Source of the DNA: Octopus sinensis
Lineage: Eukaryota
Direction of reading: 5' to 3'
Assembly: GCF_006345805.1 (NCBI RefSeq)
Contig: NW_021833693.1
Coordinates: 1-56,476 of the forward strand
DNA length: 56,476 nucleotides
Part shown: in pieces, positions 1 through 56,476 of the stretch
How positions within the stretch are numbered: position 1 is the first letter of the stretch
Layout of the letters: the number at the start of each line of letters is the position of its first letter
Notes under the pieces: model-generated
The model's input: only the letters and a program-made list of their open reading frames with translations
Told to the model about the DNA's origin: nothing
Database searches by the model: none
Made by a program: the position numbers and the translations under genes

Positions 1-352
1 TGTATATGTATAGACTAGTCTTCTAAGATTGTAGACATGAATCTGTAGGTACGCGTACGTATGTGTATATACGTGTATGTATGTAGATGTATGTATGAAT
101 ATAACGCGTGCGTGCGTGTATGTGTATGAGTGTACGAATGAGTGAGTGTGCGTGCTAACGAGTGTGCGTGCGTGAGTGAGTGCTTGTGCTCAAGTAGAAA
201 GATAAAAGGGACTGGTTGTCGTAGCCAAGATGTTGTGACCAGCGGTCAAAGATAACAAAAGTAATAAATGAAGATATAAAATTAAAATTAGGGAATGGGT
301 TTGTATTTGTATGTGTATATATGTGTGTATGTGTAGGTATGTATAGGTACAC

Positions 353-398
<46 letters not shown>

Positions 399-651
399 TA
401 TATATATATGTGTGTGTATATATACATATATGTGTATAAGTACATATGAGTATATAGGGACTTGTGTGTTGTGTGTGCATGTGTGTATGTGGATATATAT
501 GTGTGTGTATGTGTGTATGTGTATGTGTGTGTATGTATATATTTTTTTGTGTATATGTGTATGTGTGGTCGTGTGTGTGTGTGCATACATACATGTGTGT
601 GTATATGTATGTGCATGCATGTATATGTGTATGTATATATAGATATATATT

Positions 652-700
<49 letters not shown>

Positions 701-738
701 GTCTGTAGATATATGTATGTATACGTATGTGTGTGTGT

Positions 739-769
<31 letters not shown>

Positions 770-840
770 GGGTGTGTGTGTATGTATGTGAGTATGTGTA
801 TGTGTGTGTGTGTGGGTATATATGTATACATATGTGTATA
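1..840. repeat. Compound TA/TG/TATG microsatellite
   Basis: Directly visible. Confidence 0.95.
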
Positions 841-844
841 GGTA

Positions 845-1203
845 TAAGTGAGATTTTCCTTATTTACCTAAAACTCTATTCCTCTATATATTTTTTTATT
901 CTCCCTTTTTTTATTCTTTTATTTATTCTTCTATCTAATTTACCACTGACTCCTTGACCACTCCCTCAAGTATGATTTTTTTGCGCTATGTCTACCCCCA
1001 AAAAGTCCCCCACCACCACCCCTTTAAACCTGCCTAAATGTATAAATGCCAATACAATTCTTGTTAACTAGCTTCCTGAAGATTTCTCTTGAATGAAACA
1101 GTTCTAGTCCTGTAGAAGCTCCTTCTATATAATAAATTAATTTTACTCTGCTATGTATTGAGTACCTTATTTACTGTGGTTTACCCCGAATCAACCCGAG
1201 ACC

Positions 1204-1205
<2 letters not shown>
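845..1205 (+). mobile_element. Probable Penelope-type pLTR fragment carrying the 1070 HHR
   Basis: Pyrimidine-rich segment, then HHR, then a tail ending at a (TA)n tract; boundaries are approximate. Confidence 0.45.
1070..1120 (+). ncRNA. Type I hammerhead ribozyme
   Basis: Stem I AGCTTC/GAAGCT; CTGAAGA; stem II T-TTC-TCTT-GAA-T; GAA; stem III ACAG-TTCTAGTC-CTGT; GUA site, cleavage after 1114. Confidence 0.8.
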
Positions 1206-1264
<59 letters not shown>

Positions 1265-1270
<6 letters not shown>

Positions 1271-1478
1271 CTCTGTGTCTGTGTTTGTCCCTCCCTTTAC
1301 CACTTCATAACCGGTGTTGGTGCGTTTACGTCCCCGTAACTGAGCGATTCTGCAAAATACACTGATATAATCAGTCCCAGGTTTAAAAACGATAAACAAT
1401 GAGGTCGATTCTTGTGACTAAAATTCTTCAGGGCGGTACCCCAGCATGGCCGCATTCCAATGACTGAAACAAGTAAAT
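1265..1478 (+). mobile_element. SINE family A, 3' half
   Basis: GTTTACGTCCCCGTAAC..CCAGCATGGCCGC..TGACTGAAACAAGTAAA. Confidence 0.75.
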
Positions 1479-1983
1479 GATGTATAAACCTCCGCCTTGT
1501 TTAACACAACCACCAGGCACCTTGGACCCTTCAGCAGAGTCTCTTCAGGACAGTGACCTTCAGACTAGAAAATGAAAATAGAAAAATGATTATAAGGATG
1601 TTGCGATTCTTGAAAATGGGAAGTGTATTTTCCTCAAAGCAGCGTGCCTGTAGAATGGAAAGCATGGAAAAGGAAGAAGCACTTGAAATAATTCTCCTGG
1701 AGATCAGGAAGACTCAGGATAGGCGGAGCTCCTTCGTTGCTCCCATGAGGTGTTTCCTTTCTGTTGGGGTTGCTCATTTCGTTAGACTTTGTTTTTATCT
1801 TTATAGTTTTTGTTTTCATTTGATTTTATGTGAACCCCCCACTCTCTTACTCCATTACCCCCAATGCTTTCGGCCTTGGTCACCAATAAAAAATCTCTTA
1901 GTGTTGTTCTAAAGGATCGAAGCAGTGACGAGGAGGATCATAGTGATAGAAATGAAAACAAAGTCATTTATTTGCTATAGGAC

Positions 1984-2031
<48 letters not shown>

Positions 2032-2177
2032 CTTACGTACATGTATTTATATATGTATATAAATACATTCATATTCATACACGCATATATGTACATATCT
2101 ACTCATCTCTCTCTCTCGCTCTCTCGCTCTCTCTCTCTTTCTATGTATACATGTATTTATACACATACATACGTAAT

Positions 2178-2209
<32 letters not shown>

Positions 2210-2238
2210 TAAATAAATAGATAGATAGATAGACAGAC

Positions 2239-2273
<35 letters not shown>

Positions 2274-2278
2274 CAGAC

Positions 2279-2361
<83 letters not shown>

Positions 2362-2415
2362 CAGATAGATAGACAGATAGATAGATAGATAGATGGATAG
2401 ATGGATAGATAGATG

Positions 2416-2458
<43 letters not shown>

Positions 2459-2459
2459 G

Positions 2460-2538
<79 letters not shown>
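2178..2538 (+). repeat. (GATA)n with GACA/GATG variants
   Basis: Directly visible. Confidence 0.97.
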
Positions 2539-3084
2539 GGAGACAGACATAACCACGCGTACATCAACGTACGAATATAGTAAAACAAATAGCCAGAGAA
2601 CAGCGAAACACACACCCTGGTTACCTTCAATCTGTACAACACGTAAAATTTCATTATTTTCATTTCCGCACCATTTAAGTTATTTCTCTTTATTTTCACA
2701 ACCAAAGACCCCCCATGGCGCTCAACACTTCTCTATTTACTTTCATTATTCCTTGCTTTTCTCCTGCTTTCCTTTTGTATCTCTGTTAGTTCTTGCTCTT
2801 TTCTCTCTTTCGCTCTCTCTGTCTCTTTCTTTTCGGTGTTGTAATTATTTTTACATGTTACTCCTCCATTTCATGACATCTTATTCCAGATTGCTACTTA
2901 CTAGCCACCAACACGTCGATCAGGTGATGCGATGACGACGACTGTGTCATAAACATCATAATCACCACCACCATCGTCATAGTCATCATCATCATCATCA
3001 TCATCATGAACAATAGCCAGAAGACGAATATATAGCAGCTGTATCAGTGGTGATGAATATACCTTTACATAAATGTCTTTAACT

Positions 3085-3451
3085 TTTACCTTTTAGCTTG
3101 TTTAAGTCAAGGATTGCAGCCATACTGGAATGGTGCATTGTGGGTTTTTAGAATAAAGTTTAAGGTTGGGTATTTATTCTATCGGATGCTCTGATCGAAC
3201 CGCAAAATTTACGGGGACGAAAACAAGTTATCCCCAGTTGACATGGGTTGGTTAGAAACAAACACAGGCAAACATGGAAGAATACATACACATATACGAC
3301 GGGATTGCACACAGTTTCCGTCTACCAAGCTCACTCGCAAATCACTGGTGGGCTCGAGGAAGATGCTTGCTGAAGATATCGCATGATGGGACTGAACCCC
3401 AAGCCAAGGTGTTTGAAAAGCGAGCTTCTCTCTTTCAGCTAAACATGCGCC
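3085..3451 (-). mobile_element. SINE family A, diverged full-length copy
   Basis: CAGTTTCCGTCTACC..GGGACTGAACC..GCGCCT aligns to 55946-56359. Confidence 0.75.
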
Positions 3452-3580
3452 TATATATATATATATATATATATAATACAAAATGGGACAAGAACGCAAA
3501 GCATCCAGACAGTTAGGTGATACAAAAAAGGGACAACAAAACATCCAGATAGACGATATAGCGGCGTACGTACACTTTGG

Positions 3581-3641
<61 letters not shown>

Positions 3642-3646
3642 CATAT

Positions 3647-3686
<40 letters not shown>

Positions 3687-4194
3687 ATATGTGTCGAGCG
3701 ACGAGAATGAGTGCTCAACACTGCGTTGGTGGATAGAATTTCTGTAATTGTGAATTAATAGTACCATTGGTTTCTTTTTAAGAAAAGTATCTTAACAATT
3801 TTTCAAGTATTACACGAAGGAATAATGTTCGTCTCTATTTTTAATGAAAACACAAAGCCTCGAGAATTCAAAGAATGTCTCGTAAAGAAAACAATAAATC
3901 AAGGGGTGCTATTCTTGGATGACATCTTTTGAGTGATTATCTCCATTTGATTTGACTTTTGGGAAAACGGTCATGTTGGACGGTAAACTTGTTTGCATTA
4001 TCTCATATTATATTCTGGCTATATGTGATGTTTGTATGTTTGTGTGCTGATTTAGGTCTTCACAGGGACATATTTCTTCTCTGTGTGGGGTTAATGTGTT
4101 GCATATATTCAATTTACACATTCAGGGAAAGAAGCTATCCTGGTGGAGTTAGCGGCGTGGGTGGTGGTTCAGGTTTGAAGTGTCTAAGTATGAA

Positions 4195-4640
4195 ATAGTG
4201 CTTGTGTATGCAGGAGGAAAGGTTTCCCTAATATTTAGGATGTTCTCTGTTGACGGTTGACAGATATCTGATTTTTCAGTGATACAGAATTCACGTTTCA
4301 TACCCCGTCCTCTGTATTTTCGGGTTTTAGCAACGATGTTCCATTTTATCTGGAGTTTACTTGATCCTCCTTCTTTCAATGTCCATACCATATTGGATAG
4401 CGATGATGCATGTCTTATTTTTGTTCCTGAATGACGTCAGAATTTGTGTGTGCCTTTCCTTGAACGAGTTGCCCATCATTTCGATAAACGTCTTTGTTAC
4501 TCCATGGGGACCATGAATTTGGCCTTGTATATAAGTTCTTTTTCCAGACAGTTGTTATTTACAGGATTGCGATTTTGCGAGCTACATTCTTTATCGGGAG
4601 TATTTGTGGTGTTTGTTTTATAGTGGCTGAGTATTATTGA
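4195..4640 (-). pseudogene. Decayed Penelope-like GIY-YIG endonuclease C-terminal region
   Basis: Frameshifted translation: NCLEKELIYKAK / KTFIEMMGNSFKERH..TSFRNK / VWTLKE..IKWNIVAKTRKY...FCITEK..I...ENILNIR. This matches the PLE pattern CL..N.VY.A, YIG.T..TFK.R, YIW.LK, W.I, C.LC..EK..I, LLN.R. Confidence 0.7.
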
Positions 4641-4929
4641 CCCTATATTGGGGAGGCAACTATAACTAACTTAGTGTTGGTACTTGTGATATATATATAT
4701 ATAATGTATGTATGTACATATTCGTGTATATGTATGCCTATATATATGTGGATATGTTTGTATACAATATCGATCTATCTGTCTGTCTGGCTGTTTGTCT
4801 GTCTGTCTTTCTTCCTACTTAACTACCTGTCTGTCTGTATGTATGTATGTGTGTGTATATATATATTTGTATACTTGTTATATTCGTTATATATTCATGC
4901 ATCATAATTCAAGCCTATATTTAGGGTAA

Positions 4930-5230
4930 TTCCTGAGAAAAATGTACCAGCTCTTCTGGGAATATTATCTGTAAATGTGTGTTTATATAAGTTCTTTGAG
5001 GAAGTGTATTGCAATATCTTTTGATTCACTTACCATGTACTTTGAATTTTCGCTGACATTGATTGGTATTTCAGCTTTAAAATTAAGCCGCTGCTTATGT
5101 CATTTGTTACATTTTCTACAGGAGTTTCTTGGTTAACCTAGACTCAGCTTTCATCAAGTAGGATTATAAGTAATGGCGATCTAGCTGGGGTCACTGAATA
5201 TATATTTTTAGTATATTTATTAATGAGATG
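4930..5230 (-). pseudogene. Possible upstream part of the same Penelope-like relic (RT-EN linker)
   Basis: Fragment VSESKDIAIHFLKELI resembles the NVKTNIG..FLKLI linker; same strand, separated from the relic by a microsatellite. Confidence 0.35.
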
Positions 5231-5638
5231 ATCTAACGTGTCCTTTTTATGAAGAAATGTAGGGTGTAATGTGCGGGATATTAGCCTACTATTTTTAGCA
5301 GGTTGAATGACTACACAGAGTTTTGAGTTCGGTTCCTATGCGTAACTCTTTGGACGTGTCTTATAAACTTCGAACCGATCTATGTTTTGTGAGAGAAATT
5401 TGATGGACGGCAACTGCAGCAAGGTCTACACTGTGTTGGTGAGTGAATGTGTGCGTGTAGGTGTGTATACGCGCCTGTATATAAGTATAAATATATGTAT
5501 ATATACATATTAATGCATGTATGAATGTGTGTGTGTATATATATATGCGTGTGTGCATATATATATTATATATTATATATATTATATAAATATTATATAT
5601 ATTAGTATATATATGTATGTATATCTATATGTATTTTA

Positions 5639-5717
<79 letters not shown>

Positions 5718-5832
5718 TATATATATTATATATATATATGTATGTATGTATATGTATATGTGTATGTATGTATGTATGTATGTATGTATGTATGTATGTA
5801 TGTATGTATGTATGTATGTATGTATGTATGTG

Positions 5833-6062
5833 CGTGACATGTGGAAGAGAGTGTAATTCGGCAGGAGGACTTAAACGACATGCAAAGGTACATGAAGCCC
5901 AGTTACAACTACAGCCGGCTATTACCAGTAAAGGTTTTAGTTGCCAATTTTGTACAAGACATTGTAGATCTTTAGCTGGGCTAAAAATTCACATTCGATC
6001 ACAGCACCAGTAACAGTTAAGCGTCGTGCAATAGCCATACTCGATAACGAGGGGGCAGCCAT
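5833..6062 (+). mobile_element. 5'-truncated RTE-clade LINE 3' end with two C2H2 fingers
   Basis: [21 protein letters not shown] and CQFCTRHCRSLAGLKIHIRSQH, then a stop and a short 3' UTR; no TGEKP linkers; 5' end fused to (TATG)n. Confidence 0.65.
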
Positions 6063-6719
6063 AATGTATGTGCGTATATAACCATAGTTATGCTTATGTA
6101 ATATCAGGAGTTCGGCAAATAGAGAAGAAATAAATTAAATATCAGTGTTAAAAAGATAAAACGTTGAAGAGTCGATCCAAGTGTCAGAGTTCCGAAGGAC
6201 CATGGGCTAATGACTGTTGAAATCAGGAATATCGCTTTGACTCTCACTCTGTTATCCTTTTAGAGAATTAAGGTCGGTAAATGAGTTTATAGTATTTTTA
6301 AAACAATGCAAATCTATTGCCGTGGTTTGCATCCTTGGAATAATTGCAATTAGCTGTAATACTTTTTCATTATAAACTATCGATCCCGATCGGTACAAAT
6401 CATTCATTAGACAATTTACGATAAGTCTCGCGAATTAAATACTGCTTAAATATTTGATATGCGTTATTTTTGCTGCAAAATTATGTGTAATGGTGAAGCT
6501 AATCTTAATATTTCTATTAAAATTATTTATATTTATAAGTCTTCAGAGAGACATAATCTAAGAATGGAATAAAATATTTGGCAATTGACACGGTAGATTT
6601 ATACGTATTTATGCGCATAACAATTGATATTCATATAAAATTAACCTAAAAAATATATAAAATTATGATTACCTTCAAATAAGCTGCGTTTTAATGCTTC
6701 ATTGTAATAAAAATCTGTG

Positions 6720-6985
6720 AAGGCGCGTGGCTTGGTGGTTAGGGTACTCGGCTCGCGGGAGTTCGATTCCCGGCGGCTCATGTATCCTTGAGCACGACTT
6801 TTTATTTCGTCTTCTCAGCTAGTAAAAATGAGTTGTACCTGTAATTCTGTGTTACGCAGAATCTCCCTATGTTAAGGGTATGCCTATCTGTGGAGTACTC
6901 AGCCACTCAGTACTTAATTCCATGAGCTAGCTGTTCGGTTGGTTGGATCGACTGGAATCGTTGATGTCGTAACCGAGAGAAGAGG
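6720..6985 (+). mobile_element. tRNA-headed SINE, third family
   Basis: A-box-like TGGCTTGGTGGTTAGGG and B-box-like GAGTTCGATTCC, followed by a non-tRNA body. Confidence 0.55.
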
Positions 6986-7799
6986 AAAAAAAAGTTATTC
7001 TATTTAAGTTCGATTTATGAGATGTACTGTAGAGCATTGCACCAATATTTCCTATCGAATTATCGATTATAACAGAAGGGTGATCTGAAGTTTTGATTAA
7101 GTATTGTAACTTCGCATTTGGTTTCTTAAAAAGAGAATTTTGGTTTTCAGATTCAAGTTTATATCTCGAAAATTCTCTACATATAAGTTTGTTTCAGCTG
7201 TAAACTTTAGGTCTTAAGTAAATCGAAGACTCTTCTTTCGATTCTAATTGATGGGCTTTCATATTTTTTGAGTGCAACAGTTCACTATTTCGATGTCGAC
7301 CACATTGTATGCAGTCAAAAAGTGTACTAAGTCTAAAATATATTGGCCCATGAGCACACACAGTTTAGAAAAATCGAGTCTGCTCATCGCTGCCGGGATA
7401 GAATTAGCATTTCTTTATACGAAACCGTGTTTTAAGATATATTATTGTATTTAGCAAGAGTGATTCAGGCAGTAAAACACAACTGACATTTATAACACAT
7501 TGATTGATTTTTCAGTGTTTCAAAACACAACTGTAAATCGATTAATGATCTTTTCTCTGTGTGTCATCTTTTCTCTGTGTGTCATCTTCTGATAAGTATT
7601 GATGGCGAGGAATGTTAATAAGTGCATTCGTGCAAGATTATTATCGCTTGTTGTGTTATTGTCTGATGCATGGATGCAATTGTAAACAAGGAGGTGGTGT
7701 GTTTGGGGTTGGAATCATCCATGAGTGAGGGCAAAGTGTGTGTAGTTGTTTTCGTTGTATATATCGACAGTTTATTATGCATACATACATCTCTTATGT

Positions 7800-7801
7800 C
7801 C

Positions 7802-7887
<86 letters not shown>

Positions 7888-7888
7888 A

Positions 7889-7983
<95 letters not shown>

Positions 7984-8020
7984 ATGTGTGTCTGTCTGTC
8001 TGTCTGTCTGTCTGTCTGAC
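7800..8020 (+). repeat. (TATC)n grading into (TGTC)n
   Basis: Directly visible. Confidence 0.97.
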
Positions 8021-8468
8021 TCTCTTGTCTGCCTGTCTCTCTGTCTGCCAGTTTGTCTGTCTGTCCTCACACCAAGTGAGAGGGCAGACAAACAACGATA
8101 TCTGGGAGATTAGCTTTAATTTCCCTGTTGTGTAGAATTAACATATCCAGGATATGGCTTCCCTATGAATCTCCGTGGCAATTTCCGATGTATGTGTCCC
8201 CACGACGCTTGCCAGTTAGTATTTCACGTTGCTATTGAAACATTTAGTGTATAGAAGTGCCACCTCTCTCATACCTATAGAGATATTCTCTACGAAAATG
8301 AGGTTAAATATTTCTCTCTTTAATCTACATATGTGATTTTATTGGATGGTTTTGCTGTTCTTTGATGGGGTAGCTTTAATCCTTTGCTACAATTGATAAA
8401 GCTATCAATATTAGCTTCTTCAACTCTGAAAGAAAGTTTTTTTTATTATTTGTGTGTGTGTGTGTGTA

Positions 8469-8508
<40 letters not shown>

Positions 8509-8719
8509 CGAGTGTACGTATATATTTACATACATGGATTCACTTATTCACTCACACACATACATATATATATATATGTATATGTACATATGCAATATAT
8601 ATATATGTATATTATGTATATATGTAATGTACACACACATACATGCATACACACACACACACCACACACCACACACATATATATATATATATATTATATT
8701 ATATAATACACACACACAT

Positions 8720-8797
8720 TTGCCAAGGTGCCACGCAGTGGGACTGAACCCGGCACCATATTGTTGGTAAAGCTAGTTACCTCACCCCGCTCCTGCG

Positions 8798-8800
<3 letters not shown>
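8720..8800 (-). mobile_element. SINE family A head
   Basis: CCAAGGTGCCACGCAGTGGGACTGAACCCGG..CCTGCGCCT. Confidence 0.75.
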
Positions 8801-8843
<43 letters not shown>

Positions 8844-9103
8844 AAGGACAACTACTTAATAAGGAAAACTTAACAAGAAATTGTCAGGTAGATAGCGTAA
8901 AAACCTCATAAGAGAAAAAATTTCGAAAATATTATTTTCTTATTGAACATATTAATTTATATAGAGGGCATAAATATACATACATGCCAGGAGGCATTAT
9001 ATATACCTGCCAAACGCTAAGAGGGACAATCAGTCATTTCTACCAAAAATATTACTAATCCCACCGAATGCAATTTTTCAAAGTAAGACATTTAAAAATA
9101 TAT

Positions 9104-9151
9104 AGGCCTGTATCACAGTGATTTCATACTTACGTAATCATCAGCAGGCCT
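9104..9151 (-). ncRNA. Type I hammerhead ribozyme (same family as 15044-15091)
   Basis: Reverse complement matches the 15044-15091 motif. Confidence 0.85.
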
Positions 9152-9681
9152 GAATGTATTATAAATAAACAACGACCTTGCCTCGCTTAAGCCGAACAGC
9201 TAACTGATCAACATCAACGAAGCACATGGGTGAGTTTATATATATTACATCCGGGTGAATGGCAGACTTTTACAAAATTGCATTTCGGGAGAGGAAAAGT
9301 TTTCGGAATAAAAATTTTGCAATTAAGGACAACTACTTAATAAGGAAAACTTAACAAGAAATTGTCAGGTAGATAGCGTAAAAACCTCATAAGAGAAAAA
9401 ATTTCGAAAATAATTATTTCTTATTGAACATATTAATTATATATATGCCCTATATATAAATTAATATGTTCAATAAGAAATAATATTTTCGAAATTTTTT
9501 CTCTTATGAGGTTTTTACGCTATCTACCTGACAATTTCTGTTAAGTTTCCTTATTAAGTAGTTGTCCTTAATTGCAAAATTTATTCCGAAAAAAACTTTT
9601 CCTCTCCCGAAATGCAATTTTGTAAAAGTCTGCCATTCACCCGGATGTAATATATATAAACTCACCCATGTGCTTCGTTGA

Positions 9682-9699
9682 TGTTGATCAGTTAGCTGT
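9682..9699 (+). repeat. Left target-site duplication (18 bp)
   Basis: TGTTGATCAGTTAGCTGT, identical to 14982-14999; present once in the empty site at 9196-9213 (reverse complement). Confidence 0.95.
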
Positions 9700-9894
9700 C
9701 ATTTGCGGAGCAGTTTGTTGCGTTTTGCGTTGTGAGAAATTGCTGCTGCTATTTGAGAGAATTCGAAGTTATAATATCATTGTTTGTGTAAACTGTTCTG
9801 AACAGTACCCGTCGTAAAACGATAATTTTCGCCCTACGGGGCAGAAAATTTTGTTCTAACCATATTCTTGTTACCTTAAAGGTAACCTTCAGAG

Positions 9895-11262
9895 ATGGAG
9901 TTCGACCTAACGTCGAAGGAAGACTTTCCCGTGATGGGAAAAGTGTGAAAAAGAGGAAAACCAAGTACCCAGGCAATCATTCTCGGCCGCGGTGGGCGGC
10001 GCCATGTTGGAGATAGAATTCAAGATTGAACAACTGTACGAATATAGGAATTTGGTAAAACTAGAAGGAGGAGAAATAAGGCTTGTGCCGCCGCAAGCGA
10101 AGGTGCAAGAAATAAGGAAAAGATCGTAATCTATAAAGTGTACAACTTTAAAGAAAAAAAGATCATGGAAGTAAAAAACGAAACCGTTGAGAAATGCTTG
10201 GCCCCGGTGTGGGATAAAATTCGCCATATAGTGAGAGGTGCACGAAGTGCCACGATCGAAGCACACTTTGACACGGCAGAGGTGGCGAAGGAGGTGTCGT
10301 CGTTGACCCTTAAAAACGACGACATCATGCTGCTACCCTCGTATATGGGGAAGAGAACCGCAAAGGTAACGGTTGAAGACATACCCAGAGGATACGACAC
10401 CATGTGGGTAGCAGCGGCGGTCTTACATGATGTGGAACGCGAAATGAACATACTGCAAATGAGAAGGAAGGAAGCGGTACGTTGGAGGGGTCAGACTCTG
10501 GAGCTCCTCGTACAGGCAGAGAACAAGATCTTGGAGAGCCTGCCTGACAGGATTTTTAACGAGGATGGCACGTCCATGAGAGTGTCGGTGGAAGGACGAA
10601 GACCCAGATGCTTCAAGTGTGGAGAAAAGGGTCACGTCCGTTCCAATTGCATCAGGAAAAAAAGAACAGAAGATGCGGCCCCTCCAAGTGTACCCAATGC
10701 GGAGGGAGAGGAAGCTAAGAAGAACAACAAAACGACCAAGACAAATACGGAAGCAAAAATAGACCAAATAGAACCGATGGAATACACCCAAGTTACGCAC
10801 AAAAGAAAAAAAGAAAATACCCTGGACTCCCCTCCCCAAACAAGGAAAAAAACAACTAACACTGCAGACACACACATTAAACAAATCCCCCAACCCTACC
10901 CCCACGGCACTGTTTTCATTGGAAAACAGTTTGCCAAGCCCCTCCCCGTAAAACAAGATCCTAAAAAATGTTTATTGAAAAATGAAAAAATAATTGCGTT
11001 TGATGAAAAAAACGAAAAAGTTTACAAATGCTGCAAACTGTCGAGGTTCATGCTGTATAGCAGAACCTCAGATGGAAAAGCAATTGCGCGCTTCGCCAAG
11101 GTAGGCGAGAACGAATGGAAGGAGGAGGTTCTTCAGGAACACCTGAAGAACCGCCTAATAAGAGATGTCACCAAAGAGGTGTTAGAAGGAAAACTAACAA
11201 TAACCCCGGCAACCACACCAACCCAGAGCCCAGTGGCAACGCCGGTCAAAGCCCTGCAGTAG
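9895..11262 (+). CDS. Tx1 ORF1 (gag-like nucleic-acid-binding protein), frameshifted near its N-terminus
   Basis: Main ORF 10138-11262 contains CFKCGEKGHVRSNC (CX2CX4HX4C). Upstream fragments MEFDLTSKEDFPVMGK (ATG 9895) and EKEENQVPRQSFSAAVGG join by single frameshifts; the start position is inferred. Confidence 0.8.
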
Positions 11263-11346
11263 CGGAAGAAAGGGAAGCAGGCAAAATTAGACCGCCGTGC
11301 TCCCTTTCACAAACGTGAGTATAGTTATTTTCCTCCCTCGCCCACA

Positions 11347-14300
11347 ATGGCCAAGCTGGGCTGCCTAAACATACGTGGAATGGGGTCGAAATGGAAACAA
11401 ATTTGTTTCCTGAACGACCTCACGACACAAGGTATAGATGTTGCTATCGTAACCGAGTCCAAGATGAGCGAGACCCAAGCGTTCTCACCTCTTCTAAATG
11501 GTTTCGAGAAATTTATTTCTCCTAGCCGAGGAGGAGGAAGAGGCGTGGCAGTCTTCATCAGGAAGAGCTTGGACCTGCAGGTAAGTACTGTCTTTCTGGA
11601 CCCAGAAGGCAGGCTGGTTGTCCTGGATGTGACTCACGCAAGTAAACAGTCCTTCAGGTTGGTAGCTGTCTACGCCCCGAACGAGGGTAGACAGACGGGT
11701 TTCTTTCGAAGCCTGGAGCCCTTTCTGGCGACGTCGAAAACAGTAATACTAGTAGGGGACTTTAACACTGTCCTTGAAGCGCACATCGACAGTGTTGGCT
11801 CAACTAATAGGAAGGGGAATCCTAGCCTCAAGGTCTACTGGAGAGCTTTGATCTAGTGGACCGTTACCGACTGGATGAGCCGAGCGTTCCACAGTGGACG
11901 TGGAGAGTAACTACGACGGCTCACACAGATCGTACCTAGATAGGATAATTATAAAAAAAAGAGATAAGGATACGTTTAGTTGTCCACAATTTCATATTGT
12001 ACCTTACTCGGATCACAAGTTTGTGACGTGTGAGGTGCAATTAGACAAGTGTCATAGACAGGGACCCGGGTACTGGAAGCTGAACAAGGCTATTTTGAAT
12101 TGTGAAGACTTCCGTACCCGGATTAAGGAGTTAGTTCAGAGGGCATTGTGCGGCACCGTCATTAACAATAGATGGTGGCACGCCCTCAAAAGAGCCATTC
12201 GATTAGAGTCCGTTAGATTTAGCAATCAGATAAGGACAGATAGAGCTAGTCTAGAGGGCGATTTAGTTAAGAATCTAGACGAGGCAATGGAAGCTGGCTC
12301 TGCATCCGGAGTACTGGCGGCAAGGACGGTATTGTACCGACACCTTGACTCCAAACACGAAGGTTGCAGAGTCAGAGCTAAGCTGCGCGCCGGGAAACGA
12401 GAAGGTGTTAACGTAGCCGGATGGGCCCGTCGTGTGGAGAGTAAGAGAGGCAACAGAGCCTCAATAAAATCTTTGACTGGCGAACAGGGACAAAAGATCT
12501 ATGGACAGGAGGAGATGCAAAAGTTTCTTCACCAGCATTTCGCGCGCGCGTTCGGGGGTGGTGGCCCGCTGGACCGGGGGAGTGCCTTAAGGGACTTCCT
12601 GGCCGGCGGGCCGCGGCTCGCGGGGCGTGAGGGCGGCTGTGAAGGAGCGATCACTCCCGCGGAAATAAGGGAAGTGCTGGCCGAGTGCGCCGGGGAGAAA
12701 TCGCCGGGGCTGGATGGTCTGCCCTACGAGTTTTACCAAAATATGCCGGATTTGTTCGGGGGAATACTGGCAGGCGTCTACACGAACTGGCAGCAGAACG
12801 GGAGAATTCCCAGTTCTGTAAGCCGGGGAGTGGTGACGCTAATCCAGAAAGACCCGAGCAAAGGGGATATGATTAGTAACTACAGGCCCATAACTCTACT
12901 TAATGTAGAGTTAAAGATTTTGGCCAAGGTGTTAGCAAAAAGGTTGACGGTTGTCGTGGAGAAACTTGTAGGGAGAGCACAGACATGTGCAATTCCAGGC
13001 AGGTCGATCCAGGACAACTTCACCTTATACGCTACACCTTAGATAGGGTGGGTAAAGTAACCGGCAAAGGTGGGGGAATGGTCCACTTGGACCAAAGTAA
13101 AGCCTTCGATAGGGTAGACCATGGGTACCTGGCGGCGGTCCTCGAAGCGACCGGACTGGGTCCCGAATTCCGCGGGTGGATCTCCGCTATGTACAGCGGC
13201 ATCAAGTCCACCGTCCAGATAAACGGTTACCTAACAGAACCGTTTTCGATCGAATGTTCAGTACGTCAGGGGTGCCCCTTGTCACCACTTTTGTACGTAT
13301 TGGCTCTCGAGCCACTACTGCGAAGGTTGGAGAGGCTGGGGAGTAACTCAGATGGAATCGGAGGTGGGAGGTCGGTCACTGCCTATGCGGATGACATCAC
13401 CCTCATCGTGTCCAAGGAGGCCCAACTACCTGGTGTAGAGGAGGCTATCAGAGGATACGAGGCGGTGGCAGGAGCAAAGGTTAACAGGGACAAATCGTGG
13501 TCGGCTTGCGCCTCGGCACCTGGAGGAACAAGCCGATATTGTCCAGTGTTGTGGGACACTGGACGGATGGCCCTGTTAAGTTGCTGGGAGTCTGGTTTGG
13601 ACCGGACTCCCAAACGGAGAAGAACTGGAGCGAGGTGACGGCAAGGTGGAGGCCATAATACGGACCTGGTCCGGAAGGTCTCTGTCCTTGAAAGGAAGGG
13701 CGGAGGTGGCGCAGATGTTTATTGCATCCGTAATCACCTACCGCCTGACCGTCGTCCCTTGCCCCGACTCATGGCTTAACAAGTTGGAACGAGCCCTCTT
13801 CCGCTTTTTGTGGAAAGGAGGAAAGCCACTTGTGAGACGCTCCGTGTGCTGTCAAGAACCGTTAAAGGGTGGGTTAGGGATGCCTTGGTTAATGATGCGC
13901 AGACATGCGTTGAGACTAAGACATCTCTGGCACCACCTGGAAGGTGATAAGGTGTGGAGTCCGTTGGCAGAGGGATTTTTTCCGAGACCGGCCTCCTTAG
14001 TTAATTTTAAACCCGGTTACATCAGAAGATGCAATCTGACTCCATGGCAAAAGGAGTGCCGACAGGCACTCACGCTGATCCACAGGACGGGCAAGGCCGG
14101 CTGCGGAAATACCACCTCGGTATTTTATAGAGGGCTGGTAGAGGTAAAAATAAAAACGATGACGTCCTAGGAGGGGCTCTGGGGTTTGATGAAAACCAGC
14201 TTGCCAATCTGTTTAAGAAAACGTTCAGGTCGGGGTATTTGGATAATTTCCAAAGATCCCTGGCTTGGCAGTGCTACAGGAATGCTTTACCTGTTCGCGA

Positions 14301-14738
14301 AAAGTTATCACGGCACGGAGTTCCAGTGCCACCGACGTGTCAAAGATGCGGGCTGGACGATGAAACCGTTCAGCACGCTTTTTTCATTGTCGGAAGTTGA
14401 ACGACTTGATAAGTTACGCAGAACACGTGTTATCGCATCTGGGACGAGTACAGCTGTCGGCTGAGTCTATGATTAAGATGATACCGCCAACTGGACTCTC
14501 GAAGGAAGGTGAGGCATGTTTTCACTGCACGGTTGCAGTGGTAAAGGAATGCATGTGGAGAACGAGAATGGAAGGAACCGCGACAGGGTCATTTGTCTCC
14601 GGGCCCGGCTTGCTCACCTACTTCAGATATCATCTGAGAAGCAAGATGGGACTGGAGAGGAGGACCCTGCCGCGGGGAGTGTATGCGAATAGATGGAAGG
14701 AAGTGGAAAGAAAGGTGGGTACGAGAAGGCCAGCTTGA
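11347..14738 (+). CDS. Tx1 ORF2 (AP endonuclease, reverse transcriptase, CCHC domain), split by several frameshifts
   Basis: APE motifs LNIRG, VYAPN, GDFN, YLDRI and SDH; RT motifs KSPGLDG, YRPITLLN, DQSKAFDRV, RQGCPLSP and YADD; CQRCGLDDETVQHAFFHC read across about 14330-14395. Built from ORF pieces 11347-11856, 11894-13042, 12985-13638, 13646-14170 and 14397-14738. Confidence 0.9.
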
Positions 14739-14981
14739 CCATGGAGGAGAGAGAGGAAGTGGAAGCTGCAGGGCCTCAACAATTGCCGGGGTGTGAAAGC
14801 TCCAGTATAATCACAAAGGTCAGCTACAAGTGTTTGTAACACTAGTTACGCAAAAAACTATTACTTATAACGAATACAAACGAAACTTTTTTTAATCGAT
14901 TCTCTTAAATTTTCTTGTATGTATGTATGTCCTGTATTCGTCCTTTCTATGTATTAATTTTTATAATTGTAATAAAGAAAG

Positions 14982-14999
14982 TGTTGATCAGTTAGCTGT
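14982..14999 (+). repeat. Right target-site duplication (18 bp)
   Basis: TGTTGATCAGTTAGCTGT directly after the AATAAAGAAAG end of the element. Confidence 0.95.
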
Positions 15000-15043
15000 T
15001 CGGCTTAAGCGAGGCAAGGTCGTTTGTTATTTATAATACATTC

Positions 15044-15091
15044 AGGCCTGCTGATGATTACGTAAGTATGAAATCACTGTGATACAGGCCT
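15044..15091 (+). ncRNA. Type I hammerhead ribozyme
   Basis: Stem I AGGCCTG/CAGGCCT; core CTGATGA; stem II T-TAC-GTAA-GTA-T; GAA; stem III ATCAC-T-GTGAT; predicted cleavage after A15084 (AUA). Confidence 0.85.
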
Positions 15092-15242
15092 ATATATTTT
15101 TAAATGTCTTACTTTGAAAAATGCATTCGGTGGGATTAGTAATATTTTTGGTAGAAATGACTGATTGTCCCTCTTAGCGTTTGGCAGGTATATATAATGC
15201 CTCCTGGCATGTATGTATAATTATGCCCTCTATATATAAATA

Positions 15243-15281
<39 letters not shown>

Positions 15282-15310
15282 CATATATATCTATATATAT
15301 GTATAATATA

Positions 15311-15346
<36 letters not shown>

Positions 15347-15518
15347 TGTATGTATGTATGTATGTATAGAAGCTAGCTTCGTGAATCATCGAAGACACTT
15401 TCAAGATTCTTGTAAAAGTTTAATAAATACGTACTCTGTGCATCTGTGCAAAGAAATTATTCTTCAGTCTAATGTTAAATTGTTGTGATATTTTAACTCG
15501 ACATAAAAACATTAATAC

Positions 15519-15557
<39 letters not shown>

Positions 15558-16344
15558 CGTATGTATATCTATATAAAAATGAGTGTGTGGGAATGCATGT
15601 GTATGTATTTGTGTGTGTGTGTGCGTGTGTGTGCAGGCGTGCGCTTGTGTGGCTGTTGTGTTTGACGGCATGTATATTTTCCTGTACACAATATAAATCC
15701 TATGCTATTTTCTTGAAACTCCTCAGGTAGACCTGACGCCAATGTTTACCGGTTCTGCTATACGCTTCTGATTTTATCTGCGAGGTTCTACAGTGATCTT
15801 TGGTGTCTGGAGGTTTGCACAAAATTGTTGTTACAACATATTTTCTGGAAACCTGAAAGTTTCCCACCATTCCTGCCCGAATACATTCATCATCGTTGAT
15901 GCTCCTGCCTCGTCACTTAAAATAACTGTTTCATCAACAACCAGGCGCAAGACCACAGATTCATTAGGAAAACAAATTAGATGGGATGTTCACGGGTTCG
16001 CGCATGTCTCAAGGGTGTTAACGACATAGGTGAAGTGAAACATGTACAAGAGGGAATCAAGAGTCAGAAAAATGTTGTTCGCTAGATTTATCTTCCTATC
16101 TTTTCTCTTAAAATAATAACATGTAAAACGTTACCTTCAGAAAATGATGCATTACATTGTGGAGAGATGGGTGGTGTTTTAGATGAAGTATGAGTTGTTG
16201 TTGTTGTTGGTGGTGGTGCTGGTGCTGGTGGTGGTTAGTAGTGGTGGAGGTGGTATATTGAAAGGGGATTCGGGCTATTGAGAGCAGTATCCCTGGCGAT
16301 GTATGCAGAAGTGGAATATTAAGTGACATATACACACACCAAAC

Positions 16345-16450
16345 ATAATATAATGTAATATGATATAATATAATATAATATAATATAATATAATATAATA
16401 TAATATAATGTAATATAATTTGATATAATATAATATGATATAATATGATA
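16345..16450 (+). repeat. (ATAAT)n pentanucleotide tract
   Basis: Directly visible. Confidence 0.9.
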
Positions 16451-16579
16451 ATAATATGTGGTTATTCGAATTAATTTCAAGTATTTAAAAACTTTACTTA
16501 ATTCTTAGCAAAATGATTGCCTCGCTGCGATTTAGCTATGACCAAAGTATAATAAACAATATCAGAAACTATAATCAGG

Positions 16580-16610
<31 letters not shown>

Positions 16611-16827
16611 CATGTGTGTATGTATATGTATGTATATATATGTAGATATATATGTATATAAATATTTATATATATATATGTGTATATGTATATATACATA
16701 TATACATACACGCACACACGCATGCACACACACACACAGACACATGCACACACAGACGCACGCACACACAGACGCACGCACACACAGACGCACGCACACG
16801 CACACACACACACACACACACATATAT

Positions 16828-18390
16828 AAGTTAGATAATTCAGATATATTTCGACCAAAGATTGGGCCAGGCCATGTCTGACTTAATAGTACCAACTGAT
16901 AGGATTAACTAAATCCTTTTAAAGTCATGTTTTGTGGTATCATGGTCCATTCCAGTAGGTAGCTCTTGCCGAGTGAGTTGTATCCAGGTATGGGTGGCTT
17001 TTCTGGTGTTCCTTGAAGAAATTTGTCCAGATTCCGTTTAAAGGTGATGGGATTCTTTTCCTCTTTGATCTGTTTCGGGACAATGCTAAATAGAGCAGAG
17101 CTTGCTGAGGAAAAGAAATTGTTCTGCAGTGTATTTATGTGTTGTGATCCTGAATTGGGTAGGGGACGTATGGCCCGAGGTCCTAGCATTGGATAAATTT
17201 TGGAGCTAATGTTGAGGTCGTTTGGGCAATACTGGTTGTATATTCTCCACATCGTGCAAAGGATGTATCGCTCACAGCGGCGCTGGAGAGAATAATCGAG
17301 ATCAGTCATGCTCTTAATTCTTTTAGTGAATACCCTCTGGGGTGACTCTATTTTCGAAATGTCTTTTTTTTTGTATGGGAAGACCACAGGGGGCAGCAGT
17401 ATTCGAGGTGTTGCCATACAAAGGAGGAGAAAAGAGGAATGATAACATCTTGTTCTCTGGACTGGAAGGTTCTCAGGATGCAGGAGCTCATCCTACGACC
17501 TATATCTACCTTATTGTTGATGTGGGCACTCTAGCTGAGATTGTTGTCAACAATCACTCCTGATTTGTTTTTGTCTGACCTTTGACTCACAGTATGTAAA
17601 TCAGACTGGAGTTCATTTCGGTCTTCTTCTTCATTGATAATTTTCTGGAGTGAATATTTTTGACTTTGTTGTGTTTTATGACGCTGGAAAGGTCGTTTAT
17701 ATAGATTATAAAGAGAAGCAGGCCCAAGACAGTTCCCTGAGGGACACCACTGGTGATTTTTTCTGGGCTTCAGTGGATTCTACCGATCACAACATGTTGT
17801 GTTCTGTTCTCCGGGAAATACTCAATCCAGTGTAGAAGTTTCCACGGATTCCAACATTTGACAACTTTGACAGTAGGATATTATGGTCAACTCTGTCGAA
17901 TGTTTTACTGAAGTCAAGATATATGACATCAGAGTTCAAACCTGATCCCAAGGCCTTAAGGATATCATCGATGTGGTGTAAGAGCTGTGTTAGACAGTCT
18001 CTCCAGCAGCGAAAGCCATGCTGGTTTGAATTTAGGAGATTGTGGCTGTCCAGGAAACCAGCTTTCTTTGATTTCACCACCCTTTCAAACACTTTGATGA
18101 TATGCGAGGTTTGTGAGATTGGGTGATAGTAGACTGCGAGGGATCTGTTTCCCTGTTTGAAAACCGGGATAACAGACTGGGATAAGAGATGTTTCGGTAT
18201 ATAACCTGAGTCTAAAGAATTTACCCAGAGGTTGATCAGAGGGACTGCAAGTTGGTGTCTACATTTCTTCAGGAGACTAACGGAGAATCTATCAAGGCCT
18301 ACAGCAAAATAGTATTTGATCTTATTTATTGCTGCTATGATGTCTGAGGCAGTGAAGGTTATATCCGATATTTTATGTTGGGAATCAACT
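16828..18390 (-). mobile_element. Decayed, 5'-truncated CR1/L2-group LINE (RT and C-terminal region)
   Basis: VGLDRFSVSLLKKC; NSNQHGFR..DCLTQLL; DVIYLDFSKTFDRVDH; SGVPQGTVLGPLLF-like; DISKIESPQRVFTKRI; SLQRRCERY; FKRNLDKFL. Confidence 0.88.
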
Positions 18391-18492
18391 TACATGTGCG
18401 TGCGTGTGTGTGTGTGTATACCTTATCACAAATATATGTATATGTATCAATGCGTATGTTTGTGCATATTTTCTTAGTTCACTATGTTTTAT

Positions 18493-18576
18493 CTTTTACT
18501 TCTTTCAGTCATTAAACTGCGGTCATGCTGGGGCATCGCCTTAAATGATTTTTAGTCGAATGAATCGATCCCCGTA
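18493..18576 (-). mobile_element. SINE family A 3' end
   Basis: TTTCAGTCATT..CTGCGGTCATGCTGGGGCATCGCC. Confidence 0.65.
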
Positions 18577-19083
18577 CATACCGACAAAACTATAAAAGCT
18601 AATAAACCGGATATTATTATAAAAGATCAGACAAAAAGGTGTGTTTATTAATTGACATGAGTATTCCTTGCATAAATATAGCAGCGAAAGAATTTGACAA
18701 GATCAGTAAATATAAAGACTTGCTAATAGAAATTGAAAAAAAATGTGGCATCTCAAGGCGACTACAGTACCAGTGATTGTAGGATCTCTAGGAATGATAA
18801 AAAAAGGTACTGAAACCTATTTGAAAATGATACCAGGCTTACCATCCCTACAGGAATTGCAAAAAATCGTGTTAACTGGAACGACTCATGAACTGAGAAG
18901 AACATTATCGCTGTGAAAACAACATCCATTCATGAATTTATTTATTTATTACCTTTTTTTAATACATATTTTACCTGTGAATTTGCGCGTGTACTCTGGG
19001 AATGCATGCAATGAGCTTCTGTGCCCTAGGTGTACGGAAAACACCCGGCGAGAAATGGGAGAAAATTTGAAAAAGAAGGAAAA
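18577..19083 (+). mobile_element. R4/Dong-like REL-endonuclease LINE 3' end, copy 1
   Basis: TDKTIKANKPDIII..LLIDMSIP..KEFDKISKYKDL..PVIVGSLG..RRTLSL stop (PD..D..K restriction-like fold); followed by (CAA)n(TAA)n. Confidence 0.82.
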
Positions 19084-19118
19084 ACAACAACAACAACAAC
19101 AATAACAATAACAATAAC

Positions 19119-19172
<54 letters not shown>

Positions 19173-19173
19173 T

Positions 19174-19527
19174 AAGGAACTGAAAATTATTTAAGAATGC
19201 TCCCTTGCTTACCATCCATGCAAGAAGTGCAAAAGTGCAAAAGATTGCCTTAACTGGTAACTGGTCACACGTATTGAGAAGAGAGCATTGTCGCTGTAAA
19301 GTTTCTTTTCTTTCACCCCCTTTTAGTTTATTTGTTTCTTTTTCTGTTTTTTTTTTATTTTGTCCTTTTTCTGTCTTCCTCTTTTTCTCTGTCGCATGAC
19401 TCTGTAAAAGAACAGTCTAGTGTGCATGTTCTAATGGCCTACCAATGTATACAACACGTTTCTCTGCCCTAGGTGTCAGGAAGACACTCGGCAAGAAATG
19501 AAAACAGAACTGAAAGAAGATGCTAAT
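19174..19527 (+). mobile_element. R4/Dong-like LINE 3' end, copy 2
   Basis: KGTENYLRML..LPSMQEVQKIALTG..HVLRR.LSL stop; shares the 3' UTR motif GCCCTAGGTGT..ACAC.CGGC.AGAAATG with copy 1; (TAA)n on both sides. Confidence 0.75.
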
Positions 19528-19528
19528 G

Positions 19529-19579
<51 letters not shown>

Positions 19580-19879
19580 TATTACATAAAATGATATAGA
19601 ATGATTTACACGCTTGTGTTACACAGTCAGATGCACACATAGAGATATACACGCGCATCCACCACGCAAAAACGCTGAACAGCTTGTTATTTTTAGGTCT
19701 TCAGTAAATTGTACAGACTTCATTCTAATGAAGAAACGGGAAGACCTAATTAATTTTGGCTGATAATCCTAATTTAGTTTTTGGTTGTACTTAAATTATT
19801 TCATTCTGCACATGTTTACTATTTCTAGGTCACGAGTATTGTTGCTTATGCTTGTGTATGAATATGTATATATGCATAA

Positions 19880-19938
<59 letters not shown>

Positions 19939-20058
19939 CAAGTATATATTAAATATGTATAGCTACATATGCACATATATAATATACACACAAAAATATA
20001 TGTAGATGTACGTATCTATAAATATATATGTACATATGAATATATTTATTCATGTATG

Positions 20059-20113
<55 letters not shown>

Positions 20114-20218
20114 TATATATATATGACCTTCCAATGTCTTATTTCTTCAACTTTTCATTTTTTAATTGTTTAATAATGCACATAGAAACATGCATGTATG
20201 TGTGTGTGTGTGTATGCA

Positions 20219-20270
<52 letters not shown>

Positions 20271-21289
20271 TGCAGATATGCGTATGGGTATAGGTACATA
20301 AGCATGCGAGCCTATATAATAGTTAATATGCACATTTATATGTATATGTGTGCGCATGTGTCTATATCTATATACACATCTTTCTTTTTCTCTCTCCGAT
20401 TCATCAACCCCCTCCCCCAGTATCCCTTTAGCTAGTACAATAAATACCTACGTCTACTTTTAGAAACTTGACCATTATATCTTATTCTTCCCTTTCCTTT
20501 TGAGGTTTACTACTCACTTTAGTAATACCGTCCCCCCGCACCATTTCTTTACCTATTTCCCCACCTTAGTGCCTTTGAAACATATCACCCCACCTCTCAT
20601 TTCTCACACATATTCCTTTCTTACATTCTTATCTCTTCTTTCTATCCATCTCCCTATTCCTTTTATCTTGATGACTCTTCTCTCCCATCCTCCTCACAAT
20701 ATCTTGACCAACATCTAGCACTCCTTTTTCATTTTCTTTCCACTTTCTTTCTTTCTTCTTTCCTCCCCTGTTCCTTTTGACCAACATAATTTTCTTCCTA
20801 ACATTCAAATCTCTTCTCTTCTCTTTATCTACTTACCCCTACCAGTACACTCTCAAAATGTTACTCACACTACAAGATCCCTTTGAATGAACAGCACACG
20901 GAATCTATAACTCCATACTTTCCATTTGTCATAACAAAATATGAACTCTTATGGGAATTTACATAGCATGGACAGGAAGCATTTCTACCACTTCTACACA
21001 CCGCTTTCCTTGGATAATGGAACTGCAACTGTAACATCCTACATTTATTTTTACTTTTATTTTTATTCTCTTACTTCCCTTTATATTTCTTATTAGCATC
21101 CTTTTCCAAAATAACTCCTTCTATTGAACTTGACGTTGACGTAGGTCCTCACTGATCCCCTTCTTGGCCATAATGATTAGAAACTGAGAATGACCAGAAC
21201 ACTTTTCCTCTGTTTATACCTGACCCGACTCGAGGCTTCCGCCGAGGAAGAGTGGGCCATCATTCCAATCTTGTGGATACGTACAAGAA

Positions 21290-21573
21290 TCGTCTAAAAG
21301 CAGCCATGAAAAACAAAGGCCATGCTATTGACTATTAAAGAGAGATATTGGACTCAGTAAACCTAGGGTATGAGTAATTTTGAAGATGGCATTTTTTGAA
21401 AATCCATAAATAAAAAAACCCTGAAATGAAGAGTTTCTTGAATTGTGTATTGTTGTTATTCTTTCAGTTGTTGGTCATTCATAAGCAAACTTGACAAAAT
21501 GCATTCATTTCATCACAAAAATTAAAAATCATAAAAATTAACAAGGGTATGAATAATTTTGAGGACGACTGTA
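21290..21573 (+). mobile_element. Tc1-like transposon right end
   Basis: RLKAAMKNKGHAIDY stop; inner and outer direct repeats AGGGTATGA.TAATTTTGA; terminus GACGACTG followed by TA. Confidence 0.65.
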
Positions 21574-24027
21574 TACATATCAATTGGATAATTTAAGTTT
21601 ATTGACCTGAAATATTCAGCTTTAAAAGTACTGAATCCTTTTGGTTTGAGGTAAAACATTCGATTTGCCTTCGTTTTCGTTACGCTCATTTCATATCAAA
21701 CCTCGTGACCATCGTGGTCATAAGAATGTATTTTTCTTTGTCAAGGATTGATAGTACATATAAGTGATAATATATTCCCATGTACATAAATGTAGATTGT
21801 GCCACTTTTCTCTTTCTCCATCATTCAGGCCGGTTGCCTTGCTCGAACCATGCCAGACGTCTCGGTTGCGTTATGAGACGTGGACGTGCGGCCTGGGTTT
21901 TAGTCATATTGGTCTTTCGCGAGATGAAATATTTCATCTGCGCATGTCACGACTACAGATAATAGCAACAGTTCGCTAAATGAACTGATTGATGCTGGCC
22001 ATTGAACGTCTGTTGTCTGTTCACTCGCTCAGTATCAAACGATATTTGCCAACGTTTCGATCAGTTCATCTGGCGAAATAGTTCACAGCCACCATGCTGA
22101 ATTTTGTGATTTCAATGTCGCTGGCTCGGATGGTTACATGCAATTTAACCTATAGTTGGGACCTGAACAGATGCTACTACTCCGGGTCAGAAGTATACCT
22201 TGAAACAGTGGTAGATAAGGGGTGTTTCACACTCCTCAAAACCCTAAGACTCCTGAACCAGGGTCCCACAACAGGAGGCAATTTAAAGTTATGCCTAGGT
22301 TATGGCATCCATCAGGCTGTATTAAAGATTATTTTTTTTTCTTCTGTTCATTAGTAATCACATAAATATTGACCATAGATCTTAATTTCTAATTAATAAC
22401 TGCCACTAACTATATACTTCATTTAGAAAAATTAAGACATATCATATGCGGCATGTGTGCATTTACTTAACAAATATATACCACCTAGATACATTTATTT
22501 CCTTAAATCTTAAAATACTAACACTAGAGGACAGTGTCGATAGTTAAGGGTGTTTTTTCACTTACAAATTAAAGAGTTTGACTTGTCTATGTATAATTCC
22601 CTTTGGCGAGCAGATATCTTTATCAGTAACAGCTGAAAATGATCGTACGTAAGGAACTATCAGGACATACTAGAAGGATGGAAATGATTGCATTTTTAAA
22701 CATATCTATATCAAGTGTGTCTGTGTTAAAGCTACAAATTAAAGCTTGTCTTCTCTTTACCAATCTCATACTTCACTTTGGCGAGCACTTACGTTATCAA
22801 CACCGGCTGAAGATTCTCGTCAGTGACGAAACATCACGACGTACCAGAAGGCAATAGTGAATTTTGAAATATGTTTGTTTTAGAGATCCATTCTGCACGC
22901 TAGGAAGATCATTACATACAATTTTGGCTATTTGGTCATTATTCATGTGAGACACCCTGGAAATTTGAGTTGTCAGATAGCAACACAAAGAGTGGAAACT
23001 TCTTCAGTTGTGTTTACTGTGTGGTGGGAATACAAGCACATCTATATTACCACCACCATCACCATCCCCCACAACAACAACATAAATATATATGTATATG
23101 TGTGTGTGTGTTATATATATATATATATGTGTGTGTATGTATGTGTGTGTATGTGTCTTGTGTGTATGTAATTGCGTGTATGTGTGTGTTTGTGAGTGTA
23201 TAATTACAAGCATCGCCCCGAATCAAGGAAGACTCATTAGCACGCATTGTTTTCGCTAAGAGTTTAAGGCCATTGGGTAGTGGCGATTAGATACAGACAC
23301 TCAGTCGGCCCTTGCGAATTTGGCCCAATGTATCATACAGCGTGTCACAAATGCTGAAGAGAGTGAAGAGAGAGAGAGAGAGAGAGAGAGAGAAATGGGA
23401 GTCAGAGAGAGCATTATCAGCACTTTCGGTTGGTATATATTTCAGTTAAAGTGAGTATTATTTTATTCTTTATTCGTTTCAGCTGTGCGTCTGCGGTCAT
23501 GCTGGAGCATAACTGTCATTTTGTACTTTTATATGCCATACTTCTTTGGCTGATTTCTTCAGAGTGGTGGAATTTCATATCACTACTCCTTTGGTTCCTG
23601 GGCCCCTTGATGTATGAGCGAGTTTGATACTTCTACCCTCATCTGTACTTCATGCCCGGCTGTTGGTTTATCCGGTATCCCGGATATGAGAATGTAGTAT
23701 ATGAATCGAAACTAAAACCTTCCGATTTGTACTAAATTTCAAACACCACTGGTTTGAAGCTGGTTGGACAAAACCACAGACAAAACGACACACACATACA
23801 GATAAATTACATATATATTACAGGGTGATTCAAAAGTCGCCATACATAAGAACAATTTATTAATTTTTTTTATAAGAAACAGTTTTTTTTTATTTAACTG
23901 TTTCTTATAAAAAAAATTAATTTTTCCTATGAATGGTGACTTTTGAATCAACCTGTAGGTATGCACACACATACACACACACGCGCGCGCGCGCATATAT
24001 ATATATATATAAATATATATATATATA

Positions 24028-24225
24028 GTTAATCCAAACAAGAAAACACAAAAAAAACACACATCAACGCGAGGACGTGGAACAAATATAGTATTATTGG
24101 ACGCTCAGGAAAGAAGGGAAGAAGGAGTGTTTAACGTTTCGAGCGGAGCTCTTCGTCGGAAACATAGGAGAAGGAAAGATCCCGAGAAGGGAAGACAGAG
24201 GAAAAAAAATCGCCAACGGTACACA
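24028..24225 (-). mobile_element. About 200-bp dispersed element with a minimal HHR (family C, copy 1)
   Basis: Reverse complement aligns with 39960-40142; HHR at 24128-24164 reads TGTTT CCGACGA A GAGC TCC GCTC GAA ACGT T AAACA; 3' end GGATTAAC meets (TA)n. Confidence 0.75.
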
Positions 24226-24249
24226 CGAGGTTACATATATATATATGCA

Positions 24250-24318
<69 letters not shown>

Positions 24319-25235
24319 AAGTATGTTGTAGGCTCGAAACGTAAAAGACTTTTCCATTTTTCCCGAGCGTTAAACTAAATACACCTGCTTGTTGTTCCTT
24401 CACCTGTCTATGTCTTTTGTTTTCTGTTAATTTGAACGATATATACATACATACGTACACACAACACACACACACACACACACACACACATATGAAATTT
24501 GGCTGGTGACCGCGGCTGTTGCCATCAGCAGTTGTTTTTAGTTAAAGAGGCGGAGAGAAATAGGGTTTTCTAACAAATAAAAGGAGTGGGGAGAAATTTC
24601 CTTCAAGGGGAGAGAATCGCTGAGAGAGATTTTTATACATTTATTTTATATAATTCAATCTAATTTGTATTTCTTTTTTATTGCAAGAATATATATATAT
24701 ATATATATATACACACAAACATTAATAGATAGATACATATACACCTACGTACACATACATATATATATACATATATAACATATAATATATATATATATAT
24801 ATATACTCTCACGCCAATACATATACATGTGTCTATGTGTATGAGTGAGATGTATTAGAAATAAATATGAAAATTAATGTATACATACCTACATATATTC
24901 ATACGACTGTATATACGCATATGTGTGTGTGTGGGGGGAGGGGGTCTGTAACCGTTACACAATACTAACAGCAAAGAAAAGCTATATAAAAACTAAGAAA
25001 CTGCTTTCACTATTTTCGTTATGAGTATTTTCTCAGCTGTTTCTATATACCGTGTTATTGTAACAAATTCTTCGAAAATATTACTATAATGAGGGGCAGG
25101 GCCTACAGAACTCTGACTTCTGTTCAGGTAATAGACTCATCGACTCATCCTCACAGCTAATATGTTTACATTACATACTACTATGAGTGTGTGTGTGTGT
25201 GTGTGCGCGAGTCTGTCCTGAGTGTTTGATCAATA

Positions 25236-25320
<85 letters not shown>

Positions 25321-25345
25321 TGATGTATGTATGTATGTATGTATG

Positions 25346-25386
<41 letters not shown>

Positions 25387-25402
25387 ATTAATAGATATGT
25401 CT

Positions 25403-25482
<80 letters not shown>

Positions 25483-25491
25483 TATATAAAA

Positions 25492-25859
25492 GTTACGGAA
25501 TGGAGTAAGAGACATCCGGACTACATATATTTCATTGCGAGCGGAACCTCAGAAATGGTAAAATCCAAGTGAGGTGTATACCGAACTGTTACTCTTCAGG
25601 CCAAGGATATCTTGATTAGATTAAAAGTTCCATCGTCTCAAGGAGTTACATGCAAGGAGGATTCAATCAGAATGCGTAGTTCAATCTTGCATGCGTCAAC
25701 CTGTACCTCCTTGCAACAATGGAACTTTTAATCTAATCAATATATCCTTGGCCTGAATAGTAGCTATAGGTATGCACCTCACTTGGATTTTACCATTTCT
25801 GAGGTTCTACACGCGAGGAAACATATGCAGCCCGGATCTTTCCTACTCTATTCTGTAAC
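25492..25859. mobile_element. Foldback/MITE-like imperfect palindrome (about 370 bp)
   Basis: GAACCTCAGAAATGGTAAAATCCAAGTGAGGTG and TTGATTAGATTAAAAGTTCCAT recur inverted; arms extend to GTTACGGAAT and ATTCTGTAAC. Confidence 0.75.
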
Positions 25860-27680
25860 GCTTGTATTCTTATTCGCTCACCTTTATAGTTAAGCGATCA
25901 GGAGAAATAAGAATGGAAAAGGAACAATAGAAATAATGAAGAATAAAAGAAACCAACGCAAACCAAAGTGTTTTTTGAAAGACAGAATGCTGATTCTAAA
26001 GAAACATCAAATACAACAGAGATATGGAAACACTGTATGGCCTGTAGGGGAATCACAGTGAAAAATGAAAGAGCGAAAGCAGAGCTGACGAGAGAAGAAA
26101 GATGGTGGAAAACACAGTGGGGAGTTGATCGCATTATTACTCCTTTTTTTCGATCTTTCCTCCTTGGATCTTTTAATATTTCTCCATAAACAAACACTCG
26201 TACACGTACAAATGTCCAAAATCATTGCTGTCACTCACCTGCATCACTTGAATGTATGTACCATATTTACCTGAAGCCCTTCGCTCCCCATTGACGTATA
26301 AGCCGTCGATGGATTTTTCTTCCCTTTCTCAACCCTGGGCAGTCTTTTCTGCTTCTCTACAGTTGGATCCCTGCTTTCTTTTCGAATTTTGCTGCACCAC
26401 GTCATATACTTCCTTGGCGGAAAGCTTTCCTCTTCCAGCTCGTTTTTGGTTTCGAATTGCCATCGATCCTCCTGTAACTTTGTTTTGTTCTAGGTAGGGG
26501 TCGGTTCAACGCAAACCCAATTTTACCTCAGAGAAGTGTTGGTCCATATTGGTTTGGCCTCTATACTTTAACCTGTTCAGCATGGAAAACCCTACCAGAA
26601 TCTGACTTTTGGAATCATTGAGGAACAGAAGCCCCACCCCGACAAAGACTGGACCTTGTGCTGGATGTGTGTACCTCGGTTCCGTTAATAATTTTAGGTG
26701 CCTGTGTAGTCGCAAATAGATGGAGACACTTCAAAGGTGGTCATAGAGTGAACTCAATGGAATATCAAGCATATGACGGCCAGGAAGAGAAATACGGTTG
26801 TTCCATTTATTGCGCGGAGCAGAATTTCAGGAGAATGGATTTGATTAACGTTTATAGATAGGTTCTGCACCTATAGATATGTGCGTGTGCCATACGTACG
26901 TATATAGCATGCATAAAAAAAAACACATATAGACATTCACACAGACACATACACGCACGCACACACACAAACACACAAACACACACACACACACATATTA
27001 TATATATGCGTGTGTGTCTGCATATATATGCGACTATGTGATACATACTTCCAATATATATTTTTCTTTCCAGGACTTACACACACGCACACACACACAC
27101 ACACACACACAACACACACACATACGTATATGTGTGTGTGTGTGTGAGTGTGTATATATGCAAGTAAATGCAAACGAGCTGGTTTACACATCTACGCATT
27201 CCATGCTTACGATAGCGTACCAATAGACAAATTTGCATATCATGTTATAGCTAACTAAATGAGACTCAGAATGGCGTAAGAAATTTAAGCGAGTGCGCAG
27301 CAGCAGTTTTGATCAGAGATTTTTCTCATTGAAATAAATAGTTCTGGTGGCTGGCGGTACAAAACGGGTAGGTAATACCCCGGTGTCTATAGTAAAGTAG
27401 TATTTTTTCTTATTAGCATATTTTTAGTTTAAGGTCAGCATGACTTGAGAGACGGAATGAGGTGAGAGAGAGATTTACTTGTCGCAACATGCAGAGTTTG
27501 TGTGTGTATGTGTATGTGCGCACACACACACACTTATATATCTAGACACACATTCTCTGCATCTAAACATACATATATATGTACATGCATATGTATGTAT
27601 ACATATATACATACATATATACATATATATATATATTATATATATTATATATATATATATGTGCATATATATATGTATGT

Positions 27681-27729
<49 letters not shown>

Positions 27730-28089
27730 ATATAGTATTATAGTATGTATATATGTATATTATAATATACACACACACATATATTATATATGCACATATA
27801 TGTATGCATATGTATCTCTCTCTCTCTCTCTCCCTAACTATCTATCTATCTATCTATCTAGTTCATGTATAATTACAAGTAAACTACACTTCAGGGAAGA
27901 GAAGGAACGTACATTTATAAATAGAAGTATTCTCTCTTACACATACAAGTATGTGTGTGCGTGTGGTTGCGTGCATGAGTGTATGTATGTGTGTGTGGCT
28001 GTGTGTGTGTGTATGTATGTATGTATGTATGTATGTATGTATGTATGTATGTATGTATGTGTATATGTATGTATTATTTTATTCTTTAA

Positions 28090-28555
28090 TTCTTTTACCT
28101 CTTTCAGTCATTTGTTTGCGGCAATGTTAGAGCACCGCCTCGAAGAGTTTTAGTCGAAGAAACCGGCCCCACGATGTATTTCTTTCTTAAGCCTAGTACT
28201 TGTTCTAGTGGATGTTCCCTGAACCGCTAGATTATGGGGACGTAAACACAGCAACACCGGTTGTCAAGCTGTGATGGAGTGAGAAATACGTAGACAAATA
28301 CTCACATAGACATATACAGACATATACACACACGCACGCACCCACGCTCACACACACACACTCACACACACACACACACACACCACACCACACACACACA
28401 CATACGAAGGGTTTCTTTTCGGTTTCCGTCTACCAGATCCACTCACAACGCTTTGCTCGGCCCGAGGCTATAGTAGAAGACAGATGCCCAAGGTGTCAGG
28501 CAGCGCAACTGAACCCGGAACGTTGTGGTTGGGAAGGAAAACCCACCCCTGTACC
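28090..28555 (-). mobile_element. SINE family A, diverged full-length copy
   Basis: GGGGACGTAAACAC..TTTCCGTCTACC..GGCCCGAGGCTATAGTAGAAGAC..CTGAACCCGGAAC. Confidence 0.8.
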
Positions 28556-28561
28556 TGTGTT

Positions 28562-28616
<55 letters not shown>

Positions 28617-28763
28617 ATGTATGTATATAATCAGCCGAAATTGCGGAGATGATCCGGTTCTTGACTGATGATTGAGGGCTTCGAATGTCCCGTCCTGTGT
28701 TTCTTGTGTCGTCTTCTGGGTGTCTCACGTTCTTGTCCCAGTTTGTATATTTTTTTTATTTTT

Positions 28764-28794
<31 letters not shown>

Positions 28795-29009
28795 TCTTTT
28801 GCAGAAAGGACTGCTTCGACCGGATCGTGTTCTGTCCTTACCTTCGAAACACGCATTGAGTCGAACCAGGGACAGCTGATGAAGGGGAATATTCCTTGTA
28901 TTCTTTGTCTTGTACTCTGTTTTTTCGTTGTTAAAAAGAGTCCGTTTCCTGTTTGTTTTTATGTTTTCGTTTCTCGTTGTGTTCTACGTTTATTTGTGGT
29001 GTCCTGTAC

Positions 29010-29063
<54 letters not shown>

Positions 29064-29213
29064 ATATATATATAGTATGTATATGCATGTATATATACAT
29101 ATAGATGTAGGTACGTACATATGTATGTATGTATGCATATATTTCATTTAAATTATTATATGACTGAGCGACCTCGCGTCGTTTCGTTTCTTTTCTCCAA
29201 GTAAGTTTTTTTG

Positions 29214-29245
<32 letters not shown>

Positions 29246-29532
29246 TATATATTGATGTTTATGTGTGGTATACTTGAATATATGTACATGTATACACATA
29301 TAAACATATATATAAATATATATACATACGTACCTGTATACACACACACATTTATATACGTATATATACATGTATGTATATATACACATACATATGTATA
29401 TATATTTATATATATATTTATGTGTATAAGTGAATATATATGTGTGTGCGTGGTTATCTATTTATCTATATATCTATCTATCTCTCTATTTATGCATACA
29501 TACATACATACATACATACATTAAATTACTGG

Positions 29533-29660
29533 CATGGCTGTGTGTTTAAGAAACTAGCTTTGCAGCCTCGAGGTTTTGGGTTCCGATTCAGTGAGCGGCT
29601 TCTTAGGCAAGTGTCTGCAACTGCAAGCCCGAGTGAATTCGGTTGACAGAGACTAATATA
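29533..29660 (+). mobile_element. SINE family A head (diverged)
   Basis: GGCATGGCTGTGTGTTTAAGAA..GGCAAGTGTCT. Confidence 0.55.
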
Positions 29661-29663
29661 TAG

Positions 29664-29734
<71 letters not shown>

Positions 29735-30059
29735 ATAATATATATATATATATATGTATGTATATTGTATATATATTGTATGTATGTTTCTACCCGATTT
29801 TCGTCGTCTATAGATATCTAAAAAATATATATATCTTATATCTTATATTTTACATTAAAAATTTTCAGGGCTTTTTTTTTCTTTCTTGTGTATGTTCTGT
29901 AGAGAAATCCTTTGTCTTCTTATTCTCATTTATCTTCTCCTTCACCCCTTCCTCCTCCTTCTCTTCTCGTCCTCTTCATTGCTATTCTCTTCTTTTCTTT
30001 TCATCATCACTATCATCACGATCATTAACTCTCTCTTTGTTACGCCAAGGAGACGGGAC

Positions 30060-30060
30060 C

Positions 30061-30133
<73 letters not shown>

Positions 30134-30146
30134 TAATGATAATAAC

Positions 30147-30183
<37 letters not shown>

Positions 30184-30198
30184 TAATAATAATAATAA
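30060..30198 (+). repeat. (AAT)n tract
   Basis: Directly visible. Confidence 0.95.
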
Positions 30199-30770
30199 AG
30201 AAAACAGTTAAGAAAACATGATAAAGAAAGAAGCGTATTCCAAGTTGATCGGTGAATTTCCCCTCGGGTAGATCTTGGCTGCGAGAATTACTTGGCAGAT
30301 GGTAATGATAGAAAGGAAACACGAAAAAGAGACAAAGAATAGAGAAAAGCAACAAGACGCACGTGTCGTTGTTGAGTTATTTTCGAAACTCGCTGAGAAA
30401 AATTAGCGCTCTTCATTTCGCAGACATATTCTTTAAAGAATTTATATATATATGGCAACTGTGAACAATAGCGTCGTTGGATGTAGATTGGTGGCAGACC
30501 AATCATTGATTCATTGCATTTCTATTGGCTTGTGTGAATAAGTACGTGTGAATGAGTGTGTGTGTGCGTGCATGTGTGTAAACTTCTGTATGTGTATGTG
30601 TATGTATATGGGTGTGCATCTGTGTGTGTGTGTGTGTGTTTGCGTGTGATAGAGAGTTGGGGAGTGTTCTGCAACTAGGGACTTGTTCAGAGACCATTGA
30701 TTTTTCGCCGATGTTTTTGCTCTTTCGATGTGTTGCAACATCAACAGAATATATATATATATATATATAT

Positions 30771-31495
30771 AACATAAGGGACTAAAGCCATATATAATAT
30801 GGCTAGGACCGCGGCCGGGGTGGCAGGGGGGGGGTTGGGTGGTTGTTACTGTTGCATTTAGCCCAGGCGAACATCGACGTCGCCAGATAGGCCCGACACC
30901 GTCACGGTGTCCTTTAACCTGCAAAGGGAGATATTCCCCGATGAAGCGGAAACCACACACGGACCATGGTTTCAAGGTGTATTGCCTATCGTCAACGTGT
31001 GGTAGGCCTCCGCTCCCCGACGAAATCTCACTCTGCAGGATATTCATATATAGATTTTCAAGCAAAATACATTTGCTGATTTCGAAAATCTGTTCGACTG
31101 CAATAATAATTCTCTAAAAGAGATATAGACAGTAACTGCTCGATAACATAAGGGACTAAAGCCATCTGAATATGGCTAGGGACAGGGCAGGGTGGTGGGG
31201 GTGTTACTGTTGCATTTAGCCCAGGCGAACATCGACGTCGCCAGATAGGCCCAGGCAATACACCTTGAAACCATGGTCCGTGTGTGGTTTCCGCTTCATC
31301 GGGGAATTATCTCCCTTTGCAGGTTAAAGGACACCGTGACGGTGTCGGGCCTATCTGGCGACGTCGATGTTGGCCTGGGGCTAAATGCAACAGTAACACC
31401 CCCACCACCCTGCCCTGTCCCTAGCCATATTCAGATGGCTTTAGTCCCTTATGTTATCGAGCAGTTACTGTCTATATCTCTTTTAGAGAATTATT
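30771..31495. mobile_element. 374-bp HHR-bearing repeat: about 1.3 direct units plus an inverted arm (31253-31495)
   Basis: AACATAAGGGACTAAAGCCA at 30771 and 31145. 31253-31495 is the reverse complement of part of the unit; ORFs 31058-31258(-) and 31273-31668(+) share a peptide. Both ends abut (TA)n. Confidence 0.85.
30956..31001 (-). ncRNA. Type I hammerhead ribozyme, C3U core variant
   Basis: Minus strand: CACACG / TTGACGA / T-AGG-CAATACA-CCT-T / GAA / ACCATGGT (palindromic stem III, no loop) / C (GUC site) / CGTGTG. Confidence 0.75.
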
Positions 31496-31583
31496 ATATA
31501 TATATAATATATATATATATGTATATATGTATATATGTATATGTATATATATATATGTGTGTGTGTGTATATATATATGCATA

Positions 31584-31616
<33 letters not shown>

Positions 31617-31744
31617 ATGTGCATGTATAAAATTATTACTTATGTATGCTATTTTTATTCAGTCTTGAGGCTCATAATTCCTGTCTCCTAGTTTCCATAG
31701 CGTCTGAGTGGCCGAAATCACAACATTCCCCCTAAACGGGACTT

Positions 31745-31941
31745 TCTAGGATTCAAAGCCGGTAATTTGGAGGGGAGGGGCAAGTCGATTACACCGAAAC
31801 CCGGTTCTTGACTCATATTTTATTCTATCCGTACCAACGGGATAGATGAAAGGCAGGATTTGAACTCGGAAGGTAAAGAGCCGGAAGAATTGCCGCTAAG
31901 CATTTTGTCCGGCATACAAACGATTCTGCCAGCTCGCTACC
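31745..31941 (-). mobile_element. tRNA-derived SINE, family B
   Basis: Minus strand GGTAGCGAGCTGGCAGAATCGTT..CCGGACAAAATGCTTAGCGG..GAGTTCAAATCC. Confidence 0.7.
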
Positions 31942-32543
31942 GTATCCTGGTAAGATTTAATTCTTAAGATGGAAGATTTACACGAAGAAAATAAAAGAAT
32001 TCCAAGTGTTAGTGGGCTTCGCTTTCTTCATACTCCCAATGCATTATAAATTACTGTCCCCCTTTTTTTTTCTGGTGATTCTATTAACACATAATTAGAA
32101 AGCGGATTGTGTGGAGATATTGATTGCACAGGAGGGTGGGATCCTGTTGTTGACTAAAAGGGAATTGTTGATTGAGACTAATTTAAACCTTCATCATTCA
32201 CAACAGCTTTCTCTTGATGTCAAGATAGTCACTCGAATACGCTCGGCCTGTGATGATTTATAGGATGGGAAAAATAAACAGCAGAAATTGTAAATCAGCG
32301 TGCGATGAAATGGAGATTAAGTTTACGGTGGAGAAGAGTATACTTCTTTCTTCTTCGATGAAGGCCCCCACTTCCCTCTCTTGAATTTCTTTCTAATTCT
32401 CACGGCATGGCAAACATGGTTTTTGCTTATATTTCCAATTCTCTTCGGATCTATCATTTGCTTCTGATCGTACTTGGTAAAATGTGCAGAAACGGCCGTT
32501 TGCTTTAGACTCATGAAAGCCAGTTTGCTGCAACCGATGTGAA

Positions 32544-32700
32544 TAGGCGTCGCTGTGTGGTTATGAAGTTCGCTTTACAACCACAATTTTTTTACGTTCA
32601 GTCACAATGTGGGGCACCTTGGTCAAGTGTCTTTTTTTCTTTTGTTCCGGTTGACCAATGCCTTGTCAGTGGATTCGGTAGATGGATACTGCAGGAGACT
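32544..32700 (+). mobile_element. SINE family A head
   Basis: GCTGTGTGGTTATGAAGTTCGCT..GGCACCTTGGTCAAGTGTCTT..GTGGATTCGGTAGA. Confidence 0.65.
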
Positions 32701-32713
32701 ACAACAAAACTAG

Positions 32714-32777
<64 letters not shown>

Positions 32778-33629
32778 GTATGTCTGTCTATCTATCTATC
32801 TATCTATCAGCATAAGTAATGTAACTACCTATTATTTGTGTGTTTGTCTATATGTCTATTTGTTAGTCTTATATATCTATATGTCTGTCTGTGTGTCTAC
32901 CTCTCCACCCCTGGGTAGATTTCTTGGACGTAGGTTTGAGGAAGCAGATTTGACGGAGCGGAAAACAAACTGCATCTTGCATTTTTTTTATTGTATCCAG
33001 CTGGATATATTAGTTGGCCGAGTGAGAAGGGACAATGTGAGTGGGTAGGTTTGAGTGAGACTATTAGGGTGAGTCGGGGCGTTGGAGGAGATTCATTAAA
33101 AGCTGGGAGACTGGTTCGAATCGAACCGGAAAAAGTGAAAAATTGGAGCAAAGATATGATAGAAAGATAGAGAATAGAAAACCATGAGGATAGCGGAGGA
33201 AAGGAGTGGGAAAAAGAGACAACGACCGGCATGTATACATGTATACACACACACACATTCGTTATTAGTGACGAAAGCAGTTAGCTCAGAATGGCTTTCT
33301 GTATATCTTACTTAATGCAGAAAGCGGGAAAGCGAGAAGACTACGTTATTCGTTTCGAGAAAGCATAATGGACGTATCGTGCTAAAAAGCAGACACTGTA
33401 TCTGATCAGCTGACTATTTGCGAAAGCAGTGATTTGCCAATCACTGTTTCTCTGTATGTCAGTAGAGGTTACGTATGTTTAAGTATGCAGTTCTTAGTGG
33501 ATGCTAAATCAAACAGACATCTGGATTTAGCAATCATACCGCCTCTGCTAAATGATTCCCATCTACTGCTGATAGGCATTTGACTTTCTTAGCCAAGTAT
33601 ATCTATGCTAAGTTATATATAATTTATTG

Positions 33630-33641
33630 ATATATACATAC

Positions 33642-33691
<50 letters not shown>

Positions 33692-33722
33692 TATATATAT
33701 TATATATATATATATATATATG

Positions 33723-33758
<36 letters not shown>

Positions 33759-33798
33759 TGTGTGTGTGTGTATGTATGTATGTATGTATATATATATG

Positions 33799-33863
<65 letters not shown>
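33630..33863. repeat. Long (TA)n-dominated tract
   Basis: Directly visible; abuts the HHR cluster. Confidence 0.95.
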
Positions 33864-33866
<3 letters not shown>

Positions 33867-34089
33867 AAATATTGAGTTTCTAAATCTCTCGTAGAGAGGT
33901 GTACGGTGGTCGAGCGATATAATGGTTGTATACTGTCAATCTAACAAGAACGTGACAGTAGGGGGTACACCACCGTTATATAGCCCTAGGAGGCATCGAA
34001 CGCCTCCTGACAGCTTCGACACATTTTATCCTGTGTCCTTATGTACACATACGAAGGGGAGACAAACACCCCCAACCGCCGGAACTGCA

Positions 34090-34135
34090 TCTAGGGACAC
34101 CGTGTTTCAGGATCATTGTCCTTCATCGGCCTAGA
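34090..34135 (-). ncRNA. Type I hammerhead ribozyme (mirror of 34268-34313)
   Basis: Exact reverse complement of the 34268-34313 motif. Confidence 0.85.
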
Positions 34136-34267
34136 GTAGCAGACACCGAAGAGATTTAGAAACTCAATATTTCTTATTTTGATAATCAGTGAATAGACTT
34201 CACTGAATATATATATGTACAAATGCGAAGTCGAGACAGATATCGCCAGCTGACCGGTGTCTGCTAC

Positions 34268-34313
34268 TCTAGGCCGATGAAGGACAATGATCCTGAAACA
34301 CGGTGTCCCTAGA
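34268..34313 (+). ncRNA. Type I hammerhead ribozyme, U4C core variant
   Basis: TCTAGG / CCGATGA / AGGA-CAATGA-TCCT / GAA / ACAC-G-GTGT / C34307 (GUC) / CCTAGA. Confidence 0.85.
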
Positions 34314-34485
34314 TGCAGTTCCGGCGGTTGGGGGTGTTTGTCTCCCCTTCGTATGTGTACATAAGGACACAGGATAAAATGTGTCGAAGCTGTCAGGAGG
34401 CGTTCGATGCCTCCTAGGGCTATATAACGGTGGTGTACCCCCTACTGTCACGTTCTTGTTAGATTGACAGTATACAACCATTATA

Positions 34486-34548
<63 letters not shown>

Positions 34549-34549
<1 letters not shown>

Positions 34550-34664
34550 TTTCTATGTTTCTGACGAAGAGCTCCGTTCGAAACGTTAAATCCTCCTTCT
34601 TTCCTTCTTTTTCTGAGCGTCCAATAACACTATACTTGTTCCATGTCCTATACTTGTTCCACAC

Positions 34665-34665
<1 letters not shown>
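34549..34665 (+). mobile_element. Family C minimal-HHR element, copy 2 (partial)
   Basis: HHR at 34557-34591: GTTT CTGACGA A GAGC TCC GTTC GAA ACGT T AAA; downstream sequence matches copies 1 and 3. Confidence 0.72.
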
Positions 34666-34730
<65 letters not shown>

Positions 34731-34746
34731 CACACACACATATACT

Positions 34747-34930
34747 TTATTAATAAAGCTGCAAAGGCATCACAAAAAAAACCTGTTACTCAGAGTTTCA
34801 CGTTCGTGTTCGTCGGACAGTTTTAGTTTCAATTCTGAATTAAACTCTGAGTAACAATTTTTGTGATGTATTTGCAGCTTTATCAATAAAGCATATTACT
34901 CTACCTCCGGTATTCCAGTACTATTTTTTC
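34747..34930. mobile_element. Small inverted pLTR-like element (arms about 34747-34798 and 34842-34891)
   Basis: TAATAAAGCTGCAAAGGCATCACAAA..GTTACTCAGAGTTT pairs imperfectly with AAACTCTGAGTAAC..TTTGTGATGTATTTGCAGCTTTATCAATA; contains the 34783 HHR. Confidence 0.65.
34783..34820 (-). ncRNA. Type I hammerhead ribozyme with short stem II
   Basis: Minus strand: CTGT / CCGACGA / AC-ACGAAC-GT / GAA / ACTC-T-GAGT / A (GUA) / ACAG. Confidence 0.7.
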
Positions 34931-34934
34931 GTGG

Positions 34935-35272
34935 TGCGTGTTTGTTTCGCAGTGCTTCTCCCCTGTTCGTCGATTTTGCTCTGGCTGAAACGAAGGAATT
35001 GCTCCCTGCGACTTTGTCTTTTGTTACCCCGAATGGAAAAAGCCCTTAAAGAAAAAGATTTGCAGATGTAGAAGAGGTGAAAAAACCCCAGCAGAAGCGT
35101 TAAAGGACGTCACTTTGCAAGAGCCCTAGGACTGCTTCGGAAACGCCTCTGGAGACTGATGCATTGCTTCAAAATGGAGAATACTTTGAAGGCGATAAAA
35201 GTGTAAACATTAAAAACAAAGTGATTAAAATAATATTGCAATATTTTGGTTTCTTCTGGGTATCCCTTCGTA
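34935..35272 (+). mobile_element. mariner transposase 3' fragment with right TIR
   Basis: Decayed APCDF.L.PRM.K.LK..RFADVEEVK and CIASNGEYFEGDK; ends GGGTATCCCTTCG followed by TA. Confidence 0.7.
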
Positions 35273-35276
35273 TATA

Positions 35277-36140
35277 CGAGGTCTGATCAATAACTATCCA
35301 GACTGTTGCCATAGTAACAAAGCTAAATTACGCAGTCAAGCAAAGATTGACCTTGAACCCTGCTGTGCTTGTGTTTTAAATATAAACGTTCTAGCTCACT
35401 TCCACTCCTTACAGCTGTACTTGGAAGGAACGTGTGTAGCGTGTGATCGTTGCATTGACAATGGCAAAGTTGTCATGACGACACCTACGCAGTGTTGCAG
35501 AAAATGTATGGAGAGGAATGTACGAGCCGCACACAAGTGTACAAGTGGTTCTGACGTTTCCAAGATGGCCGAAAAAATGTCGATATTGATGAACGTTCTG
35601 GGAGACCCACAACAGAACTGAGAAAAACATCGCAGATGTGCGTGAAGCTGTGAGGGGAAATCGTCGAATCACCACCCATAAGTTATCAGAGGACATGCAG
35701 ATTAGTTACAGTTCAGTTAAGTCCATTATCACTGAAGATTTGGGTATGAGACGGGTGTCTGGCAAGTTTGTGCCAAAACTGCTTTCAGCTGACCAAAAAG
35801 ACACTCGGGCTTCAGTTGCTAAGACTTCCTTAATTGTGTCGAGAACGATGAAAATGTTTTAAAAACTTTGTAAAGGCCTCTGTGCAGGTATCGCCAATCT
35901 TTTGGCCAAATTTGATGTAGATTTTCTGCTCCACTTTCTCTGTTATGGTCAAAGCGACAATCACACGCTACACACCTTCCTTCCAAGCACTGCTGTAAAC
36001 GGTGGAAGTAAGCTACAGCATTAAAATCTAGTACAAAAGCACAACAGAGTTCAAGGTCAATCTGTACCGAGTGGTTTTACTCTGCGTGATTTAGCTTCGT
36101 TACTATAGCAACAGTCCGGATACTTATTGATCAGACCACG
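35277..36140 (+). mobile_element. Internally deleted mariner element with both TIRs and TA TSD
   Basis: TIR of about 50 bp CGAGGTCTGATCAATAACTATCCAGACTGTTGCC.. matches the inverted copy at about 36090-36140; TA at 35275-76 and 36141-42; HTH fragment VREAVRGNRRIT..LGMRRVSGKFVPKLL. Confidence 0.88.
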
Positions 36141-36504
36141 TACAAACCATAAAACATCAGGAAGTATGAAATGTGAATATATTGATTTAGTCCCTTGTTA
36201 TCTCTAGGATTACGGCCGTTTCGCAGCCTTCATCGTGTGATACAAGCTTCAATGTATAAATAACTTATTTCAGATGTCGGCACTCTTACGCAGGCAATGT
36301 ATTTTACGATTGTCCATTTACAAATCTGCACCTCCTGACTTTTTATGCTTTATATACGCCTCGTGAAATAATTTGGTATTGGATCACTATGTGGTAACTC
36401 GGTCCACTAGAGGAGCTTTCCGTGATGGCCATATGATTCCATATATTGCTCTACAAATTTGTATCAATGTATGTGTACAAATTTGTACGCATGCACACAC
36501 ACAC

Positions 36505-36555
<51 letters not shown>

Positions 36556-36639
36556 CCTCTGTAAATGTAATATGATACAATTATTCGGTAGCCATAATAA
36601 AACTCCGAGTTTTGGATGCCGAGGTGGAAATCCACGCCG

Positions 36640-36812
36640 CCATCTCTTCAGTTATCCGGCCAAGTCCCGCAATATTTTTTTTTCTACCCGCTGAGGTCGA
36701 CTTTGCCTTTCATCCTTTCGAGATCGATAAATTAAGTAACACTTGCGTACTGGGATCGATTTAATCGACTGGACCCTCCCCCCAAATTTCGGGCTTTGTG
36801 CCTAGAGTAGAA
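36640..36812 (+). mobile_element. SINE family B
   Basis: GAGGTCGACTTTGCCTTTCATCCTTTCG..GATCGATTTAATCGACT. Confidence 0.7.
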
Positions 36813-37478
36813 TAAGCTATTTCTTTTTCTATACATCAATGAAAATACCCATTATCATTAAAAGAAAAAAAAAACCTTTAATGGATGTTAAGAAAAATGT
36901 TAACATTAATTTTTAATAGTTTCCCTCATTTGAAATTTTCTCATTAGCTATCATGTCCACGTGACTAGAGAAATGACCAACAAAATTAGATAATTGCTTT
37001 TTTGTTAGGCCATTATATTCTATTTTTAAACCTGCTTTTCATATAAGCTCAAGGCTACTTGTTTTCTGTTGATTTATTTATGTTGTAATGCCTAGTATGG
37101 TGCGGAAACAACGGTTTATTGGTGTTAAATCGCGTGATTATGATGGCCACGCATGATTAAACTTCTCTTGCAATTTGTTTTACTTTTTTGTTTAAATGAA
37201 ATCACACACACTGAGAAAAAACACTTCTCACCATTGAGGAATGCGTCAATGTGGTTACACTATCGGCTAGAAATAACAGTCATAACCCTTTCATATCATA
37301 TTATCGTCTTAGGAAAAGTAAAGACACATAAGATGGCGTGATTCTAAATATGTAAAAGAAAAAAATGTAAGGAAAAGAAAAGATTTCCCTGTTGGACTGA
37401 TCGCGCTTCCTCAACATTTATCTAAGGGTAAAAGAAAATGAGGACCAAACGGCTTCTGATGTAATTATTTTTCAGATG

Positions 37479-37550
<72 letters not shown>

Positions 37551-37666
37551 GCCTGCCTGTCTGTCTGTCTGTCTGTCTGTCTGTATGTCTGTCTGTATGT
37601 CTGTCTGTATGTATGTCTGTCTGTCTGTCTATCTGTCACTCTCTCTGCCCCCTCTCTCTCTTTGTA

Positions 37667-37742
<76 letters not shown>

Positions 37743-37743
<1 letters not shown>

Positions 37744-38933
37744 AGATTGTCAGGGAAGTTCTGAGTGCTTTCTAATATGCAAAAAGGGATATAAACAATC
37801 GACCTTTCACTAAATTTTATTCAATGGAATAATTTTACCATTAATGACCTTTGCTCATCTATCAGGCAATTTAAATATTCTGTCAGCATAAAATTTGACT
37901 GGTTTTGAAGAAAAAACAAAACAAGTGGTAGTCGGATGGCGCAGTATCAAGAGAATATGATGGATCGGGTGAGATATACCAGCCATGTAACTTTGCTCGA
38001 GTAGCCAAAGACACATGTTGTCGGGTATTGTCTAGTTGGAACACCACCTCTTTCCTGGTGGCCATCTTCGGTTTCAATTCTCTGAGTTTTTGGTTCAAAT
38101 TAGCCAGCTGACGACAGTACACATCAGAATTAATGGTTTTGATTTGTGGGAGACGTTCATAATAAATAATGCCTTTATGATTCCACCAAACACAAAGCAT
38201 AGCCTTTTTGGCATCGATATTCGTCTTTGGTTGCTGTTTTGGAGGATCCTTACGCAAGCTCCAGAATCTTTTTCGCACTACATTTTCGTACACCATCCAT
38301 TTTTCATCTCCAGTTTCAAGTTGTTTCAAAAAAGGCAGTCTTCCATTCTGTTTCAAAAGCATATCACAAACGGAAAACCATCCCAAGCATTCTCTTCTGA
38401 AAGTTTGTAAGGGATCCATACCTTATAACGAGAAATGTATCCTAGCTTCATGAGCCGTACTTTTAGAAACTTCCAACTCCTCTGCAAGTTCTCTAGTCGT
38501 GATATTTGAGTTTTCTTCGATATTTGACTTCAAAACATCTTCCAATTTTGACGATTTTCAACTGCAACTATCATCTTCCAAGCTAAATTCTCCAGCTTTA
38601 AATTTTGCAAACCAACTTCGAACAGTAGATTCACATACAGCATCATCATCACCATAAACTTCACAAATGTATTTGCAAGTCTTTGCTGCACTTTCCCCTG
38701 TTTTAGAAAAGAAAAACATTACAACGCGAATAGGAAATTTTTGATTATCTATTTCAAATGTCAATAAAAGGTAACCGGATGGAAAGGTAAATCTAATTTT
38801 AGTCAGGAACAAAGATGAGATGCACTACCACTTCAAGTAATGCCAAAGTTTTAACTGTGTTATGTTTCAGGTGTGTTCAATGAAGCGTTAAAAGATTTAG
38901 CTTAAAACGCTCAGAGCTTTCCGGACAACCTAA
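37743..38933 (-). mobile_element. Decayed mariner (Mos1/SETMAR-type) element with TIRs
   Basis: VCESTVRSWFAKFKAGEFSLED; TGDEKWMVY; KAMLCVWW; QLDNTRQH; PSYSLDTAPSDYHLF; imperfect TIRs TAGATTGTCAGGGAAGTTCTGAG and CTCAGAGCTTTCCGGACAACCTA. Confidence 0.9.
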
Positions 38934-39629
38934 CATATATAATATATATATATATATATATATACAAACATACACATACACGTATACTCATGCAGGCATT
39001 CACAAATACCCAAATACAAAATCTGCATCACCAACATCACCAACATCACTACCATCACATAACTAACGCCACTTCCTTCATCGCAACCATTATCATCAAC
39101 ATTGACAAAATATATTCCTTGCGTTAAAGACATCTTTATATAATGATAGCCGTGTACTCAAACGAGTATGGTGTCTAGTCTAAACGTCCCCCCTCTCTCT
39201 CTCTCTCTCTCTCTCTTCACTTGCCTCTGCCATGTCAAGAATCCTTCTAGTCGTAGTTCCGTATTATCTTAATATTATGTCCAACATTAATTAGAATTAA
39301 CGTTTCCTGAAACAGAATTTATGTAAATTTGCAAATCATTAACGTTATCAGCCACGATACACACATTCTATACAACTTCTCAGGTTTTGCGAGAGTTTCA
39401 TGTACATACATACATACATACATACATACATACATACGTACATACATACATACATACATACATACATACATACGTACGTACATACATACATACATACATA
39501 CATACATACACACACATGCATATATATACGTGTGTGTGTGAGCGTATGCACACACATGTATGTACATATATATATATATTTATATATATATATCTAGATA
39601 GATAAATTTGTACATACATACGTATATAA

Positions 39630-39669
<40 letters not shown>

Positions 39670-39831
39670 GTAAAGTGAAAAGAATACATAATAAAAAAAA
39701 GCTAAGTCCAACCGTCAGCATTCTGAATGGTAATAAACAAGACGATGATGATGATGATGATGATGATGATAATGATGATGCTTTCAACATTCCTCGCTAC
39801 TCCTCATACTATCATTTGAAAGTGTTGTCGA

Positions 39832-40236
39832 TAGGCGCAGATTTAGCTGTGTAGTTAAGAAGCTCGCTTTGCAACCATGTAATTTCCGGTTCAGTCCCAT
39901 TGTACTGCATCTTGGGCCAGTTACTTCAAATTTAGCTACAGAAATATCAAACCCTTGTGACGATTTTTTTCCCTCTGTCTTCCCTTCTCTGGATCTTTCC
40001 TTCTCCTATGTTTCCGACGAAGAGCTCCGCTCGAAACGTTAAACCCTCCTTCTTTCCTTTTTTCCTGGGCGTCCAATAATACTATATTTGTTCCACGTCC
40101 TCGCGTTGTTGTGTTTTTTTGTGCTTTCTTGTTTGGATTAACTTTATATATATATATATATGGGCTGTAATAAATCTTTGAACGAGCGAGATATAAACAG
40201 TAGCAATAAGACTATCTACATACATGCATACATACA

Positions 40237-40270
<34 letters not shown>

Positions 40271-40480
40271 CATATATACATACACACGTACGTGTATGTG
40301 TGTTTGTGTATCTTTGTTTACACAGCCGTAACTTAGCGGTTCGCAAAAGAAACCGCGAGAATAAGTACGAAGCTTAAAAAAGTAAGTACAGGGAGTACTC
40401 TGTCCAACTAAACCTTTCAGGGCAGTGCTCCAGCATGGCCGGAGCCGAATCACTGAAACAAATAAACAATAAAAGATTAC
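39832..40480 (+). mobile_element. SINE family A split by a family C HHR element and microsatellites
   Basis: Head at 39832-39958 (AGGCGCAG..GGTTCAGTCCC); 3' half at about 40300-40480 (CGTAACTTAGCGGTTCGC..GTGCTCCAGCATGGCC). Confidence 0.7.
39960..40142 (+). mobile_element. Family C minimal-HHR element, copy 3, nested in a SINE
   Basis: HHR at 40010-40044: GTTT CCGACGA A GAGC TCC GCTC GAA ACGT T AAAC; ends GGATTAAC before (TA)n. Confidence 0.75.
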
Positions 40481-41794
40481 ATGGAAATAGAGAGAAAAAC
40501 CAAAATCACCGATTTCCACCGTGAACATTCAACAAAGTGGATCCGTGGACATTTGCAGGGATTCTTTATAAGCGGATAGGATACAAAGGATGTGTCGTTT
40601 GGAAGGGTTTATGCCTTGTATGTATGTGTCGTATATATGTATGTGTGTATCAGTGAATGCGTGTGAATGTGCATGTGTATTATGGACTCAGCACTGTCAA
40701 ATGGTAAAATGTTTGCTTCACTATCATGAATCCGGATGCGAACCCACTGCGTTGGGTTTTATATATAATTTAAAACTCAATCCGGATCACATTTCTTTTT
40801 CTGTATCATAATTGAACCTGAATGATTGCCTGACCGTGCACGCTACGCTATACAAGCACATCTCATTACGGAATTGTGTTGTGTACTAAACATGAAAGTT
40901 AAAGTGGCTCATGTATAATTTCCGTATTCATTAAATTATATGTGTGCGTGTATGAAGGCTTGCGGGCGCGCACGTATTTTCGTGCACATTCTTCTCAAAG
41001 TCATAATGTCTATATGCATTCCGTGATTAGCCTCACCTCAACAGTTGCCAATGCGTGTTACTTTGAAGAAAACATTCTAAAAATAGAGAGAGTAAACGTG
41101 TATTTCAGAAAATATGTCGGTTGGCATTCCATGTTATTAGACACGCAGTAGCGTCACCAAAGCTATTAAATTTTGAATAGTTTTGATAATATAATAGAAT
41201 CTGTGAGATTGCTTCGAGCAGCTTTATTTAAATTATAAATACTTATTCAGAGTAATAAAACCGAAACTATTAGCACAAAATACATTTATATATACGTAAA
41301 ATACACTTTAATTGTAAACTAACGAAATGTTTCTGTCGTGTGTAAGCTTGGCCAATAATTGTAAATTAGTGGAATGTTTGCATAAGCACGAAGGAAATAA
41401 CAGAACTGTGACATGCAAAGTTTCTTGCACGATCGATTATTTGCAAAGTTAATTTTAATCAGAGTAAATGAATTAACAATTAGTTCACGCAGTACATTCG
41501 TAATATGATGTTAATAATGTTAAGATTTAAATTAGATCGAGAATAAGATCGAATAACATTAAAAGTAAAGTTATTCTTGGTTAACAAACGATTGAATTAT
41601 GAAAGATATAACTGATTGTTTAGCATTGCTAAAAGGCAATTCGAAAAGAAAGCACAGACAATTCGATTGATTCCAATACTTCAGGCTGTTTATTTCGTCG
41701 ATCTCGGAATTGTGAAACGCCGACTCGAATCTGGTGGTAACGAAACAAAGAACTTGAAGGAACGCAACTAAATATTGTTTCTAATTTAGATATA

Positions 41795-42225
41795 AGGTGG
41801 CGAGCATTATCACGCCGGACAAAATGCTATACAGCATTTCTTCCGGCTTTACAGTCTGAGATTAATTTCCGCCAAGTTCGACTATGCCTTTTCTCCTTTC
41901 GGGGTTGATAAAATAAAGTACCAGTAATGTACTGGAGTTGATGGCATTGACTATTGTCCTCTCTTTCAAAACTGTTGGTCTTGTGGCTAAATCACTAATC
42001 ATTATTCAAAGGAAGCGAAACTCGCAGAATCGCTAAAATTGCATCGGAAAATTTGCTGTCTAGTATTTATTAGAGCTCTTTATGTCCTGAGTTCAAATAC
42101 TGGCGAAGTCAAGTTTGCCTTGCATTCTTTCGGGCTCGATAAACCAAGGTACCAGTACTAGGGTCTCGATGGCCCCGACTAAGCTCATCTCTTCAAAATT
42201 TCTCAACTTATGCCAACATTTGAAT
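41795..42225 (+). mobile_element. Two tandem SINE family B copies
   Basis: Heads at 41795 (AGGTGGCGAG..CCGGACAAAATGC) and about 42010 (GGAAGCGAAACTCGCAGAATCG..GAGTTCAAAT). Confidence 0.65.
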
Positions 42226-42617
42226 TATTATAGAATCTCCTATTTAAGCACGAAACTGATTTGTAGGAAAGGGTTGCAAGTCTTTAATCATCGATCTCAG
42301 TACTTAACTGCTTCAATATTTTATCGATCATTAAGCGATGAAAGGATAAAAGGAAAGGCTGACCTCGTTCCGACTGAACTTACAATACAAAGGAACAGAA
42401 CAAATAACATGAAGTAATTTTTCCTAAGCTCAAGCGGCCCTACTGGTTGGCCACCTTTAAATAAGGATTTCTTATTTAGTCACAAACAGATAGTAGAGTC
42501 ATATCTCACTTGAGTCTGTTTTGCTTTTCGATATCTCGTTGTCAGTCACAAATAAATACCACCACTCAAGTACTGAGTACTGATTTTAACCACTCTCATA
42601 TCTATGATTTTGTACTT

Positions 42618-43040
42618 ATATCCATCCATTCATATTCTCCGGCCACTATTCCTGAGAGGTCTTCGGCGTAGGGACTTCAGGTACCGCGCCTCCATAAGGT
42701 TTTATTAGAAACAAGCGTCATAACATTTTCTGGTTGGATTCCCAAGCATAACCGACTGAGACAATGGATATTATCCATACATCTCGTTCTTGGTCTTCTG
42801 CTAGTTGGTTCGGCTTGAAGAATCCGTCTTGCAATTCATTTCTGCGATATTCTAACCACAAGTCCATAGTACCAGAGCTGTGATCTCTTAATGCGAAGAT
42901 TTGGCGATTCGACTCGGTGAAATTCCCTGAACTTCGAATTACCTACCCTGTCGAGTAAGGTTACTCCAGAAATCCTTCGGAAGAGCCCCATTTCGGCCGC
43001 TAGTTTCCGCGGTCGTACTCTTTCGTATCTTTATCAGTAT
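42618..43040 (-). mobile_element. RTE-clade (Expander/Rex3-like) LINE 3' end
   Basis: LAAEMGLFRRISGVTLLDRV..RIKRSQLWYYGLVVR..ARRILQAEPTSRRPRTR; tail with ATGG units. Confidence 0.8.
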
Positions 43041-43499
43041 TACAGACTTCATTCATTTTTATTTCAAATTAAACACGAAATTCCCCAAACGTCCATAAAA
43101 TGATATTCCCGATGACCTCAGATAATATTTGGTTGTAATATATAATGTATATCTCCTGCTTTTGGTCGGTTGTGTGATTTTATATATAAAGTGCTTCATT
43201 TGCAAACGAGCACTTTTTTGTTAATCTTTCGTCGACTGAGATAAGATGAATGATTATTGCTAAATATCTTCAACAAAAAATGATTAATTAGAAATGCTCT
43301 GTTGGCACAAACTTTATCTATAGTGGGTGTTTTCTGTTATAAGTATTAAGTGTCGCTTGTTCTTTGCGTTTGCTGTTGTCGCTCTTGTTGCAAACACGAT
43401 GTTGTTTTTGTTCTTAAGTTTTCTATGGAATAAGGAAAATGGAAAAATTAAGTTTTAATATTTTTCTTTCTAATTTTTGGTATACGGTTAGCACTTTTG

Positions 43500-44035
43500 A
43501 GTAGAGGGCCTTGGGCGATTACATCGATCACAGTACTCTATTGGTACTTATATCAACCCCGAAAGGCAAAGAAATACCTCTAAGCATGCATTTTTCCTGA
43601 TGTGCTAACAATTCTGCCAGCTCATTGAGACATGTTTTTCTAATACAAACTTTATTTCGAAGCCAGAAAAGGGCAAAAAGAGTTCGGTGCCAACCAAAAG
43701 TACAATGGTGAGTTCTTGGTTAAGATTCTAAACTGATGAGTCCACCAAACATTTTTGTTGGGGTCTAGAACGGTTACCCGGTTTCCATGGCATTTAAATT
43801 GACCGAAATTGCAACACTCCCTCTGAATGGCATTCCGTCTGTTACAGAGCTCAAAGCCAGCAATTTTGGTGGGAGGGGACTTGTCAATTTCCTCAACCTT
43901 AGTACTTGTCTGGTACTTCATTTTATCAACCCCCGAAAGGCAGAGTTGACTTTGCCGGGATTGGAACCGAAAGTGCCGAAAGAAATTAAGAAATACCACT
44001 AAGTATTTTGTCTGACGTGCTAACGACTCTTCCAA
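43500..44035 (-). mobile_element. Two diverged SINE family B copies
   Basis: GTACTT..TATCAACCCCGAAAGGCA at about 43545 and about 43915; heads near 43620 and 44030. Confidence 0.55.
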
Positions 44036-44849
44036 GATCACTCAGATGTTATCTTAATGTAAACTTTATTTCGACGCCAAAGAAGGGCAAAAAATTGAAG
44101 AATTCGGTGTCGATCGAGAGTCGAAAGGTAATATCTTATTATTACTTCTGCGTTGAGTCTGTGACTTCTTAACTGGTGGATCCACCTAACTCGAGAATAA
44201 CAATATAACGCAAATCAAAAACGAGGCTCCTAGGTGGTTTCTCGAATTGCATGGAAGTGCACCCAATCCTTCCTAAAATTCTATCAGACCATCTTCGAAT
44301 TTTCTGAATGTGCAGGATAAACTAATATTCAATATGATGTGTCAGAAATAAAGACGAGGTGGTCACGGATTGAATGCTTACCGAAGAATGTTTTAACGAG
44401 ACACACAGACTCGCAAATAATTTGCTGCTTGCGTAAGTGTTGGCAATCGAAAACTCAGTATTCCGAAAGCTCGTAGGTTTCAGAGATTATCTAGAGGTAA
44501 CCTAACAACCTAATTTTCCCTTAGCTTTGCAATTTCTGGGCATACCAGCTCCTGATTTTACAAGCCATGAGAATATAAGTCGTGGAATGGTTAGGTGACT
44601 CGCTTTCAACCCTGGCGGGTAGGTGATGTTGACAAGCCACAAAAATAGTAAAACGCCCGGTGTCCATCAATCCCAAATGGAATTGAGGATGTGTTATCTC
44701 GCCTGTCCATGACTCTGAGGTGTCTTACACCCAGCACTTTGAAAGTATATATACTCCGCCACGCTATTGCAGCCACCGGAAAATACACAAGTATATACAT
44801 TAAATATATGCAGATAATAATACTTATTACACAAGAGCTGTTTTTATTT

Positions 44850-45110
44850 CGGATCAAACTGGATGGCGAACAAAAGTGTAGAGTAGAGTGGAAGTTTTTG
44901 AGAAGGCCAGGATGACATGCAAGACTCAAGAGAGATTTAAAGAAGAATGTTACGATCAAGGAGGTGAATCTTAGTGATCTTTTTGTGTTCACAGTTTGTG
45001 ACAGACCATGTCTTTCTTTTGCTGGGCCCAAATCTCATTTACGGACCCTTGGAAAACGAACCTCCATCAACTAGTCTGCCTATTTATCTGTGCATACCTT
45101 TCAATGCCGT
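44850..45110 (+). mobile_element. RTE-clade LINE 3' end with a degenerate C2H2 finger
   Basis: WRTKV..VEVFEKAR / LKRDLKKN..FTVCDRPCLSFAGPKSHLRT. Confidence 0.6.
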
Positions 45111-45308
45111 GTATGCTATAAGGTCTGTAAATCTAACGGAGGCCTCAAAAGACATGTTAAGATCCACAAAGATCAGAACTTAAATGCAGCTCTTAGTGGT
45201 CCAAATCAGATATGCATTGTCTGGTTTAAAAAGCCACATTAGATGCCATGATGGAGCTAAGGTGTAAGTACAGGAGGTGGTCAAACTCTGCATAAGGAGT
45301 AGACAACC

Positions 45309-45359
<51 letters not shown>

Positions 45360-45546
45360 TATATATTATATATATATATATATATATGTTAGCTCCATGA
45401 AAAGATGGAATCATTCAATGAGATACTGGTTTAATACCTAATATTTTTTGTGAATAATAGTATTCATAAAACAATACCTTTATATATAAATCATGGTTTA
45501 TTATCTTCGAAAATCAAACATGGTCCCTTACAGCTGTTTCAATTAA

Positions 45547-46282
45547 ACATGGACAAAATAATTGGAACAGTAGAAATTTAACTCCAATATTTTATTGAGC
45601 TATTACATTACGAATATCCACCAAATTTCATTGTGAGTGTTTTTTTCTTTTTGTATTGTAGATGGTTTTTATTTATCTGATTTAATGATTATTTCTATCT
45701 CTAGTTCAGATCGTAGTCTAAATTAAGCTGAGATGCGAGACCTCACTGAATTTGAAAAAGGGAAAATTGTTGGAGTTCGAAAGGCAGGAGCTTCCGTCAC
45801 CAGAACAACTGAACTCCTTGTTTTTTTTTATTTATTGGGAGCTAACATATCATGACTGTTTTTTGAGAAGCAGGGCAAAACCCCTAGCAGGAGAAATAAG
45901 TCTGACAGGACTTCGAAGCTCACTGAAAGAGAACGACGCGTGTTGAATGGCATTGTGATGAAAAATCACCGGACAACTGCTCCTAAAGCGACTACAGAGT
46001 TTATTCAACATCTGACCAGCCCAGTTTCGACCAAAACTGTGAGCTCAATAATAATATGGTTGGATCAACAGCAATGATTATCTGAATTTCTTCCCATGGA
46101 CCAGACATTATTCCCTGATGGTGAGTGCAGCTTCCAAGATGACAATGCTCCAATACACACCTCTCAGGTGCTATAGAATTGGTATTTTGAGAGCTACAAC
46201 ACATTGAGTACCCCCCGCCACGCAATTTCCAGATCTTAATATTATTATTGAGCATCTGTGGTGCATCTTAGAGCGACACGTT
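45547..46282 (+). mobile_element. Decayed, internally deleted Tc1-like element
   Basis: MRDLTEFEKGKIVG; KLTERERRVL..V.KNHRTTA; FQDDNAPIH; PDLN.IEHLW..LER; left-end-like CAAAATAATTGGAACA. Confidence 0.8.
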
Positions 46283-46289
46283 AGAAGTC

Positions 46290-46357
<68 letters not shown>

Positions 46358-46376
46358 CATTATTATTATTATTATT

Positions 46377-46893
46377 CAGTAGTTTTATTTTTATAACGTG
46401 CTTTCACTTCACTACCGAGCGCAGCTCTGTGTGCCTTGGGTATGTGCTGTGATTTGTTGTGATGCTCTGATGGTTATTGTATGGAAAATGTTCTGCGTAG
46501 GATGTGGGTAGTATCTAGTAGTGCAATTTTCTGTATGTTATATGTGTTTGTAAGACCTGGTGTTTTTGTTATGTATTTGTCTGAATATTTTTTTATCATG
46601 CCTAATGCACCTACTATGATAGGAATTGTTTCTGTTTTTAGATTCCTCATTCTGGTTACCTCTATTTCCAGGTCTTTGTATTTTGAAAGTTTCTCCATTT
46701 CTTTTAGAGACACTTTGTCATCTGCTGGTATTGATGCATCAATTAGAAAGCATTTTTTTTCATGATCTCTGACAACTATATCGGGTCTGTTGGCCTTAAT
46801 TTCTCTATCTGTGTGTATTGGCATATCCCAGAGTATGGTTGCTTTCTCGTTTTCTGTGACCTTTTCTGGTGTGTGCCTATACAATCTTTTTTC

Positions 46894-46895
<2 letters not shown>
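46377..46895 (-). mobile_element. R4/Dong-like REL LINE 3' end inserted in (TAA)n
   Basis: ORF 46474-46884: ILWDMPIHTDREIKANRPDIVV..FLIDASIP..KEMEKLSKYKDL..IPIIVGALG; (TAA)n tracts abut both ends. Confidence 0.88.
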
Positions 46896-46931
<36 letters not shown>

Positions 46932-46987
46932 ATTATTATTATTATTATTATTTATTATTATTATTATTACATATATGTATATATATG

Positions 46988-47051
<64 letters not shown>

Positions 47052-47496
47052 ATATTATATATATATATATGTATGTATGTATATATATATATATACGTGT
47101 GTGCGTGTATTTATTGACGAATTAAATATATGATCAGATGTATTTATACGAATATATATATGATGATATGTATGTATGTATGTAGGTAGGTAGGAATGTA
47201 TGCTATGCATGTATGTATATATGTATGTATGTGTGTGTGCATGTGTATGCGTGTGTGTGTGTGTGTGTGTTTGTGTGTCTACACACCTACACCTTCGGTG
47301 TACAGGAAAAGAACTGAAAACGACGAGCGAAATGAGATAGAGATGATAACTTCGATGGACGCGTTGTTCAGTTTAGTAAGTTTGAAATGTTTTTCACAGG
47401 CAAGGACCATGCAAAACCTCACCACTTTGTACGACCTGCACCAGCAAATAAATAAAAGACTACACATGCACGCCCGCCCGCCCGTATATATATACA

Positions 47497-47896
47497 TCTC
47501 TATATATATAAAGCTGAAGTTGTCTGTGTATGGCAGGTTTGGTAGCCTTCAACTAACACTGTCTCCTCCGAGACCCTGCAGCGCAAGTTGACCAAAATTG
47601 AGAGTATGATAGAAGAAGGCTTGCTCTTCGTTTTGTAGAAGAAAAAAATCAAATCGGACCATGTTAATACCAAAAATTATTTACATCAAAAAGGTGTTTT
47701 TTTTCTATGAAAATCCCTATTTTTTTACGATTTTTTTACTGCTGTGTCGCCATTGTTTGGTGTATTTCAACCAAAAAAAATGTTCACTTAAAGAGAATAA
47801 CAAGCTATATAATGTAAAATTTTTACTTTTCAAAAATTCCAATTCTAAAGGGTCGAAAAGAAAACAAGCCCGAGCAAGGCTTGGCTATACTGCTAG
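47497..47896 (+). mobile_element. Non-autonomous Helitron/Helentron-like element
   Basis: Starts TCTCTATATATATAAAG after an A; ends with a GC-rich hairpin (AGCC..GGCT) and then CTAG followed by T. Confidence 0.6.
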
Positions 47897-48344
47897 TATA
47901 TATATATATATATATACGTACGCGCGCGCTTGTGTGTATCTCCTGAGCAATACGTTTGTGTGTGTGTTTTAATATGCAAGGGCGCCCGTATGCGTCGTTT
48001 AGTAAAAGAGAAAGCTGATGTGAGGTTTGAAGAGTAGAGCATGGAAAGAAGAAATAGTTAAATTCTGGCACGGTCATGCTTTACCATAGAGTGTGGGAAG
48101 ACGTGTGTTAATTAATTGACATTAATCTATTCCAGACGGAAATCTAGAGGGGAAACGTTGTCATTGAAACCGGAAATGAACATTGAGTCGTGCGTCGATT
48201 CGGCAGAACAGCACACGCGCCATGTCGCTTAGCACAACAAGCAACGCCTATGAGACAACAATTAAGGCATTCTATGAGGCCTCTCTATAGGCTAGAAATA
48301 GTAGTCAAATCTCACTTATGTCACATTCTATCACAGAGAAATTA

Positions 48345-48760
48345 AAGGCGGCGAGCTAGCAGAATCGTTAGCATGCCGGACAAAATGCTGAGCAGAATTT
48401 CGTCGGTCTTTACGTTCTAACTTCAAATTCCAGCGAGATCGACTTTGCCTTTCATCCTTAGCAGCTGAGCTGTGGGGTCGATGTAATCGACTTATCCGCG
48501 CCGACCGAAGCTGCTGGCCTTGTACCAAAATTTGAAACTGTTATAAAGGAATTAAAAAGGCTGTCAGCTGGCAGAACTGTTAGAGTATCGGACAAAATGC
48601 TTAGGGATATTTCTTCCTGCTCTTTACGTTCTAAGTTCGAATCCCACTAAAGTGAGCTTTGTCTCTCATCTCTTTGATCTCGATCAACTAAATTACCATT
48701 CAAGTACCATGGTTAACGTTATTGGCTTGTCTCCTGATCTTAAAATTGCTGGTTTTGAAT
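48345..48760 (+). mobile_element. Two tandem SINE family B copies
   Basis: AAGGCGGCGAGCTAGCAGAATCGTTAGC at 48345 and CAGCTGGCAGAACTGTTAG..CGGACAAAATGCTTAG at about 48565. Confidence 0.75.
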
Positions 48761-49004
48761 CTTGCAACAAACTGGTGCCACTTTCAGAAGGAATGTAACC
48801 TTGGTCACGTGTTCTCCATGGAAAAGGGAAAATCTGGCTTGGTGAGGCCTGGAGTTCAAGAGAAATACAGAAAGAGAAAATTTCAAGAAATGACACTCTG
48901 CATACTAGAAATAACAACCAAATCTCACTCGTATCACATTCTAGCTGAGTAATATTCAGGAATTATACTAAATCACAACAAAGAGAAATGGACGGAATCA
49001 ATTT

Positions 49005-49265
49005 AAAGGTGAAAATATGGTTGTGTGGTAAAGAAGCATGCTTCGAAACCATGTGGTTCCAAGTTCAGTTCCACTGCGCGGCACGTTGGCCAGATGTCTT
49101 CTACTCTAGCACTCGGTCCTTACAATGGCCTTACAACGACTTGCGCGTAAATTTGGTGAACCCTCGTGTATATGTGTGTGTGCGTATCTGTGTGTGTGTA
49201 TCGGGGGGGGGGGCGCCTTTGTATTCGTGTTTGTTTCCGACCAGCGCATGATAACCGGTGTAGGT
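49005..49265 (+). mobile_element. SINE family A (diverged)
   Basis: GGTTGTGTGGTAAAGAAG..CCATGTGGTTCC..AGTTCCACTGCGCGGCAC..ATAACCGGTGTAGG. Confidence 0.6.
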
Positions 49266-49490
49266 TTCTACTGAGGCTAATTGTTTTCCATAGCAGTGCT
49301 CTAGTATGGCCAGAGTCGAAAAATTTAGTCACTGAAACCGGAAATGAAAACTGGGTCGCAACGTGGATTTGCTGTAACTGCGCACGCGCCAAGTCGCTCA
49401 TCATAATAAGCAACACCAACGAAGCACTCACGCACGCACACACACGGACACACATACACATAGACACACATACACACACGCACACACATA

Positions 49491-49531
<41 letters not shown>

Positions 49532-49867
49532 ATACAGGGGCAAAATACAAACATAAAACGGCAACGCTTCCATTAACAGCGATAATGAGCATGTCCAGCC
49601 AACAGTTCCCAAGTCCACCTGGTATTTCTATCGCAAGTGTAGCCTTTTGGTGATGTTTATCATTAGATAACCGTGTTCTGTGTGAATAACGGGAAGTAAT
49701 GCATGTATACGTGTATATACATGTGTATGCGTGTGTATATGTGTGTGTGACAGTCAGTTTATGCTTGGGTAGGATTAGTGTGTGGAGAAGTGTGTGAGAA
49801 GTGCGGACACACATGTGTGAGTGTGTGCTTGTATATATATATATGTACACATTTCCTCCACTCTCTT

Positions 49868-49905
<38 letters not shown>

Positions 49906-50039
49906 ATTAATATATAATTCTTATCACTTGAAAGATTGCTGAAAACTTGTGGATACCTAAGGTTACAGGTAGTAACCTGCTATTCACATAATTTCGACCA
50001 AGAATAAACCCAAATCTGAGCCAATTTAAAGCAATAATA

Positions 50040-50076
<37 letters not shown>

Positions 50077-51478
50077 CACACACATACATACACATACACA
50101 TGTATATATATATATATACATATATAGATCTATATACACACACACATATGTATATATATGTATATATATACATATACATACATATACATACACACATATA
50201 TATATGTACAAACGGGCACATACATATCTGTGTATGTGAGTATGTGAGTCTGTCTGTGTGTCTGTGTGGAAATATAGAAAGATATTCGTTACTATATAGG
50301 TGAACGAACTCTACTAAACCGACTACTAACACTACCAATGCCCCATAAGCTGCAACAGCTGCTACTTCTTCGCCTTCTGCTGCTGTTGCTGCTGCTAATA
50401 CTACTACCATTACTACTACTGCTGCTGCTACTACTACTGGTAGTGACGATCGCGTCATTATCGAAGACAAAGGAGCTTGATTTCTGAAAACAAATTGGGA
50501 GCCGAAAACACGGCGATATAAGGGTGTAGTGGATTTAATTAACCTTTCTAATGGAGGCACAAGCTCCCCACCGCTCTCACCAAACATAAATAAATAAAAG
50601 GTAAGTGTGACCTTTGCAGACTGGGAACGAATCCCGAACGGAGTGTTGTTGTGAATGTTCCGAATAGGGTCTTCATAGGACGTATGATATGGGTTGGAAA
50701 CCGGAACTTCTGAGGGAGAACGAGGGTCAATCTAAACGACTTGAGTAGACAACTGGTATAATACTGCATGCTCTGCAGAACGATGAAAGCCAAAATCGTA
50801 TTCTGTCGGTCTAAAAACAGAAAGTTTAGGGACCTAACTAAATAACTACATTACTAAAAGACGCTTTTACAGCTTTGCCAATCCAGAGCCCTTTCTGCAG
50901 ATACGACGACGCCGCCGCACCACAACCACCGCCGTCGCCGCCGATGATGAGGATGATTTTGATGGTACCAGAAAAGATATTTACAGAGGTCGGGGTAGAG
51001 TTAAACAGATAGAAATAATAAAAACAAAACTAAAAGCAATAAATAAATCCTATAGAATTACTGTTAAACGACATTCTCGGTAGCAACAAGACAACTGCAA
51101 CGACAAATGGAACAACAACGATGACAACAACAATAACAACAACAACAACAACAACACAACAACAACAACTGCAGTAACAACGTGAAAAACAAGGAGAGCG
51201 ATTGAAAGCAGAGTTACAAATAGAATCACAGCAACAGTCGCGAGCGTGTTTAACGAGGTTGGCACCTGGAATAATAGCCCACCCGGAAATAAGATTAAGA
51301 GTGAACATCAGAGTAGGAGAGAGAGAGAGAGAGAGGGGGGAAGCTTTATTGGAGTGTGGAATAGGAGGAGCAGGAAGAGCAATGAGCGTACTGGAGGAAA
51401 TAGTTAATGAGTGGGAGTGTATATGGAATTTTGAATGAGTGTCTCTTTCTCTGTCACCTTCTCTCTCGCTCCTTGACT

Positions 51479-51748
<270 letters not shown>

Positions 51749-51749
51749 T

Positions 51750-51957
51750 TGTTGTAATCCTTAATGGCCGATTGTTATAACGCCCACTCTGGTATAGCAG
51801 TATAATTAGTAAGGCAAGTAAAACCGCGACTATCTATGATCGTCTACTTCGTACACTCTTTGTTTAAACTGACCGACGCCACCTTATTTATAGCGACTAG
51901 CACATACCACTCGTCGCGTAGGAGCAGCGTACCATTATTACTATTATCCCCACAACA
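51750..51957 (-). mobile_element. Gypsy 3' LTR (208 bp)
   Basis: TGTTGT...ACAACA termini; polypurine tract AAAAGGGGAGA (plus strand 51958-51968) directly upstream on the minus strand. Confidence 0.8.
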
Positions 51958-52610
51958 TCTCCCCTTTTAAGGTTTTCTTTTTTTTTCTTAGGGAGTGTCA
52001 TTTTATTGCTTTTAATAGGAATACTTTTTATATCACCCACCTCCCATTTTTTTAGTTTTTTATGAGTTACAAATCAAATATTTTTCCCGCTTGGCATCCA
52101 CTTCCAGGAACTTCGTACATTTTCTTTTTCTTACGCTTGTGAGCCTGTGGTATTGGTACTTGAAAAATATGTAACCATTCCATTCGTTTTTCCATTCTCT
52201 TGGGTTCGCCTTCAACGAATCTTTTTATCAGTTCATGTGTCACTTGTATATGCCTTTTCTACTTTTTACCAATTTTAGCATTTTCCTTGTGTGTTTGGTA
52301 ATCACGCCATCTTCCCAACTATGTTTTCCGTTCTTATATGCCCTCACAAATACCTTTTCATCAATTTTGAAAAGTCTTGCTGTATTTTCCCTTGCAATTT
52401 CCCTTTTCTTGTCTGGTAGTAATTGTTGAAGACTGATTTTATTTTCCTCACAAACATTAGCTCCACTGGTGACATACCTGCTGGTGTATTTGGATTTGGT
52501 GTCACACGGTATGCTCTTAAGAATGGTTGTAGAGCTACCTCGGCCGTGACTTCCTTATTCAACAAAAGTGAAATTCAGAGTTTTGAATTTAGTTTGATTG
52601 ACATTTAAAC
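51958..52610 (-). pseudogene. Gypsy integrase C-terminal relic
   Basis: ALQPFLRAYRVTPNPNTPAGMSPVELMFVRKIK; same strand as, and adjacent to, the PPT and LTR. Confidence 0.78.
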
Positions 52611-53383
52611 CAATCACCTCATTAACACTGCAGTGAACGCCTAAAAGTGGTTTCATGGAGAAACAAACATTTAGTTTAGTTCAAATATGTTTGGGACATA
52701 CTGGAGCTGTACAAATGCCGTATTTACTGCTAATTTGCCATGAAGAACCTTTCTCGCTTTAGACAATGGGTTTCGAAAGAGACCAACAGTCATTTCAAGG
52801 TACCTCCTCTCGGCAGAACGGTGAATACATTTCTAGTTTCTTGACCATCATCAATACCATGTACCACAAGAGAGAGAGAAACCTTGAAATGACTTCAGAA
52901 GCATTTGTTACCTCATAGTAAATTAGCATGAAAACATAAGCTGATCTTCTCAGCATCGGTTAAAACAAAATATTGCAGTGGATGCACGAAAGTGGCACTG
53001 GAAATAAAACTAAGATTCAAATTGTGTTTGAAAATAAGTCAGTGTTATTATGTGACATACATACTCATACTGTGTACATAATGAGATAAGAGCCAAAGGC
53101 TTTGATATCATTGTCACGGAGTAGCAGACTACGATGTTTTTACTGATATATATCTCAATCCCAGTGGACCAAAATATATCTCTTTTAAAAAATCTGGGAG
53201 AATTATCTAAGAACAGGAACTTAAAGAGATACATTGAGAAAAGAGAGAGATTGAAAAAAAGAAATCCCCATGATAATATAGATACTCAGTAATTGATAAT
53301 GATATACGCCAACAAAAATTATAAAAACCACAACTCTTATATTCATAGAACACACACGCACTCACACACATACATGCACATAT

Positions 53384-53440
<57 letters not shown>

Positions 53441-53475
53441 CATACATACATATTTATATATGTATGCATGTATGC

Positions 53476-53559
<84 letters not shown>

Positions 53560-53884
53560 CACTATATATATAGAGATAGATACATATATACGTACATAAA
53601 TACTGTACCTGCTTACATACATATATACATGTGTGAATGTGTGTGTGTGTGTGTGTGTACAAGCATATACTAAATAAACATATATATAAAAAACATTTGT
53701 AGATAACAGATAAATTTCCAAGCTAGAATTTTAACGAGAATTTATATTTGTGAAAACACGAAGGAATTAAAGCGATTGGCGCTAATCTTACATAAATCTG
53801 TACATTTATGATATATCTCAATTTTGACAATAATAGTTATGATGAAACAGAACTCATTTTCGTTGTAAATTTTTTATTTTAATC

Positions 53885-54040
53885 TTTTCCATGTTTCTGT
53901 CACTGGAGCGTAGTCATGCTTTTTAAAGCATGGTGCTCATCCTCTAAGCCTCTTAGGCCGAACTGCTAAGTTACAGGGATATAAACAAACCAACACCGGT
54001 TGTGAAACTGTGGTGTGGGACAAACACAAATACAAAAACG
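53885..54040 (-). mobile_element. SINE family A 3' half (diverged)
   Basis: GCCGAACTGCTAAGTTAC.GGGA..TAAACAAACCAACACCGGTTGT. Confidence 0.55.
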
Positions 54041-54059
54041 CACACGACTTGTGACCGCT

Positions 54060-54740
54060 ACATCGCATCCCAGTTCGAAGTTTAGGCATTTGCAATCCAA
54101 GAACAAGAAATTGCGACTAAATACCTAAACAACATGAGACTATGATACCATCAGAGTTCAAAAATGCAACCGGAAATCGAGATTATATCATATTTCGGTG
54201 GAAGAGATCACACATGTTATTGGCAGCTGCCTAAACATGTCATCAAGGTACCACCTCCCAATGCGATACGACATTGTCGTAAAAACAATATACAATGCTA
54301 TTCGGAAAAAAGACTCCTGGAATAAATACTGAGAATCTTCCAGTTATTGAATATACGCACAAACAACAGCACAAGGAATCCTGGTGGAACATTCCCATCA
54401 AAACATCAGTCAAGTGTAAGTATAACAGGCCGGATATTGTTGTTTGGGAGAGACAAGAAGAAGTATCTACCATCAGAGAGGTCAGCTGTCTTGCTGATGG
54501 GAATATCTCTTTGAAAATCAAAGAGAAAGAGGATAGCCATGAAGAACTGCGTCGAAACCTCCAGCTTCTATATCCCGATTACAAATATACATTTATACCA
54601 ATAATAATGATGGAGCACTCTGGATGAGCTTGGATTTTCATAAAAAGAAATCAACTAACTAATTCGCTCATTATCAGTCTCTAAGCGGAACGGTAAAGCT
54701 ATTCAAGACTTTTTCCAGGTATAAAATGTGACATTGTTTT
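54060..54740 (+). mobile_element. Decayed REL-type LINE C-terminal fragment (distinct family)
   Basis: AIQEQEIATKYL; ITHVIGSC..RY.LPMRYDIV; WWNIPIKT..KYNRPDIVVW; IPIIM-GAL. Confidence 0.75.
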
Positions 54741-54798
54741 CGTTATCTACATTTCAGCTTCGTCTTTAGAGGAAGAATTTAAATGATTAAAAAAAGAG

Positions 54799-54837
<39 letters not shown>

Positions 54838-54883
54838 TGTGTATATATATGTATGTAAGTATATGTAAATATAAATGTACATT

Positions 54884-54964
<81 letters not shown>

Positions 54965-54992
54965 CATCCATATATATATACATGGGGGGGGG

Positions 54993-55149
54993 GGCTTTTT
55001 TCAGTTTCTGTCGACCAAATCAATTCAAGAGTTGGTTGATTCGTCTCTACAGTGGAAGGCACTTTCTGGGGGTATCACGCAGTGAGACTGAGCCCGGAAC
55101 CATGTGGGTGAGAATCAAACTTCTTACCACACAATCACGCCTGCGCTTG
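54993..55149 (-). mobile_element. SINE family A head
   Basis: TTTCAGTTTCTGTC.ACCAAAT..CCCGGAACCATGTGG..CTTCTTACCACACA..CCTGCGC. Confidence 0.65.
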
Positions 55150-55267
55150 AATGAAATATTTCTAATTTTCTAATGTTGTAACACACTGGATAGTTTTGAA
55201 GTAACATTGAAGATTTCTTCTCCATATCCTAAGTCTACTTTTGCTGGCGCCATAGGAAGCAGTACCG

Positions 55268-55353
55268 TCGAGTCATACGTCGTGTCATACGCCGTGTCAT
55301 ACGCCGGCCCATACACCGGGCCATACGCCGGATCGTACGCTGAGTCATACGCC
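55268..55353 (-). repeat. 12-bp minisatellite (about 7 units, consensus GCGTATGACNCG)
   Basis: Plus strand CATAC.CCG repeats every 12 bp; the minus frame reads AYDS AYDP AYGP VYGP AYDT AYDT TYDS. Confidence 0.8.
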
Positions 55354-55945
55354 ATGTGTTGGGAATCCTTGTCCGGTGCTGAATCGATCCCAAAATCTAC
55401 TCATTTCGTGCCAGATACGAGACCAAACATACCTGAAAGTTTCATCTGAATCCACAGAGCGGTCCTTGAGATATCTTATCCACAGACAAACAAACCAACA
55501 ACAAACAAACACGACTGAAAAACAATACCTGCGCCTTCGCTAAGGCAGAGGTAATAATATTTGTTCCCAACACATGCATAAGACATTAACAGTTTTAGAT
55601 AAGCACGCTGCTGCAGAAACTTTTTCGTGGAGAACATCACTTTGTGTCGTGTAAGACGTTTTACACATCTCGTTTGTTCGTTCGTTCGCTCGTTCATTCA
55701 TTCGTTCGTTCCTTTCGTTCTTTTCTTATATCTATGTCTCGATCACTCTCTACTTCCCCTCTTTCTCTCTCACTAATCTTCATTTTTGTTATCCTTCACC
55801 ATCAACTGGCACCACATGTCATTCCAATGAACACTTACCACAGAAGGGTTAAGGCTCTTCCATTCCTCATCAGGTTTATTCCAACGTTTCAACCAGTTCC
55901 TCATTGGGCTTATTTTAGCCATGTGGATCCTCCCTGCTTTCTTTA

Positions 55946-56359
55946 TTACTCTTTACTCTTTTACTCTTTTACTTGTTTCAGTCATTTGACTGCAGCCATG
56001 CTGGAGCACTGCCTTTAGTCGAGTAAATCAACCCCGGGACTTATTCTTTGTAAGCCCAGTACTTATTCTATCGGTCTCTTTTGCCGAACCGCTAAGTGAC
56101 GGGGACGTAAACACACCAGCATCGGTTGTCAAGCAATGCTAGGGGGACAAACACAGACACACAAACACACACATATATATATATATACATATATACGACA
56201 GGCTTCTTTCAGTTTCCGTCTACCAAATCCACTCACAAGGCATTGGTCGGCCCGGGGCTATAGCAGAAGACACTTGCCCAAGATGCCACACAGTGGGACT
56301 GAACCCGGGACCATGTGGCTGGTTAGCAAGCTACTTACCACACAGCCACTCCTGCGCCT
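55946..56359 (-). mobile_element. Full-length tRNA-derived SINE, family A (Octopus-type)
   Basis: Minus strand head AGGCGCAGGAGTGGCTGTGTGGTAAG with B-box-like GGTTCAGTCCC; internal TA/TG tract; 3' CCAGCATGGCTGCAGTCAAATGACTGAAACAAG; (AGTAAAAG)n tail. Confidence 0.9.
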
Positions 56360-56476
56360 ATGTTCTGCTTTTTCACTTTGTGTGTGTGTGTGTGTGCGTG
56401 CTTATGCCCGTATTTGAATTGAGAATGAAGGCGACTAGAACGAAGATGAGACTTATAGCATGGATTTTTCTCTGTC

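What the first reader, a model, noticed from the sequence alone, without database searches (positions are those of the whole stretch)
9682..15091. Tx1-clade retrotransposon inserted into a hammerhead-ribozyme repeat, with its empty target 500 bp away
Seen: a 5.28-kb APE/RT element is bounded by an exact 18-bp TSD inside the 481-bp HHR repeat. The uninterrupted copy at 9181-9230 (reverse complement ...CTTCGTTGA-TGTTGATCAGTTAGCTGT-TCGGCTT...) reproduces both junctions, which fixes the insertion point. Known: Tx1-clade elements are often sequence-specific for multicopy targets (U2 snRNA, tRNA arrays, 5S rDNA, microsatellites, and another transposon for Xenopus Tx1). Inference: this may be a family that targets a ribozyme-bearing pLTR/retrozyme, a parasite of a parasite. 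I do not recall such a target being described, but one copy cannot show specificity.
Basis: partly seen in the sequence, partly recalled or inferred. Interest (0 to 1): 0.88.

Follow-up and report, generated by a model that had tools for sequence, protein, structure and literature searches.

The report
Dead LINE nested in ribozyme-motif repeat
A decayed 5.3-kb L1/Tx1-type retrotransposon sits, with a perfect 18-bp target duplication, inside one arm of a small Penelope-style repeat that carries a hammerhead-ribozyme-like motif. It is a cleanly documented single nested insertion, and nothing available shows that the family aims at such repeats.

Summary
A 5,282-bp non-LTR retrotransposon (9700-14981, + strand) is flanked by an exact 18-bp duplication, TGTTGATCAGTTAGCTGT. 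It interrupts the right arm of an inverted pair of a 481-bp repeat. The left arm holds the intact, empty site at 9196-9213.

The element has a zinc-knuckle ORF1 and an ORF2 with APE, RT and zf-RVT domains. Human L1 ORF2p is the closest solved structure and octopod LINEs are the closest relatives. This fits the "L1-Tx1" class already catalogued in Octopus, but no Tx1 phylogeny could be run. The copy is dead, with at least 9 frameshifts.

The host repeat has a hammerhead-like motif with a complete catalytic core. The motif is far beyond chance but far below Rfam's threshold, and helix II is weak. The repeat has Penelope-style architecture: a partial tandem plus an inverted copy, flanked by (TA)n.

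The claim that the family targets ribozyme repeats rests on one copy. No second copy exists in any collection I could reach. Seven 3' junctions of the nearest relatives all have different flanks, mostly T/AT-rich or (ATT)n, and none lies in a hammerhead repeat.

Most likely this is an ordinary nested insertion in a repeat-rich genome. Interest is low to moderate.

The parts
8800..8834 (.). (TA)n microsatellite flanking the left end of the repeat complex
   Evidence: Read directly, families D2/D5.
8827..9438 (-). Left arm: 1.27 uninterrupted units of the 481-bp repeat, ordered A-B-A when read on the minus strand
   Evidence: Direct repeat 8827-8957 / 9308-9438 at spacing 481, 96% identical (D6). 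BLAST of the unit against the window. Arm-to-arm alignment.
9196..9213 (-). Empty target site: a single copy of the 18-mer in the uninterrupted arm
9104..9151 (-). Hammerhead-like motif in the left arm, identical to the one in the right arm
   Evidence: Custom descriptor scan.
9439..9458 (.). Centre of the inverted pair. It includes a short piece resembling the 3' end of a unit (ATGCCCT.TATATA).
9459..9681 (+). Right arm, 5' part of the interrupted unit. It includes a TATA-like box, TATATATAAA, at 9651-9660.
   Evidence: Inverted repeats I3-I5.
9682..9699 (+). Left copy of the 18-bp target-site duplication
   Evidence: D8.
9700..14981 (+). Full-length but degenerate L1/Tx1-type non-LTR retrotransposon, 5,282 bp. 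The 5' UTR is about 196 nt and there is no poly(A). It ends ...ATTGTAATAAAGAAAG, with AATAAA at 14971-14976.
   Evidence: The 3' terminus TAATAAAGAAA is shared with relatives.
9896..11259 (+). ORF1, broken by about 2 frameshifts, with a CCHC zinc knuckle at about 10606-10650
   Evidence: tblastn matches to ORF1 of relatives.
11347..14735 (+). ORF2, in order: APE (about 11420-11990), RT (about 12860-13500), zf-RVT (about 14250-14420). It is broken by about 7 frameshifts, near 11820, 11915, 13020, 13500, 13643, 14145 and 14382.
   Evidence: Pfam on the fragments and on the conceptual join. Frame changes located by tblastn with P0001-P0003. Sequence context of the frameshifts. PDB match to human L1 ORF2p, 1e-56.
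14982..14999 (+). Right copy of the 18-bp target-site duplication
   Evidence: D8.
15000..15248 (+). Right arm, 3' part of the interrupted unit
   Evidence: Inverted repeats I1 and I2, 98-99% complementary to 8958-9213.
15044..15091 (+). Hammerhead-like motif: AGGCCUG-CUGAUGA-U.UAC.GUAA.GUA.U-GAAA-UCACUGUGAU-A|CAGGCCU. The predicted cleavage is after 15084. The motif starts 44 nt beyond the right TSD copy and has the same orientation as the LINE.
   Evidence: Descriptor scan: 3 hits against 0.005 expected. Weak Rfam HH9 match, 17.3 bits. The MFE fold contains helices I and II.
15229..15367 (.). AT-rich / (TA)n / (GTAT)n microsatellites flanking the right end of the repeat complex

Best explanation
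This is a single, ordinary nested insertion.

First, a 481-bp non-coding repeat was laid down between (TA)n tracts as a partial tandem plus an inverted copy. It carries a hammerhead-like motif and has the architecture typical of Penelope-like elements and their non-autonomous derivatives.

Later, a full-length L1/Tx1-type LINE inserted into the right arm by target-primed reverse transcription. The element's endonuclease nicked the bottom strand opposite 9681|9682 (bottom strand 5'-...GATCAACA^TCAACG-3'). Reverse transcription started at the RNA's defined 3' end (...AAUAAAGAAAG, no poly(A)). The top strand was cut 18 bp downstream (AGCTGT^TCGG), and fill-in produced the 18-bp duplication.

The copy then decayed through at least 9 frameshifts. 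The other arm kept the empty site.

The boundaries, TSD, empty site, domain content, decay and order of events (repeat first, LINE second) are shown. The nick positions follow from the standard TPRT model. That the site was not specifically sought is inferred.
For: - Exact TSD and a clean empty site.
- LINE domain set and L1-type affinity.
- The element is full length. Its 5' UTR and ORF1 are collinear with an Argonauta relative that has a comparable 17-bp TSD.
- The 3' terminus TAATAAAGAAA is conserved among relatives, so 14981 is the true end.
- The seven 3' junctions seen in relatives all have different flanks: TATTTTTAAA, (ATT)n twice, GTTATTTGCT, TAATTTAACG, TTGTCCGCCC. None is a hammerhead repeat or a GTTGATGTTGATCAG-like site.
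- No hammerhead descriptor hit in L001-L023, the loci held when the scan was run. The loci that carry the seven relatives' junctions (L024, L025, L029) were not scanned with it; only their flank sequences were read.
- About 66% of the O. vulgaris genome is repeats, so a LINE landing in another repeat is the expected outcome (PMC13282606).
- The window itself is dense in SINEs, microsatellites and a mariner remnant.
Against: - Many Tx1 families are target-specific, including for other transposons (PMC4494074), so the prior for specificity is not negligible.
- The nick site here is not AT-rich, unlike those of the relatives, and it falls between two GTTGAT repeats.
- A 27-nt block equal to 9 nt of left flank plus the whole TSD recurs exactly in an unrelated metagenome contig and ends exactly at the TSD boundary. 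This is unexplained.
- The family itself could not be sampled beyond this one copy.
Confidence: 0.8

Rival explanations
1. Target-specific family. The element's endonuclease recognises the CTTCGTTGA|TGTTGATCAGTTAGCTGT block of the hammerhead-bearing repeat, so the family lives inside this repeat family. It may profit from the TATA-like box about 40 nt upstream and from the hammerhead about 100 nt downstream to make and trim its transcript.
For: - Tx1 families often target multicopy sequences, including DNA transposons, LTR elements and satellites (PMC4494074).
- The insertion has the same orientation as the repeat's hammerhead motif. It lies 22-49 nt downstream of TATATATAAA and 44 nt upstream of the motif.
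- The site is not AT-rich, unlike the relatives' sites.
- There is no poly(A), as in many stringent or site-specific LINEs.
- The 27-nt target block recurs in contigs L021/L014.
Against: - Only one copy exists, so there is no statistical basis.
- The second identical target 470 bp away is unoccupied.
- All seven relatives' junctions differ and none is in such a repeat.
- L021 has no LINE and no hammerhead near the 27-mer.
Confidence: 0.07
2. Loose sequence preference rather than a specific target. The lineage's endonuclease favours T-rich or short-tandem DNA such as (ATT)n or TTATT. The GTTGAT-GTTGAT tandem in the repeat happened to resemble such a site.
For: - The flanks directly after the 3' end begin TATTTT, AATTAT, ATTATT, GTTATT, TAATTT, TTGTCC and TGTTGA.
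- Two relatives abut (ATT)n.
- The Argonauta copy lies next to (ATTT)n.
- Kibi and Koshi in the Tx1 clade target microsatellites (PMC4494074).
Against: - Only seven junctions were seen, from several different families.
- The (ATT)n could be a 3' tail of the element rather than its target.
- No motif is shared strictly by all seven.
Confidence: 0.11
3. Artefact. The junctions reflect an assembly error across a palindromic repeat, or the frameshifts are sequencing errors in an intact element.
For: - The host locus is a near-perfect palindrome, which is hard to assemble (I3-I5).
- Two of the frameshifts lie in homopolymer runs.
Against: - Both junctions carry the same 18-mer, and the joined flanks reproduce the other arm base for base. 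A chimera would not do this.
- Most frameshifts are not in homopolymers.
Confidence: 0.02

Closest known systems
L1-Tx1 LINE families of octopods (RepeatMasker class LINE/L1-Tx1; 13 recently active families and 421 insertions reported in Octopus vulgaris, PMC13282606)
   Same: APE + RT + zf-RVT ORF2 and a CCHC-knuckle ORF1. Human L1 ORF2p is the closest solved structure. The best relatives are Argonauta hians proteins and octopod-like metagenome contigs, at 64-66% identity in RT.
   Different: I cannot say whether this family is one of the 13 already curated. Nothing above 66% amino-acid identity was found in the collections. This copy is dead.
Target-specific Tx1-clade elements: Tx1L in the piggyBac-type Tx1D, Tx1-Mar in Mariner-N4_AMi, Keno in U2 snRNA genes, Kibi/Koshi in microsatellites (PMC4494074)
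   Same: An L1-superfamily element inserted in another repeated element with a long TSD (18 bp here, 17 bp in the Argonauta relative) and no poly(A).
   Different: Specificity in those families rests on many independent copies at one site. Here there is one copy, an unoccupied identical site next door, and relatives at unrelated sites. A Penelope-derived or hammerhead-bearing target is not among the targets listed in that paper.
Penelope-like element pLTRs and animal non-LTR retrozymes (PMC8557442; PMC7229834; bioRxiv 10.64898/2026.07.22.740005)
   Same: The host repeat is non-coding and a few hundred bp long. It carries a type-I hammerhead-like motif and is arranged as a partial tandem with an adjacent inverted copy. 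It sits in (TA)n. This is the insertion architecture and target described for PLEs.
   Different: Each arm has only one motif, so no unit-length RNA could be released from this locus. Helix II is 3 bp with U.U at 10.1/11.1 instead of the usual G-C. The motif is far below Rfam's thresholds. No similarity to a PLE could be tested.
R2 elements with an HDV-like ribozyme
   Same: Only as an analogy for the speculative reading, in which a LINE co-transcribed with its target is trimmed by a ribozyme.
   Different: In R2 the ribozyme belongs to the element and lies at its 5' end. Here the motif belongs to the host repeat and lies downstream. No evidence of co-transcription exists.

Membership tests
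L1 superfamily (L1/Tx1) non-LTR retrotransposon | ORF2 with an N-terminal apurinic-type endonuclease, a central RT and a C-terminal zinc-binding region | tested here: met
   Pfam on the conceptual ORF2: Exo_endo_phos 1.1e-9, RVT_1 3e-31, zf-RVT 2.4e-10, in that order. The fragments scored separately agree.
L1 superfamily (L1/Tx1) non-LTR retrotransposon | Closer to L1 than to other LINE groups | tested here: met
   Human L1 ORF2p scores 1.2e-56 over residues 6-856. R2 proteins score about 1e-24, over the RT only. This compares solved structures only.
Tx1 clade | RT-domain phylogeny places the element with Repbase Tx1 references (RTclass1 criterion) | not testable with these tools
   No Tx1 reference sequence was obtainable, and none of the database hits carried a Tx1 name.
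Tx1 clade | ORF1 of the RRM/zf-CCHC type rather than the mammalian coiled-coil type | tested here: met
   A zf-CCHC match in ORF1 at E = 4.7e-4, 20.6 bits, just under Pfam's cut-off of 20.8. The motif CFKCGEKGHVRSNC is visible in the sequence. PMC5203782 describes this type as consistent with Tx1 in non-mammalian animals.
Target-specific Tx1 family | The same sequence flanks a large share of independent copies (more than 20% in PMC4494074) | not testable with these tools
   Only one copy of the family is available. For related families, 7 of 7 junctions differ.
TPRT insertion | Target-site duplication flanking a complete 3' end, with an empty site that reproduces both junctions | tested here: met
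   Exact 18-bp TSD, and the joined flanks equal the other arm.
Hammerhead ribozyme (type I) | Catalytic core CUGANGA ... GAAA ... UH in the right order, between three helices | tested here: met
   The core is complete. Helix I has 7 bp and helix III up to 5 bp, capped by a very small loop. Observed: 3 motifs in the window, 2 of them independent, against 0.005 per dinucleotide shuffle.
Hammerhead ribozyme (type I) | A stable helix II closed by G10.1-C11.1 | tested here: not met
   Helix II is UAC/GUA with a GUAA loop, and 10.1/11.1 is U.U. The unrelated motif at 1070-1126 has the same layout.
Hammerhead ribozyme (type I) | Reaches Rfam's curated score for a hammerhead family | tested here: not met
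   No hit at gathering score. No hammerhead hit at E<=10 in a 1-kb search. HH9 scores 17.3 bits against 52 in a 91-base search.
Hammerhead ribozyme (type I) | Self-cleavage | not testable with these tools
   This needs an in-vitro transcription and cleavage assay.
Penelope-like element derivative / animal non-LTR retrozyme | Partial tandem (pseudo-LTR) with an adjacent inverted copy, inserted in (TA)n | tested here: met
   1.27 units in minus orientation abut about 1.04 units in plus orientation, and both outer ends lie in (TA)n. The architecture is as described in PMC8557442.
Penelope-like element derivative / animal non-LTR retrozyme | A tandem array with a ribozyme in each unit, so that unit-length RNA can be released | tested here: not met
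   There is one motif per arm and no second motif in the 1.27-unit arm.
Penelope-like element derivative / animal non-LTR retrozyme | Sequence similarity to the pLTR of an autonomous PLE of the same genome | not testable with these tools
   The window holds no PLE, and no cephalopod repeat library was available.

The most novel reading that the evidence does not exclude
The element belongs to an L1/Tx1 family that specifically recognises a 27-nt, promoter-proximal block (CTTCGTTGA|TGTTGATCAGTTAGCTGT) of a Penelope-derived, hammerhead-bearing repeat. It inserts in the sense orientation between the repeat's TATA-like box and its ribozyme. The host repeat would then supply both transcription and 3' trimming of the LINE RNA. 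This would be a parasite of a parasite that uses its host's ribozyme.
Probability: 0.06. Interest if true: 0.6.

Novelty: new member of a known kind. Interest (0 to 1): 0.22.

Why it matters
As it stands, this is a textbook-clean example of a nested LINE insertion, with the filled and empty sites side by side. It is useful for annotation and for dating, but it is not a new phenomenon.

If a genome-wide survey showed the family to be confined to this site, it would add a ribozyme-bearing Penelope derivative to the list of Tx1 targets. That list already includes DNA transposons, LTR elements, satellites, snRNA genes, 5S rRNA genes and microsatellites. It would also raise the testable idea that a LINE exploits a host repeat's promoter and hammerhead.

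A smaller point stands on its own. Two unrelated hammerhead-like motifs in this window share a non-canonical U.U at positions 10.1/11.1 and escape Rfam. This suggests a cephalopod hammerhead variant that current models under-detect.

Tried and rejected
- **Rfam.** Searches at gathering score over the window, L001/L002 and L021 found nothing. The E-value search of 8700-9720 returned only spurious plant-miRNA hairpin matches caused by the palindrome.
- **More copies of the family.** Three protein searches found nothing above 66% identity. Twelve contig look-ups reached relatives only. A protein-pattern scan of bacterial/archaeal genomes and of viral contigs found nothing.
- **DNA scans for the target.** The viral collection gave 2 chance hits. 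The metagenomes gave 19 hits, about the chance number, and only L021/L014 extend to 27 nt. The genome collection gave none.
- **Source of the best early hit.** I tried to identify assembly GCA_024449705.1 through the literature and found nothing.
- **A SINE partner.** One SINE copy at 55937-55952 ends in GTAATAAAGAAAG like the LINE. Aligning five SINE copies showed that their common end is GACTGAAACAAGTAAAAGA plus a variable A-rich tail, so I rejected the partnership.
- **A link between the two hammerhead elements.** The third hammerhead-like element (845-1200) has no sequence similarity to the 481-bp unit.
- **A TSD-flanked insertion next to the 27-mer in L021.** There is none within 14 kb.
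- **TSDs of other relatives.** None was found for L028 or L029.
- **A match between L002 and the window.** The 50-bp match was only a (CAT)n tract.

Full report
- The 18-mer TGTTGATCAGTTAGCTGT occurs at 9682-9699 and 14982-14999, with 5,282 bp between the two copies (D8).
- The third copy in the window is on the minus strand at 9196-9213, in an uninterrupted copy of the same repeat. Read in reverse complement it gives CTTCGTTGA-TGTTGATCAGTTAGCTGT-TCGGCTT, so it reproduces both junctions.
- The 27-mer of left flank plus TSD occurs exactly twice, against 0.00 expected by chance.
- I deleted the insert and one TSD copy in a script and aligned the joined right arm to the left arm. The match runs unbroken through the insertion point. 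The arms differ by about 3 substitutions and 6 small indels in about 481 bp, mostly in A/T runs.
- Neither the insert nor the repeat unit occurs elsewhere in the 56-kb window.

**The inserted element is a LINE of the L1 superfamily.**
- Stop-to-stop maps and Pfam show an ORF1 with a CCHC zinc knuckle.
- ORF2 carries Exo_endo_phos, RVT_1 and, once the frames are joined conceptually, zf-RVT, in that order.
- Human L1 ORF2p is by far the best solved relative, at 1.2e-56 over residues 6-856. R2 proteins match only over the RT, at about 1e-24.
- An ORF1 of the CCHC type is what PMC5203782 calls consistent with Tx1 in non-mammalian animals.
- The closest database proteins are a hypothetical protein of the octopod Argonauta hians (64% identity in RT) and short metagenome contigs at 65-66%. 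A cuttlefish protein (Acanthosepion pharaonis) scores 48%. An octopod origin of the window is therefore plausible.
- Octopus vulgaris is reported to hold 13 recently active L1-Tx1 families and 30 Penelope families (PMC13282606).
- "Tx1 clade" therefore fits every indirect line of evidence. No Tx1 reference sequence was available, so the defining RT phylogeny was not done.

**The copy is full length but dead.**
- It has a 5' UTR of about 196 nt and an ORF1 collinear with the Argonauta relative.
- tblastn with three relatives shows about seven frame changes in ORF2, and ORF1 needs about two more. Only some of these lie in homopolymer runs.
- There is no poly(A). The element ends ...ATTGTAATAAAGAAAG.
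- The relatives end ...CCCTTGTGGCTAATAAAGAAAT(C). The shared TAATAAAGAAA terminus confirms 14981 as the true 3' end.

**The host repeat looks like a Penelope-style derivative.**
- It is a 481-bp non-coding unit (D6).
- The left arm, 8827-9438, holds 1.27 units in minus orientation. The right arm, 9459-9699 plus 15000-15248, holds about one unit in plus orientation. The two 5' ends face each other, and both outer ends run into (TA)n.
- PMC8557442 describes this layout for Penelope-like elements: partial tandems forming pseudo-LTRs, an adjacent inverted copy, a (TA)n target and a hammerhead motif in the pseudo-LTR.

**The hammerhead motif is real as a pattern, but activity is unproven.**
- Each arm carries AGGCCUG-CUGAUGA-UUACGUAAGUAU-GAAA-UCACUGUGAU-A|CAGGCCU (15044-15091 on the plus strand, 9104-9151 on the minus strand).
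- My descriptor requires the core, three helices and a UH cleavage site. It found these two copies and one unrelated motif at 1070-1126. Dinucleotide shuffles of the window gave a mean of 0.005 hits. The motif is therefore not chance.
- Rfam gives nothing at its thresholds. It gives only 17.3 bits against 52 for HH9 when 91 bases are searched alone.
- Helix II is only 3 bp, with U.U where G10.1-C11.1 normally sits.
- The minimum-energy fold contains helices I and II.
- There is one motif per arm, so this locus could not release a unit-length RNA.

**How the insertion most likely happened.**
- The left arm is empty and the arms are about 98% identical, so the repeat complex formed first and the LINE entered afterwards.
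- Under the standard TPRT model, the bottom strand was nicked at 5'-GATCAACA^TCAACG-3', opposite 9681|9682. The top strand was cut 18 bp downstream, at AGCTGT^TCGG.
- The nick falls between two GTTGAT hexamers and is not AT-rich.
- The LINE has the same orientation as the repeat's hammerhead motif. Its 5' end lies about 40 nt (39 bp) downstream of a TATATATAAA box, and its 3' end lies 62 nt upstream of the motif, which begins 44 nt beyond the right TSD copy.

- Three protein searches, twelve contig look-ups and DNA or protein pattern scans of the viral, metagenome and prokaryote-genome collections produced no second copy.
- I could examine the nearest relatives. An Argonauta element, L024:6886-12651, has 49% ORF2 identity and is full length. 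It has a 17-bp TSD, TATTTTTAAAATTTGTA, in AT-rich DNA beside (ATTT)n.
- A metagenome relative, L025, abuts (ATT)n. A second Argonauta element, in L029, abuts AATTATTATTATTAT. Three further short copies of the conserved 3' end in L029 have yet other flanks.
- That makes seven junctions with seven different flanks. None is a hammerhead repeat or resembles the window's target.
- The descriptor found no hammerhead in L001-L023, the loci held when it was run. L024, L025 and L029, which carry these seven junctions, were fetched later and were not scanned with it.
- An identical target 470 bp from the insertion is unoccupied.
- In a genome that is about two-thirds repeats (PMC13282606), a LINE landing in another repeat needs no special explanation.
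- Against this, Tx1 families are often target-specific, and specificity can differ between close families (PMC4494074).
- I put the specific-target reading at about 6-7%, a looser T-rich or short-tandem preference at about 11%, and an ordinary nested insertion at about 80%.

**One result stays unexplained.**
- The metagenome scan with the 18-mer gave 19 hits, about the number expected by chance.
- Two of them, L021 and L014, are the same sequence from two samples. They match 27 nt exactly: the 9 nt left of the insertion point plus the entire TSD. The match ends exactly at the TSD boundary, and a TATATAAA box lies upstream, as in the window.
- The flanks are otherwise unrelated. The contig has no LINE, no known RNA family, no hammerhead and no second copy of the 18-mer.
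- A rough chance estimate is 1e-3. It may be a conserved promoter-proximal block, or it may be coincidence.

**Comparison with what is known.**
- The element works like, and very probably is, an L1-Tx1 LINE of the kind already catalogued in octopuses.
- The host repeat works like a Penelope pseudo-LTR or an animal non-LTR retrozyme. It fails two of the tested features: canonical helix II with the Rfam score, and a multi-ribozyme tandem at this locus.
- Tx1 elements nested specifically in other transposons are well known: Tx1L in Tx1D, and Tx1-Mar in Mariner-N4_AMi (PMC4494074). Even if specificity were shown, it would be a new target for a known behaviour.
- I found no paper describing a LINE that targets a hammerhead-bearing repeat.

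**Verdict.** The Tx1-type label is plausible. "Hammerhead repeat" is acceptable as a motif-level description. The specificity hypothesis is unsupported and somewhat weakened. This is a new member of a known kind, of low to moderate interest.

Noticed in passing
window 1070-1126 (+), within the unique segment 845-1200: An unrelated second hammerhead-like motif: AGCUUC-CUGAAGA-UUUCUCUUGAAU-GAAA-CAGUUCUAGUCCUGU-A|GAAGCU. It lies in a roughly 360-bp segment between (TG/TA)n microsatellites. It has the same layout as the 481-bp repeat's motif (3-bp helix II, U.U at 10.1/11.1) but no sequence similarity to it. Rfam gives no hammerhead hit. This may be a cephalopod hammerhead variant that current models miss.
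   Followed up: partly
L021:9703-9729 and L014:5115-5141 (JGI contigs Ga0056128_1006943 and Ga0209367_1016194): An exact 27-nt match to the window's insertion site (9 nt of left flank plus the 18-nt TSD). It ends exactly at the TSD boundary and has a TATATAAA box 22-27 nt upstream, as in the window. Everything else is unrelated. The contig has no LINE, no Rfam family and no hammerhead. The rough probability by chance is about 1e-3.
   Followed up: partly
L002 (ENA ERZ21867824 ctg67091l) and L027 (ENA ERZ26052130 ctg11195c): More distant relatives of the LINE (37-41% ORF2 identity) occur as head-to-tail tandem arrays. The periods are 6,593 bp (96% identity between units) and 7,547 bp (94%). One of them was assembled as a 'circular' contig. 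Little room is left for any target between units.
   Followed up: partly
L029:9179, 10840, 14215 (+) and 11826 (-); L024:12639; L025:2007: The 3'-terminal motif CCCTTGTGGCTAATAAAGAAAT(C) is conserved among octopod relatives. It recurs four times in 17 kb of Argonauta DNA, three times without adjacent ORF2 homology. These are probably 5'-truncated copies or a non-autonomous partner that shares the LINE tail.
   Followed up: no
P0178: A LINE C-terminal fragment, 49% identical to this element, is deposited at NCBI as 'MAG: zinc-binding domain-containing protein [Herbaspirillum sp.]'. This is almost certainly animal DNA contaminating a bacterial metagenome-assembled genome.
   Followed up: no
window 9365-9531: Rfam E-value hits to plant microRNA families (MIR8562, MIR2606, MIR7807) come from the long perfect hairpin at the centre of the inverted repeat. 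They are not microRNA genes.
   Followed up: yes
window 55901-56330 (-), 1262-1480 (+), 28078-28532 (-), 40315-40493 (+) and others: Several old copies (70-80% identity) of a SINE ending in GACTGAAACAAGTAAAAGA plus an A-rich tail. Fragments also match Argonauta DNA (L024). One copy ends in GTAATAAAGAAAG like the LINE, but the other copies do not share this.
   Followed up: yes
window 37883-38419 (-): An ORF with a mariner-type transposase domain (Pfam Transposase_1, 1.4e-25): a DNA-transposon remnant.
   Followed up: no
L024:12020-12290 and 12420-12640: The 3' UTR of the Argonauta relative contains an internal duplication of about 250 bp. This accounts for most of its extra length compared with the window's element.
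   Followed up: no
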